Source of the DNA: a virus
Lineage: Duplodnaviria; Caudoviricetes
Length of the DNA: 56,017 bases
Direction: 5' to 3' (one strand)
Virus record (IMG/VR): IMGVR_UViG_3300009151_000087
Coordinates: 1-56,017 of that record
The notes below the pieces were generated by a model. It was given only the letters and a program-made list of their open reading frames with translations. It was not told the DNA's origin and did not search any database. Both the position numbers and the translations under genes were made by a program. This document shows, piece by piece, positions 1 through 56,017 of the stretch. Within the stretch, counting starts at the first letter, position 1, and the number at the start of each line of letters is the position of its first letter.

Positions 1-3000
1 AAAGAAATTCCTGGATAATCTATACCTTTCATAAGTTGGCCCAAGTCGGCGCCCGGCATACCGTCCGTAGGAGAATAGCTGTTTAATATTCTCTCGGTAG
101 CATTGAGTAATTCGTTGCTTTTCTTGTAGATAACTTCTATCGTTGAGAATCGCGGTGGAATGTTAACAAATTGTATTGAATTGTATTTTTTGGTATATCC
201 ATTGATATCTTTTGTATAAGATACCAATGAAAATCTTGAACTAGTCTGTATTACTCCGTCTAGAAGAACTGTGAATGTCAATTTATCCGGCTGAGCACGC
301 CACCTTAATTCAAATTCAGATGTATATCCATCGGTTAAAAAAAGATCAACTGTATCAAGATTTCCAATTTGGTTGTTCTTAGAAATCCTATCAAATTTTA
401 ATTTTGTGATATTTTTACGAATAGGATTATCGGGTAATAGATAATTGTCTTTCCAGGCCTTCCACGGATATTGATTTATTAAATCGTCTGTTAAACCAAC
501 CGAAACAAATTGATCGATGTTGCGATTATATACCACAGGCAAATCAAAATCTGTTGTATATTTGTAAGAATTATCTACAATCGAATATTCATTTACAAAA
601 TTTCTTATATGTGTGCGATAAGGCTTCATCTCCGCTATATATTGTTCATAATAAACAGCATCTTGTAATTTATATAGCGGACGTTGATCAAGATTTCCAA
701 CATTATTCAGCACTGTTATAAACGATGTTTTAAATGCCCAATCGATAAATTTTTGTTCCGTCATGGCATATTTGACAGATTTAAAGAATAATAAATTCCA
801 ATTGATTTTCAATTCATTGATGAATATATCATTTCTTAATGCACTCAACAAATATTGCAATTCAATATCAGAAGTTTGATCCCATAATGTTTGATCGTAT
901 GTATTTTCATAATCCCAACCAAATGGTTCTAAATTCCAAATACTATCCAATATCTGAATAGTTCCATTCTGATCATATACTGTATCAAACCCTTGTCCAA
1001 AGGTGCCCGGCGCATTATCTGCGAGTTTTTTCAATATAGCATATCTACCGTCACCTTGGTTCTTTATTTTTACATATTGACCTTCTGCTAGATTCAATTT
1101 ATATATTCCAGATAAATCATTTACTGTATAAACAAAATCCTGAAAATTATTATAATCGGCACTTACCCAATCAACATATTTCCAATATAATCCTGTATTG
1201 TATTTTTGTGTACGGGCACGTTCCCATTTTAAAGATAGTTGATCAAATTCGTATTGTGTCCATTTTCCGTTATATAAAGCATCACTCTCGACTATAACAG
1301 TATGCGGTCTAGAATAAGCAATAATATTATCAGAATATCCTCGGCCCGGTTGTAATACATGCACTCTAGTAATTCTACCTTCGGTATCCACAACGGTGGA
1401 CAATAGAAGACCGGAGCCCATTGAATCGGGTAATATTAAAGCAGGTCCGACAAATGTACTAGTACTATTAGGAATAGGATCTAATGTTCCATATCCATAC
1501 CCTGGAGAAATAATACTAGTGCTTGCTATTCCTCCAACATCGTTGATATTGAGTCTAATAGCAGCTCTTTCATATTTGCCGGTATCAAGGGCCTGTAATT
1601 CATCATTAGTCAACACAGACAAATCATATAATCCCGATCCGGCCAATGGTGGATATTCCTGCGCTTCTAGATTTAAGAAACTATACTTTCCTGTGATTTG
1701 TTTATCAATAAGAACACTATTAACAAATTCTACGATATTTCTTAATGCGCCTAAACGATTTTTAAACAGAGTCTGCTGAGGTCTAATTCCAATACCATAT
1801 CTATTCCTACTAGTAAGGGCAGGGTCCGGTACAGGATTTCCAAGAGAGTCGTGTCCTAGCAAACTATCAATAAGTTTCTTTTCAAGTAGAGTATTAGGCA
1901 TACTCTTATCAGAATTTTCTTGTAATATTAGCCATTCTGTATGTCGAGGTATGGCTAATTTTCCTTCAGATACGTCTTGAACAACATTCAAACTTATAGT
2001 CTTACCAACAGGAATTCCTCCAATATTAGCTAACGCAACAGCATTGGGAGATATAATAGCAGCAAATTTTAATCCGTATGCTGTAGGATCGGCAATAATA
2101 CTCGCTACTTCATAACTACTAATTTTTCTATGTGTAGATATCGGTACTGTTATCTTATTTTTAACCCAAAAGTAATATACATTACTGAAACTATTTGTTA
2201 CGTTATCATACACCTGTTTAACTGATAAAACAGTATTGTCGGCATATCTTGGTTGTCCACTTATTCCTTGTGTCAATCCAACTGTAGTATCTGCTTTGGT
2301 ACTCCATTCACTTGGTAGTAATGTAGAACCCACCCATTCATAAACATCAATGGTAGCACCCGGAAATAATTTACCCCAGTTATTTTTTCTATATTCTAAA
2401 TCACTTTGTTCATACCACAGATATTTTGCGGTACTAAGATCCCACCAAAGTTCTCCAACATGATCATCTAACCAATTAGAGTTAGTATCATTTGTAGTTC
2501 TAGAAATTCCCACTGAGTAAACAGCAGGGTCGCTGATTAATTTGTATGTTAATTCTTGTTCTGCTATTCCAGCTATCTTACATTTCAGCGGATCAATAAT
2601 TTCAAGATATTCTAACACTTCTTCATTTACTGTATCTATCAATGATACCCGTTGGATTGAATCTGTTACGATAAGATTGCTTCTAGATCGAATTTTATCC
2701 CAACTATTTTTTGTAATATCTAATTTATCAAATTTATGTATTCCACTGAAGGTGGAGGTATTGTCTATAGCAGGAGCGCCTACAAAAATCGCGTTATCGT
2801 CAATTATAATACTTTGACCAAAATTGGTAGAATCAGTAGTTGATATCTTACTATCTGTTAATTCTTCTGCGAATAAGAATCTACTATTTTCTTTATAATA
2901 AACATATACAGCGCCAGAATTTGAACGTGTACCTAAAAATCTAGTAATTCCATTATCAAACACTTCATAGTCGCTATCAAAAACTGTACCAATGGATGAG

Positions 3001-6000
3001 TTTATTCCTTGAGATGAAACGACCAATGTATTTTCTTCAACATTGATTTCGATTTTTTTACCAAAATACATAGTTTGTCCGCTGACAACAGGTATTGGAT
3101 TTTCTAATACTTGATCTAATACAAACAGTGCTTCGGTATTCACATAATTGGTATTTTTGTATACAGCAATCTTTCCTCTAGCGTTATTGGTATTAACTGC
3201 CGACGGCGCAGATACAAATAGATATTCTCCTGTTTGAGAAATAGCAGTAGCTTCACCAAATCTAGAATTTATACCAAACGGAGATTTTATAGTTGCTAAA
3301 CGATTTAAAGATTTATTGAAAACTGTAACAACTCCGGAACTGGTTGAATATCCAGGAGCACCTACAACGATGTAATCAGCGTTATCTGTTCCATTCAAAG
3401 AATAACCCCATTGACTTGAAGGATTTAATGCTATACTAAAATCAACCAACGGGCTTGCTCCTGATATTTGAATATCATGTCCGTCATCTGTGATGGTATA
3501 TGAATAGACAGAACCCACAGAGGTGCCTGTTCCCGGAGCACCGATTAATGTCAACTTAGTTGAAGTATTTCTTTGAACAAATAAAGAGGATCCAAATCTG
3601 TTGCTTGAAGTACTACTAGGATTGACAATATATCTATGTTTTCCTTCTTCTAATATGCTAGGGTTAATGGCACTGACTTTTACTGTACCCGATGAATTAT
3701 ATGCGCCCGGTGCTCCGGCAAATATCAATCCATATGTAGATGTATTAAAAACTATATCATCGTATACTACAGAATAACCAAATTCAGTGGGTTGGTGGTA
3801 TGTTTCATCAAATTGATATCTAACTAGATTACTTACACCTTGAGTTTCTTGCTTGAATACAAAAACTTCTCCATATGTAGTGGCCTGGAAATAACTCGGC
3901 GCGCCGGCAACAAGTATCTTACTACCTGTTCTCTTGCTGATACTATTACCCAATGCCTGATTTGTTACAAAATTAATTTTGTAAAAATCTGAGGAATTGT
4001 AGTTTTTAATCTTCTCATATACAGCCCAATCATGAACATCAGTTGGTGAGGAACTGACCCAGAATCTAGTACCAATTGGAAAATTATATAAATTTGCATC
4101 GGATGGTAAGGAATCTAATAAGTCAATCCTTGCACTTTCAAATCTATATACTTGCCCAGGAGCTAATAAAGGAGAATCAACAATAGCGGATAATGTGCTA
4201 GGAACTACAAATTGCGTAGTTTTAGGAACGCTAGTGATAACATAAATTCCGTTGACCTGTGTATCAAAGTTTGCGATACTAATTATATCTCCAGCAGATA
4301 ATCCATGATCGGCATCTGTGGTAAATGTTATTTCACTTACCGGGGAACTTACATAAACTCCCACAACTCCCACATTGATATAGTTATATCTGTAAATGTC
4401 CCAATCACCATTTGACTTAAATCCTAACCAGACTGTATCACCAAGTTTCAATGCCGAGTTATTGGCAATATCTAATAGACTATTTGTATTATAAGCAGTA
4501 GCAGTAACATCATCAATCCTTACAAAACCAGAATGTGTAAGCAAGAATACATCTTGACTAGAGGTAGATACGAATGTTTGTGATGATATATAATCATCAG
4601 GTGTTATTAATAGATCACTGGCTAAACTATAATGTATTAAATTATTAGAATTGGCCGGTGGAATAGAATCTACAAACTGAACGATTTGAGGATTTTCTAA
4701 AAATGTTCCTTCTACTAGCGGCGTTTCTATTTCCGAATAAGACGAGAATGAACCAAATTGTCCAACACGAAATGCCCATTCTTCATTAAATTTAACTTCG
4801 CCTTGGGCATTTTCAATAGAAATTCTTGCTAATTTAGAAAGAGCGTTTTTTGTACCTTTTTCTCTAATAAATCCTTGATAGAATTTGTATTGAGATATAG
4901 GATCAGTGAATAGGCCATTTAAATATCCGCGAGGAGTATAACCAATCAAATGCTGGGCCATCTTTTGTTGGCCGGAGTCAAAATTATCAATATCTAAACT
5001 ATAAAAATCTTCAAATTGGCTGATCTTATAATCAAAGTTAGGTAATAGTCCTGCGACAGGCTTGCTTCCTAATAAATTCCATGTTGAGAAATCAAATGAT
5101 AACTTAGGATCTAAATTGCTATTTGCTGAATAATAATTACCATTGAACCTTACCACGTCCCCGATATTATACTTGGCGTATTTTTTCCAGTCAGTTATTG
5201 TTGCGGTATCATACACAAATCCAGGACTAAAATAATCTCCGTCCCAGTTAGCGGTCCTAAATCCAACTAATTTCATACGGCGTTGGCGATTGCCGGTTTC
5301 CGGTTCATATATAACATCACCAAATATAGTGTTGTTATCAAAAATCATAGCATGTTCTTTTTGTACAGAATTCAATCTAACAAAATATATACCATCGGAT
5401 CCTGGAACTGTTCCAACGGTACATACGCCGTCGTTCCTACTTATAGATAAACTATCTCGGGGATAGATACTGCCGTCGGCTTTGCGAATACTGTATTCAT
5501 AAAAACTATTAAAAATATTATCAACTACAGATTGATTAAATTTATATTTTATTTGATCAGCAAAAGGACTTAGTGTAATGATGCTGTTATCTGCCCAATT
5601 CTGTGTTGTCCAGAATAAAAATTCTTTAGCAGATAAATTCCAGTCAATTACTGTGCCAAGCTCTTTACTATGTTGGTCAAAAATAAATCCTTGATTTTCT
5701 AACCAGCGACCGTATCCTAGTATTAAATCGTAAACATCCTGTATGTTTGTTAAAGCTGCTCCATACAGGATTGTATTTTCTGTAGATTCATATCTATTAG
5801 AAATTTGTACTCTAGCACCACCGGTGGTAGGTGCTTCGGTCAATATCTGAAAATACGAAGGGTTGAACGTTGTTCCTGAACGATGGGCAGTTTGAACTCT
5901 ATAGAAACTATTTCCATAGAATACCAATTGACCTTTCTGATAGAAATGTCCAGTTATAGCAGAACTAGCCGAAGTAACATCTACATCTGTCAATCCTGTT

Positions 6001-9000
6001 GATCCGCCTGTTCCGGCCTCGGCAGTCCATACTACATAGGGTTCGGATATACCTCCCACTGTTATAGCAGGCGTTGAAGAATTTCTTATAGATTTATAGT
6101 AAGTAAAATATGGATTTGTTTTATCATATCCCTTAATGATATAATTACCATTTGATTTTTGAATTATAAATCCTGATGCTCCTACTGACTTAACCGGATT
6201 GCTGACATTTAATCTTAGTCTGTAGTTTTCCTGTGGCAACAATGTGCTAGGATTATTGGTAGTGGGCTCATAGGCATCAATTAATATCTGTAGAGTATTT
6301 TTATTTACAAATCCACCAACCTTGTGGAAGAGATTATAACTCACATAATCTATATCTTGTCTTAACTCGTATAGATAATTTTGTGTTCGTTGTTTTCCTA
6401 TTTCAGATATCAATGGACTATATCCGTTGGTCAATACATGTTTATTATTTTCTCCATATATTTGAAGCTCGGGAAGTTTTAAAAATGTCCGATCTGTTCC
6501 GTATGTCCATTGTCCGGCAATATTCTTCTGAATACGACTTGGATCGTACATCAAGGATGCGTAAGTTGCCGGAGATGTTAATGCCAGCAATTTCTGAATA
6601 GCGAACGGCCAATGACTACTTCTGCGCCAGGCAGTTTCCTGAGGGCCTTGATCGCCGGCTGCCCATCCTTGCCTAATATTGTATGGTGTAAGATTGGTAA
6701 GAAGTCTTACGCTAGGATCCACAAGATTGCCTATAGAATTAACTGGCAGTATCGACGACAAGCCCGGTCTAGCATAAAATTCATTAACACCGGCTGTGTC
6801 TCCACCGGCAATATTTCCAGACTCAATATCTGTCCATAACAGAGTATTGTTTGATGAATAATCTGTTCCATAAGTCAATTCCCACCAATTGGGCTCTTCA
6901 GAGAATCCTAACATTTCCCAAGGATGAGTATGAGGGCGATCGGTATCGTAGAAATATTTGTAGACAGCACGAGCAGAACCCGATGCGGTAATATTTTTCA
7001 AGGTATTATGTGCTTTTGTATAATTCCAAGTAAGTGGAAATGAATCATTGACCAAATCATTGGTTGTATAATCAATTCCATAATGTCCTGCCCAACGTGA
7101 AAGATCATGTTCTAGTATGCTATTAATTTCTTTAATTGAATACCGGGTTGTTCTAAATGCCCCAGGCATGACAGAGTTCACATCAAATAACTCAGGTCTA
7201 TATTCAGCCTTGATATTGTTATAAATTCTTTTTTCTAATTCGAGAATTATATCATCTCTGTAGTCATTGAAAGCAACTAACAGACTACCATCGTGTCCTT
7301 GTATTACATTTGTAGGAGTATTATAGGTATCGTCTAGATAAATCTTAGGTTGGAATTTTGGATACAGTCCTAGTTTTGTAGGAGTTGGTGGAATATATAT
7401 TCCTTCTGTATTAACATAATCATTAACCAGGATAGTATCTCCTTTATTGAGATCTATTAAAATTTCAAATGATGTTAATTCTGGTCTGAATTTATAATCA
7501 TAACCATGTGTTAGTTGTATTCCGTTCAAATAAATTAAAACTGATCTTAGAATTAATTTATCTAACATGAACTCAGAATTCAAAGGATAAATTTTATTTG
7601 ATGAATTTGAAACTGTCCATGTCCTAACTATTTTATCTGTTCCATATCCAATCATATCAGATAAGTGAAAAGACGAATCAGAATACTTATTTTTATTAAT
7701 ATCAACCATTATCGCATCTACTGCCTCAACTGGATCAAGGTAGTCATACTTGGTTGATATTCCATTTAAGAATGCTAATTTAAATTGATTATATTGATCA
7801 GATGTTTTTGTAATAGCATCGATAAGGCTATGTTCTTTCTTTCCTATAAACATCTGTGCAAATGCGATAGGATTGGCATTGGCAATTAATTCTGTTCCGT
7901 ATCTTGTATAATCCCCTCGGTCTCTCAAATCTCCTATATATCCAGGAATTCTATCAATCATAGAGTTTAAATGATATCCTAGTTCGCTTATTGTAAATTC
8001 TTGAATAGATCCGTTTAAAGGATTATTTGTTAATCCAAGAGGTTCTTGATAGTATGTATTCGATGAAGATGTGATTAAAGGTATTTGATAATCTGCCGCT
8101 TTCTTCCAAGCATTCTCATAATGATCGCCAACTTTACAATAGGCAATTTTGGTAGATATTGTGGTTCTAGTAGAATCATCTAATGATATAACTATGGTGT
8201 CTGATACCAAATAATTAGAAAATAACCAAGCACTGACAGAATTGATACTTCTATAGGCAAGAGGAAATCCTAAATATTGATCGCTACTACCTGTTCCTAT
8301 CTTATATCCAAATATTTTATTTCCGATAAAACTTGATCTATAATAATTTAAATCGGCGTAACTGTTTCCGTGGGTATCAAATAAATCAAATAATGGTGCC
8401 TGGTTTAATGCGGTACGTTGTTGTGAATAATTCCACTTAACTCCATCATACCACCAGGTTGTTCCTTTATTAGTACCTTTTAATACATTTACAGTTGACA
8501 TATCAACTGGATAATGGTCATTGGCAGGTACTAATGACAATCTTTCAAGTCCATTTAAGAAAATAAAATTAGCAGTATATATTTTTCCTCTAACCTCAGG
8601 ATTTGTGTCAGCATTAAAAATAATTCTATCACCGTGCTGAACATATTGATTATCTATAAAAAGAGGCGATGCGTTGTTTAGCGTCAATCCATTTATTGTA
8701 CTAAAAGCATCGGTTGTTTTGTTATCAAGTATTTCGACAGATTGTATACCATATAGACCAAAATTGAATAATCTTATATCTGCTTTAAATTCTACAATTG
8801 GGCGTTGTGCTCTAGCACTAGCAGAGCGAGCAGCAGTGGGTAAATTATTAGCAGCAGCCGCGGCATCGATAACATCTTTGTGTACCCATCTATTATATCT
8901 AGACCAAGGATTTAAATCTCGGCTGGCACGATTGATAGTCACATATTCAGCAACAGTAGGAATAGGTTTTTTTACACTATCAAATCCATAATTATCAAAA

Positions 9001-9686
9001 GGTTTTTCATCAAAGAAATCTGTATAATCAACGGCAAAAGAATCAGGAGTAGATAGGTTATCAAACGGAACTAATACAATTGATGCGCCTACTCCTTCTA
9101 CAAAAAATTCTTTGTTGAGATATTTTTCCGATACTCCTAATCCTCCAAATGTAATTAACATTCCGTTAGAAAGTTTTACTCCAGCATCGGTGGTATAAGT
9201 CGAAGTGCTAAGTATCTCATTATCAACATCTAGATTATCTGTTTCAATCTCAATCAATTCCGGACCAAGGGGTAACCAAAAATAATTCTGATAATTAACA
9301 AGTTTATCTAAATCAATGTGAGACTCATACGAATAAAAATCAGATCTAAACAATCTGTCTAGATCGTTAGTAAGTCCGCCCTTAATAGAAATTTCATTTA
9401 TTAAATCATCAAAACCTTGTACATCTTGTATATTATTCAACCTATCGTTGATTACGAGAGCAGGTGATAATTGATAATCACTTCTTAAATCTATAGATTC
9501 TGAAATATAAATGTCAGAGGAGGGATTATAATTAGGTGTGGCAGTTGATCCAATGTAACCGTCCAATCTTTCTAATTGTGCGGGATTTATTAGTTGATCA
9601 ATTGTGCCAGCTAAGAATTTTGAATTCTTATCAGTTCTTAAAAATACTGGCAATAAATCAACTGATCTAATGTTAGATGATGGCAT
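1..9686 (-). CDS. Giant (>3,200 aa) baseplate wedge/virion structural protein, 3' end outside window; position equivalent to T4 gp7
   Basis: ATG at 9686, 1 nt after the gp6-like stop, reads MPSSNIRSVDLLPVFLRTDKNSKFLAGTIDQLINP. The same frame is open where I translated it (3959, 2822, and 59-3: MPGADLGQLMKGIDYPGIS). The ORF track lists no stop-terminated minus ORF here, consistent with one open frame. Contains FG-GAP-like repeats and W/Y-xxG-x-V motifs. Confidence 0.85.
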   Translation of the reverse strand, partial: MPSSNIRSVDLLPVFLRTDKNSKFLAGTIDQLINPAQLERLDGYIGSTATPNYNPSSDIYISESIDLRSDYQLSPALVINDRLNNIQDVQGFDDLINEISIKGGLTNDLDRLFRSDFYSYESHIDLDKLVNYQNYFWLPLGPELIEIETDNLDVDNEILSTSTYTTDAGVKLSNGMLITFGGLGVSEKYLNKEFFVEGVGASIVLVPFDNLSTPDSFAVDYTDFFDEKPFDNYGFDSVKKPIPTVAEYVTINRASRDLNPWSRYNRWVHKDVIDAAAAANNLPTAARSASARAQRPIVEFKADIRLFNFGLYGIQSVEILDNKTTDAFSTINGLTLNNASPLFIDNQYVQHGDRIIFNADTNPEVRGKIYTANFIFLNGLERLSLVPANDHYPVDMSTVNVLKGTNKGTTWWYDGVKWNYSQQRTALNQAPLFDLFDTHGNSYADLNYYRSSFIGNKIFGYKIGTGSSDQYLGFPLAYRSINSVSAWLFSNYLVSDTIVISLDDSTRTTISTKIAYCKVGDHYENAWKKAADYQIPLITSSSNTYYQEPLGLTNNPLNGSIQEFTISELGYHLNSMIDRIPGYIGDLRDRGDYTRYGTELIANANPIAFAQMFIGKKEHSLIDAITKTSDQYNQFKLAFLNGISTKYDYLDPVEAVDAIMVDINKNKYSDSSFHLSDMIGYGTDKIVRTWTVSNSSNKIYPLNSEFMLDKLILRSVLIYLNGIQLTHGYDYKFRPELTSFEILIDLNKGDTILVNDYVNTEGIYIPPTPTKLGLYPKFQPKIYLDDTYNTPTNVIQGHDGSLLVAFNDYRDDIILELEKRIYNNIKAEYRPELFDVNSVMPGAFRTTRYSIKEINSILEHDLSRWAGHYGIDYTTNDLVNDSFPLTWNYTKAHNTLKNITASGSARAVYKYFYDTDRPHTHPWEMLGFSEEPNWWELTYGTDYSSNNTLLWTDIESGNIAGGDTAGVNEFYARPGLSSILPVNSIGNLVDPSVRLLTNLTPYNIRQGWAAGDQGPQETAWRRSSHWPFAIQKLLALTSPATYASLMYDPSRIQKNIAGQWTYGTDRTFLKLPELQIYGENNKHVLTNGYSPLISEIGKQRTQNYLYELRQDIDYVSYNLFHKVGGFVNKNTLQILIDAYEPTTNNPSTLLPQENYRLRLNVSNPVKSVGASGFIIQKSNGNYIIKGYDKTNPYFTYYKSIRNSSTPAITVGGISEPYVVWTAEAGTGGSTGLTDVDVTSASSAITGHFYQKGQLVFYGNSFYRVQTAHRSGTTFNPSYFQILTEAPTTGGARVQISNRYESTENTILYGAALTNIQDVYDLILGYGRWLENQGFIFDQHSKELGTVIDWNLSAKEFLFWTTQNWADNSIITLSPFADQIKYKFNQSVVDNIFNSFYEYSIRKADGSIYPRDSLSISRNDGVCTVGTVPGSDGIYFVRLNSVQKEHAMIFDNNTIFGDVIYEPETGNRQRRMKLVGFRTANWDGDYFSPGFVYDTATITDWKKYAKYNIGDVVRFNGNYYSANSNLDPKLSFDFSTWNLLGSKPVAGLLPNFDYKISQFEDFYSLDIDNFDSGQQKMAQHLIGYTPRGYLNGLFTDPISQYKFYQGFIREKGTKNALSKLARISIENAQGEVKFNEEWAFRVGQFGSFSSYSEIETPLVEGTFLENPQIVQFVDSIPPANSNNLIHYSLASDLLITPDDYISSQTFVSTSSQDVFLLTHSGFVRIDDVTATAYNTNSLLDIANNSALKLGDTVWLGFKSNGDWDIYRYNYINVGVVGVYVSSPVSEITFTTDADHGLSAGDIISIANFDTQVNGIYVITSVPKTTQFVVPSTLSAIVDSPLLAPGQVYRFESARIDLLDSLPSDANLYNFPIGTRFWVSSSPTDVHDWAVYEKIKNYNSSDFYKINFVTNQALGNSISKRTGSKILVAGAPSYFQATTYGEVFVFKQETQGVSNLVRYQFDETYHQPTEFGYSVVYDDIVFNTSTYGLIFAGAPGAYNSSGTVKVSAINPSILEEGKHRYIVNPSSTSSNRFGSSLFVQRNTSTKLTLIGAPGTGTSVGSVYSYTITDDGHDIQISGASPLVDFSIALNPSSQWGYSLNGTDNADYIVVGAPGYSTSSGVVTVFNKSLNRLATIKSPFGINSRFGEATAISQTGEYLFVSAPSAVNTNNARGKIAVYKNTNYVNTEALFVLDQVLENPIPVVSGQTMYFGKKIEINVEENTLVVSSQGINSSIGTVFDSDYEVFDNGITRFLGTRSNSGAVYVYYKENSRFLFAEELTDSKISTTDSTNFGQSIIIDDNAIFVGAPAIDNTSTFSGIHKFDKLDITKNSWDKIRSRSNLIVTDSIQRVSLIDTVNEEVLEYLEIIDPLKCKIAGIAEQELTYKLISDPAVYSVGISRTTNDTNSNWLDDHVGELWWDLSTAKYLWYEQSDLEYRKNNWGKLFPGATIDVYEWVGSTLLPSEWSTKADTTVGLTQGISGQPRYADNTVLSVKQVYDNVTNSFSNVYYFWVKNKITVPISTHRKISSYEVASIIADPTAYGLKFAAIISPNAVALANIGGIPVGKTISLNVVQDVSEGKLAIPRHTEWLILQENSDKSMPNTLLEKKLIDSLLGHDSLGNPVPDPALTSRNRYGIGIRPQQTLFKNRLGALRNIVEFVNSVLIDKQITGKYSFLNLEAQEYPPLAGSGLYDLSVLTNDELQALDTGKYERAAIRLNINDVGGIASTSIISPGYGYGTLDPIPNSTSTFVGPALILPDSMGSGLLLSTVVDTEGRITRVHVLQPGRGYSDNIIAYSRPHTVIVESDALYNGKWTQYEFDQLSLKWERARTQKYNTGLYWKYVDWVSADYNNFQDFVYTVNDLSGIYKLNLAEGQYVKIKNQGDGRYAILKKLADNAPGTFGQGFDTVYDQNGTIQILDSIWNLEPFGWDYENTYDQTLWDQTSDIELQYLLSALRNDIFINELKINWNLLFFKSVKYAMTEQKFIDWAFKTSFITVLNNVGNLDQRPLYKLQDAVYYEQYIAEMKPYRTHIRNFVNEYSIVDNSYKYTTDFDLPVVYNRNIDQFVSVGLTDDLINQYPWKAWKDNYLLPDNPIRKNITKLKFDRISKNNQIGNLDTVDLFLTDGYTSEFELRWRAQPDKLTFTVLLDGVIQTSSRFSLVSYTKDINGYTKKYNSIQFVNIPPRFSTIEVIYKKSNELLNATERILNSYSPTDGMPGADLGQLMKGIDYPGIS

Positions 9687-9687
9687 A

Positions 9688-12600
9688 TTAATTTCCGGTA
9701 CCTGTAATAATCAATGTTGTATTCAATTCAGCAGCAGTTATAGCATTGATAATTTCGATATCGGCTGCTGTTGCTCCGCTAATAAAAATTTCATTGTTCT
9801 GACAGGCTATCTCATATAAACTTCCAAAATTATTTGATCTTGGCACGATTACAAAATTGGTGATGTCAGGGCTAACTAAATTCATTACATATGCCGATAG
9901 TTCACTAAAGTGAAAAGTTTGTCCAAAATCCCAATTGTCTAGTGAGAAGAAATTATTAATAGCAGTTAGTATCGTGGATCTAATTTCATTATCACTAGAA
10001 GTTGTAGCACTATTTCTTACGGCCTTAAATGCTGCTCTTAGATTCACCTCGGCAGTTCCACCAAACAAAACTTTATATCCTACTGGTTGATATACTATTT
10101 CGTCACTAATTGTTTTAACAGGTTCTAGGTTTCTCGAATAGTTATTTTCTAAAGACTGACTGGTTGGTGTCAACGGTTTTGTTCCTGTTCCGCCATTTAA
10201 CAACCAATTTCTAAAAGCTGTATCATATGCTGCTGTTAGCATATAGACATCGATAATATTACTCTTGCTAGGATCTATTCTGCGTTCTTGTCCGCTATTA
10301 TGTAGATAATGAAAATTTAATTCATTACGACCCTGATATACAAAATAATTAGGCTCATACACAAACGCATTTGTGTTAACACTTTTCACAGCATCCGTTT
10401 CGGTAAAGTAATATAAAAAATCAGGATCTAATTGATTATTAAAATAAGAGCTAGCAGCATTTTCATTAAGAAATACCAGATACTGAGTACTATCAACCAT
10501 GGTATATCTCAATCCGTCAGATGCTCTTTTAAACATCACAGTACCGTAATAAGTTCCATATTTTATATCCCCGACCACACGTATAAATGTATCAGGGTCT
10601 AAAAGTTGTCCCACTGTTCCAGAATCTTGATTATCATAAAAGCTAACTTTGACTTTTGAAGGATTTACATAACCATCTACTTCTACCACTGGATTATCTA
10701 CCTGCCAGATATAATCCTGATCTAAAGGTATTCCTACTGATCCAGGAACTGGATTGATAGATAATACATTTATCTTGTCTTTAATTACTGTGTTATTTGT
10801 ATAATCAAAATTTACGTCGGATGGATCTTTATAAAATCCGGTTTGTTTTACACTTTGGAATATGTAATCAATTAACCTATATCTAACTTTATATTCAGAC
10901 CCTGTCCAGGTAAATGCTATCAACCAACTGGCATCTAAATTGGCATTACTAGTACTGGCCGAATTATCAAGACTAAAGTTACCGTATAGATCTAAATCAC
11001 TATCTTTAATTATGGTCCAGGCTCTGGCAATAGTTCCAAGACGTAGACCAAAATTTCTTTGTGTAAGGCAAAGATTAACCAGGTCGTTTTCAAAAGAATA
11101 AGACAAGGTATTAGGAAATGCCGGAATTATCTCTACAGGAATAGCACCTGTACCAATTTGATTTCCTAATATAACCGGACCTGTACCATCATTTAAATTA
11201 CCTGTTCCGAGATTTGACCCATCTCCTATTACCTGTATCACTGTGGACCATAGGTAATCTCTAGTCTTATTTGTTTTTGTAGAAACAATTTTACCATTGG
11301 GTAAGAAATATTGAGGAGTTAGATCTGGCCCTAGTGGAGGAACAAATTTAATTACCGATCCGGGTGTAGCATATGCCATCGGGTTGGTGAATATACTAGT
11401 TGAGTTCCCAATTGAAACAGGAATAGGAGTATTAAAAATATTATCAGTTGAGATCCTTGATATGAAATTAAAATATCCGCGGCCCTGGCCTGCGACCGAG
11501 TTGCTGAGATTCCATACAAAATTAGGAGTGACGAGATTGGTGTTTGGAACTATAGGTCTAGATGTTCTATATTTGTCTATGTAGAAAGCTCTTAACGACT
11601 GAGAATTAATAATAGGTTCAAGTTTATTTTTTATAACTGAAAAAATTTCATTTCTACTAAAGTAAGAAAAGCTAAAATTTTCTTCATGTATATCTTTATA
11701 TAATATACCATCTGTGGCAAATATATTTGTACTACTATACTTTCCACTAACATCGCTTAATTCAAAATATTTACTAACTCCACTTGATACTCGATTAATA
11801 CTTTTTATTTTTAAAACATCAGTGGTTAGTGTAAGAGGAGCGATATTATAATCTTCTCCTGTTACCATTCTATTCTGTGTATAGTAAGCCTGCGGGGCCT
11901 TAGATTGTATGCTGGCATTCGACTCAGGAGCCGCACTATTTGATACAATGTACTGCAATCCCAATGTCAAAGTTAAATTATGATTTTCCCCGGACTTGTT
12001 AACATACGGAACTGTAATGGTAATTCCACCTATGTCTTGAGGGGTTACTGAATAGGCCAATCCATTACTTTGTCTATAATATAAAGAAAAGTTGCCTTTA
12101 GGCAAATTTCCAAAACTACCATCTGTGAAATTTAAATCTATCTGATCAGCATCTCTTGATGTAACGCTGTATATATCACGAATGGTCTTTGATATACTAT
12201 TGTAGATAGCATTGTTTCCTACAATGTTAGGTACCTTGGTCCAAGTGGTCAGCGGATAGGTTCCATCGGGATTTAATTGCCATAACCATACATCTGTGTC
12301 GTTGATGTTTTTAATGTTAATTCCAACAATTTCATTTGGTACAGGATTGGTAACACTGAAATTAGAAACTCCTAGATTACCCTGTTTAAATAACGCAAAG
12401 AAACCAGTACCTCCGCTGCCGGAACCTCTGTTGTCATTTTGATATAATAAATTTAAAGTATTACCGGGCTTTGGACTATCTTCGTATATATAGGTCTTTC
12501 CGCTAAATGTTGCTGGTACAATCTCAAAACTCATGGATGTTCCGTTTATATTCTTTGAAAAAGTATATACAGGAACGTCAGGATTTGAACTGTTGATTTT

Positions 12601-13161
12601 ATATTGTTCTGTAATTATTCCACCGATGGTGGCTCTATCATTTGGTTTTCCAAATACAGTAGAACCTGTCATAGAAGAATTCATTACGGTAACAAATTGT
12701 TCATACCAATTTGAATTGGTTGTATCATTCCAAGATATAACAGAATTAGCAAGATTAAGTCCAGCAGAGTCCAGTACATTTTCGCTAGTTGAAAGAGATG
12801 TGATTTTTAATAAACCGCTGCTAGGAACATTTCTTTTAGGAACATAACTAATTAATTGTGCCAGTTTTAAAATACTATCTCTGCGTTGTGCAGTTTCTAA
12901 GAAATTTTCACGAGCATTAAGATCAATCCTGAAACTTAGGTTTTGCCCTAGAAAAGCGATTAATTCAATCAATGCTATGTATTCGCTGCTGTCAATAAAA
13001 TCATTAAAATCCTCAGGATAATTTTCTTGAAGATAGGATATCATGATTCTGCGGATGGTTTCAAAATCGTAACTTTGAAAATCAGCATTGCGGAACGATT
13101 GATAAATTTTCTTCCAATCTTCTGTGATGAGTAATTTGTTATTGGTTGCTGGAATGGTCAT
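9688..13161 (-). CDS. gp6: Baseplate wedge subunit, T4 gp6-like
   Basis: N-terminal DFETIRRIMISYL...DF..SSEYIALIELIAF...ENFLETAQRRDSILKLAQLISYVPKR and internal APQAYYTQNRMVTGEDY match gp6/baseplate-J motifs; adjacent to gp25-like gene. Confidence 0.85.
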   Translation of the reverse strand: MTIPATNNKLLITEDWKKIYQSFRNADFQSYDFETIRRIMISYLQENYPEDFNDFIDSSEYIALIELIAFLGQNLSFRIDLNARENFLETAQRRDSILKLAQLISYVPKRNVPSSGLLKITSLSTSENVLDSAGLNLANSVISWNDTTNSNWYEQFVTVMNSSMTGSTVFGKPNDRATIGGIITEQYKINSSNPDVPVYTFSKNINGTSMSFEIVPATFSGKTYIYEDSPKPGNTLNLLYQNDNRGSGSGGTGFFALFKQGNLGVSNFSVTNPVPNEIVGINIKNINDTDVWLWQLNPDGTYPLTTWTKVPNIVGNNAIYNSISKTIRDIYSVTSRDADQIDLNFTDGSFGNLPKGNFSLYYRQSNGLAYSVTPQDIGGITITVPYVNKSGENHNLTLTLGLQYIVSNSAAPESNASIQSKAPQAYYTQNRMVTGEDYNIAPLTLTTDVLKIKSINRVSSGVSKYFELSDVSGKYSSTNIFATDGILYKDIHEENFSFSYFSRNEIFSVIKNKLEPIINSQSLRAFYIDKYRTSRPIVPNTNLVTPNFVWNLSNSVAGQGRGYFNFISRISTDNIFNTPIPVSIGNSTSIFTNPMAYATPGSVIKFVPPLGPDLTPQYFLPNGKIVSTKTNKTRDYLWSTVIQVIGDGSNLGTGNLNDGTGPVILGNQIGTGAIPVEIIPAFPNTLSYSFENDLVNLCLTQRNFGLRLGTIARAWTIIKDSDLDLYGNFSLDNSASTSNANLDASWLIAFTWTGSEYKVRYRLIDYIFQSVKQTGFYKDPSDVNFDYTNNTVIKDKINVLSINPVPGSVGIPLDQDYIWQVDNPVVEVDGYVNPSKVKVSFYDNQDSGTVGQLLDPDTFIRVVGDIKYGTYYGTVMFKRASDGLRYTMVDSTQYLVFLNENAASSYFNNQLDPDFLYYFTETDAVKSVNTNAFVYEPNYFVYQGRNELNFHYLHNSGQERRIDPSKSNIIDVYMLTAAYDTAFRNWLLNGGTGTKPLTPTSQSLENNYSRNLEPVKTISDEIVYQPVGYKVLFGGTAEVNLRAAFKAVRNSATTSSDNEIRSTILTAINNFFSLDNWDFGQTFHFSELSAYVMNLVSPDITNFVIVPRSNNFGSLYEIACQNNEIFISGATAADIEIINAITAAELNTTLIITGTGN

Positions 13162-13179
13162 AATTTTAATTCTATACCG

Positions 13180-13187
13180 TATTTATT
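13180..13187 (-). promoter_or_regulatory. Late promoter motif AATAAATA
   Basis: 7/8 match to T4 late consensus TATAAATA, 18 nt upstream of the gp6-like ATG. Confidence 0.6.
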
Positions 13188-13207
13188 AACAAAATAAACC
13201 TGGTATA

Positions 13208-13645
13208 TTATTGTATACTCAGGCCTACCGATTGATCAAAAGTTAAACGCATATTGCTTGATCGATCTGTTCCTACTAGGACAAGTGTTAGTTCTATAAT
13301 ATATCCTGCGGGATATTCAATAAGATTTATCTGTGTAGGAGTTACCCTAGGATCATAGTTACATATGTCAACTATATCCTTGTTTAACGAGTCTTTTAAC
13401 TCTTGTGTAAATGGTTCCATTAATAAATCCCAAATAATAGTACCAAAATTAGGATTCATTAATCGTTCGCCTCGTCTAGTATTGAAATGATTGATAATAT
13501 CTTGCTTGATTAATTCAAAATCATATAATCTAGAATTTGATGTTGATGGATCTAGACTACTAAAACCTTTATAGAAGTGACTGGTTTTAGCAGGTTGTTC
13601 GTAAACTGCAGCAGCATTGGTAATTTCTATTGACTTGTATGGCAT
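13208..13645 (-). CDS. gp25: Baseplate wedge subunit, gp25-like
   Basis: IKQDIINHFNTRRGERLMNPNFGTIIWDLLMEP...YDPRV is the GPW/gp25 signature; 145 aa; lies between gp5-like and gp6-like genes. Confidence 0.9.
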   Translation of the reverse strand: MPYKSIEITNAAAVYEQPAKTSHFYKGFSSLDPSTSNSRLYDFELIKQDIINHFNTRRGERLMNPNFGTIIWDLLMEPFTQELKDSLNKDIVDICNYDPRVTPTQINLIEYPAGYIIELTLVLVGTDRSSNMRLTFDQSVGLSIQ

Positions 13646-13650
13646 AATGG

Positions 13651-13658
13651 TATTTATT
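13651..13658 (-). promoter_or_regulatory. Late promoter motif AATAAATA
   Basis: Overlaps the upstream stop codon; 5 nt before the gp25-like ATG. Confidence 0.6.
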
Positions 13659-16089
13659 AACCTCCAGAAATAGGTTTTCCGCTACTATCGGTTACCTTAC
13701 CTCGAGCAGCCGCAGATCCGGTAGCAGAGGTAGTAGAATTGTTAAGTTGTCCTAGGAAACAATGATAGAATCCTAATTTAGTGGCATGAATATTAGGAAC
13801 ATTAAAGCCTACAGCTCTAGCTGCTGCTTCAAAATAACCAGCATCGGTTTGAGCGACCTTGACTCTATCTAAGAAATATACTACACTAGCTGCGGCTGCT
13901 ATATTAAGATCGGCCAACAATTCAGGTTTATCCACCAACGCAGTAGGCGAGGTAACTATTCCCTTGGTATATAACATATTACTATATCTTGCGTAGTTTG
14001 CCCTACCAGTAAGTTGTATAAATCCTCTACCAATAAATTTAGCACCATCACCGGCCTGTGTATTTCCTAAACCTTGTCCTTTGGCTGTTTGCGATCCATA
14101 TAAGAATTCTGGAAGTTTATTTCCAGGATTTCCTACATAACTTTGTGCCAGGGCAGTATCGCCTTTAAACGAAGTAGGAAATACTTCTAATAGTCTGCCG
14201 GCCGATGAATAATTAAAACTTTCAGTAACACAAGTCCAGCGACTCTCACCGCCGGCAATTCCTAATATACTGGCCACAGCATAAGGACTTGTCAATCCTA
14301 ATTTTGCACAAGCGGCTTTCAGAGCAGTGATACCAGGTTGACTTGCTGCAGCATTTATATCCTTAGAAAAATTAGTAGAACAAGTGCCCGGTACCACTTC
14401 GGGCGAATTGGCAGATTGCTGTATTCCAGCATTAGGACTTGGCGGTACTCCGGCAGCAACACGAGAGCTCGGAGGAGCAGCAGGTGTGAATCCGCCGACT
14501 TTGTATCCATTAGCAGCCGATGGCGGTACCCCAGATGCCGGAACAGCAGGAGTATCTGCCAGGGTAACATCTGTTGCTGCTGCGCTGAATTTTTCTGGAT
14601 TAATATTTTCGTGTTGATCCCAAGGCTCGTGTGTTGGTACACGATTCATGATTGATTTTATTTCATCACTCTTGTATTTGTTTTCCTTGGCCCATGGGTT
14701 TTTATCCGGTACTAGCGGATCTCTATTAGGTAATGTAAAGACTGATAATAACGGAGGAGTCTCAGGAGGACTTGCCGATGTTGGAGCCGAAGCAGCTGGA
14801 CCATTTAAATGTATGAGCGAAGCAACCATTACGATATTTCCGTTGGTGTCTACACTGAAATCTCCGCCGGTGCCTATCTTGAACGATTGTCCAGACGTAA
14901 CATTTAAATCATTATTAGCAGTAACCAAGATATCTTTTGCCGAGGACATATGGGTATCTTGTCCTGATATTATTTTAAGATTTTGTCCTACACTGAGATG
15001 AGCATCATTCTTGATAGCTATTTTACTATAATCATCAACTACTAGATAGTAATATCCGGTAACATTGGTTTCCATATTTTTTATTGCACGCATATTAATA
15101 TTTCTGCCTGCTTCTATATTAATATCTCTATCTGCTCTAAAATTAAAATCTGCTTTTGAATGGATGCTGACACTGTCTGTGGCAAATATATCTAACTTGC
15201 CTGCGCTAGACATCTCTATCCATGCTGTACCGGCAGCATTGGCGATATAGATTAAATCATGGCTGTTATGAAGTAATATTTGATGTCCTGTTCTTGTGCG
15301 TATTCTTACCAGTTCGTTCTGCCCTGTAATATCACCATCGTCCATGACAAAGGTACTGCCACCGAGCCGACTTATTGGTGCCATGATATCGCCTTCGCCC
15401 GGTTCGGCATTTTTTTCGTAACCAATTTTTTTCCTTGGGCCATTTAAATCTAATGGTCCGGGTGTGCTTATTCCAAATACAGCACTAGGAGTTTCTCGTC
15501 TAGCACCACTGGTAGTAATTCCTCTTACTGTATCTAATAATAATCCCTGTGCTAATAATCTTTCAGCAAATGGGTGTACTGGTTTTTTATTCTTATCGAT
15601 GTCAGGATTGCCAGGATTGTTTACAGCTTTTAAAAATTCAGCAGCCGGAAGATTTGTTGTACCATATCTTTCAATTTGTTCCGGCGTCATTGATGTACTT
15701 TTAGTGGCCGCAATGCCGGGCACCATGTGATTTTGGAATGTGTCCTGAACACAGCCGATCCAATATCCTTGATTGGGGTCTCCATCGAGGAATATAACCA
15801 TAACAACGCAGCCAATGTCAGGTGGAATCATCCACATTCCATAGCTCTTCTGAACATCGCTAAAATTACTGCTGTTATTACCTTCGTATCTTACAGATGT
15901 AGCACCGTAGAAAGGTGTTAGATATCTAACAACATAAGTTTCCGATTGATGTTCAATAGGACTTTGTAAAGATTTTATTAAAGAAACTTCAAGTGATCCC
16001 ATATAGGTAGGATCTAGGTGACTTCTTATCTCAGCAAGGAAAGGGCCCGGACTTGGTAAGGGGCTCTTTGATCTTGTTTCATATGGCAT
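13657..16089 (-). CDS. gp5: Baseplate central spike, gp5/VgrG-like, with C-terminal GH19-type peptidoglycan hydrolase domain
   Basis: N-terminal OB-fold-type motif (GMWMIPPDIGCVVMVIFLDGDPNQGYWIG), RTRTGHQILLH followed by beta-helix repeats ending IHLNG, a Pro/Ala linker, then ES...ESFNY and FIGRGFIQLTGRANY (GH19 motif). Confidence 0.8.
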   Translation of the reverse strand: MPYETRSKSPLPSPGPFLAEIRSHLDPTYMGSLEVSLIKSLQSPIEHQSETYVVRYLTPFYGATSVRYEGNNSSNFSDVQKSYGMWMIPPDIGCVVMVIFLDGDPNQGYWIGCVQDTFQNHMVPGIAATKSTSMTPEQIERYGTTNLPAAEFLKAVNNPGNPDIDKNKKPVHPFAERLLAQGLLLDTVRGITTSGARRETPSAVFGISTPGPLDLNGPRKKIGYEKNAEPGEGDIMAPISRLGGSTFVMDDGDITGQNELVRIRTRTGHQILLHNSHDLIYIANAAGTAWIEMSSAGKLDIFATDSVSIHSKADFNFRADRDINIEAGRNINMRAIKNMETNVTGYYYLVVDDYSKIAIKNDAHLSVGQNLKIISGQDTHMSSAKDILVTANNDLNVTSGQSFKIGTGGDFSVDTNGNIVMVASLIHLNGPAASAPTSASPPETPPLLSVFTLPNRDPLVPDKNPWAKENKYKSDEIKSIMNRVPTHEPWDQHENINPEKFSAAATDVTLADTPAVPASGVPPSAANGYKVGGFTPAAPPSSRVAAGVPPSPNAGIQQSANSPEVVPGTCSTNFSKDINAAASQPGITALKAACAKLGLTSPYAVASILGIAGGESRWTCVTESFNYSSAGRLLEVFPTSFKGDTALAQSYVGNPGNKLPEFLYGSQTAKGQGLGNTQAGDGAKFIGRGFIQLTGRANYARYSNMLYTKGIVTSPTALVDKPELLADLNIAAAASVVYFLDRVKVAQTDAGYFEAAARAVGFNVPNIHATKLGFYHCFLGQLNNSTTSATGSAAARGKVTDSSGKPISGG

Positions 16090-16095
16090 TCTATG

Positions 16096-19000
16096 TTACC
16101 TCAACATTATTTTATCTAGTGGACTTAAATTCTTTGTGATGCTTCCAAATTTGGAAACTACAGAATTGGTTACGTTATTACCCACACCAAATTTATCATT
16201 TATTTTATTTAGATCGGCCTCGACTGAACTTACTGCTCCCGTAACTGCTGACAATTGAGATCTTACATTTAAGAATTTATTACCTATGATAGCAGCACTT
16301 AGCACGTTAGGTTGTAGTAGTGGACTAAACGGATTGGCCATATAGGCCGGGGTAGAATTAATTACAGATTGTGCTACATCCGCCGGCAATTGATTTTGTG
16401 AAACATCTGCGATATTATTTGTTCCATATGATCTTGCCACAGCAGACGGACCGCCTTTTGCTGCTACTTGATCTATATAACCTGTATCGGGCCTTGGGTC
16501 CGGAGCAATATAATAAGGTGGAGTGGGAGGTAATTTAGCAATTCCGTCAAGAGTCAACGAATTAAAATTTACACCTTGTGCCCTTGCTACTGCTATTTTG
16601 GTATCGGCTGGTAATTTTGATACTATGGCATTTAATTGATCAAGCATTTTAGATTTTAATGAATTTGAAAGACCGGAAAGTTGAACAGGATTGATTCCAA
16701 ATTGTAATCCAACTGCCAATAGATCATTTGCTGTTCCTCGAGTGACTGCTAGTGCCGAGGAACCAATATTGTTTACTAAATCAGCAGAACGAGTTCCTAT
16801 ATTTCTCACGTCTGCTAAAGCAGATGCTCCGATGTTATTCACCGAGGCAACATAACTTGACGCAAGATTGTTTACTGTCAAGCTGGCATTATTTAGAGCT
16901 GCGTTAACATTATTTACTGTTACAGCAGACGTAACATTTAAAATTGAATTGTTTAATGCTGCGGCAGAATTTGGCCCCAGGCTGGCCACTGCCGATAATG
17001 TAGGTAATCCAACATTTGATGCTGCTGCGCTTATAGACTCTACATTGGAAGGCAAGGAAGCTGCTTGAGATCTAATATCCTGTGCTGTGACATTATTACC
17101 ACTTCTAATGATATCTGTAACAGGAGTTGCCGGTGTATAAGAAACCGTTGCTCCTACACCTATACCAGATCCAGGAACAGAAACCTGATTTATTATATTA
17201 TTAGATCTTTCTACTATTTGACTGTTTACACTACCGCCAGCATTGCTGACTCCAAAAGAATCACCTAACGTGTTTGACGACTGATATACTAATGCTTCGG
17301 AACTTAGTGTTTGTTCTTGTAATGCCGCAACGGCACTGGCTTGTAATGGAATTCCTTGAGCAGATTGAGCAGTAGCATCCGGCACAACTCCGCCGTATGG
17401 TTGATATGCTCCTCTAGTATTACCCACTAAATTATCAGAAGCACCGCTCACCTGTGAGTCTCCTGGTACAGGGGTACCTCCTAATCCTCCTTCGGCTGCA
17501 GTAAAATTATCTGTAGGGTTAGGATTTCCTCTATTTTCTGTATTAACTAAATTCAATGCGCCCGGACGAACTCCTACTTGGCTAGAGCCGGCACCATTAC
17601 TTCCGCCACCTCCGCCACCGCCACCGCTTGGCACAGGAACCGGCGACGAGTCTCTTGATACATTATCAAGTGGATCTTTCTTCTGGAATAAGGACGGTGT
17701 TGTAGCAGCATCACCCTGACCAGGAACTCTAAGAATTTTTAAAGTCTGTTTGAATAATCCATCTTTAAAACTTGACTTTGCTTCAATGACGCGATATACT
17801 CCGCTGAAGGGGATTAATTCTGGATCAAATCTAAATAGCCCACCTTGCTCTAAATTGTCTATATCAATAGGATTACGAAACTTGATCATTATCATGATCT
17901 CTCCGTAGTTTTGATTAGCAGATCCTTCGTCAGATACCGGGCCGGATCCGGCATTATAATTACCTATTCCGCCTGTTACGATAAAAAATGGATCTCCTAA
18001 TATCTCTAAATCACCGTCAAGCATACTGGCTTTAGAATCAACGATAGCACGATGCATACCTTTGGCCAATGAGGCATACGGATCCGATTGTCGTTGTCCA
18101 CCCGAGTCCTTATCCACAGATGTTAATTGACTATCTTTGTGTTTAGGGGCTTCTAATGCCAAGTTTGACGATCCTTCTTTGTAACGAGTATCCGGGTCAC
18201 CTCCTAACTTGGGTTCGGGTTTATTATTATACCCTGCTACATCTCTAGCAGCAGGACCGTAACTTTTTCCCAAGGCAGCAGGAATAGCCTCAAAATATAA
18301 AGAATTGAAATTCAATTTAAAATTCAATATATCTACGTTTTTACCTGTGTATATATAATTGTATTCTCTTAATGCCAATTGCTCTAATTGTTTAGCGTTG
18401 ACCTGTTGATTTCCAAATAAAGGAATACGATTATGCATAATTTTGTGCATGGCTACTACAAAATTAAAATTTTGATAAGGACGTTTGGTATCTGGATTGT
18501 TTATGGTTTGATTGGTGACTTCTAATTTAATTAAAAAATAATCAACCCTTCCATATTGGTCAACTACAGCGTTGAAATTATGAGCTAAATCTTCTATCAG
18601 TTGTCTGCCAAATTTACTATCTCTTATGATAGCGGCTATACATTCAGTTATATTTTTTCCTTCAGCAAATTGTGCTGTGACATCTTTTATGTAGGTAGGT
18701 TTGTATGAGTTTGGATCGCTGGCATTTTGTTCAGGACTAGGCGTTGGCTTCTGTTGGTATGCTGTGGGTTTTTCGACTTTCTTAAGGTCTGGAAATTTAT
18801 ATGTGCTGTTGTCTTTCAAGAATTCAGATACCTTGGCCTGCCCAATTGCCTGGCCGGCCTTGCCGTCAAATGATATACTGTAAACATCATGTCCCGGAGA
18901 CGGGCCGCCTCTAGCATCATCGTCTGCTTGTACAGTTTGTTTGTTTATATTTTTTGCCAAATCACTCAAGATGTCTTTGACTTTTTCGCCAGATATTTTT

Positions 19001-19680
19001 ACAGCCTTTTTTAACTTGCTAGGCATACCAAACCCTGCTTCATTAAATGGTATGGCTGTTACTTTGTATCTTGTGCCTCGTTGATCTACGCTGATCTCCA
19101 TGCCTGTTATCTTTACAGGAAAATATCGTGTAGACCTAGGAATTTCTTGTGCCGATCCAAGATCTGTACTATCAGAATATCCTAAGAATTCCATTTTTAA
19201 TACATAACTGGCATTTTGATATGTTGAATACCCTGCCTTTACTGCCGATACCTGTAATGCCTCAAGGAAACCATTCATGCTGTAGGGCTCTATGACATCA
19301 AAAGAAATAGAGGTAGGTTGGCTAACACTGGTCGCCTCACTGAATCCCATGATAGAATTTATCTCAACATCTTCTATATACAAATCATAATAACCGGGAC
19401 TACTAGGCGGGAGCCAAGATCCTAAAGCATTTGGTCCCTTACCGCCCGATTTTATAATAACCAAATTTAGAGTCCTATTTCTGTAATTTAATGGTTCGTT
19501 TACCTCTAATGTTGACAAAGCAGCAAAAGTGAATACGTAATTAAAAGATCTATAATGAGATAGTACATTGGTTTTATCTTGATTGCCCGGCGCGCCCTGG
19601 TATGTGCCAGGTTCTAGGCCAGCCGGAGCAGCACCGGCGCTTTTACCAACTACATCAGAAGAACTACTAGTTACGGCCAT
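16096..19680 (-). CDS. Putative baseplate hub protein with long low-complexity C-terminal extension
   Basis: 1194-aa ORF between gp53-like and gp5-like genes; LEILGDPFF and FSGVYRVIEAKSSFKDGLFKQTL resemble the end of gp27/late-control-D hub folds; mostly synteny inference. Confidence 0.55.
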   Translation of the reverse strand: MAVTSSSSDVVGKSAGAAPAGLEPGTYQGAPGNQDKTNVLSHYRSFNYVFTFAALSTLEVNEPLNYRNRTLNLVIIKSGGKGPNALGSWLPPSSPGYYDLYIEDVEINSIMGFSEATSVSQPTSISFDVIEPYSMNGFLEALQVSAVKAGYSTYQNASYVLKMEFLGYSDSTDLGSAQEIPRSTRYFPVKITGMEISVDQRGTRYKVTAIPFNEAGFGMPSKLKKAVKISGEKVKDILSDLAKNINKQTVQADDDARGGPSPGHDVYSISFDGKAGQAIGQAKVSEFLKDNSTYKFPDLKKVEKPTAYQQKPTPSPEQNASDPNSYKPTYIKDVTAQFAEGKNITECIAAIIRDSKFGRQLIEDLAHNFNAVVDQYGRVDYFLIKLEVTNQTINNPDTKRPYQNFNFVVAMHKIMHNRIPLFGNQQVNAKQLEQLALREYNYIYTGKNVDILNFKLNFNSLYFEAIPAALGKSYGPAARDVAGYNNKPEPKLGGDPDTRYKEGSSNLALEAPKHKDSQLTSVDKDSGGQRQSDPYASLAKGMHRAIVDSKASMLDGDLEILGDPFFIVTGGIGNYNAGSGPVSDEGSANQNYGEIMIMIKFRNPIDIDNLEQGGLFRFDPELIPFSGVYRVIEAKSSFKDGLFKQTLKILRVPGQGDAATTPSLFQKKDPLDNVSRDSSPVPVPSGGGGGGGGSNGAGSSQVGVRPGALNLVNTENRGNPNPTDNFTAAEGGLGGTPVPGDSQVSGASDNLVGNTRGAYQPYGGVVPDATAQSAQGIPLQASAVAALQEQTLSSEALVYQSSNTLGDSFGVSNAGGSVNSQIVERSNNIINQVSVPGSGIGVGATVSYTPATPVTDIIRSGNNVTAQDIRSQAASLPSNVESISAAASNVGLPTLSAVASLGPNSAAALNNSILNVTSAVTVNNVNAALNNASLTVNNLASSYVASVNNIGASALADVRNIGTRSADLVNNIGSSALAVTRGTANDLLAVGLQFGINPVQLSGLSNSLKSKMLDQLNAIVSKLPADTKIAVARAQGVNFNSLTLDGIAKLPPTPPYYIAPDPRPDTGYIDQVAAKGGPSAVARSYGTNNIADVSQNQLPADVAQSVINSTPAYMANPFSPLLQPNVLSAAIIGNKFLNVRSQLSAVTGAVSSVEADLNKINDKFGVGNNVTNSVVSKFGSITKNLSPLDKIMLR

Positions 19681-19681
19681 T

Positions 19682-19981
19682 TTAAATTCCTAACGAATGT
19701 TTTATAGAACTTAACTTGGGAAGATAGATTTTTATACCGGCTTTTAGATCAAATACAGGATCTTTAATAACAGATGGATTCCTTACGGCAAACACCCACC
19801 ACAATCCAACATCGCTATAAAGATCATGGGATAATAAATCAGGCCTATATTCGTAACTCTTGGTCACTGTGAAGACAACATCATCTGCTTCCGATGCGAT
19901 TGTTCTATTATTGATGATGTCTAAATACCCATCAACCTGAGGAGTGGTATAATAAGGGCTTAATTTATTATAAGTTGTCAT
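19682..19981 (-). CDS. gp53: Baseplate wedge protein, gp53/LysM-like
   Basis: YEYRPDLLSHDLYSDVGLWWVFAVRNP...IYLP matches the RPD-x-S-x2-LY...WW-x4-N pattern. Confidence 0.75.
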   Translation of the reverse strand: MTTYNKLSPYYTTPQVDGYLDIINNRTIASEADDVVFTVTKSYEYRPDLLSHDLYSDVGLWWVFAVRNPSVIKDPVFDLKAGIKIYLPKLSSIKHSLGI

Positions 19982-20961
19982 TATAGATATCCTGCCTTTC
20001 TTTCTAGGGCTGTACTTAAATATCTGTTTACACCAGTACCTAGCATTTCTGCTCGACTGTACATTGGTTTACATGTAACTGCGATAGTTGATAGTGTAGG
20101 AACAAATGCTGTTCCATATTGATTGTTACCTGTTATGAATCCACTTTTATCAAGGGTATAAAAATCTACCGAATCCGGCAGGGTATTTTTAAAACTGGTA
20201 ATAGCCACCGGAACATTATTTAACATGAAATCGCCATAAGCATCCAATCTACACACAGGTGGCGGTGCTCCGGCATTGGTATCTGGACCAAATCTCATCT
20301 TGGTTAGAGCTCTTAACAGATGAACAGTTGCCAGGTACACCATGGCATCTTGATCATTTTCAACTGTGAATTTTCCTTGGATAGTGATGTCCGTGACACT
20401 GCTATTTTTATAAAAATTAATAGCATAGTTATTGTGAGTAGGAGTTTGTGTTGTATAATCAGCTTTGTGTTCAAAGTCAATCGATGGAGTATACGGAAAT
20501 ATTATTCCCCCGTGCTTGGTTAATTCACCTGCCGGGGATCCACTGGTTAAATCTACCAGATAATCTTTAGGGACTCTTATCTTGACTCTAAGGTCTGGAC
20601 TGCGTGGATCAAATTTAGGATCCATGGAGGTAACTGATATTTCTGTAGCGGCGGCCGCCTTGGGGGGCTCTGCTCCTGGCTGTACCTGGCCAAGATCTCT
20701 ATATCCTCGTTTGGCATCTCCGCCTGGGGTGAACGAGGGTACCTTGGGTTTGTTAATATATCCTCGTTTGGCATCACCTCCTGGGGTATATGATGGAACC
20801 GTTGATGTTTTAGGTTCACCTAACACAGTAGGATTGGTCATCTTTTCAGTTGCGGCAATCGCAGATTGCGCCGTGTTGACAAACGAGGTTTGGCGTGCTT
20901 GCTCAGCATCATATTGTGCCTTGGTTGCCGGTTTGCCATTGACTTTATAAGTATCGACCAT
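19981..20961 (-). CDS. Putative tail-tube initiator/baseplate tube cap (gp48/gp54-like)
   Basis: GIIFPYTPSI, GAPPPVCRLDAYG and VPVAITSF...LPDSVD resemble tube-fold baseplate proteins; sits directly upstream of the LysM-like gene; SD AAGGA present. Confidence 0.55.
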   Translation of the reverse strand: MVDTYKVNGKPATKAQYDAEQARQTSFVNTAQSAIAATEKMTNPTVLGEPKTSTVPSYTPGGDAKRGYINKPKVPSFTPGGDAKRGYRDLGQVQPGAEPPKAAAATEISVTSMDPKFDPRSPDLRVKIRVPKDYLVDLTSGSPAGELTKHGGIIFPYTPSIDFEHKADYTTQTPTHNNYAINFYKNSSVTDITIQGKFTVENDQDAMVYLATVHLLRALTKMRFGPDTNAGAPPPVCRLDAYGDFMLNNVPVAITSFKNTLPDSVDFYTLDKSGFITGNNQYGTAFVPTLSTIAVTCKPMYSRAEMLGTGVNRYLSTALERKAGYL

Positions 20962-20983
20962 TATAGAAAAATCCTTTATTTGT

Positions 20984-21000
20984 TATTTAACCGATAAATA
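20984..21000. promoter_or_regulatory. Back-to-back late promoter motifs (TAAATA on - at 20984-20989; on + at 20995-21000)
   Basis: Both motifs seen in the divergent intergenic region between the baseplate operon and the sigma factor gene. Confidence 0.6.
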
Positions 21001-21019
21001 ATGTGCTAAGTTAATATGG

Positions 21020-21047
21020 TTGACATCTTTCATAAGTGTGTTATACT
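21020..21047 (+). promoter_or_regulatory. Host sigma70-type promoter for the late sigma gene
   Basis: TTGACA (21020-21025), 16-nt spacer, extended -10 TGnTATACT (TATACT at 21042-21047), then SD AAGGA. Confidence 0.75.
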
Positions 21048-21066
21048 AAATTAAAAGGAAACCTTA

Positions 21067-21981
21067 ATGACTATCGGATTATTGCCAAGAAAAACAAAAT
21101 ATTTAAATAATCGAGATTTACTAGCAGAAATACACAGAAGCAAATGCTCATATTCCAGTTTTGAAAAACCAGAATATCACCAATACGATATTATCCTAAC
21201 CAGCCTAGATAAAGTTAACATACGTACTGTTGCCGACGCCAAACGAACCCAGGCCAAACGTCTAGGACTACACGCATTCGCAGCAGCAAGAATGTCCGGA
21301 GATAAGAAAATCAAACTGTCAGAATGCACAGCAGATTATAAAACTATCGCAAAAACGGATATAATCATCCGGATAATGACATTTGATCACATACCGTTAG
21401 CACCGGGTCGTAAGAAAACCACTAAAACCACAGCAGACAGTCATGATAAGGTAAACTTTCCTCCTTATCAACATTGGAAGTTTGACGATCAAGATGAATT
21501 GGTATGTATTGGTAAAAGCCATTGGAAAGGATCTGTATCCTCTGGTAAATTCAGTAAGGATCACGGACGTATTACCGAGAATCTCGGTAAGATGTTTATT
21601 AAATTGTCCGAGCGTTATGCCCAGCGTAGCAATTGGAGAGGATATACCTATGTGGACGAAATGAAAGGTCAGGCCATCCTACAACTAAGTCAAATTGGAC
21701 TACAGTTTGATGAAAGTAAATCAGAGAATCCCTTTGCTTACTATACTGCTGCCGTAACCAATTCATTCACAAGAATTTTAAATTTAGAAAAGAAGAGTCA
21801 AAACATACGTGATGATCTGTTAGAAGAAGCGGGTCTTACTCCTAGTCTTACCAGACAAAATAGTCAAGAGTATGCTAGCGAAATTGCTAGACAGGCCGAA
21901 CTATACAAAAATATGCGTATGCCCAAGAGTGAAGAAATATCCGAAGAAGAAGAAATAGAAGACGGTAATATTGAAGATTGA
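21067..21981 (+). CDS. gp55: Late-transcription RNA polymerase sigma factor, T4 gp55-like
   Basis: YLNNRDLLAEI and RSNWRGYTYVDEM...FDESKSENPFAYYT...NSF match gp55 motifs; acidic C-terminal tail; T4-like order 55-47-46. Confidence 0.85.
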   Translation: MTIGLLPRKTKYLNNRDLLAEIHRSKCSYSSFEKPEYHQYDIILTSLDKVNIRTVADAKRTQAKRLGLHAFAAARMSGDKKIKLSECTADYKTIAKTDIIIRIMTFDHIPLAPGRKKTTKTTADSHDKVNFPPYQHWKFDDQDELVCIGKSHWKGSVSSGKFSKDHGRITENLGKMFIKLSERYAQRSNWRGYTYVDEMKGQAILQLSQIGLQFDESKSENPFAYYTAAVTNSFTRILNLEKKSQNIRDDLLEEAGLTPSLTRQNSQEYASEIARQAELYKNMRMPKSEEISEEEEIEDGNIED

Positions 21982-22006
21982 CCTACTATCTAGCATCTGC
22001 TACACT
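21978..22006 (+). promoter_or_regulatory. Host sigma70-type promoter for gp47/gp46
   Basis: TTGACC (21978-21983), 17-nt spacer, TGnTACACT (TACACT at 22001-22006), then SD AGGAG. Confidence 0.65.
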
Positions 22007-22025
22007 CGTTGTAGGAGAATAATTA

Positions 22026-23039
22026 ATGCCATTGTTTAAGAAGGTAGCGTGTTTCACCGATATTCACTTCGGTCTAAAATCTAATAGTATAACGCATTTA
22101 AGAGATTGTGAAGAATTCGTAGACTGGTTTATTCAAGAAGCCAAGACCGCAGGGTGTGAAACTGCGATCTTCTTGGGTGACTGGAGTCATAATCGTAACA
22201 GTCTAAACTTATTCACACTAGACAGCAGTTTACGCTGCCTTGAAAAACTAGGCGCGGCATTTGAACAGTTTTTTTGGTTTCCGGGCAACCACGATCTGTT
22301 CTACAAAGACAAGCGTGACATTCATTCGAGTGCTTTTGGTCGGCACATTCCAGGCGTCACTGTTGTAGACAGTATATGGACCCGGGATGATGTCACACTT
22401 GTACCTTGGCTAATAGGCGATGAGTGGAAGTCTATGAAAGACATTAAGAGCAAATATGTATTTGGTCACTTCGAATTACCCAAGTTCTTTATGAACGCTA
22501 TGGTACAAATGCCCGATCACGGTGAACTTAGAGCAGAGGATTTTAACGGTCCAGACTATATATTCAGTGGACACTTCCATAAACGACAAGAAAACAACAA
22601 GGTGATCTACATCGGTAATGCGTTTCCCCACAATTACAGTGATTCGTGGGACGATGCTAGAGGTATGATGACATTAGAATGGGGTGGCGATCCTGAATTT
22701 ATCGACTGGCCCAACTGTCCCAAGTATCGTACCATTAAATTAAGTGATCTTATTGATCGCAAAGACGATGTAATGAAAAGCAAAATGCATTTCAGAGTCA
22801 ATCTTGATATTGATATCAGCTTTGAGGAAGCAAACTTTATCAAAGAAACATTTATTGCCGAGCATGACATACGAGAAATCAGTCTAGTACAGGATAAAAA
22901 CAATCTAGAGGGGTCAGTGGATGAAAACACCGATGCTAGATTTGAAAGTGTTGATCAGATTGTTACGGAACAGCTGGTTAATATTGATTCAGGAAACTTT
23001 GATGTCGCTACCTTGTTAGAAATTTATAACAATCTATGA
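22026..23039 (+). CDS. gp47: Recombination nuclease subunit, Mre11/SbcD-like
   Basis: Metallophosphoesterase motifs DIHFG, GDW, GNHD, GHF, SGHFH. Confidence 0.93.
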   Translation: MPLFKKVACFTDIHFGLKSNSITHLRDCEEFVDWFIQEAKTAGCETAIFLGDWSHNRNSLNLFTLDSSLRCLEKLGAAFEQFFWFPGNHDLFYKDKRDIHSSAFGRHIPGVTVVDSIWTRDDVTLVPWLIGDEWKSMKDIKSKYVFGHFELPKFFMNAMVQMPDHGELRAEDFNGPDYIFSGHFHKRQENNKVIYIGNAFPHNYSDSWDDARGMMTLEWGGDPEFIDWPNCPKYRTIKLSDLIDRKDDVMKSKMHFRVNLDIDISFEEANFIKETFIAEHDIREISLVQDKNNLEGSVDENTDARFESVDQIVTEQLVNIDSGNFDVATLLEIYNNL

Positions 23040-24817
23040 CCTTTCTAATTAAAAATTTAACTGTACGAAACTTTATGAGTGTGGGTAACCAGACTCAAGC
23101 AGTGGACTTTAAGAAACAGGCACTGACATTGGTGCTAGGATCTAACCTCGACCTGGGTGGAGATGACACTGGATCGCGTAACGGCACGGGTAAAACTACC
23201 ATTATCAATGCGTTGAGTTACGCTTTGTATGGGCAGGCTCTCACAAACATACGCAAAGAAAACTTGATCAACAAGATCAATGGCAAAGCCATGTTGGTTA
23301 CTGTAGAATTTGAAAAAAGTGGTGTTAATTACCGTATTGAAAGGGGACGTAAGCCCAATGTACTCAAGCTATTTGTCAATGATAACCAGTTAAAAACTGA
23401 AGAATCCGAAGACGATAGCCAAGGAGACAGCAGAGAAACACAGAAGGCCATTGAGCAAATGCTAGAGATGAGCCATACCATGTTCAAGCATCTGGTTGCG
23501 TTAAACACCTATACAGAGCCATTTTTGTCAATGAAGGCTGCTGATCAACGAGAAGTTATTGAACAACTTCTGGGTATCACTCAGCTGAGCGAAAAAGCAG
23601 AAGTACTCAAGTCGCAGATCAAAGAAACCAAAGATTCTATACAGGTAGAAGAATTCAGGATCGGCGGCGTTAAGATTGCCAACGAAAATGTACAGAAAAG
23701 TATTGATAGTCTTGAGATAAAGAGTAGTGCGTGGGAAACAAAGAAGACCACAGATATAGAAAATATTGGTCGTGCCATGATGCGGCTTGAAACTGTTGAT
23801 ATTGAAGCAGAATTACGAGCACATCAGCAACTTAAGATATGGCTTGAGCACAATACCCGAGTTCAAAACTTACAAAAGCAACGAGCAACTTTAGATTCCG
23901 CACTAGGACATGCTGAAAGAAGTGTTAAGAAGTATGAGAAGGAACTGGCAAGTCTTGCAAATAAAACATGTCATGCTTGCGAACAGGAACTTCACGATCA
24001 TAAGCATGAAGAAATGTCTGCGCTGGCTCAGGCACAGCTAGACGAAGCTTTGAAATATTTTGATAAAATATCTCAAGACTTACAAAAGATCTTGGATGAG
24101 ATTGGCAACGGGGATACACCACACAAACCGTTGACGTTTTATGACACCGAAGCAGAGGCATTAGGACACAAGAACAACTTGGATGGACTTGAACGCAATC
24201 TAACCTCTAGGATTGACGAATTAAATCCTTACCAAGAACAGGTACAGGAACTGAAAAAGACAGCCATACAAGAAGTTAATTGGGATACTATTAATTCTTT
24301 GACCAAACTCAAAGATCATCAAGAGTTCTTGCACAAACTATTAACCAACAAAGATAGTTTCATCCGTAAAAAGATAATTGATCAGAATTTAAATTATCTC
24401 AACAAGCGGCTGACCTACTATATTGACAAACTTGGATTACCTCACCAGGTTGTATTCCAAAACGACCTTACTGTTGAGATCACACAGCTGGGACAAGACC
24501 TAGATTTTGATAATCTAAGTCGAGGTGAACGCAACAGATTGATACTGAGTATGAGTTTTGCTTTCCGAGATGTTTGGGAAGGATTGTATCAGCATATCAA
24601 TTTATTGTTTATTGACGAACTGGTCGATGCCGGAATGGATGCTGCGGGTGTGGAAAGTGCCCTGGCGGTTCTAAAGAAGATGGCCAGAGAACGCAATAAG
24701 AATATATACTTGATATCACACAAGGACGAGCTAGTGGGCAGGGTAAACAATGTGCTTCGAGTAATCAAAGAAAATGGTTTTACCTCCTACAGCAACGATG
24801 TAGACTATGTCGACTGA
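23036..24817 (+). CDS. gp46: Recombination ATPase subunit, Rad50/SbcC-like
   Basis: Walker A NGTGKTT, coiled coil with CHAC zinc hook, signature LSRGE, Walker B LLFIDE, H-loop ISH; ATGA overlap with gp47. Confidence 0.93.
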   Translation: MTFLIKNLTVRNFMSVGNQTQAVDFKKQALTLVLGSNLDLGGDDTGSRNGTGKTTIINALSYALYGQALTNIRKENLINKINGKAMLVTVEFEKSGVNYRIERGRKPNVLKLFVNDNQLKTEESEDDSQGDSRETQKAIEQMLEMSHTMFKHLVALNTYTEPFLSMKAADQREVIEQLLGITQLSEKAEVLKSQIKETKDSIQVEEFRIGGVKIANENVQKSIDSLEIKSSAWETKKTTDIENIGRAMMRLETVDIEAELRAHQQLKIWLEHNTRVQNLQKQRATLDSALGHAERSVKKYEKELASLANKTCHACEQELHDHKHEEMSALAQAQLDEALKYFDKISQDLQKILDEIGNGDTPHKPLTFYDTEAEALGHKNNLDGLERNLTSRIDELNPYQEQVQELKKTAIQEVNWDTINSLTKLKDHQEFLHKLLTNKDSFIRKKIIDQNLNYLNKRLTYYIDKLGLPHQVVFQNDLTVEITQLGQDLDFDNLSRGERNRLILSMSFAFRDVWEGLYQHINLLFIDELVDAGMDAAGVESALAVLKKMARERNKNIYLISHKDELVGRVNNVLRVIKENGFTSYSNDVDYVD

Positions 24818-25184
24818 AAAATACGATAGATATAAAGAATTATATTCAAAATATATAGATCATGCTGTGATAGTGCATAACTATCATTACGCATTCCTTA
24901 GGACTCTAGGTAAAGAATCCGGAGTGAACGTTAGGCGGTCTCTTACCAGTATGCTGGTACTGGAAAAAGAGTTACGTAGATTAAGTCTTGAAGTTTTTAA
25001 AGAGCATCAAGCTAATCTGAAAGAAGGAAAACGCCGTAAGAGAGAAGAACTCATTAAAATTAAAAAAGCAGGCCCGGGTCGAGGTAGACCCAGGACTAAA
25101 GAAGTTAAAATCAAACGAAGCCGTATAGGCAGACCAAGAAAGGACGAGGTACTTAAAAATGACAACATCAACACAACAAATTAA
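24807..25184 (+). CDS. Basic putative DNA-binding protein with two AT-hook-like motifs
   Basis: 125 aa, K/R-rich C-terminus with PGRGRPR and IGRPRK; overlaps both neighbours in operon fashion. Confidence 0.6.
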   Translation: MSTEKYDRYKELYSKYIDHAVIVHNYHYAFLRTLGKESGVNVRRSLTSMLVLEKELRRLSLEVFKEHQANLKEGKRRKREELIKIKKAGPGRGRPRTKEVKIKRSRIGRPRKDEVLKNDNINTTN

Positions 25185-25356
25185 AGATCAAATGGATGAC
25201 TTCTTAAAAGAGGATGCGAAATTTGAAGCAGGCAATGCTGCTGCTGGAACTCGCGCTCGCAAGGCATTAGGTGAGTTAGCCAAGGCTGTCAAGGCCCGAC
25301 GTAATGAAATCACTGCTGAGAAGAATGCTCGCAAGGAAGCCAAGACAGCAAAGTAA
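25159..25356 (+). CDS. Histone H1-like (Hc1-family) small DNA-binding protein
   Basis: KFEAGNAAAGTRARKALGELAK...RRNEI matches the Hc1-type GNxAAGTRARK motif; SD GAGG upstream. Confidence 0.75.
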   Translation: MTTSTQQIKDQMDDFLKEDAKFEAGNAAAGTRARKALGELAKAVKARRNEITAEKNARKEAKTAK

Positions 25357-25359
25357 TCA

Positions 25360-25788
25360 ATGACTTGGTACCATAAAGGTTCTATAGTTACAGAACTGCC
25401 TGAAGATTGTGTGGGGTTTGTTTATCTCATCTCATGCAACATTTCTGGCAGACTCTACGTTGGTAAAAAATTAGCAAAATTTAGTCGAACCGCCTACAAG
25501 ACTGTAAAGTTGAAGAACGGCACAAAAAAGAAAAAGAAAATTAGAAGCAAAATAGATAGTGACTGGCAGGAATATTACGGGTCCAGTGCGGAACTTACCG
25601 CAGACATAGAAAAATTAGGCAAAGAAAATTTCACAAGAGAGATATTACACTACTGTCGTAGTAAAGCAGAAACATCATACATTGAGGCCCGTGAACAATT
25701 CGACCGCAAAGTATTGGAATCAAACGAATATTATAACGGACAGATCTCAGTCCGTGTCCATGGCTCCCACATAATTAAAAAACCCTAG
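25360..25788 (+). CDS. Minimal GIY-YIG (Seg-like) nuclease
   Basis: GFVYLI-x7-LYVGKK, WQEYYGSS, ENFTREIL, conserved E in SYIEAREQ, C-terminal YYN; 142 aa with no appended DNA-binding domain. Confidence 0.75.
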   Translation: MTWYHKGSIVTELPEDCVGFVYLISCNISGRLYVGKKLAKFSRTAYKTVKLKNGTKKKKKIRSKIDSDWQEYYGSSAELTADIEKLGKENFTREILHYCRSKAETSYIEAREQFDRKVLESNEYYNGQISVRVHGSHIIKKP

Positions 25789-25794
25789 GCTCAG

Positions 25795-26225
25795 TTAATC
25801 GGTAAAAGCTCGCGCAGGCTAATTTCATGCGCCCGGAAACCTGGATTTTGGATCACAGGGAGGGAAATCTCTTGCCGATAAGAGTGCTCAACTACTACCC
25901 GAAAGGATGAAGATCGCTACCAAGACCTGCGATTTAGTTGTTTGAAGATGAATGTATAGGCAAAAAGAAGGGAGAAAAACCCTGGGTTTACAATATGATA
26001 GCGTATATTTGTAAACTGCCGTTGTATGAAGACGGAGCTCGTGGTACCGGACAACCGCCACTGTAATGCTCCAACGCTGTGTGACTGTTCGAACTCGGAT
26101 AATGTCTTTTTTCGCCCTTGAGCGGGCGAAGTGTGACCAAGGAATCTGGATAATATTAATTCGTCTCATAGACGAAGTAAAATGCTCTGAGTGCGAACGA
26201 AAGAGCAAATGAGCGTTAGCTCATT
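25795..26225 (+). ncRNA. Candidate large structured non-coding RNA, unclassified
   Basis: Largest non-coding gap in the window, more GC-rich than its flanks, with at least 11 stems found by eye including nested multi-way junctions and a GAAA tetraloop. Strand inferred from G-U pairs, the GNRA loop and flanking gene direction. Confidence 0.6.
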
Positions 26226-26231
26226 ATATAA

Positions 26232-26239
26232 TATAAATA
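26232..26239 (+). promoter_or_regulatory. Late promoter TATAAATA (perfect T4 consensus)
   Basis: Exact match followed by SD AAGGA and ATG at 26264. Confidence 0.75.
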
Positions 26240-26263
26240 AAAGATGATAAGGAAATTACTCTC

Positions 26264-26959
26264 ATGCGTATAAATGAATTACTCAGTGAAGAACAACTTG
26301 ACGAAATAAGTCTCGGAAAAAGAATTGCTGCAAAAGCAGCACGATTTGCTCAAGGAGCCGGCGATGTTATTGGCGGTACACTTGGAGGAATTGCCGGGGC
26401 ATGGAACAGAGGAGAGAAGGCTTATCAAAGAGGAAAATCTGTAGTTGATCCTTCAGGCAATCCAGGATCAGCAGGCGGAACAACCACTACTACTGCTACC
26501 GGTACTACAACAACAGGTGGAACAAACGCAGCAGTGCCGGCCGCTGCCGCAGCACCTGCAGGAACAACAGATCCAACTGCTGCCGCAGCACCGGCTGCTG
26601 GAACAAATCCTGCTCCTGAAGCGCCGGCAGGAACAAATACAGGTGGTACCAGTTATGATACACAGGCAGGAAAACCTCAAAGTGCTCCAGGTAATAGACA
26701 AAAAGGTGATATAGTTAGATCTGGGCAAAATACATTCCAATACACAGGCGAACCTGGAAAAGAATGGTTTGTTGCCAGCGGTCCACTACAAGAACCAAAT
26801 CCTCAAGCAGATAGATATAACAACATTCAAGCTGTTGGTGGTAAGAAATTTATCAGCGCAGACAATGCCAAACGCAATCTACAAGTTTCAGAGCGTAAGA
26901 AGCTGAAAAAGAAAATTGTTGCCGAATTCCACAGCAACTTCCTAGGCATGATAATTTAA
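26264..26959 (+). CDS. Late-expressed hypothetical protein, possibly head-internal
   Basis: 231 aa; late promoter and SD; N-terminus MRINELLSEEQLDE; disordered T/A/P/G-rich middle; basic C-terminus. Confidence 0.65.
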   Translation: MRINELLSEEQLDEISLGKRIAAKAARFAQGAGDVIGGTLGGIAGAWNRGEKAYQRGKSVVDPSGNPGSAGGTTTTTATGTTTTGGTNAAVPAAAAAPAGTTDPTAAAAPAAGTNPAPEAPAGTNTGGTSYDTQAGKPQSAPGNRQKGDIVRSGQNTFQYTGEPGKEWFVASGPLQEPNPQADRYNNIQAVGGKKFISADNAKRNLQVSERKKLKKKIVAEFHSNFLGMII

Positions 26960-27174
26960 AAGAACGGAACTCCGCTGTCTTTGGTTATCTCAAGATTCTT
27001 TTCAATAATCTTTGATATTATTTCTCTTTCTTCGTAGCTGAGCATTAGACTTTCAGTGTAGCTGATGCTACCGCGCATGTACCAACAGATTCTAAATAAT
27101 TCGTCTTTTAAGGCTTTTGATTCTAGTTCGTAGTCTTTAACAGCCTGTTCAATTCCTGCTATATCAAGAATCAA
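26956..27174 (-). CDS. gp51-like baseplate hub/tail assembly chaperone segment, probably expressed by -1 frameshift from the upstream ORF
   Basis: LFRICWYMRGSISYTESLMLSYEEREII resembles gp51/GT-type helical domains; only a TTG start without a well-spaced SD. Confidence 0.6.
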   Translation of the reverse strand: MILDIAGIEQAVKDYELESKALKDELFRICWYMRGSISYTESLMLSYEEREIISKIIEKNLEITKDSGVPFF

Positions 27175-27179
27175 AAGCC

Positions 27180-28037
27180 TTAGACGAAAAAAGTTGATGG
27201 ATCAAAAGTAATAGGAACTTCTACAGTTTCACCTTTTACACCTTTTTCCTTCATTTCGTCTGTTACTGCTACTATCATGGGTTTGACAGCATTGGCATCT
27301 CTTAACATTTCTAGATGTTTCTGAATACTGTTAAAAATATCTTTGTCAATGTTTTCCACAAACTCTTTGATAAACTTAGGATCATCTGTGCTACCGTGGA
27401 TGCTGTCAACCCTGCTGATACTGTCGCTGATGGTGCTTAATGTAGCATCACTTAAAGTTTTAAAACTTTCTTGGAACATTTTAACTTTATCATCATCGGT
27501 GATTTCTTTGTTGTTGACCATCTGCATAAGTTTCTGTGTTTCAAAAGTCTTGATGGCTGCTGAACTGATCTGACGATAGGTAAGTGGTCGAACAAATACC
27601 GTTAATTCTTCATTTACTGGTACTGTGTCAGTCCAGGTAATCTGATTCATTAAACTATCCATGACCATACGTAGATCAACTTGATATTCTAATTCTAGAT
27701 CTTCACCAAATTTAATTGGAGTTGTCATTAATTCTCCGTAGGTGGCCAAGCGAATGGCGATTAAAATCATGTCAAGGTCAATGTTTGGAGTATTCCACGC
27801 ATTTTTGATGTTGGGTACGCAGTGCTGTATAACGTCTACTACTGCTTGTCCATTCATGAGTGCGTCGGGTACTTTTAACATCAATTCATCTTTGGCTGTC
27901 ATTGAATATACTGGATACTCTCCAGATTCTGAAATTTCCAAACTATCTTGCGGCCAAAATGATCCATTACTAGGTAATCTAATATAGATTTTTGGTTGGC
28001 GCATGTACATGGACAGCGGATTTGCAGTTGAACTCAT
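27180..28037 (-). CDS. gp26: Baseplate hub assembly protein, T4 gp26-like
   Basis: PKIYIRLPS, MTAKDELMLK, DLDMILIAIRLATYGE, VRPLTY; SD GGAG; next to the tape measure gene. Confidence 0.7.
   Translation of the reverse strand: MSSTANPLSMYMRQPKIYIRLPSNGSFWPQDSLEISESGEYPVYSMTAKDELMLKVPDALMNGQAVVDVIQHCVPNIKNAWNTPNIDLDMILIAIRLATYGELMTTPIKFGEDLELEYQVDLRMVMDSLMNQITWTDTVPVNEELTVFVRPLTYRQISSAAIKTFETQKLMQMVNNKEITDDDKVKMFQESFKTLSDATLSTISDSISRVDSIHGSTDDPKFIKEFVENIDKDIFNSIQKHLEMLRDANAVKPMIVAVTDEMKEKGVKGETVEVPITFDPSTFFV
27186..27192 (-). other. Slippery heptamer T TTT TTC (candidate -1 programmed frameshift site)
   Basis: ACT TTT TTC GTC TAA at the end of the gp26-like ORF; the -1 frame is open into ORF 26956..27174. 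Confidence 0.65.
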
Positions 28038-28053
28038 AGTATTTGTCTCCGAA

Positions 28054-28100
28054 TAAATAACTTATAAAGATAACAGGGCATCTTATTCAATGTATTTATA
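28054..28100. promoter_or_regulatory. Face-to-face late promoters: TAAATA on + (28054-28059) and TATAAATA on - (28093-28100)
   Basis: Both motifs seen in the 87-bp gap between the divergent gp26-like and tape measure genes. Confidence 0.65.
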
Positions 28101-28124
28101 TACGTATAGAATCACGGAAAAACA

Positions 28125-31100
28125 ATGGCAGACGTAACAGGTCAAATAATAGGCGATCCACAGAGTAACACCAAAGATGTTCGGCTGAACAACGCAGCCA
28201 CGGAGGCCACATTAAAAGCACTACTGAATACTGCTAATATAGATTCAGCAGTATTAAGAGAAATTGCTGCTAACGCAGGTGTTGACCGAGATATTTTAGC
28301 CGGTTTGGAGGCTGCTGCTGTTGCAAGTTCTGCCGGCCTCCAACAGGTTACAGTATCTACGCAGCAATTAACTGTTTCTCAAAATAATCTAAAAGAGCAT
28401 AATCGACTTGTAGATACATCATTTGCTGGATTAATTGACAGTACCCGACTATTAGCATCGGGTAATGCAACTGTAAGTGGTGTATTGGACGCATTTAAAC
28501 TCTTGCCAGGGCCGTTGGGACTTGTGGCACAAGGATTTTCCGCACTAGCAGCATTCCAAGAAACCAATATGAAGACATATCAAACTATGTCAAGTGCTGG
28601 TGCTAACTTTGGTGGCAGTCTAACAGACATGCGATTAGCGGCACAGGGCACTTTTGTGGATTTACAAACATTTGGAAATCTAGTTAAAAACAACAGTCAA
28701 GTTTTAGGCAGAATGGGCGGTACTGTTGATGATGGTGCTAGAGCATTTGCTGCTATGAGCAATAGTTTATTAACTAGTCAAGCAGGTGAAAATCTGTTAG
28801 CACTGGGATATACTACCGAAGATGTTAATCAGGGTATGTTAAGTTATATAGCAACAACGGGTGGCCGCTCAAAAGAAGAAATGAAAAATACTCAGTCTAT
28901 TACTGCAGCCACGTCTGAGTATCTAACAGAGTTGGATAAGTTAACACAATTTAGTGGTATTAGTAGAAAACAACAAGAAGAAGAACAAAAGAAAGCTGCT
29001 CTTAATGGTGCTTATCAACGAGCATTAGCTAACATGACAGAAGATCAAAAAGCTAGAGCGGAAATTGCTAGAACAGCAGCTGCAAATTCTGGAGTAGTAG
29101 GAGCTGCAGACGCATTAATGGCCAACGTGGCTGGTTTTCCTCCTATTACTAAAGAAGCACAACAATTTGCTGGCATGCTACCCTACGCCTATAATGGTAT
29201 AGAAACGTTAGGAAATTCTGTTCGTGATGTACATGGCACAATGGCAGATACTGAAAAAGGTATTGGTGTATTCAATGAAGGAGTATATAGATCTGCAAAA
29301 GGTGCTGAAACTGCATTTAGTGCTGTGGCCATGGGTGGCAATCAGGTTGCTAATAGTGCTCTTTTAGCCGGTATTCAATTAGAAAAAAGTGGTAATAATA
29401 CAGCAGAAGGAACTGCTAAGAATCTTGCCAAGGCAACAGATAATCAAAAAACTCAACAAGCAAGTCAAGCAGCCACAATGGCCAAAGCAGAAATTCAACT
29501 TAAAGAATTTGGCCTGGCTATCATGAAATTGATATCTCCAATCATAAGTGTTCTAACTCCTGTGTTGACATACCTAGGTCCGTTGTTTATAGGATTAAGT
29601 GTCGCAGTAATGGGATATAAAGCATGGTTACTAGCTCTTGAAACTTTTGAAAGAGCCAAAGTAGCAAGAGACCTGGCTAGAGAATCAGGCGGCGGTGCTC
29701 TTACCGCTGCTAGAAACTTTGTTAATTTAGGAGGAAGTCCTGCTGCCTCGGTAGTACCGGGTGCTGCTGCTGCACCACCCGGCGGCGGTATATTGGGCGG
29801 AGTGCTGGGCAGCTTGGCCGAAGGTTTGAAAAAAATGGGTAATCCTCAAGTGTTACTGGGTATTGTTGCTGTTGGATTGCTAGGCGGTGCCATGATGGTA
29901 GCAGGTAAAGCATTTAAAGAGTTTACCGGTGTTAACTGGGGAGATGTACTGATAGGGTCTGTGGTATTGACAGCACTGTCAATTGGCGCAGCAGCATTGG
30001 TTGAGATCGCTCCTTTCATAGGCATAACTGCTGTAGCCATAGGATTGCTTGGTGGTGCTATATGGTTACTGGCCAAGGGACTCAAAGAGTTTCCAACTTT
30101 TGCCATACCCGGTATGTCGGAAGCATTTGAAGGATTTGGAAAAATAGTCGGAACCGTATTTGGGTTTGTAGGCGATGTAGTATCAGGCTTGATAGATACT
30201 GTTAAAAAAGTATTTGGAACTGTATGGGATATCATATCATGGCCTTTTAAAATGATAGGTAATTTAATATCGGGTACTGTTGATGTTGTGACCAGTATAC
30301 TAGGAGGACTAGTAAACATTGTCACAGGTATATTTGGTACCATGTGGAATATCGTATCATGGCCTTTCAAGCAGTTAGGTAATTTAATATCAGGCACTGT
30401 TGATGTTGTGACCAGTATACTAGGAGGAATGGTAGATATCATCACAGGTATATTTGGTCTAGTGTGGAATATCGTATCATGGCCTTTTAAACAACTGGGT
30501 AATCTAGTATCGGGTACAGTAAGTGTTATTGCTACTATTCTAGGAGGAATGGTAGATATAGTAACAGGATTATTTGGTATCTTATGGAACGTGGTGTCGT
30601 GGCCTTTCAAGCAGTTAGGTAATTTAATATCGGGTACAGTAAGTGTTATTGCTACTATTCTAGGAGGAATGGTAGATATCATCACAGGTATATTTGGTCT
30701 AGTGTGGAATATCGTATCATGGCCTTTTAAACAACTGGGTAATCTAGTATCGGGTACTATTAATATCGTAACAGGAATTTTAGGCGGAATCGTAGATGGT
30801 ATTTCTGCTATATTTGGCACGGTATGGAATATAATATCATGGCCGTTTAAACAATTAGGTAATCTAATATCAGGTACTGGTGATTCTACAACTGGACTAT
30901 TTGGCGGAATGCTAAACACGGTTACAAGTATATTTGGTGCTGTATGGAATATCATATCCTGGCCTTTCAAGCAGTTAGGTAATCTAGTATCGGGCACAGT
31001 CAATGTCGTGGCCAGTATACTAGGAGGGCTAGTAAACATTGTTACAGGCATATTTGGTACCATGTGGAATATTATATCCTGGCCTTTCAAACAGATAGGC

Positions 31101-32381
31101 AATCTAGTATCATCGGCTGTAGATAGTATCACAGGTGTATTTGGCAGCATGGTAGATGGTATTACTGGCTTATTTGGCAAGATAGGAGATGCGATATCAG
31201 CACCATTTACTTCAATTGGTAATCTAGTATCGGGTGTAGCAGATGCTGTTGCCGGTATATTTGGTGGCATGGTAGATGGTATATCCGGCGCATTTGGTTC
31301 AGTATGGACGGTGATATCAGCACCATTTACCATGATCGGGGATTTAGTATCATCGGTTGTGGATGGTATCACTAGTGTATTTGGTGGCATGGTAGACATT
31401 ATATCTGGAGCATTTGGTACAGTATGGGGTGCGATATCATCTCCGTTTACTATGGTTGGTGATTTAGTATCATCGGTTGTAGATGGTATCACTGGAGTAT
31501 TTGGTGGAATGGTGGACAGTATCTCAGGAATATTTGGTACAGTATGGGATATTATATCATCACCATTTACCATGATTGGTGATTTAGTATCATCGGTTGT
31601 AGATGGTATTACTGGAGTATTTGGTGGAATGGTTGACATTATCTCAGGTGTATTTGGTATAGTATGGGATGCGATATCAGCGCCATTTACCATGATTGGT
31701 GATTTAGTATCATCTGTGTTTGATGGTATTGCCGGAGTATTCAGCGGAATAGTAGACAGTATCTCCGGTGCGTTTGGTATAGTATGGGATATAATGTCAG
31801 CACCATTTAGAATGATTGGTGATTTGGTATCATCTGTGTTTGATGGCATATCGGCTGCTATATCATTTGTGGTAGATAAACTTACCAATATACTGGGCAT
31901 GATTGGCGATGTTATTGGCGGAATAGCAGGATTTGTTGGAAGTTTATTTGGCGGAGGCGATGAAGCCAAAGAAGGATCCGGACCAGGGTCACCGGAATTT
32001 ACTGAGGCAACTTCTACTCTATTAGAAGCTGCTAATAAACTTGGTTCAGTAAGTGACAAACTAGCAACTGTTAATTTAGGCCCACGACAAGATGCTCTAC
32101 CCGGATCAACGGCATTTGATAGTATATTTAAAATGGCCCTAACAGCATCTTCAGTCAAGAAAGAAACAGCAGATTTGCCTCCTCTGTCAGAAGGGGCTAA
32201 AAAATTATCTGCTGGCCTGTTCGGCGATAAAGGACCTAGCCTGGAAGAAAAAACACATACTGAGCTAGTTTCCTTAAATACTACGATGAAAGATCTATTG
32301 AGATATATCAAGGATACAGCAGACAATACCAAGAAAACTCACGAGGCTACTAAAAGTCTTAACGGTAATGCATTCGCTTAA
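28125..32381 (+). CDS. Tail tape measure protein
   Basis: 1418 aa, A/G-rich helical N-terminal half, hydrophobic segments, and 40-aa (11+11+18) W/F-periodic repeats typical of tape measure proteins. Confidence 0.85.
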   Translation: MADVTGQIIGDPQSNTKDVRLNNAATEATLKALLNTANIDSAVLREIAANAGVDRDILAGLEAAAVASSAGLQQVTVSTQQLTVSQNNLKEHNRLVDTSFAGLIDSTRLLASGNATVSGVLDAFKLLPGPLGLVAQGFSALAAFQETNMKTYQTMSSAGANFGGSLTDMRLAAQGTFVDLQTFGNLVKNNSQVLGRMGGTVDDGARAFAAMSNSLLTSQAGENLLALGYTTEDVNQGMLSYIATTGGRSKEEMKNTQSITAATSEYLTELDKLTQFSGISRKQQEEEQKKAALNGAYQRALANMTEDQKARAEIARTAAANSGVVGAADALMANVAGFPPITKEAQQFAGMLPYAYNGIETLGNSVRDVHGTMADTEKGIGVFNEGVYRSAKGAETAFSAVAMGGNQVANSALLAGIQLEKSGNNTAEGTAKNLAKATDNQKTQQASQAATMAKAEIQLKEFGLAIMKLISPIISVLTPVLTYLGPLFIGLSVAVMGYKAWLLALETFERAKVARDLARESGGGALTAARNFVNLGGSPAASVVPGAAAAPPGGGILGGVLGSLAEGLKKMGNPQVLLGIVAVGLLGGAMMVAGKAFKEFTGVNWGDVLIGSVVLTALSIGAAALVEIAPFIGITAVAIGLLGGAIWLLAKGLKEFPTFAIPGMSEAFEGFGKIVGTVFGFVGDVVSGLIDTVKKVFGTVWDIISWPFKMIGNLISGTVDVVTSILGGLVNIVTGIFGTMWNIVSWPFKQLGNLISGTVDVVTSILGGMVDIITGIFGLVWNIVSWPFKQLGNLVSGTVSVIATILGGMVDIVTGLFGILWNVVSWPFKQLGNLISGTVSVIATILGGMVDIITGIFGLVWNIVSWPFKQLGNLVSGTINIVTGILGGIVDGISAIFGTVWNIISWPFKQLGNLISGTGDSTTGLFGGMLNTVTSIFGAVWNIISWPFKQLGNLVSGTVNVVASILGGLVNIVTGIFGTMWNIISWPFKQIGNLVSSAVDSITGVFGSMVDGITGLFGKIGDAISAPFTSIGNLVSGVADAVAGIFGGMVDGISGAFGSVWTVISAPFTMIGDLVSSVVDGITSVFGGMVDIISGAFGTVWGAISSPFTMVGDLVSSVVDGITGVFGGMVDSISGIFGTVWDIISSPFTMIGDLVSSVVDGITGVFGGMVDIISGVFGIVWDAISAPFTMIGDLVSSVFDGIAGVFSGIVDSISGAFGIVWDIMSAPFRMIGDLVSSVFDGISAAISFVVDKLTNILGMIGDVIGGIAGFVGSLFGGGDEAKEGSGPGSPEFTEATSTLLEAANKLGSVSDKLATVNLGPRQDALPGSTAFDSIFKMALTASSVKKETADLPPLSEGAKKLSAGLFGDKGPSLEEKTHTELVSLNTTMKDLLRYIKDTADNTKKTHEATKSLNGNAFA
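30200..31880 (+). repeat. 14 tandem 120-bp (40-aa) coding repeats in the tape measure gene
   Basis: The W/A/S-P-F motif recurs every 120 nt from 30240 to 31800; first 8 units are WPFK-type, last 6 are APF/SPF-type; boundaries approximate. Confidence 0.92.
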
Positions 32382-32433
32382 TTAGGAAATGCACAAATGA
32401 ATAATAAACAACACAGTAACGGAGAAATATAAT

Positions 32434-34170
32434 ATGGCCGGATGGAAAAAATATTTCACTCCTGTTAATACATCGGGTAAATTAAGTCCGGTGAGCGGAA
32501 GCATGATGTCCGGGTTGGGCAACAATCCTAGTAGAACAAACTACAGCAGTTATCTACCAGATGTCTATGCCGGTCACCCAAATCGGTTAGAGCGCTATGG
32601 ACAATACGATACCATGGATAGCGACAGCGAAGTCAATGCTGCGTTTGATATATTGGCAGAATTCTGTACTCAACTAAACGATGAAAACGGAACTCCTTTT
32701 ACAATCAAATTCAAAGAACAAGCCAATGGTACTGAAATAAAGATCATCAAAAAATATCTACAGCAGTGGTGTAAGGCAAATAAATTTCCAGTACGGATTT
32801 TTAAAATTGTCCGAAATGCTTTCAAATACGGCGACAGTTTCTTTGTGCGTGATCCAGAAACACAAAAATGGTTATATGTAGACCCTGCCAAAGTTGACAA
32901 GATCATTGTGAATGAAAGCGAAGGCAAGAAGCCTGAGCAATACATGATCCGTGACTTCAATCCCAATTTTGAAGCACTGGCCACAACTGCCATACAGCCC
33001 AGCAACCAGCAGGGCGGCGGTAGTCAATTTGGCGGCAGTTATGGCAGTGGACAAGGCGGTGCCGGCGGCAGTAGAGGAATGGTAGGTAGTTTTCCAACCA
33101 GTACCAACAGCAGCAGATTTGGACAGAATCAAAACCAATATGCTATCGATGCACGTCATGTGATTCACATCAGCATGAGCGAAGGATTAGATAATAACTT
33201 TCCGTTTGGCAACAGTTTGATGGAAGGTATCTTCAAGGTATTCAAACAAAAAGAATTACTAGAAGATGCTATCTTGATCTACCGTATACAACGTGCTCCG
33301 GAACGTCGTGTGTTCTATATAGATGTAGGTAACATGCCTAGTCACTTGGCCATGAGTTTTGTTGAGCGTGTAAAAAACGAAGTTAATCAGCGACGTATTC
33401 CTAGTACAACAGGTGGTGGTCAAAGTGTAGTAGATGCTGGATATAATCCTTTGAGTATCAATGAAGATTACTTCTTTCCTCAGACAGCAGAAGGGCGAGG
33501 AAGTAAAGTAGAAATACTACAAGGCGGGCAAAATTTAGGAGAAATTGATGATCTTAAGTATTTTACCAATAAGTTGTTTCGTGCTCTACGTATACCTAGT
33601 TCTTATCTACCTACCGGCTCTGACGACGGAGGAAGTAACTTCAATGATGGACGTGTTGGAACAGCATACATACAAGAGTTAAGATTTAACAAGTATTGTG
33701 AACGCCTACAAAGTTTAATCAATGAGCCGTTTGATACAGAGTTCAAGATGTATCTACACAGCAACGGTATCAATGTTGATAGCAACATATTTGATTTAAA
33801 ATTCAATCCTCCGCAGAACTTTGCCAGTTATCGTCAAAGCGAAATGGATACTGCCCGGGTCAATACTTTTAATACCATGATGGCAATACCGTGGGTTAGT
33901 AAACGATTTGCCATGGAACGCTTCTTAGGGCTAACTAGGGAAGAAATAGCACAGAACGAAAGTCAGTGGAAAGAAGAAAACATCGATGATGAAGATACAG
34001 TTAATGCCAGTGGGGAATTACGCAGCGCAGGTATTACTGCTAATAACATGTCAGGAGACATCAGTTCATTGAGCAGTCCTCCGCCGCCACCGGAAGGTGA
34101 AGCAGGTGCTGCTCCGGGTGCTGCTGCTCCAGAAGGTGCTGCTCCTGGTGCTCCGGCGCCAACAGCATAA
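32434..34170 (+). CDS. gp20: Portal vertex protein
   Basis: LLEDAILIYRIQRAPERRVFYIDVGNMP, EDYFFP, LGEIDDLKYF..KLFRALRIPSS, ELRFNKYCERLQ. Confidence 0.95.
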   Translation: MAGWKKYFTPVNTSGKLSPVSGSMMSGLGNNPSRTNYSSYLPDVYAGHPNRLERYGQYDTMDSDSEVNAAFDILAEFCTQLNDENGTPFTIKFKEQANGTEIKIIKKYLQQWCKANKFPVRIFKIVRNAFKYGDSFFVRDPETQKWLYVDPAKVDKIIVNESEGKKPEQYMIRDFNPNFEALATTAIQPSNQQGGGSQFGGSYGSGQGGAGGSRGMVGSFPTSTNSSRFGQNQNQYAIDARHVIHISMSEGLDNNFPFGNSLMEGIFKVFKQKELLEDAILIYRIQRAPERRVFYIDVGNMPSHLAMSFVERVKNEVNQRRIPSTTGGGQSVVDAGYNPLSINEDYFFPQTAEGRGSKVEILQGGQNLGEIDDLKYFTNKLFRALRIPSSYLPTGSDDGGSNFNDGRVGTAYIQELRFNKYCERLQSLINEPFDTEFKMYLHSNGINVDSNIFDLKFNPPQNFASYRQSEMDTARVNTFNTMMAIPWVSKRFAMERFLGLTREEIAQNESQWKEENIDDEDTVNASGELRSAGITANNMSGDISSLSSPPPPPEGEAGAAPGAAAPEGAAPGAPAPTA

Positions 34171-34173
34171 ATA
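34168..34173 (+). promoter_or_regulatory. Late promoter motif (CA)TAAATA
   Basis: Overlaps the portal stop codon; 7 nt before ATG 34181. Confidence 0.6.
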
Positions 34174-34180
34174 TAATATT

Positions 34181-34426
34181 ATGTTGTTAAAAGAATTCAT
34201 TTATTTTGATCGTGATCACGCAGATCTTCAGGATGACAATAGGTATCTCAGTAAAAATGATACTGGCATATTAAAGAAAACTGACCTGCGTAAAACTCGA
34301 TTAACACTAGGAATGATCAACAATATACGTCGTGCTGCCGAATCGCACGATAAAGAAAAACAGAAAGAGTTAGTGTTAATTAAGAAAATGTATGCTGCTC
34401 CGCCACCGGACGCAGCAGTTGCATAA
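34181..34426 (+). CDS. Small head-module protein (81 aa); start corrected from the track's 34097
   Basis: ATG at 34181 follows the portal stop and the late motif: MLLKEFIYFD...RKTRLTLGMINNIRR; the longer start would overlap the portal gene. Confidence 0.7.
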   Translation: MLLKEFIYFDRDHADLQDDNRYLSKNDTGILKKTDLRKTRLTLGMINNIRRAAESHDKEKQKELVLIKKMYAAPPPDAAVA

Positions 34427-34553
34427 ACTGATAGTTTAACTTTTTTTTGACAGAAACTAAATATTTTTGTCAGAAACAGATTAAAAATTATCATCATTTT
34501 GGTCAAAACGGCTCGTTTTAGGCCTATTTCATATCGGTATTACACGAAGGTTG

Positions 34554-34559
34554 TAAATA
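34554..34559 (+). promoter_or_regulatory. Late promoter motif TAAATA for the prohead core/capsid operon (second copy at 34458-34463)
   Basis: Upstream of SD AGGAG and ATG 34601. Confidence 0.6.
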
Positions 34560-34600
34560 CAACACAGCCTTGCCGCAACTAATTTTAGGAGAAATACGCA

Positions 34601-35575
34601 ATGTCTACCAAATTTGAACAATTGTTAGATCTACTAGTTAACGAAGAAATGGATAAAGCCAATGAACTTTTCCACGAAATCGTTGTAGAACAATCTAGAA
34701 GCATTTACGAAAACCTCATCGATGAGGAAGAAGAAGAAGAAATGGACGAAGCTTCGGAAGAAGATGATGAATCCATGGACGAAGCCGAAGAAGAAGATGA
34801 TGAGTCTGTTGAAGAAAACATGGACCTAGAAGATTCTTACATGATGGATGGCGACGAAGAAAAAGATACCATGGGCGGTGACCCAGCCGACGACCTAGGC
34901 AGTGACGTTGGAATGGGCGACATGGGCGATGATGAAGAAGGTGGTGAAGGTGACGAAGATTCCGCAATCATGGACATCAAGAACGCTATCGAAGAACTTG
35001 AAGCAGCATTTGCTGAACTAGAAATGGCCCACGGTGGTGAAGAATCACATGGTGGCTTTGGCAGCGACGAAGAAGAGCCGGGAATGGGCGACGAAGACGA
35101 AGGCATGATGATGGGTATGCATGAAGGCCGTCGCATGACACGTGAATACGTTGAGAAAGTTGGTAACGACTGGGAAAAGAACAGCCAAAAAACCGACGGT
35201 GACTATGCCGGTGCCGGTTCGGGTGAAACACAAAGCAAGCCAGTAGCTGGCAAAAGTCCAGTAAGTTCTGGTAAAGGTAAGCCTACAACAGGTGCTACCG
35301 CTGGCAATATTGCTAGAGGAGACACAGGCGAAGGTAACAACACAGGTACAAGCCCAACAGGTAAAACTGGTGGTTTAGTCAAGAACGCACAAGCTATGAA
35401 AACTGGTAACGGAAATGTTCCTGGTGGAAAAATGGGCGTTAAGAATCTAAGCAAAGTTGGTTCTGGATATCCAGGTAACAACAAGACTCCAGGTCCAGTA
35501 GGTTCTGGCACAGGCGACAAAGCTGGTCAAACCAGTGTTGGCGCTGTTAAGCAATTCTTAAAGCCAGCTAATTAA
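34601..35575 (+). CDS. Acidic prohead core/scaffold-like protein (T4 gp67/68 position)
   Basis: Very D/E-rich N-terminal half and G/K-rich C-terminal half; between portal and protease genes; SD AGGAG. Confidence 0.6.
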   Translation: MSTKFEQLLDLLVNEEMDKANELFHEIVVEQSRSIYENLIDEEEEEEMDEASEEDDESMDEAEEEDDESVEENMDLEDSYMMDGDEEKDTMGGDPADDLGSDVGMGDMGDDEEGGEGDEDSAIMDIKNAIEELEAAFAELEMAHGGEESHGGFGSDEEEPGMGDEDEGMMMGMHEGRRMTREYVEKVGNDWEKNSQKTDGDYAGAGSGETQSKPVAGKSPVSSGKGKPTTGATAGNIARGDTGEGNNTGTSPTGKTGGLVKNAQAMKTGNGNVPGGKMGVKNLSKVGSGYPGNNKTPGPVGSGTGDKAGQTSVGAVKQFLKPAN

Positions 35576-35588
35576 TTAGAGCAACTAG

Positions 35589-36218
35589 ATGAAACTAGCC
35601 TATCTAAGAGAACACCTGAGTTTTGATCAATCCGGCATCGTAATGGAGTCGGATGACAAAGATGGTAAAAGCCTTCACTTGAAAGGCATTGCCATCCAAG
35701 GTGGTATTCGCAACGCTAATCAACGAGTCTATCCTGTAGATGAAATTGAACGTGCTGTGAAAACACTAAACGAGCAATTACAAAACGGTTACAGTGTGTT
35801 AGGCGAAGTAGATCATCCAGATGATTTAAAAGTAAATTTAGACCGTGTATCCCATATGATCACTCAGATGTGGATGGAAGGTCCTAATGGTTATGGAAAG
35901 ATGAAAATCCTTCCAACACCGATGGGAAACCTAGTTCGTACAATGCTTGAAAGCGGAGTAAAACTTGGCGTTAGCAGTCGTGGTAGCGGAAACGTTAACG
36001 ACATGAATGGCCATGTATCTGATTTTGAGATTATTACTGTGGACGTGGTAGCTCAACCGAGCGCTCCTGGTGCTTATCCTACTCCAGTCTACGAACATTT
36101 AATGAATGCTCGTGGAGGAATGAGGGCATTCACAGTAGCACAAGAAGTAAAAGAAGATCCAAAGGCCCAGAAGTATCTTCAAGAGAGTCTCTTGAATATT
36201 ATTAAAGGTCTAAAATAA
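35589..36218 (+). CDS. gp21: Prohead core protein protease
   Basis: NANQRVYP, LGEVDHP, VSHMI, TPMG, LGVSSRGSG, DVVAQPSAPGAY. Confidence 0.95.
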   Translation: MKLAYLREHLSFDQSGIVMESDDKDGKSLHLKGIAIQGGIRNANQRVYPVDEIERAVKTLNEQLQNGYSVLGEVDHPDDLKVNLDRVSHMITQMWMEGPNGYGKMKILPTPMGNLVRTMLESGVKLGVSSRGSGNVNDMNGHVSDFEIITVDVVAQPSAPGAYPTPVYEHLMNARGGMRAFTVAQEVKEDPKAQKYLQESLLNIIKGLK

Positions 36219-36235
36219 AGCCCGAGGAGAAAAAA

Positions 36236-37324
36236 ATGGACGCATTCAAACAATTAGTAGAGTCAGGAGTGATGACAGAAGAAACAAGATCTGTTATTGA
36301 ATCTGCCTTTGCTGCAAAGATTCAAGAGAATCGCGACCAAGTCACCGCAGAACTTCGCGAAGAGTTTGCACAAAAATACAGTCATGATAAGACTGTCATG
36401 GTTGAAGCAATTGACAAGATGTTAAGCGAAAGATTGGCCGTAGAGATGGCCGAATTGCACAATGATAAGAAAGCACTAGCCGAAGCAAAAGTAGCATACC
36501 AAACCCGTATTGCTGAAGATGCTGCAAAACTACAAGGTTTTGTTATCAAGCAATTGGGTAAAGAAGTTGTAGAATTCCAAAATGATCGCAAGAAAGTTTC
36601 TGAGAATTTTAGTAAGTTAGAGCAATTCGTAGTACGTGCTCTAGCAAAAGAAATCAGCGAGTTTGCTATTGACAAGCGTGATCTAGCCGAAACAAAAGTT
36701 AAGTTAGTCCGTGAAGCAAAAAGCAAGTTTGAAGATATTAAGCAGACATTCATTCAACGTAGCGCCCAAGTAGTTGAAAACGCAGTCACTAAAAAATTAA
36801 CATCTGAAATCAAGCAATTGAAAGAAGATATTGATAGTGCTCGTAACAACGAATTTGGTCGTAAAATTTATGAAGCGTATGCACAAGAGTTTGCCGGTTC
36901 CTTCCTAAACGAAAAATCTGAAACAAGTAAATTGTTAAAGATCATCGCCAAGAAAGATCAAGAACTAGCAGAAGCACAACAAGTCGTATCGGAAAAAGCA
37001 AACCTAGTAGAATCTGTACAACGCGATCTTCGCGTTACAAAAGATTTGATGGAACGCAAAGCCGCTATGAGCGAGTTGCTAGCACCGTTGGATGCTAGTA
37101 AGAGAGACATCATGAAAGAATTATTGGAATCCGTTCCAACCAAGAAACTAAATGAATCTTTCGACAAATACCTACCAGCAGTGATGGAAGGACAAGTACG
37201 TAAGCCAGCCGATAAAAAGGTCATGCTAAGTGAAGGTTCTGAAGTAACTGGAAACCGTGAGAGCAAGCCAGAGGTAGGCTTAGACAATATATTAGATATC
37301 CGCAAACTAGCGGGTCTAAAATAA
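36236..37324 (+). CDS. gp22: Prohead core scaffolding protein
   Basis: Long E/K-rich coiled coil between protease and major capsid genes; GRKIYEAYAQEF; SD GAGGAG. Confidence 0.8.
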   Translation: MDAFKQLVESGVMTEETRSVIESAFAAKIQENRDQVTAELREEFAQKYSHDKTVMVEAIDKMLSERLAVEMAELHNDKKALAEAKVAYQTRIAEDAAKLQGFVIKQLGKEVVEFQNDRKKVSENFSKLEQFVVRALAKEISEFAIDKRDLAETKVKLVREAKSKFEDIKQTFIQRSAQVVENAVTKKLTSEIKQLKEDIDSARNNEFGRKIYEAYAQEFAGSFLNEKSETSKLLKIIAKKDQELAEAQQVVSEKANLVESVQRDLRVTKDLMERKAAMSELLAPLDASKRDIMKELLESVPTKKLNESFDKYLPAVMEGQVRKPADKKVMLSEGSEVTGNRESKPEVGLDNILDIRKLAGLK

Positions 37325-37345
37325 TTAAATTCAAGGAGACAATAA

Positions 37346-38533
37346 ATGTCACAATTATTAAACGAAAGATGGTCAGAGACCAAAGAAGCGCTGCTTGAAG
37401 GCCTAACTGGAAACCGTCGTGCATCTATGAACGTATGTTTAGAGAATACACGTCGCAGTTTGTCTGAAAGCGCAACCGCTGGCGCAACAAGTGCTGGTAA
37501 CGTAGCAACACTTAACCGTGTTATTCTACCAGTTATCCGTCGTGTTATGCCTACAGTTATCGCTAACGAAATCATCGGTGTTCAGCCAATGACAGGTCCA
37601 GTTGGACAGATCCATACATTGCGTGTACGTTATGCTGATGGTTCTAACGAAGTAACAGCAGGCGAAGAAGCACTAAGCCCATTCAAGATTGCTCAAGCAT
37701 ATTCTGGTAATGATAGCTCAAGCACTCCAAAGGCTGCTGCTACAAGTACTCTTGAAGGTACACCAGGTAAGCGTATGAGCATCCAGATCTTGAAGAGCCC
37801 AGTCGAAGCGAAAAGCCGTAAGCTATCCGCTCGTTGGACTTTTGAGGCTGCACAAGATGCACAAGCACAACAAGGTATTGATATCGAAGCTGAAATCATG
37901 GCTGCTCTAGCACAAGAAATCACAGCTGAAATCGACCAAGAAATCCTAGCAAGCCTACGTGCTCTAGGTACTGTAGAAGAAACATATGACCAATCTTTGG
38001 TCAGTGGTACTGCTACATTCGTGGGCGATGAGCACGCTGCTCTAGCTATCCAAATTAACCGTGTAAGCAACTTGATTGCTCAACGTACACGTCGTGGTTC
38101 TGGTAACTGGGCTGTTGTTTCTAACCAAGCATTGACAATTCTACAATCTGCTACTACCAGCGCATTTGCTCGTACAACAGAAGGTACATTTGAAGCACCT
38201 ACAAACACCAAGTTTGTTGGTACATTGAATGGCGCTATGCGTGTTTATGTTGACGCTTATCTACCAGATAGCGGTTCACAATCAATCCAAGACAACCAAG
38301 TTCTAATTGGATACAAAGGTTCTAGCGAAGCAGATGCTGCTGCGTTCTATTGCCCATATATTCCTTTGATGAGTTCTGGTGTTGTTCTAGACCCAGCTAC
38401 TTTTGAACCAGTAGTTGGCTTCTTGACCCGTTATGGTTATGTGGAACTTTCAAATACTGCTAGCAGTCTTGGAAATGCCGCAGATTATTTGGGTAAAGTT
38501 AGCATCAATTCTGCTAAAACAAGCTACAAATAA
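37346..38533 (+). CDS. gp23: Major capsid protein
   Basis: LPVIRRVMPTVIANEIIGVQPMTGP, AKSRKLSARWTFEAAQD, EITAEIDQEI, FYCPYIPL, FEPVVGFLTRYG; 395 aa. Confidence 0.96.
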   Translation: MSQLLNERWSETKEALLEGLTGNRRASMNVCLENTRRSLSESATAGATSAGNVATLNRVILPVIRRVMPTVIANEIIGVQPMTGPVGQIHTLRVRYADGSNEVTAGEEALSPFKIAQAYSGNDSSSTPKAAATSTLEGTPGKRMSIQILKSPVEAKSRKLSARWTFEAAQDAQAQQGIDIEAEIMAALAQEITAEIDQEILASLRALGTVEETYDQSLVSGTATFVGDEHAALAIQINRVSNLIAQRTRRGSGNWAVVSNQALTILQSATTSAFARTTEGTFEAPTNTKFVGTLNGAMRVYVDAYLPDSGSQSIQDNQVLIGYKGSSEADAAAFYCPYIPLMSSGVVLDPATFEPVVGFLTRYGYVELSNTASSLGNAADYLGKVSINSAKTSYK

Positions 38534-38555
38534 TCCAAGGATTATTTTAATACAT

Positions 38556-38579
38556 AAAACCCGCTTCGGCGGGTTTTTT
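38556..38579 (+). terminator. Rho-independent terminator after the capsid gene
   Basis: AAAACCCGC-TTCG-GCGGGTTTTTT with a C(UUCG)G tetraloop and U-tract. Confidence 0.92.
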
Positions 38580-38592
38580 GTTGACCGTACAC

Positions 38593-38598
38593 TAAATA
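38593..38598 (+). promoter_or_regulatory. Late promoter motif TAAATA
   Basis: Immediately after the terminator, upstream of ORF 38687. Confidence 0.65.
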
Positions 38599-38606
38599 CA
38601 CTGTTC

Positions 38607-38662
38607 ACTCTCATCCTGGGAGTTTATGCGGAACCCCACCGCGTAGTAGATAGAATCTACTA
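38607..38662 (+). promoter_or_regulatory. Structured 5' leader with three consecutive hairpins
   Basis: ACTCTCA/TGGGAGT, TATGCGG/CCGCGTA and AGTAGAT/ATCTACT lie between the promoter and SD AAGGAG. Confidence 0.5.
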
Positions 38663-38686
38663 GTTTTATTTTTAAGGAGAAACAAA

Positions 38687-39376
38687 ATGGGACGTCCAAT
38701 TAAGAAAACATTTTTTGGTAATTTAAATACACCAGACGGCAGCAATGTGGAATTAGGCAGCGGTGTAGGTGGCGAAGGTATTGCTGCAATTACGGTAGCA
38801 GCCGCCGGATCTGGATATAGAACAACTAGTACCAGTATCACATTTGGTGCTCCGCAAATCACTGGAGGATCTACAGCAACCGGTTATGTTACAGTAAACG
38901 GCACCGGCACAATCGCTTCTGTAACTATTACAGATCCAGGAGCTGGTTATTTAAATACAAGTAGCATTTTTACATTAAATGCTACATTTGGATCAAGCGC
39001 AGCATTAGTTGCTTCGTTGACCACTACTGTTACTAATGCTCTAGCAATCAATTCATATATTGTGGGCGGAAGTCAACGTACAAATGGAGACATTATCAAG
39101 CAAGAAGCTAGTCGTCGTTACTTGGTACAAAATGCCGACGGGCGAGGACAATGTATATTAGCCACCACTTCTACTCTTACCGCAGGTACTATGAATCTAA
39201 TTGCTACCGACAGTTTAAACAGTACATATTTTGTTAGTAAATTAACTGCGCATCGTGCCAACTTAACTCAGTATCTAGACGGTGGATCTGGATTTGAATA
39301 TGCCGCCGGTGCTGTTGCTGGATGGAATATTACTACCCCTACTACTGGTACAGTAAGTATTGCTCATACAATCTAA
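38687..39376 (+). CDS. Virion structural protein, possibly head decoration
   Basis: Own late promoter, strong SD and terminator; T/G/S-rich with ITV..AGSGY and VTITDPGAGY motifs; directly follows the capsid gene. Confidence 0.65.
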   Translation: MGRPIKKTFFGNLNTPDGSNVELGSGVGGEGIAAITVAAAGSGYRTTSTSITFGAPQITGGSTATGYVTVNGTGTIASVTITDPGAGYLNTSSIFTLNATFGSSAALVASLTTTVTNALAINSYIVGGSQRTNGDIIKQEASRRYLVQNADGRGQCILATTSTLTAGTMNLIATDSLNSTYFVSKLTAHRANLTQYLDGGSGFEYAAGAVAGWNITTPTTGTVSIAHTI

Positions 39377-39394
39377 AAATTTTATAGAGTATCA

Positions 39395-39420
39395 ACAAAG
39401 GACTCTCAGGAGTCCTTTGT
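39395..39420 (+). terminator. Terminator-like hairpin
   Basis: ACAAAGGACTC-TCAG-GAGTCCTTTGT, 11-bp stem after the stop at 39376; weak U-tract. Confidence 0.7.
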
Positions 39421-39447
39421 CGTTATGTGTGTACGAAATCATTTAGG

Positions 39448-39453
39448 TAAATA
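39448..39453 (+). promoter_or_regulatory. Late promoter motif TAAATA
   Basis: 5 nt before ATG 39459. Confidence 0.6.
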
Positions 39454-39458
39454 CTGGT

Positions 39459-39986
39459 ATGACTACCGCGTGGACCTTGCCTACTATATTTTCTCAATAT
39501 GCCGAACCCGGCGGCGAAGATGTACATATACAGTGGAACGATTCGACTCAATTTAGAGAGCTAAGAAATTTAGATGGTGGATTTGTTTGTACACAAAAAC
39601 CTCTATTACATATAGCTCGACAGCCAAAACACGATATATTGATGAAAACATATTTCTTAAGAACAGCAGGATTCCAATTTAGTAATCTACCATCTGAAAT
39701 ATCAGGTATTGAATGTAGATTAACCATGAACAGATCTGGTAGAATCATGGACGATGAAATATTTTTATATTATGATGGTAATACTGTTGGAGAAAATCAA
39801 GCTACAATGGATTTATCTCCTATTAAAATATACGGCAGCAATAGTTCTTTATGGGATAGCAGTGGAATTACACAACAAACCCTACAAGATCCTACATTCG
39901 GAGTGGTGATTAGATTTAAATCTCACCCTAATTGGCCTCACAAATCTACTCCATTAGTGGATGCTGTTGAGTTACGAATTCATTAA
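39459..39986 (+). CDS. Hypothetical late protein, beta-rich
   Basis: 175-aa ORF filling the gap, preceded by the late motif. Confidence 0.7.
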   Translation: MTTAWTLPTIFSQYAEPGGEDVHIQWNDSTQFRELRNLDGGFVCTQKPLLHIARQPKHDILMKTYFLRTAGFQFSNLPSEISGIECRLTMNRSGRIMDDEIFLYYDGNTVGENQATMDLSPIKIYGSNSSLWDSSGITQQTLQDPTFGVVIRFKSHPNWPHKSTPLVDAVELRIH

Positions 39987-39991
39987 AACAA

Positions 39992-39997
39992 TAAATA
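39992..39997 (+). promoter_or_regulatory. Late promoter motif (AA)TAAATA
   Basis: Followed by SD AAGGA and ATG 40015. Confidence 0.65.
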
Positions 39998-40014
39998 CTC
40001 TAAAGGAATAGAAA

Positions 40015-43000
40015 ATGGCAACAAGAGTATCGGGCACAAGATCGTTATCACCACAAAGTGGATCGGTATCCAGTATCGCCGGCGCGCAGAATGGTAGCAT
40101 TACAGAATCTAACAACGGAACAGTAACCGTATCTGGATCAGTTACACAGTTAGCAGCCAGTGGTACCAATGTATCTGGGCTACTGAATGTAACTAACACA
40201 ACGCCAACAACAGATCCTACTAATGGTGCTGTTCACGTTTCCGGTGGTCTAGGAGTTGAGGGCGATGTAAGAGTAGGCGGGTTTATCTACGGTCGTATTG
40301 CCCAAGCCAATTCTGCCACAACTTCTACAAATATTACAGTAGTTAACACAAATGAAAATGCCAAATTCTTTCCTTTGTTTACTGACCCGGCTGGATTGAT
40401 ACAATATGGATCTATCCTCTATGCCGATAATAGAAATGTAAATAATAGCGACGGAGGACTAACATACAATCCTGGAACAGGAATGTTGACATCTGAAAAG
40501 ATGGCAGTTGAATCCGGTGCTCCTTCTATTAGTCCTGTTACTGGTGCTTTCACTGTTACCGGCGGTGTTGGTATACTAGGCGATATTCATATCCAAGGTG
40601 ATATTGTACCAGGCGATGATTTATTGAGTAATCTAGGATCACTAGGAGCCCGATGGTCTGATGCTTATCTTGACAATGTTTATGCCAAGACATTGACCTC
40701 TCTTGGAACAGATAATATATCATTAACACCGGCAGGTGGTACCACTGACATATTTGGTGACATTAGAGTACGAGGTGTTAATCCAATTGGAACATCTCCT
40801 GTAGTAACCAATGTACTTTATGTAACCATGGACGGTAACGATACCAATGATGGTCGTGCACAAGATGCCAGTCGTGCTTGCCGTACTATCACTGGAGCAG
40901 TCAATAGCCCTTACTACCAATCTGGCACACAGATTAAAGTTTCTGCGGGATTTTATCTTGAAGATAATCCTATACAATTAAAACCTTATACCAGTATAGT
41001 TGGTTCCGATCTTAGAACTACCAGCGTTGAACCAATTAATAAAACACAAGATTTATTCCATTTAAACTCAGGGTGTTATCTAGCAGGCATGCAATTTTTA
41101 AATGGCCGTAGCGGCCTACTACCGGGCGATTATGCCGCAGGCTATAATAGAGGTGCGTTTGCCACAGCATTTCCTCCTTTGACAGGTGATGCGCGTATTG
41201 ACTTATTCCATTCGCCATACATACAAAACTGTACTAATCAAAGCGGTCCATGGTTAAAAGATGGTACTATGTTTGTTCCAGATCAAACTGTACAAGTACC
41301 TGCTGCAGTTGGTACAGGTACATGGTTGTCCAATACTACTACTATAATAGTAAATGTTGGTACTGGTACTATTGTACAAGGTATGTCAATCAATGCCGGT
41401 AAACAAAATCCAGGATTCTTTGATGCTAGAACACTATTGCTGGCCAGTAAACCTTTCCTACAGGAACAAGTTGTAGCCTATATAAATGAACAAATCGCTG
41501 TATATGGTGCTGTTTCTAGCAGCATATGGTATAATTTTGATTACAGTAGAGAATTCTGTTTTAGAGATGTCGGTATCCTAGTAGAAAATATTTCATACGA
41601 TGCTTCTTTTGGTGGAAATGAAAAAGCAGTTGAAAGCGGCCTGGCTTACTACAAGGGAGTGGTAAGTCTTATTGCTGGACAAGAGGCACAAACTTCTGCT
41701 GGTATTGAATATTTAAAATCTCTGTGTTTAAATGTGATAGACAATGTACCTTGTACAGATCTATTAACCGGAACAGGAAAATATCAACAGGTTATTAATA
41801 CTGTGCTAACAGGTGGTAATGCTGCTGCTGATTCAATTGTACAACTGTTTGATATAATCACAACTATTATTAATAATGGCCCAGATGCTGCTCCTGCTGT
41901 TTACAATAGTACTGGCCCGGATGCTGCTTTTGTCAGTGCTGAAATATTGCTACAGGCCAACAGAAAGTTTATTCAAGAAAATACTTTAAATTATATCAAT
42001 TGGAATTTGGTATATCCGCAACCCGAAGGATATCTTCCATATAATAAAATAAAATGCCGTAGAGATACAGGCATTATTATTGATTCGTTAGCATTTGATT
42101 TATTATATCCTAGTGCCGATGATAGCCAGATAACTTTTTCGGGTTTACAATATTGGAGCCAAGACAGCTATATAGGAACTATCGCAGATGAATTAACTAC
42201 AACCACTAATGCCATAAAATACCTTAAAGATTTAAGCGTTAAAATTATTCAAAATATCACACCAGCTGACGATTTAGTGAATAGATATAGCGGAAGTACT
42301 CAAGATATTGCCCTTGAATCTGCTACAGTAACCGAGGCAGGGGTATTAAGTAAAAACTTTGATATCATTATTTCAATACTGAAAGGTAACAATAAAGGCT
42401 GGACTGATAAAATTGTACCTAACGGACCGGTCAGTGATTTATTATCAGTCAAGAATGCTTACAATATATTGTTGGCAAATTTAGATAATAATTATATACA
42501 GGATGAAATAATTGCCTATATTGAAGCAACTAAAACACCCGGTTTTACGTACAACGATACTACCTGCAGAAGAGATATAGGTTATATTGTTCGATCCATA
42601 GCATTTGATTTGTTACACGGTGGCAATAGACAATCTATTCAAAGTGGATTAGCATATTATGGATTTAACGGAGCCAATACTGTAATTCCTCAAGAAAGAA
42701 CGCAAACGGTTGGAGCATTTACATTCTTGAGTCAAACTATCGCAGCCATGTTGATTAATCCTACATTGCTGATCACACCAGAACAAACTAAAGTAAAACA
42801 AACAGTTGGGCTACCGTTGGCTACTTCTGCTGAACAGGCATCGGTCTTTAGCAAAATAAATGTATTAAACGATATTATCTTAAATGGGCCGGGTTCACAT
42901 GTGGCAAGTCTTATTGGCTCGACTGTAACAACCAGCACTAGTGTTGTAAATGCTTTTAATATTATAGAAACTAATAAAGCATTTTTAGTAGCGGAAGTGT

Positions 43001-45429
43001 TGGCATACCTTGATAAAACATACAATGCTGGAGCATTTAGCTACGATCAAGATAAGTGCTTCAGAGATACTGGACTACTGGTAGATGCTGTCAGCCAAGA
43101 TATTCTACTAGGCGGAAATAGTAAAAGTGTCCAAGCAGGATTATCTTATTGGAGTCAAGGTTATAATTCCGTTGCAGAACAAGCTACAACTACAACTGCC
43201 GCTATAAATTATATATCATCAATTGCGAGTCAAATAATTGCTAATACTACAGTTACAAGTGTAACAGGCACAATCGCGACGCAAGTAATCAATCCATTCT
43301 TCCAGTATGGTGGTGACTACATGCCTACACAGGCTGTAACCCGTAACTTTGGTATTATAGCGAATATTGTGACCAATGGACCTAAAGCAGCACCGGTATA
43401 TTATGCCGGTGGAGGACTCACCCCGCTGACAGGAATAAATGGTGCAGATGTAAAGCTGCCGCCAAAAGTTACTTCTGTATCTTTAATTGATACCAATAGA
43501 TATCTAATTGGTCTAAGCGAACCAACTGTGGGATTTGGTACAAATGCTACTCTCTATTTTGGAGATGTTTATGTACAGCCTTTACAAGACAATACAGTTG
43601 AAGCATTGAGTATTCAATATTCAGGAACATCGACCACTTGGGATAGTAGAAAATTAGATCCAATTGGCGGTATGGGAGGTAGCTTAGTAGACGGAGCAGT
43701 AATTAGCGATATATCACCAATCCAGTCTTTTGTTTATGATGCCTATACACAGGTAACACAAGGTGGACGTGGAATTTATGTTACCAATAATGGATATGCC
43801 CAGTTAGTTTCTGTGTTTACTATTTTCTGCAGTGTAGGTGTACAGACCGATAATGGTGGTATTGCTAGTATTACAAACTCCAATAATAACTTTGGTGACT
43901 TATGTCTTGTTTCTAAAGGATATGGTACAAGAGCATTCTCCGGTACAGTATATAATCCTATATATACCGCTTATCCAAATACTCCAGGACCCGATGGTTT
44001 CAATCAATATTATCCAAATGGATATTGGCCAAATAGAGGAACTGTAGAATTATTTGTACCAGATACAGCAGATAGACCACATATTAGTTTGATTATGGAA
44101 GTTGTACCTCCTTTGAAAGTTTACGATCCGGCAACTTCAACATATGTTGATCAACTTAATGCTCAAGGATTTCCTGGATTCTTAACAGCCCAGCCTAGTA
44201 CTAATTTATTAACAACCGGTACTATTGTATTGACCGGGGTTGATAACAGCGATATTGCCATAGGCAATACTGTATATATAAGAGATCAGCAAGGTAGAGA
44301 ATATGATAACAACGGTATAAGATATGCTGCTACAGGAACTGTTGTAGCAGATCTGGGTTATAATACCATAACATTATCAAAAGCACTAACCAGCGGTGGT
44401 GGCGAAGTTAATAACCCTATATATTTTACTTTATATTTCTGCGGAAATGCTTATTACACAGTATTATCTAGTAGTTTAGCAACTAACCCTAAGCCACTCG
44501 ATGTTAACATTTTATCGTCGGAAGGATTGACTTATCGAGATCCGTTTACGGGAATTGTGGTACCCGTAAATGATCAAATAGAAAGTCACGCTGCTGCGAT
44601 TGGTTACTTGAGTTCTTTAGTAGATAATGTTATTGCCAACACCGCTGTGGGGTCTCTGTATCAAACAACATCAACGTCTACTCAGATAATTCTGCCATTG
44701 ATTACCGGCGGAGCTCAAGCTCAAACATTTATAGATGCTAGATTTAGTAATATTATTAATATAATTAATGCTGCTGATATCACGGCCGCTAAGGCAGTAG
44801 TTCCACCGCGTGCCTTAAAGAAAAAAGGAACAATACCTGCCGGAGCAGGAAGTGCTGTTACTTTGATTAACGCTAATTTAGATTTCTTTGCCGCAGAGGT
44901 TAATGCGTTTGTTAAAACTACCTATCCTGGTAATAATTATAACAAAGATAAATGCGATAGAGATGTTAGATTAATATTACAAAGACTGATATACGATATA
45001 GAATCTGGCGGAACTTATAACTCTGTTATGAGTGGACTGAGTTACTGGTCAAGAGCAGGCACTCATCATATAGTAGAATTAGGCGAGGCAGTGACTAATA
45101 CAGCATTATTTCCGGATGGTGCTACAGTAAACTTCTATCAGCGTAGTTATATCAGTGCCAGTGGATATCTATTTGAATATGTTGGCGCAGGTACCAATTA
45201 CGGAGCATTACCTCAGGTGGGCAGAGCTGACCCTGTACAATCAAAAGAAACTGTTCAATTGAATTATGGTGCGGTATTCTTTACTTCAACCGATCAGAAC
45301 GGTGATTTTAGAATTGGTAAAGGGTTGGTTATTAGTCAAGCAACCGGCGTACTGAGCGGAAGAACATTTACTAAATCGTTATTTGCTAACATGACACCAT
45401 TTATATTAGCAATTGAAGCTGGAAGATAA
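40015..45429 (+). CDS. Large virion appendage protein: fibre-like N-terminus, pectin-lyase-like beta-helix, five phycobiliprotein-like helical repeats
   Basis: LYVTMDGNDTNDG...IKVSAGFYLE...SIVGSDLR...SPYIQNCT (beta-helix start); five C-x-R-D repeats with Cys codons at 41557, 42055, 42565, 43057 and 44953. Confidence 0.75.
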   Translation: MATRVSGTRSLSPQSGSVSSIAGAQNGSITESNNGTVTVSGSVTQLAASGTNVSGLLNVTNTTPTTDPTNGAVHVSGGLGVEGDVRVGGFIYGRIAQANSATTSTNITVVNTNENAKFFPLFTDPAGLIQYGSILYADNRNVNNSDGGLTYNPGTGMLTSEKMAVESGAPSISPVTGAFTVTGGVGILGDIHIQGDIVPGDDLLSNLGSLGARWSDAYLDNVYAKTLTSLGTDNISLTPAGGTTDIFGDIRVRGVNPIGTSPVVTNVLYVTMDGNDTNDGRAQDASRACRTITGAVNSPYYQSGTQIKVSAGFYLEDNPIQLKPYTSIVGSDLRTTSVEPINKTQDLFHLNSGCYLAGMQFLNGRSGLLPGDYAAGYNRGAFATAFPPLTGDARIDLFHSPYIQNCTNQSGPWLKDGTMFVPDQTVQVPAAVGTGTWLSNTTTIIVNVGTGTIVQGMSINAGKQNPGFFDARTLLLASKPFLQEQVVAYINEQIAVYGAVSSSIWYNFDYSREFCFRDVGILVENISYDASFGGNEKAVESGLAYYKGVVSLIAGQEAQTSAGIEYLKSLCLNVIDNVPCTDLLTGTGKYQQVINTVLTGGNAAADSIVQLFDIITTIINNGPDAAPAVYNSTGPDAAFVSAEILLQANRKFIQENTLNYINWNLVYPQPEGYLPYNKIKCRRDTGIIIDSLAFDLLYPSADDSQITFSGLQYWSQDSYIGTIADELTTTTNAIKYLKDLSVKIIQNITPADDLVNRYSGSTQDIALESATVTEAGVLSKNFDIIISILKGNNKGWTDKIVPNGPVSDLLSVKNAYNILLANLDNNYIQDEIIAYIEATKTPGFTYNDTTCRRDIGYIVRSIAFDLLHGGNRQSIQSGLAYYGFNGANTVIPQERTQTVGAFTFLSQTIAAMLINPTLLITPEQTKVKQTVGLPLATSAEQASVFSKINVLNDIILNGPGSHVASLIGSTVTTSTSVVNAFNIIETNKAFLVAEVLAYLDKTYNAGAFSYDQDKCFRDTGLLVDAVSQDILLGGNSKSVQAGLSYWSQGYNSVAEQATTTTAAINYISSIASQIIANTTVTSVTGTIATQVINPFFQYGGDYMPTQAVTRNFGIIANIVTNGPKAAPVYYAGGGLTPLTGINGADVKLPPKVTSVSLIDTNRYLIGLSEPTVGFGTNATLYFGDVYVQPLQDNTVEALSIQYSGTSTTWDSRKLDPIGGMGGSLVDGAVISDISPIQSFVYDAYTQVTQGGRGIYVTNNGYAQLVSVFTIFCSVGVQTDNGGIASITNSNNNFGDLCLVSKGYGTRAFSGTVYNPIYTAYPNTPGPDGFNQYYPNGYWPNRGTVELFVPDTADRPHISLIMEVVPPLKVYDPATSTYVDQLNAQGFPGFLTAQPSTNLLTTGTIVLTGVDNSDIAIGNTVYIRDQQGREYDNNGIRYAATGTVVADLGYNTITLSKALTSGGGEVNNPIYFTLYFCGNAYYTVLSSSLATNPKPLDVNILSSEGLTYRDPFTGIVVPVNDQIESHAAAIGYLSSLVDNVIANTAVGSLYQTTSTSTQIILPLITGGAQAQTFIDARFSNIINIINAADITAAKAVVPPRALKKKGTIPAGAGSAVTLINANLDFFAAEVNAFVKTTYPGNNYNKDKCDRDVRLILQRLIYDIESGGTYNSVMSGLSYWSRAGTHHIVELGEAVTNTALFPDGATVNFYQRSYISASGYLFEYVGAGTNYGALPQVGRADPVQSKETVQLNYGAVFFTSTDQNGDFRIGKGLVISQATGVLSGRTFTKSLFANMTPFILAIEAGR

Positions 45430-45441
45430 AAAGGATAAAAT

Positions 45442-45825
45442 ATGGCACAGTTACCATTAAACACATTTAAAACCAAAACACAGGTATTAACAACCGTGAC
45501 TAATTCTACGGTTTATACAGCGCCGATTGGTGTTACATCTATTGTATTAATGGCACAAATAGCCAATCTTACAACCGCAACACATACTATTAGTTTCATA
45601 CATCATAGGAGACTTCCGGTCTTACAAGACGCCCAGGGAAACGGAGCACAACCTGCAAATGTTGATAGTTACTTATTGAAAAACTTTGGTGTTCCTCCAA
45701 GCGATGCTGCTTCTCCATTATCAGGAAAAATGATTATTGAAAGTTTAGATAGTATAAGAGCATATGCTAGTGCTGATAATTCCTTACAATTGGTATTGAG
45801 CATACTAGAGACTGCTAACGCTTAA
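45442..45825 (+). CDS. Small virion structural protein
   Basis: 127 aa, beta-rich (VYTAPIGVTSIVLMAQIAN...LVLSILE); SD AAGGA; within the fibre operon. Confidence 0.7.
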   Translation: MAQLPLNTFKTKTQVLTTVTNSTVYTAPIGVTSIVLMAQIANLTTATHTISFIHHRRLPVLQDAQGNGAQPANVDSYLLKNFGVPPSDAASPLSGKMIIESLDSIRAYASADNSLQLVLSILETANA

Positions 45826-45847
45826 CATATTATAGAGAATAAAAATA

Positions 45848-47848
45848 ATGCCATCATTAATTAGCGGGTCAGTACTACGTTCAGGAGGTAGCAATCAATA
45901 CATAACATTGGCTACTGCACAACCGCAGTTGCCTCCTACTCCTACAACTTCAACTGGATATACAGTTGTTACCGATTCTTCATTAATAACCACCTATCGA
46001 TCTAGTTTAGGAAATATTGAATTCAATCAGGGCGAACTCTATAGCAATCTACCTTATCAAAATATACGTATAGTTGCCACAGGTACCAGCAAAGTTATTG
46101 TAACAGGCGGTATAGCAAATACAGGAACCGATACCGGTGCCTTGATAGTCCAGGGCGGCATTGGTATAAGTGATGGCCTATGGGCAGGAAAAGACATACA
46201 TGTCAACGGATTAACTATTGGGCAAGGATATCAAGGTCTTAACAACATAGTAGTTCGCGGTGATGCTAGAGCACAGAACGATGCTTATCCCGGACAAGCA
46301 ATAATCGCCATAGGATATGATACTTTAACCGGACTAGATACATCGTTAAAATCAATAGCCATCGGACGATACGCATTAAGTTCAGGAACTGGAATTTTAA
46401 ACAGTATTGCCATTGGTGATAGTGCTTTAAAGAAGTTGGGTACAGTGCCCGGCGGTCTAGCAGAATCTAACATTGCTATAGGTAATTATTCCGGCGACGA
46501 ATTAATTGATGGAAGATTAAATCTTTTCCTTGGGCATGATATTGCTCCAAACTTGACCACAGGTTCCTATAATTTCTTTGTGGGACACGAAGTTGGTATA
46601 AACATGACACACGGTAACGGAAATATTGCCATTGGCGGCGATAATCTACGTGACGGCGTTGATAATCAGATCAACATTGGCTCAATGTTATACTATGATG
46701 GCGGCGGCTATCTACAATTAAATGCAGATACCGGTCTAGGTCTTGGTACCACAGCGAGTCCTCTTACACAATTAAACACCGTTAGTAATATCAATACTTC
46801 CACTGTTCCGGTAGTGGTAACAAGTATTAGTCATGGACTTACCAGCGGAGAAGATGTAATAATAACAGGTATTCAAGGAACTACACAAATTAATAATAAT
46901 GTGTATTATGTAAAAAATCTTACTACCAATACATTCTCGTTGTACTATGATAGACTATTGACTACACCTGTCAATGGAACAACATTTACCAACTATATTT
47001 CTAGTGGTACAGTTTATGCCGTTCAACCAAATGGTGCTCTTATCGTACTAGGCGGCGCTTATATTACTGACAATCTTATTGTTGATAACGACACTGTTTT
47101 AAACCGTGCGTTGACTGTTGCTGGTACAGGAACAGTGACACTGACTCCTACATCGAGCGGCACAGTTATTATAAATCCCAACACTGTTGGATCTATAGAT
47201 TCTATGACCATTGGTTATAATAAACGCAACGATGGCTATTTTAGAAATTTATATGTTAATACATTAACAGTAGATCATTTCTTTATAAATTCCATTGATG
47301 GTGCTATTGATAAAACAAATAATATCATGGGCGGCTATCGAGGTAGCATACCAATTCAATCGGCACCAGATACCACAGCATTCATACCAATAGGCAGTGC
47401 TGGACAGGTATTGATTGCTACCGGTACTACAGCAACCTGGCAATCAATTGGTGGTCTATCGGCAGGTACCGCTACCAACTCTGAAAATATTTTTATAAAT
47501 CCTGTAGTACCCAACAGTCCGTATTATCTAGTATTAGGTGAAACTATTAGCGATTATGGTCCTTTAGATGCAGATTCACTGTTGACCTATCAGACTAATG
47601 ATAAGACACTAACTGCTCCAAATTTAACTATAACCAATACTGCTACAATTTTAGGTAGTATATATGGTGTTGTTACAGGTAATCCTGACGAAAATTATCT
47701 ACTATATAGTCCAAAAACTACCGTAGGCTCTAGTCCACATACATATCCTAGAATTGGAGATTATTGGATAGATTCAGATAACAGAGCAGGATATCAATAT
47801 ATTAATGATAGTGGTAGCCGATTTTGGTTACAGATTTTTATATTATAA
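45848..47848 (+). CDS. Tail fibre-like protein with YadA-head-like AIG repeats and an FCCH-like beta domain
   Basis: Repeats IAIGYDTL/IAIGRYAL/IAIGDSAL/IAIGNYSG; VTSISHGLTSGEDVIITGIQGTTQINNNVYYV; GALIVQGGIGI fibre motif. Confidence 0.7.
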   Translation: MPSLISGSVLRSGGSNQYITLATAQPQLPPTPTTSTGYTVVTDSSLITTYRSSLGNIEFNQGELYSNLPYQNIRIVATGTSKVIVTGGIANTGTDTGALIVQGGIGISDGLWAGKDIHVNGLTIGQGYQGLNNIVVRGDARAQNDAYPGQAIIAIGYDTLTGLDTSLKSIAIGRYALSSGTGILNSIAIGDSALKKLGTVPGGLAESNIAIGNYSGDELIDGRLNLFLGHDIAPNLTTGSYNFFVGHEVGINMTHGNGNIAIGGDNLRDGVDNQINIGSMLYYDGGGYLQLNADTGLGLGTTASPLTQLNTVSNINTSTVPVVVTSISHGLTSGEDVIITGIQGTTQINNNVYYVKNLTTNTFSLYYDRLLTTPVNGTTFTNYISSGTVYAVQPNGALIVLGGAYITDNLIVDNDTVLNRALTVAGTGTVTLTPTSSGTVIINPNTVGSIDSMTIGYNKRNDGYFRNLYVNTLTVDHFFINSIDGAIDKTNNIMGGYRGSIPIQSAPDTTAFIPIGSAGQVLIATGTTATWQSIGGLSAGTATNSENIFINPVVPNSPYYLVLGETISDYGPLDADSLLTYQTNDKTLTAPNLTITNTATILGSIYGVVTGNPDENYLLYSPKTTVGSSPHTYPRIGDYWIDSDNRAGYQYINDSGSRFWLQIFIL

Positions 47849-47859
47849 AGTTTTAAACT

Positions 47860-49032
47860 ATGACAAATTTGAATTTTCCTACCCCGGCGTACAATTTACA
47901 ACTCTACAGTATAGGAAGTAGAACCTACAGATATAGCACAGGAACTAATTCTTGGGCGATATTCACCAATGACTCTCAAATAGTAACAAATTTTACCTCC
48001 ACCTTTACAACAGTTAATGGTACTGCTACTTCTACATCAACTGTTACTGGATCATTAACAGTTGTTGGCGGTGTTGGTATTGGCGGCGCCGTCAATATTG
48101 GAAGTACTAGTACTATAGGCGGCGCACAGATCATAACCACTAGCACACTTGATAGTTTTGCTAGAAAAATATTACTCTACGCAGGAACAGATACTGCTAT
48201 ATTTACTACCGTTACTAGCACTAGTACAAGTTATACTATTTCAAATACCAGCACACTTCAAACTGTAACCGATAGAGGCAACACCACAACCAATAGTATA
48301 CGAATATTAAACACTGCCAATTCAACTAGTACTGTCACAGGTGCGTTAACTGTAGCAGGCGGAGTAGGAATTAGTAAGGATCTATATGTTGGTGGCATGG
48401 TTAACATTGCAAATACCGGCACCATGGTAGGAGCAGAAATTATTACCACTGCTACTTACAGACCTCTTTTCGCAGCCGGTACTGATATCAAAATCCAAAA
48501 TAATACACTGACCAATTCTTTGGTATTTTCTAATACATCTACCTTACAATCAGTTACTGATAGAGGTACAACCACCACTAACATAGTGAATTTTACTAAT
48601 ACTACCAATTCTACCAGCACTACCACAGGCGCAGTGATCATTGCTGGCGGCTTAGGAGTAGGAGGACGCATCAATTCTGAGAGCCTACAGATAGCAGATG
48701 CTATCCTGGATTCTACACAGATTTCAATAAATACAACGAACACTACAGAAATTGATAGGTATCCAGCAGATCAATATAGGACTGCCAAATACCTAATTCA
48801 AGTTGATGAAGGAATGGGAGCAGGAGCAGAATTTGAAGCTGTTGAAATTATGTTAATAGTAAACAATAATCAACAGGTTTTTGCTACAGAATACGGAGCA
48901 GTAAGGTCGGCGGGCGACTTAGGAGATTTTGCTGCAGATGTACAGAATGATAATTTTGTTAGATTGTATTACACAGCGTTTAATCCAACTAGTAAACTAA
49001 TAAAAGTATTAAGGACAGCAATGACAGTATAG
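47860..49032 (+). CDS. Tail fibre-like protein
   Basis: Three STSTxTG(A/S)xxxxGGxG repeats; internal duplication SNTSTLQxVTDRGxTTTN; C-terminal YRTAKYLIQV domain. Confidence 0.72.
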   Translation: MTNLNFPTPAYNLQLYSIGSRTYRYSTGTNSWAIFTNDSQIVTNFTSTFTTVNGTATSTSTVTGSLTVVGGVGIGGAVNIGSTSTIGGAQIITTSTLDSFARKILLYAGTDTAIFTTVTSTSTSYTISNTSTLQTVTDRGNTTTNSIRILNTANSTSTVTGALTVAGGVGISKDLYVGGMVNIANTGTMVGAEIITTATYRPLFAAGTDIKIQNNTLTNSLVFSNTSTLQSVTDRGTTTTNIVNFTNTTNSTSTTTGAVIIAGGLGVGGRINSESLQIADAILDSTQISINTTNTTEIDRYPADQYRTAKYLIQVDEGMGAGAEFEAVEIMLIVNNNQQVFATEYGAVRSAGDLGDFAADVQNDNFVRLYYTAFNPTSKLIKVLRTAMTV

Positions 49033-49061
49033 AGTAGGCAGTACAAAAGGAACACACTAAA

Positions 49062-52000
49062 ATGGCACTAACATCATTTACCCAAGATTTTATTTTAAAA
49101 TCTGGGTTGGCAGTTGAGGGAACTATCGCAGTTACCAGTTCAACGGGACAAACCGGAACGGTACAGATCATGGGCGGTGCTGCAATCGCTCAAAATTTAA
49201 TAGTAGGCTCTACTGCTAGTGTTTACGGTCCAACACAATTACAAAATACATTAAATGTAGCAGGTCAAAGCACATTAGCTCAATTAACCGCTACAATCAC
49301 AACAGTCACACAATTGACTGTAATGAACGACCAAGTCGTATATGGTAATCTTAATGTAACAGGAACCACTCATTTATACAGCACACTAGCGGTTGACGGT
49401 AATACACAATTTCGCGGAGCATTAAACACTTTCAGCGGTGCCTTAATTGTTACTGGTACAAATACTTTCACAGTAGGATCAGGAGCATCTGATTTTGGTG
49501 GCACAGTTGACATTGGCGGTGTTGCTCACCTAAACAATACTGCACTAGCAGATACAAGTAAAAATGGTTCTCTAGTAGTTGCCGGCGGCGTATATATTGA
49601 CAAAAATCTCGTAGTTGCCAGTACCTCTAGCAATACTGGAACTAGTAGTCAAAATGCTTTGTTTGTTGCTGGCGGATTATGGGTTGACAAGAATTTAACC
49701 GTATCGGGACCAGCTGTATTCAGCAACACAGTAGTATTCAACGGTACTGCTACTTATGTTTACAGTACCAATACATACTACACAGATAATATCATAGAAA
49801 TACATACCCCTCCGGGTGGCGTAGGTTCTCAATGGCCCGGCGGCGACGGCAAAGATGTTGGATTTAGATTCCATCATTTTGCCAATAATACAGATACAAA
49901 TTCTGCGCTGGTATTGGCCTATGATACGAAATATTTAGAATGGTACGGATCCGGCGCAGAATCAAACACAGGTACATTCGCAGGAGCTACCTACGGCGCA
50001 TTTAAAACCGGATACATACAACTTACCGGTGTAACCACAGCAACCAGTACAACCACAGGTGCCCTACAGGTAGCAGGTGGTATCTCGGCTAGTAATATAT
50101 ATGCCGATGGAGAAGTTAGAAGTAATACATTAAAAGCCGCTAATTTAAGTGGCAACAACTTTGGTATCGTATACTCTGATCCAACTGGATTATTGGTAAA
50201 TGCTAGCAATGTAACATATAGCACAACTCTACAATATCTTACAGGTAGAATTGAATACGCTAATACTGCTACCAATGTAGCAGGCGGTGCGGCAGGTAGT
50301 TTATTGGTACAAACCAGCACAGGTGTTACTTATTCGCTGCCTATTGGCAACGAAGGTGCTGTACTACTTGTAAAAAATAGTTTACCTTATTGGCAAGATC
50401 AATATGCGCCGGACTACGCCAATACTGCAACCAATATCAAGTCAGGTCTGGCCAATCAAATTCCTTATCAAACTGCTCCTGGTGTCACTGGATTCAGTAA
50501 CAGTTTGGTGTTTAATGGAACTACATTTACTACTACCAACATAGTATTAACAGGCAGTACCAATGCTACTAATACTTACTCTGGAACTTTACAAGTAGCA
50601 GGTGGCGCAGCAATTGGTCAAGACTTATATGTAGGCGGCAGCATCTATGTAGGCGGCAACGTATTCTTAGATGGTGTTGGACTAGATACCGTACAAGGAA
50701 CCACCGCTACATTTGTCAATATCAATGTTACGGGAACCAATTACGCATTGACAGTTACTAATGGTATCTATGTTGGTACCACAGTAACAACTGACATGAT
50801 GATTGTACGCAGTACTGTTGAAAGTACAAGTACCACAGCAAGTAACGCATTGTATGTCAAAGGCGGACTAGGTGTAGATGGTACTGCTTTCTTTGGTGGC
50901 AGTATCAAAGTTGGAAACAACATTATAGGTACCAATCAAGTCAGTGGTATCACAGGTGTGTTCTTTGGCGATCAATACGGATTTGACGCCCTATATGCCG
51001 GAACTAATGACTATGTTCCGTTACCGTCGACTGTATTACAACTTACTGCCAATATCAACGATTACGCACAAAGTAATTTCCAAAATACCAACAACGGTGC
51101 CCGGGCCAGTACTGATTGGGTATTGACCAGCGCCGATGGCGCAAACTTTGCCAACTTTATTGACATGGGTATAACCAGTGGCAACTGGGATGGTACACAG
51201 TCCGGTAGTATTGGCACCGCAGTTGGTCCAAATGATGGCTATCTATATGTTCAAGGAACTACCAGTACTGTAGGCCAAGGTAACTTGTCAATTGGTGCAA
51301 GCTCAACTGGTAGTGTTATTCGATTCTTTGCCGGCGGAGTAGGTTCTCAATCTATAGTTGCAACTATTAATGCTCCAAATACTCAATCAACTTCTACCTC
51401 ATCGGGCGCTTTTGTATTAAAAGGCGGCGCGGGCATTAGTCAGAATTTATATGTTGGCGGAGACCTTTCTACTAATAAATTAAGAATTAGCAGTACTGAA
51501 AATAGTACCAGCACTTTATCGGGAGCACTGACAGTAGCAGGTGGTGTTGGTATCGCTGGTGCGTTATATGCTGGTGATATATATTCCAATGGCGCGCTAG
51601 TATCCGGCGGAGTCGTATCAAACTTTACTGCTACAACAGCCACAGTTACTACCAGTCTAACTGTTAACGGTAAGATAATTACCACACTGGTTACCAGCAC
51701 CACTTCGTTAGATTTATCATCAGATGTTGGTTATCCTGTACATATTAACGCTGCTGGGCATACCACAGAATTCTTAGCTGCTGGACAAATTAGACCATCT
51801 GGTGCTTTAATAGGTAGCAGTTACGATTCTAATGTAGTCGATGTCAGTAATGTTGGACCATTATTACTTAAAGGTACAGCATACGGTGCTAATATCATCA
51901 CATCGGATGATCACGCAACAGACAAATATACTTGGGGCTTTGGAAACGATGGTAAATTAACCGCTCCTGGAAATATTGAAGCACCGACGATAACAGTAAC

Positions 52001-52472
52001 CAGTAGTACCAACGCAACAAATACCACATCTGGCTCATTACAGGTCATTGGTGGTGTTGGAATTGGACTAGATCTAGTAGTAGGTAGTGCGGTACATATT
52101 GGAACTACAGCAACCGATGTTGTGATTCCTGCGGTATACAGTGGTAATAGTTTGTTGGCCAATTATACCAGCAATGTTATCACTACAAATAGTTCTCAGA
52201 ATCTTGATACATTCTTGACTGCTAATTATAGAACAGCCAAATATCTTGTTCAGATAGTCGATGGTGCTAAGATACATGTTCAAGAAATGCTATTATTCCA
52301 CAACGGAACCAATGTATACATGAACATATACGCCATATCAACCACTCAAGGCGAGATGGGAGAGTTTGATGCTGGCATCGTTGGTGGAAATACCATGACA
52401 CTATCATTTATTCCAAATTACACTCCAACTGCCATGGTTATTAAAGTAGCAAGGACTACACTCACGGCGTAA
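49062..52472 (+). CDS. Long tail fibre-like protein
   Basis: 1136 aa, T/G/S-rich, many GALxVAGGVGI-type repeats; C-terminal YRTAKYLVQI domain paralogous to ORF 47860. Confidence 0.75.
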   Translation: MALTSFTQDFILKSGLAVEGTIAVTSSTGQTGTVQIMGGAAIAQNLIVGSTASVYGPTQLQNTLNVAGQSTLAQLTATITTVTQLTVMNDQVVYGNLNVTGTTHLYSTLAVDGNTQFRGALNTFSGALIVTGTNTFTVGSGASDFGGTVDIGGVAHLNNTALADTSKNGSLVVAGGVYIDKNLVVASTSSNTGTSSQNALFVAGGLWVDKNLTVSGPAVFSNTVVFNGTATYVYSTNTYYTDNIIEIHTPPGGVGSQWPGGDGKDVGFRFHHFANNTDTNSALVLAYDTKYLEWYGSGAESNTGTFAGATYGAFKTGYIQLTGVTTATSTTTGALQVAGGISASNIYADGEVRSNTLKAANLSGNNFGIVYSDPTGLLVNASNVTYSTTLQYLTGRIEYANTATNVAGGAAGSLLVQTSTGVTYSLPIGNEGAVLLVKNSLPYWQDQYAPDYANTATNIKSGLANQIPYQTAPGVTGFSNSLVFNGTTFTTTNIVLTGSTNATNTYSGTLQVAGGAAIGQDLYVGGSIYVGGNVFLDGVGLDTVQGTTATFVNINVTGTNYALTVTNGIYVGTTVTTDMMIVRSTVESTSTTASNALYVKGGLGVDGTAFFGGSIKVGNNIIGTNQVSGITGVFFGDQYGFDALYAGTNDYVPLPSTVLQLTANINDYAQSNFQNTNNGARASTDWVLTSADGANFANFIDMGITSGNWDGTQSGSIGTAVGPNDGYLYVQGTTSTVGQGNLSIGASSTGSVIRFFAGGVGSQSIVATINAPNTQSTSTSSGAFVLKGGAGISQNLYVGGDLSTNKLRISSTENSTSTLSGALTVAGGVGIAGALYAGDIYSNGALVSGGVVSNFTATTATVTTSLTVNGKIITTLVTSTTSLDLSSDVGYPVHINAAGHTTEFLAAGQIRPSGALIGSSYDSNVVDVSNVGPLLLKGTAYGANIITSDDHATDKYTWGFGNDGKLTAPGNIEAPTITVTSSTNATNTTSGSLQVIGGVGIGLDLVVGSAVHIGTTATDVVIPAVYSGNSLLANYTSNVITTNSSQNLDTFLTANYRTAKYLVQIVDGAKIHVQEMLLFHNGTNVYMNIYAISTTQGEMGEFDAGIVGGNTMTLSFIPNYTPTAMVIKVARTTLTA

Positions 52473-52492
52473 TACACATACGCTTCTTACAC

Positions 52493-52525
52493 AAAATAGG
52501 GCTTGCGAGCCCTATTTTATTTTTT
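52493..52525 (+). terminator. Rho-independent terminator
   Basis: AAAATAGGGCT-TGCG-AGCCCTATTTT followed by ATTTTTT. Confidence 0.88.
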
Positions 52526-52528
52526 ACA

Positions 52529-52534
52529 TAAATA
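52529..52534 (+). promoter_or_regulatory. Late promoter motif (CA)TAAATA
   Basis: Right after the terminator, upstream of ORF 52570. Confidence 0.65.
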
Positions 52535-52569
52535 CATTGTCTTTAAGTGGAAAGGGAAGCTGAACGACA

Positions 52570-53442
52570 ATGGTTAATAATAGCGCTTTCAAGGTCAAAA
52601 ACGGCCTTGTAGTATCATCTACTGCGACAATTCTGTCGACTGCATCATCAATATCAACAGATACTGGTGCGGTAATTGTTGCGGGCGGCGTCGGCATCGG
52701 CGGCGATCTATATGTTGGTGGTAAAATTGTTGCGCAAGAATTAGACATTCAGTATACCACGGTCACTACCACTATCGTTGAAACAGACGATATAATCACC
52801 ACTTTTAATACCACAAGTTCTACTTCAACTACTACCGGAGCATTGGTTGTTGCCGGTGGTGTTGGCATCGGCGGAGATCTTTATGTTGGCGGACAAATTG
52901 TTGCCAACCAATTAACTATTCAATATACCACAGTAACTACTACCATAGTTGAAACTGATGATATAATCACTACTTTTAATACTACTACTTCAACTTCAAC
53001 CGATAGTGGTGCCTTGATAATAGCAGGCGGTGCCGGAATTGGCAGAGATGTCAACATAGGTGGCACGATTACTGCTGCCGGTACAGGAACTATCGGCGGA
53101 ATAATTCTTGGACAAGGAGGAATATTCCCACCAGTATTAGATGAGTTTGGAACTACGATACTTTATGATGGAGTTACCACTAGTACTGTGATATTTGCTG
53201 ATGGTACAGTACAAGGGGCTCGTGCTCCAGTTCAGTGGACCAACTCAAAATTTATTTCAGTTGCTACCTACTATAATATAGATCCAGCAATAGTATTCAA
53301 TCCAATTATCGCAGGAGGTTATGTTTATCCTGGTGATACATATTTTGATGATGGAAGTTTTGGTACAGAACCAAACCATTTATTTGTCATGGCAGACATT
53401 GGCGGCGGACAAATGCAGTTTGTTGATATAACACAGAAATAA
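52570..53442 (+). CDS. Short fibre-like protein with 57-aa tandem duplication
   Basis: FKVKNGL N-terminus; GAxxxAGGxGIG units start at 52666, 52837 and 53008 (171-nt period). Confidence 0.75.
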   Translation: MVNNSAFKVKNGLVVSSTATILSTASSISTDTGAVIVAGGVGIGGDLYVGGKIVAQELDIQYTTVTTTIVETDDIITTFNTTSSTSTTTGALVVAGGVGIGGDLYVGGQIVANQLTIQYTTVTTTIVETDDIITTFNTTTSTSTDSGALIIAGGAGIGRDVNIGGTITAAGTGTIGGIILGQGGIFPPVLDEFGTTILYDGVTTSTVIFADGTVQGARAPVQWTNSKFISVATYYNIDPAIVFNPIIAGGYVYPGDTYFDDGSFGTEPNHLFVMADIGGGQMQFVDITQK

Positions 53443-53445
53443 TAT

Positions 53446-56017
53446 ATGGCAATTTATTACAGTCCCTACCCAAATGTTGCTCAACCGATCACAACGGCTC
53501 CTTACAGCACCGCAACCAGCGATGTTTATGTCACCGCTCTAAGCGCCACTAAGAAACTGCAAAAAAGTATTGGACTTTCTTGGGCAGCTTATACTCCTAG
53601 TGCTGCTGACAATGGGTTAACTACTCCTTACATTCCAGGACTCAACACCAATGCGGCACCTACTATACCTACAGTATCTGCCACAGCTGGATCGCCTGCG
53701 ATCACCGTCACACAAAATCAAAATTTCACTGCTACTCCTATCACGGTATTTGGTGGATCTGCTGTGGCAACCAGCTACACCACCGCCGGTACTTTTGCTG
53801 GTTATACTACAAGTATTGATAAAGCATTGCCAGCAGGTGTTACATGGACATCGACCTTTGCTACGATCAAAACACAGAGTCCTTTAGATAACAAATATTA
53901 TACATATAATGCCGCTACCGTAACTGTTACTGGTACCCCTACTGCTGTTCTAGCTGCAACCAACTATACAATATCTTTTACCGATGCTAGTGGATCAACT
54001 GCTAATGCCACTTTTAGTTTAACAGTTAATAGTAATCAACTACCATTGGTTGTTTCGTCGTCTATAAGCGGTAGTAAGATACTTACACAAGGTGTGAGTT
54101 CTGGCATAGGCGGATTTGCCACAGTTTCTGCTAGCGGCGGATCTTCTCCATTAAAATATTCAGTATCGCCTGCTTTGCTATCTGGATTAACATTTAATAC
54201 CAGCACAGGTTACGTATCGGGCACACCAACTGTGGCATTGAATGCCACAACATTCACTGTTACTGTCACAGATAATAGTACCAGTCCTCAGACTGCTAGC
54301 GCAACATTTAGTATGGCTGTGTTGGCCAATATTCCTACTGCTACATTGGCTGTTCCTACCACCATACTAACACAAGGTATTAGTACAGGAATACCATTTA
54401 CCCCAGTTACTGGCACCGGCGGAACAGCACCATTAAGGTACGATGTTTCCCCATCACTACCTTCTGGATTGGCATTTAATACCAGCACCGGTGTTGTATC
54501 CGGTACTCCGTCGGTATCGTCTGCTGCTACCAACTATACTGTAGCTGTTACAGATAGTCTTCAACAATCTGCTAGTCAAACATTTAATCTTACAGTAAGA
54601 GCATTACAGATATTAACCTCTGTACAGACTCAGCCCAGCTATACTTTATATAGATCAGTAGCAGTTCCGTCATTTACACCAATAGTTGCCAATGGAGGTT
54701 ATGGCACGATAAGCTATTCATTAACTCCTACACTGCCGACGGGGTTGAGTTTTAGTAATAGTTCAGGATCTATTTCAGGAACACCAACTACCACATCGTC
54801 TACCGCTACCTATGTGGTAAGTCTTTCTGATCAAGCAGGACAAACATCAAGTGGAACATTTGCTCTTGGTGTTATATCAATTCCAATATCTGTCACACAG
54901 CAGGTTCCGTCTACATTACTGACTAAAAACGCAACATTTAATTCGTTTACTCCTGTCACAGCATCGGGTGGATACACACCTTACACATATGGAATCTCTC
55001 CATCGTTGCCCAGTGGTCTATCTTACAGTACATCTAATGGTTTAATAACCGGAACTCCTACTGCCACAAGTCCTGCCACATCGTATTTGGTAACAGTAAC
55101 AGACTCTGCTGCTCAAAGCGGAACCAGTTCTTTTAGTTTAACTGTTTTACAGCCAGCTGCTTTGGTTCTTACCAAGGTCATCAGCACACTAACTCTAGTA
55201 CAAGGTACGGCATCTACTCCGTTTACTCCTATTTCTGCCGCTGGCGGATATGGATCGCTGACATATAATATATCTCCAACATTAACCACTGGACTGTCAA
55301 TTGATCGCACCAACGGTCAGATATCTGGAACACCTAGCGCATATTCGATCAATACGACAACATATACAGTCACTGTATCTGATCAAGCAGCACAGAGCAG
55401 TAGTTCCACGTTCAACATGAATGTATTGACTCCTGTGTTCAGTGTGGCGTCAGCTGTTCCTTTAAGTAATTTAGTTACCGGAGTTGCGGTAACTGCTTTT
55501 ATTCCTGTAACAGCATCAGGAGGAGCAACACCTTACAGTTATGCGTTGAATACAGCACTATCAGCTGGATTATCATTTAGCACGTCCACTGGTCGCATAT
55601 CTGGTACACCTACAGTAGCAAATACATCAAGCTACGTAGTGACTATAACAGATGGCGTTGGACAATCAGGAACAGGATCATTTGCTCTCAGCATATCTCC
55701 TGTTACACCGCTATTGTTGACCACTGTAGTAACCAATACCACCTTGGTTAAATCTGTAGATTTAGCCAACTTTACTCCGGTATTGGCCTCGGGCGGATAT
55801 GGATCTATATCGCTGACAGTATATCCACCATTGTCTTCCGGATTAAATTTTAGTAATATTGGAAAAGTAACAGGTACACCTACTCAATCTTCAACACAGA
55901 CTGCCTATTTGGTACAAGGTATTGACAGTATTGGACAAACCAGTTCATCAACATTTTATCTAACTATAAACAATTCGGCATTGACCAGCACGGTGGTAGT
56001 TAGTATATCTACTCTGT
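53446..56017 (+). CDS. Virion surface protein with tandem putative Ig (He_PIG-like) domains, 3' end outside window
   Basis: ATG 53446 (MAIYYSPYPNVAQPITT), apparently open to the window end (>850 aa) and absent from the ORF track. At least 7 units of ~91 aa with GGxxP/GGYG...LPSGLxFxxxxGxISGTPT...YxVTVTD. Confidence 0.85.
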   Translation, partial: MAIYYSPYPNVAQPITTAPYSTATSDVYVTALSATKKLQKSIGLSWAAYTPSAADNGLTTPYIPGLNTNAAPTIPTVSATAGSPAITVTQNQNFTATPITVFGGSAVATSYTTAGTFAGYTTSIDKALPAGVTWTSTFATIKTQSPLDNKYYTYNAATVTVTGTPTAVLAATNYTISFTDASGSTANATFSLTVNSNQLPLVVSSSISGSKILTQGVSSGIGGFATVSASGGSSPLKYSVSPALLSGLTFNTSTGYVSGTPTVALNATTFTVTVTDNSTSPQTASATFSMAVLANIPTATLAVPTTILTQGISTGIPFTPVTGTGGTAPLRYDVSPSLPSGLAFNTSTGVVSGTPSVSSAATNYTVAVTDSLQQSASQTFNLTVRALQILTSVQTQPSYTLYRSVAVPSFTPIVANGGYGTISYSLTPTLPTGLSFSNSSGSISGTPTTTSSTATYVVSLSDQAGQTSSGTFALGVISIPISVTQQVPSTLLTKNATFNSFTPVTASGGYTPYTYGISPSLPSGLSYSTSNGLITGTPTATSPATSYLVTVTDSAAQSGTSSFSLTVLQPAALVLTKVISTLTLVQGTASTPFTPISAAGGYGSLTYNISPTLTTGLSIDRTNGQISGTPSAYSINTTTYTVTVSDQAAQSSSSTFNMNVLTPVFSVASAVPLSNLVTGVAVTAFIPVTASGGATPYSYALNTALSAGLSFSTSTGRISGTPTVANTSSYVVTITDGVGQSGTGSFALSISPVTPLLLTTVVTNTTLVKSVDLANFTPVLASGGYGSISLTVYPPLSSGLNFSNIGKVTGTPTQSSTQTAYLVQGIDSIGQTSSSTFYLTINNSALTSTVVVSISTL

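What the first reader, a model, noticed from the sequence alone, without database searches (positions are those of the whole stretch)
25360..26225. Catalytic-domain-only GIY-YIG nuclease directly followed by a ~430-nt ornate RNA: candidate nuclease-RNA system
Seen: about 10 nt after the nuclease stop a dense nested structure begins. ATCGGTAA(25798-805)/TTGCCGAT(25872-879) encloses GCGCA/TGCGC and CCTGGAT/ATCaCAGG. CAACTA(25889-894)/TAGTTG(25935-940) encloses CC-GAAA-GG and GATCGC/GCGATT. Then follow AGGG/CCCT, GTTTACAA(25986-993)/TTGTAAAC(26009-016), CCGT/ACGG, GAGC/GCTC enclosing GTGG/CCAC and CGG-ACAA-CCG, and four more hairpins. The next gene has its own promoter downstream, so this is not its 5' UTR. 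Known: homing GIY-YIG enzymes such as I-TevI and the Seg proteins normally carry a C-terminal DNA-binding region; this one has none, but has a lysine-rich insertion (KLKNGTKKKKKIRSK). Inference: the RNA could supply specificity or scaffold in an RNP (by analogy with IscB/TnpB and omega-RNA, with a different nuclease fold), be a new ribozyme class, or the region could be a DNA origin/packaging site nicked by the protein. I could not match it by eye to tRNA, tmRNA, RNase P or group I/II cores.
Basis: partly seen in the sequence, partly recalled or inferred. Interest (0 to 1): 0.82.

Follow-up and report, generated by a model that had tools for sequence, protein, structure and literature searches.

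The report
Knotted twin-box phage RNA behind nuclease
The gene-free 430 bases behind a small nuclease gene of this uncultured lake phage encode a real, multiply knotted non-coding RNA whose first third is an already catalogued orphan motif, and the nuclease looks like a swappable neighbour and not its partner.

Summary
25360-25788 encodes a 142-aa GIY-YIG nuclease that is a catalytic domain only (Pfam PF19835; model nearest to the I-TevI catalytic domain). 25798-26225 is a non-coding RNA with 87 tested base pairs, 72 of them with compensatory changes, and three pseudoknots.

Positions 25807-25943 are a full-length match to Rfam RF01718, Polynucleobacter-1, an orphan motif from 2010. The other 280 nt match nothing in Rfam, and part of them is the most widely conserved piece of the RNA.

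Linkage to the nuclease is strong but not obligatory:
- 70 of 88 RNA loci have the nuclease directly upstream, and 7 have it about 1 kb away.
- 6 loci carry an unrelated PD-(D/E)XK nuclease instead.
- Cultured phages carry the nuclease without the RNA.

No guide-like segment was found.

Two direct-repeat boxes, 26079-26106 and 26131-26158, always carry the same letter at their variable positions. This held in 65 of 65 sequences across at least 17 changes on the tree. No complementary partner lies nearby.

Function is unknown. My best guess is a stand-alone scaffold or decoy RNA read twice by one partner. This scan reported the same family eight times on other genomes.

The parts
25159..25356 (+). 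Small histone-H1-like (Hc1) gene directly upstream of the nuclease gene.
   Evidence: Pfam PF07432, E 2.1e-13. tblastn finds it upstream of the nuclease in many but not all relatives.
25360..25788 (+). GIY-YIG nuclease gene of 142 aa, catalytic domain only, with a lysine-rich beta-hairpin.
   Evidence: Pfam PF19835, E 4.8e-32. PHROG 447. Model pLDDT 89.8. Nearest solved fold is the I-TevI catalytic domain. 27 invariant columns in 35 homologues.
25798..26225 (+). The whole structured non-coding RNA, about 428 nt. The 5' end is inferred to lie between 25787 and 25798, and the 3' end just after 26225.
   Evidence: Conserved along its full length in relatives. 87 pairs with covariation. Non-coding. 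G-U pairs fit the + strand only.
25807..25943 (+). 5' domain, which is the Rfam RF01718 Polynucleobacter-1 motif (helices P1-P6).
   Evidence: 105.8 bits against a cut-off of 37, model positions 1-141 of 141. Helices 3-9 are 85-100% paired.
25798..25804 (+). 5' strand of pseudoknot PK1. It pairs with 25873-25879, the loop of hairpin P3, and lies outside the Rfam match.
   Evidence: helix 1: 6 of 6 pairs have changes on both sides (for example column 13/116: GC 21, AU 17, UA 12, GU 8), with 77.8% of cells paired. MI.
25969..26016 (+). Middle domain hairpins P7 (25969-72 with 25980-83) and P8 (25986-25996 with 26005-26016).
   Evidence: helices 10 and 11: 16 of 16 pairs have changes on both sides.
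25998..26004 (+). Loop of P8, which forms pseudoknot PK2 with 26074-26080.
   Evidence: helix 12: 98.9% paired, and 7 of 7 pairs have changes on both sides.
26021..26071 (+). Invariant-rich core. It holds PK3 (26021-25 with 26051-55), P11 (26035-38 with 26068-71) and P10 (26041-44 with 26058-61), around the invariant GGTACCGG...ACCGCC.
   Evidence: helices 13-15 (column 304/355: UA 35, CG 30; column 335/448: four pair types). Invariant columns.
26079..26106 (+). Box 1 (GTGTGAC-spacer-ACTCGGATAATGTC). The word lies in the loop of a hairpin made by the GTGRC/spacer part and the tail behind the word.
   Evidence: Identity covariation with box 2. Stem supported by duplex energies: own pairs -4.07 against -2.95 kcal/mol when partners are swapped between sequences, 0 of 200 permutations as low.
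26111..26130 (+). G+C-rich hairpin P12 between the two boxes.
   Evidence: helix 16: 89% paired, and 3 pairs have changes on both sides.
26131..26158 (+). Box 2 (GTGTGACC-spacer-ATCTGGATAATATTA), a direct repeat of box 1 that lies 51 nt downstream of it.
   Evidence: Same letter as box 1 in 65 of 65 sequences at four variable column pairs (w26097/26148, 26098/26149, 26101/26152, 26103/26154), and in 62 of 65 at 26084/26136.
26160..26206 (+). Variable hairpin P13 (26160-26176) and hairpin P14 (26184-88 with 26202-06).
   Evidence: P14: helix 17, with 4 of 4 pairs changed on both sides but only 73% paired in the MAFFT alignment; fold z -4.3. P13: at least 5 pairs in 56 of 65 sequences, z -1.7.
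26208..26225 (+). Terminal hairpin followed by A/U-rich sequence, resembling an intrinsic terminator with a weak U tract.
   Evidence: At least 5 pairs in 65 of 65 relatives, with different stem letters, mean z -5.4. The scan tool did not call it a terminator on the + strand.
26232..26239 (+). TATAAATA box in front of the next gene (26264-26959), resembling a T4 late promoter. That consensus is recalled, not tested here.
   Evidence: One of only 2 copies in the window, against 8.3 expected. Both lie just upstream of a gene and in its orientation.

Best explanation
25798-26225 is the gene of a stable, compactly folded non-coding RNA of about 430 nt.

Inferred steps:
- It is transcribed as the tail of the early/middle operon gp47-gp46-Hc1-nuclease. 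There is no room for a promoter of its own.
- It ends at the terminal hairpin 26208-26225, just before the late-promoter-like box of the next gene.

Shown:
- It folds into about 15 helices tied together by three pseudoknots.
- Its 5' third is the catalogued Polynucleobacter-1 motif. The remaining two thirds hold the family's most widely conserved core.
- It displays the same short word (A-YYY-R-G-A-U-R-A-U, preceded by GUGRC) twice, once in a hairpin loop and once in a linker.
- The two copies always change together, and nothing nearby is complementary to them.

Inferred function: one outside partner, a dimeric or two-copy protein or a nucleic acid, reads both boxes, and the RNA works on its own as a scaffold or decoy for that partner. 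The GIY-YIG nuclease gene is a habitual, replaceable neighbour in the same transcription unit and not a required partner.
For: The RNA is real:
- RF01718 scores 105.8 bits over its full length.
- 87 pairs, 72 with changes on both sides, score 0.483 against 0.181 in shuffles (0 of 500) and at most 0.10 when slid.
- It is non-coding.
- Hairpin-tip insertions of 20-90 nt occur in some relatives.
- There is one copy per genome in 3 records, 2 of them at least 99% complete.

The core lies outside the Rfam motif:
- Many loci match only profile positions of about 184-430.
- The three such loci scanned (L036, L079, L122) have no RF01718 at E <= 0.1, and whole record G008 has none at E <= 0.01.
- 18 non-redundant loci of this kind carry a different 5' domain.

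The nuclease is a neighbour:
- Of 88 RNA loci found through an RNA pattern, 70 have the nuclease directly upstream and 4 have no room to tell.
- 7 have it about 1 kb upstream with another ORF between. This counts L143, a short piece of L027's contig.
- 6 have a PDDEXK_15 nuclease instead, and 1 has neither.
- The two nucleases exclude each other in whole records, including three genomes of about 350 kb that are 99-100% complete, and the positive controls rang.
- L131, the one PD-(D/E)XK locus in alignment A1, keeps both boxes.
- Cultured phages have the nuclease (up to 50% identity, beside nrd genes) without the RNA.
- The RNA always starts within about 20 nt of the stop codon of whatever gene lies upstream.

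Twin boxes:
- Four column pairs are identical in 65 of 65 sequences, with 17, 10, 4 and 4 changes on a tree built without those columns.
- 8 of 8 independent pairs change the same way, p = 0.008.
- The columns between the boxes are not linked to them; the next-best MI is 0.27 against 0.97.
- No partner column lies in the 520 nt upstream or the 400 nt downstream; the highest MI is 0.26.
- The bipartite word is not a genome-wide signal. In two complete genomes it occurs almost only in this RNA.
Against: - No experiment and no read ends are available. Only contigs from lake metatranscriptomes cover pieces of the nuclease gene and of the RNA. They cannot show a discrete RNA and may be DNA carried over into the library.
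- The outside reader is an inference from identity covariation alone. Recurrent short gene conversion, or a direct non-Watson-Crick contact between the boxes, is not excluded.
- About 9 in 10 RNA loci do have the GIY-YIG gene upstream, and most of the rest have another small nuclease. A functional tie between a nuclease and the RNA therefore remains possible.
- The terminal hairpin has only a weak U tract, and the scan tool did not call it a + strand terminator.
The proportions are therefore rough.
Confidence: 0.5

Rival explanations
1. Nuclease-RNA particle. The RNA binds the small domain-only nuclease made from the same transcript, and supplies targeting or a scaffold. The two identical boxes would hold two nuclease copies for a double-strand cut. 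The GIY-YIG and PD-(D/E)XK enzymes would be interchangeable modules.
For: - The RNA is adjacent to the nuclease in 70 of 84 RNA loci that can be judged, and linkage holds down to 40% nuclease identity.
- When the GIY-YIG gene is absent, 6 of 7 loci carry another small stand-alone nuclease beside the RNA.
- The two nucleases are mutually exclusive in whole records.
- Neither nuclease has a DNA-binding domain.
- Both boxes are present in L131, the one PD-(D/E)XK locus in alignment A1.
Against: - Homologues at 50% identity work in cultured phages that have no such RNA.
- In 7 loci another gene separates the nuclease from the RNA, and in L098 the PD-(D/E)XK gene lies downstream of it.
- The lysine-rich hairpin is not specific to homologues linked to the RNA.
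- There is no hypervariable guide-like segment.
- No column of the nuclease gene covaries with the boxes.
- Two unrelated folds would both have to read the same boxes.
Confidence: 0.15
2. Selfish-gene reading. The RNA gene is the conserved resident, and the small nucleases are free-standing homing-type genes. They sit beside a highly conserved target, as the seg genes of T4 sit beside tRNA genes (recalled), and spread by cutting genomes that lack them.
For: - Pfam places the protein in the SegE type and its fold is closest to I-TevI.
- Two unrelated nuclease families occupy the same slot.
- The nuclease keeps 68-94% identity across the 80 loci where gp46 falls to 48%.
- The RNA has long invariant stretches that would make good targets.
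Against: - The protein has no DNA-binding domain.
- The nuclease is nearly fixed, in 77 of 84 RNA loci, not sporadic, and the tblastn matches are full length in nearly all loci.
- The family is a widespread single-copy gene of T4-like phages at other positions.
- Its identity falls smoothly together with gp46 and shows no sign of recent transfer. I did not run a formal tree comparison.
Confidence: 0.12
3. Cis-acting 3' element of the operon. The structure protects or regulates the upstream mRNA, for example by blocking 3' exonucleases or controlling nuclease dosage, and has no role of its own in trans.
For: - The RNA always starts within about 20 nt of an upstream stop codon, leaving no room for a promoter.
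- It ends in a hairpin.
- Weinberg et al. 2010 listed the motif as probably cis-regulatory (table in PMC2864571, passages seen).
Against: - 430 nt with three pseudoknots and many invariant unpaired bases is far more than a stabiliser needs.
- The upstream gene differs between loci: GIY-YIG, PD-(D/E)XK, an RNase-H-like ORF (judged by eye), or an unknown 257-aa ORF.
- The twin-box identity has no explanation in this reading.
Confidence: 0.1
4. Replication-start RNA. A structured pre-primer, in the manner of ColE1 RNA II (recalled), would form an R-loop at an origin near the recombination genes.
For: - It lies next to the gp46/gp47 recombination nuclease genes.
- L110 has an RNase-H-like ORF between the nuclease and the RNA (judged by eye only).
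- An earlier report of this scan raised the same idea.
Against: - Cumulative GC skew in two complete genomes follows gene orientation and has no extremum at the RNA. T4-like phages may show no replication skew at all, so this is a weak test.
- No A+T-rich unwinding stretch or repeated origin-type sites were seen beyond the two boxes.
Confidence: 0.06

Closest known systems
Polynucleobacter-1 RNA motif (Rfam RF01718; Weinberg et al. 2010, Genome Biol 11:R31, PMC2864571). I saw the passages and the table row only; the supplements are closed.
   Same: 25807-25943 matches the whole model at 105.8 bits. The paper's table gives a freshwater/estuary origin and an unknown function. 17 of 20 related loci scanned also match the model.
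   Different: - The Rfam model covers only about a third of the conserved RNA.
- It lacks the 5' strand of pseudoknot PK1 and the two downstream domains with PK2, PK3 and the twin boxes.
- A sister form of the RNA has the same core but a different 5' domain that does not match RF01718.
- The paper's table classes it as probably cis-regulatory. Here the downstream gene is not conserved.
Large ornate bacterial and phage RNAs: GOLLD, ROOL, OLE (Kretsch et al. 2025, Nature, PMC12286853; search listing and abstract only).
   Same: A large, heavily structured RNA of unknown function carried by uncultured phages of lakes.
   Different: It has no Rfam match to any of them. It is about 430 nt, where I recall roughly 580-800 nt for those RNAs. 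I have no evidence on self-assembly. Twin boxes with identity covariation are, to my recollection, not described for them.
IscB/TnpB with omega-RNA (OMEGA systems).
   Same: A small nuclease gene is followed directly by a large structured RNA on the same strand.
   Different: The nuclease fold is different. There is no guide-like variable end. The nuclease occurs without the RNA, and the RNA occurs with another nuclease or at a distance from it. No transposon ends were looked for.
I-TevI catalytic domain and T4 Seg-type GIY-YIG homing endonucleases.
   Same: Pfam places the protein in the SegE-type GIY-YIG domain. The best structural matches are 1ln0 and 1mk0.
   Different: It has no linker or DNA-binding domain. 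It carries an added lysine-rich beta-hairpin. It is nearly fixed in its phage group instead of being sporadic.

Membership tests
Rfam RF01718 Polynucleobacter-1 RNA | Covariance-model score above the curated gathering score, over the full model. | tested here: met
   105.8 bits against a cut-off of 37, model positions 1-141 of 141, E 6e-22. The same result came from the own-genome search.
Rfam RF01718 Polynucleobacter-1 RNA | The model's helices are kept by compensatory change in relatives. | tested here: met
   helices 3-9: 85-100% of cells are paired. In P1, 5 of 5 pairs have changes on both sides; in the outer helix P4, 5 of 6 do.
GIY-YIG nuclease, SegE type (Pfam PF19835) | Profile score above the curated cut-off. 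| tested here: met
   111.2 bits against a cut-off of 25, residues 3-129 of 142.
GIY-YIG nuclease, SegE type (Pfam PF19835) | Catalytic Tyr, Tyr, Arg/Lys, Glu and Asn residues are kept. | tested here: inconclusive
   Y22, Y33, G35, K37, R93, E109 and N126 are invariant in 35 homologues. Which of them correspond to the I-TevI catalytic residues is recalled, not aligned here.
Free-standing homing endonuclease (Seg/I-TevI kind) | A separate DNA-binding region that gives site specificity. | tested here: not met
   The GIY-YIG domain fills 127 of 142 residues. The model shows one domain plus a beta-hairpin.
Free-standing homing endonuclease (Seg/I-TevI kind) | Sporadic presence among close relatives. 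| tested here: not met
   The nuclease is present within 1.2 kb of the RNA in 77 of 84 RNA loci that can be judged.
RNA-guided nuclease systems (OMEGA-like) | Nuclease and RNA depend on each other and always occur together. | tested here: not met
   The nuclease occurs without the RNA in cultured phages. The RNA occurs without the GIY-YIG gene in 7 loci.
RNA-guided nuclease systems (OMEGA-like) | A hypervariable single-stranded guide at one end of a conserved scaffold. | tested here: not met
   The variable stretches are the A-rich linker 25941-25968 and the hairpin P13. Both ends of the RNA are conserved and paired.
T4 endonuclease II (DenA) | Likeness in sequence or fold to the solved enzyme. 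| tested here: not met
   The phmmer search against PDB gave no nuclease hit. The only GIY-YIG chains among the Foldseek rows shown are I-TevI. That a DenA structure exists in PDB is recalled.
GOLLD / ROOL / OLE / other catalogued large RNAs, group I/II introns, RNase P, tmRNA | A match to the family's covariance model. | tested here: not met
   No match at gathering score in the window. Nothing credible at E <= 10 in 25300-26400 apart from RF01718. No tRNA or tmRNA was found.
Intrinsic terminator | A stable hairpin followed by a run of U. | tested here: inconclusive
   The hairpin is present in 65 of 65 relatives. The tail is A/U-mixed, and the scan tool did not list a + strand site there.

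The most novel reading that the evidence does not exclude
The RNA is the constant part of a modular RNA-nuclease machine of giant T4-like phages. It displays one word twice to seat two copies of a reader, and it works with whichever small, domain-only nuclease is encoded beside it (GIY-YIG in most phages, PD-(D/E)XK in some). Together they would form a sequence- or structure-directed cutter built on nuclease folds not known to use RNA. A variant of the same boldness is that the twin boxes act as a decoy that traps a dimeric host defence or RNA-processing protein.
Probability: 0.12. Interest if true: 0.9.

Novelty: new variant of a known kind. Interest (0 to 1): 0.58.

Why it matters
- A motif that has sat in Rfam since 2010 as a 141-nt orphan turns out to be the 5' third of an RNA of about 430 nt with three pseudoknots. 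This RNA is carried, one copy per genome in the records checked, by a large group of uncultured lake phages that includes 350-kb genomes.
- Few phage RNAs of this size and complexity are known, and none that I know of has an assigned function.
- The twin boxes give a concrete handle. Two sites that co-switch at least 17 times without an internal partner predict a specific outside reader, which a pull-down could find.
- The swap between two unrelated small nucleases at the same slot is a second testable clue.
- The family is found only in uncultured phages here, with no match in 50,697 phage records. Work would therefore start from synthetic RNA.
- My two literature searches for a description of the full RNA found only the 2010 motif paper.

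Tried and rejected
- Coding reading of the gap: rejected.
- tRNA or tmRNA: none found.
- Other Rfam families: none.
- T4 endonuclease II likeness: no support.
- Lysine-rich insertion as an RNA-binding adaptation: rejected, because it is shared by homologues without the RNA.
- Partner for the twin boxes inside the RNA, in the nuclease gene or in the 400 nt downstream: none found.
- Box 1 pairing with box 2, spacer with spacer, or the tail of box 1 with spacer 2: duplex energies were no better than when partners were swapped between sequences.
- Box 2 as a self-complementary dimer site: AUCURGAU is self-complementary, but the variants GAAU and GCAU break this while keeping identity with box 1 (read by eye).
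- Boxes as a genome-wide promoter or operator word: rejected.
  - The bipartite motif occurs almost only in this RNA in two complete genomes, and the 7- and 9-letter words are rarer there than in shuffles.
  - The other three matches in the window lie inside coding regions.
  - merely repeated on the other strand.
- Linked-block inheritance of both boxes as the cause of identity: unlikely, because the columns between them are not linked to them.
- Origin of replication tested by GC skew: uninformative, because skew follows gene strand.
- Bacterial genomes: the 17-mer pattern scan gave 120 stretches, none of which holds the element by nhmmer.
- A search of 'relatives' genomes was not available for a virus record.
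- Expression: contigs from two lake-water metatranscriptome runs (X1, X2) cover 25831-25917, 25884-25983 and 26009-26069. Contigs cannot show ends, strand or level, and DNA carry-over is possible. The lack of cover over 26087-26274 in the RNA runs proves nothing.
- Earlier notes on this genome: none.
Full report
**What is there.** The window is a 56-kb fragment of an uncultured virus record with T4-like genes. Upstream lie a gp47-like phosphoesterase and a gp46-like SMC/AAA protein at 22026-24817, and downstream on the other strand lies a T4-type baseplate protein. The ORF 25360-25788 encodes 142 aa. Pfam PF19835 (SegE-type GIY-YIG) covers residues 3-129 at E 4.8e-32, and nothing else matches. 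An AlphaFold2 model built on 35 homologues has pLDDT 89.8. Its only PDB matches of high Foldseek probability are the I-TevI catalytic domain (prob 0.94 and 0.89, TM 0.67 on the target), though the E-values are weak and low-probability chains rank above them. A sequence search of PDB found no nuclease. The lysine-rich stretch is a beta-hairpin inside the domain.

**The gap is an RNA gene.** Rfam places a full-length Polynucleobacter-1 motif (RF01718) at 25807-25943, at 105.8 bits against a cut-off of 37. A permissive scan of 25300-26400 finds nothing else credible, and there is no tRNA or tmRNA. The motif comes from Weinberg et al. 2010, whose table lists it as a probable RNA, probably cis-regulatory, from Burkholderiales and fresh water or estuary (PMC2864571; passages only). 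It is the only paper in the library that names the motif.

Conservation does not stop at 25943. blastn and an nhmmer profile show the whole 25789-26230 stretch conserved at 65-93% identity in relatives. I aligned 65 non-redundant full-length copies with MAFFT (A1). The stretch is not coding:
- The window's own 106-aa minus-strand ORF is open in 1 of 65 sequences.
- 1085 of 1250 indel runs are not multiples of three.
- Some relatives carry insertions of 20-90 nt at one hairpin tip.

**Structure.** I then counted them on the MAFFT alignment, which was not fitted to any structure.
- 87 pairs in 18 helices were tested.
- 90.6% of cells are paired, against 73.5% in shuffles.
- The covariation score is 0.483, against 0.181 in shuffles (0 of 500 reach it) and 0.06-0.10 with slid partners.
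- 72 pairs have changes on both sides.

Three helices cross others, so they are pseudoknots:
- PK1, 25798-25804 with 25873-25879.
- PK2, 25998-26004 with 26074-26080 (98.9% paired, 7 of 7 pairs with double changes).
- PK3, 26021-26025 with 26051-26055 (column 304/355: UA 35, CG 30).

The frequent G-U pairs fit the + strand only. The last hairpin, 26208-26225, is present in 65 of 65 sequences with different stem letters. It is followed by A/U-rich sequence and then by TATAAATA at 26232. That box is one of only two copies in the window, against 8.3 expected, and both lie just upstream of a gene. That TATAAATA is the T4 late-promoter consensus is recalled.

**The family is larger than the Rfam motif.** Many loci match only profile positions of about 184-430. 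The three such loci that I scanned have no RF01718 at E <= 0.1, and neither does the complete genome G008 at E <= 0.01. In 18 non-redundant loci of this kind the core is preceded by a different, also conserved, 5' domain. The uncatalogued part is therefore the family's common core. RF01718 was found once each in three records, two of them genomes of about 350 kb that are at least 99% complete. blastn found no relative in 50,697 GenBank phage records.

- 17 of the first 20 have RF01718 about 10-30 nt behind the stop codon.
- 68 of the 80 have an nhmmer match to at least part of the element. Of the 12 without one, L035 ends at its stop codon.

- 70 have the nuclease directly upstream.
- 4 have no room to tell.
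- 7 have the nuclease about 1 kb upstream with another ORF between. This counts L143, a short piece of the contig of L027.
- 6 have no GIY-YIG gene but do have a PDDEXK_15 nuclease. Pfam PF24608 scored E 2.5e-29 for L131, and the other five match L131 by tblastn at 40-57% identity.
- 1 (L175) has neither nuclease.

The two sets share some contigs, so these proportions are rough.

**Whole-record searches.** These show that the two nucleases exclude each other.
- There was no SegE-type match in 5 PD-(D/E)XK records, one of which is 85% complete at 302 kb.
- There was no PDDEXK_15 match in 5 GIY-YIG records, three of which are 99-100% complete.
- The reverse searches rang in 5 of 5 records each.

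**Cultured phages.** tblastn finds the nuclease family in 677 phage records, all below 60% identity. The closest, Methylophilales phage Melnitz at 50%, and Synechococcus phage BUCT-ZZ01 carry it beside ribonucleotide reductase genes. Neither has the RNA by nhmmer or by Rfam. The lysine-rich segment is present in all of these homologues.

**Reading of the linkage.** The linkage is real but is one of position. Each component exists without the other, the RNA accepts a different nuclease or an intervening gene, and it has no guide-like variable end. It always begins within about 20 nt of the stop codon of whatever gene is upstream. No + strand promoter-like site lies between 25388 and 26298. I therefore infer that it is made as the tail of that transcript.

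**The twin boxes.** Two direct repeats, 26079-26106 and 26131-26158, flank the G+C-rich hairpin 26111-26130. Each repeat has GUGRC, a spacer, and the word A-YYY-R-G-A-U-R-A-U. YYY is always CUC in box 1 and UCU in box 2.
- Four variable column pairs carry the same letter in both boxes in 65 of 65 sequences, and a fifth does so in 62 of 65.
- On a tree built without these columns, the four pairs change at least 17, 10, 4 and 4 times.
- 8 of 8 independent pairs on supported branches change the same way, p = 0.008.
- The columns between the boxes are not linked to them (next-best MI 0.27 against 0.97). The fixed CUC/UCU difference sits between co-switching positions. Both facts argue against block inheritance and against simple gene conversion.
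- No column in the RNA, in the 520 nt upstream or in the 400 nt downstream is complementary to the boxes.
- The boxes do not pair with each other better than swapped controls do.
- Box 1 sits in the loop of a hairpin whose stem covaries (own pairs -4.07 against -2.95 kcal/mol when swapped, 0 of 200 permutations).
- The bipartite word is not a genome-wide signal.

The simplest reading is an inference: one outside partner reads both boxes.

**Expression.** Contigs from two lake-water metatranscriptome runs cover pieces of the nuclease gene and of the RNA. This is weak evidence, because contigs show neither ends nor strand and DNA may be present in the library.

**Comparison and verdict.** The element is a member of RF01718 by score and by structure. 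It also shows that the family is about three times larger than catalogued, is knotted, and has a sister form. It is not a member of any other Rfam family, and it is not shown to work like an omega-RNA. This scan has reported the same family on eight other genomes with the same main conclusions, and I reached them here from my own calls. The function is open. I put about 0.5 on a stand-alone scaffold or decoy RNA read twice by one partner, 0.15 on a true nuclease-RNA particle, 0.12 on homing-type nucleases parked beside a conserved RNA gene, 0.1 on a cis-acting 3' element, and 0.06 on a replication-start RNA.

Noticed in passing
window 38607-38689 (+): A full-length match to Rfam RF02980, the freshwater-2 RNA (74.9 bits against a cut-off of 49.9). 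It ends in AAGGAGAAA...ATG, which is the start of ORF 38687-39376, so it is a leader of that gene.
   Followed up: no
L131 3963-4484; also L199, L158, L110, L122, L098: In relatives without the GIY-YIG gene, a 170-190-aa PDDEXK_15 nuclease (Pfam PF24608) sits beside the RNA. It is upstream in five loci and downstream in L098. The two nucleases exclude each other in whole records.
   Followed up: yes
L110 (oriented sub-window, ORF 1705-2124): A 139-aa ORF that begins MNDHVIVYTDGGC... lies between the PD-(D/E)XK gene and the RNA. It looks like an RNase HI by eye, but I did not run it against Pfam.
   Followed up: no
L036, L079, L081, L118, L120 and 13 more: A sister form of the RNA has the same core and the same AGGC leader behind the stop codon. 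Its 5' domain is different and conserved, and does not match RF01718.
   Followed up: partly
window 26232-26239 (+) and 28093-28100 (-): TATAAATA occurs only twice in 56 kb, against 8.3 expected. Both copies lie just upstream of a gene and in its orientation, as if the word were avoided elsewhere.
   Followed up: partly
window 25159-25356: A 65-aa histone-H1-like (Hc1, PF07432) gene abuts the nuclease gene. A similar small ORF precedes the PD-(D/E)XK gene in L158 (judged by eye).
   Followed up: no
window 28125-32381: A 1418-aa protein carries a long run of roughly 40-residue repeats (…WPFKQLGNLVSGT…/…SAPFTMIGDLVSSV…). It may be a tail-length or baseplate-associated protein.
   Followed up: no
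L126 10375-11148, and its like in L111, L116, L117, L163, L164, L027: An ORF of 257-356 aa with no Pfam family is inserted between the nuclease gene and the RNA in some relatives. In L126 a radical-SAM/SPASM gene precedes the nuclease gene.
   Followed up: partly
G007 and G009, whole records: These phage genomes of about 350 kb have nearly all genes on one strand, with a few inverted blocks. GC skew follows gene strand. The 7- and 9-letter box words are about half as frequent as in shuffled sequence.
   Followed up: partly
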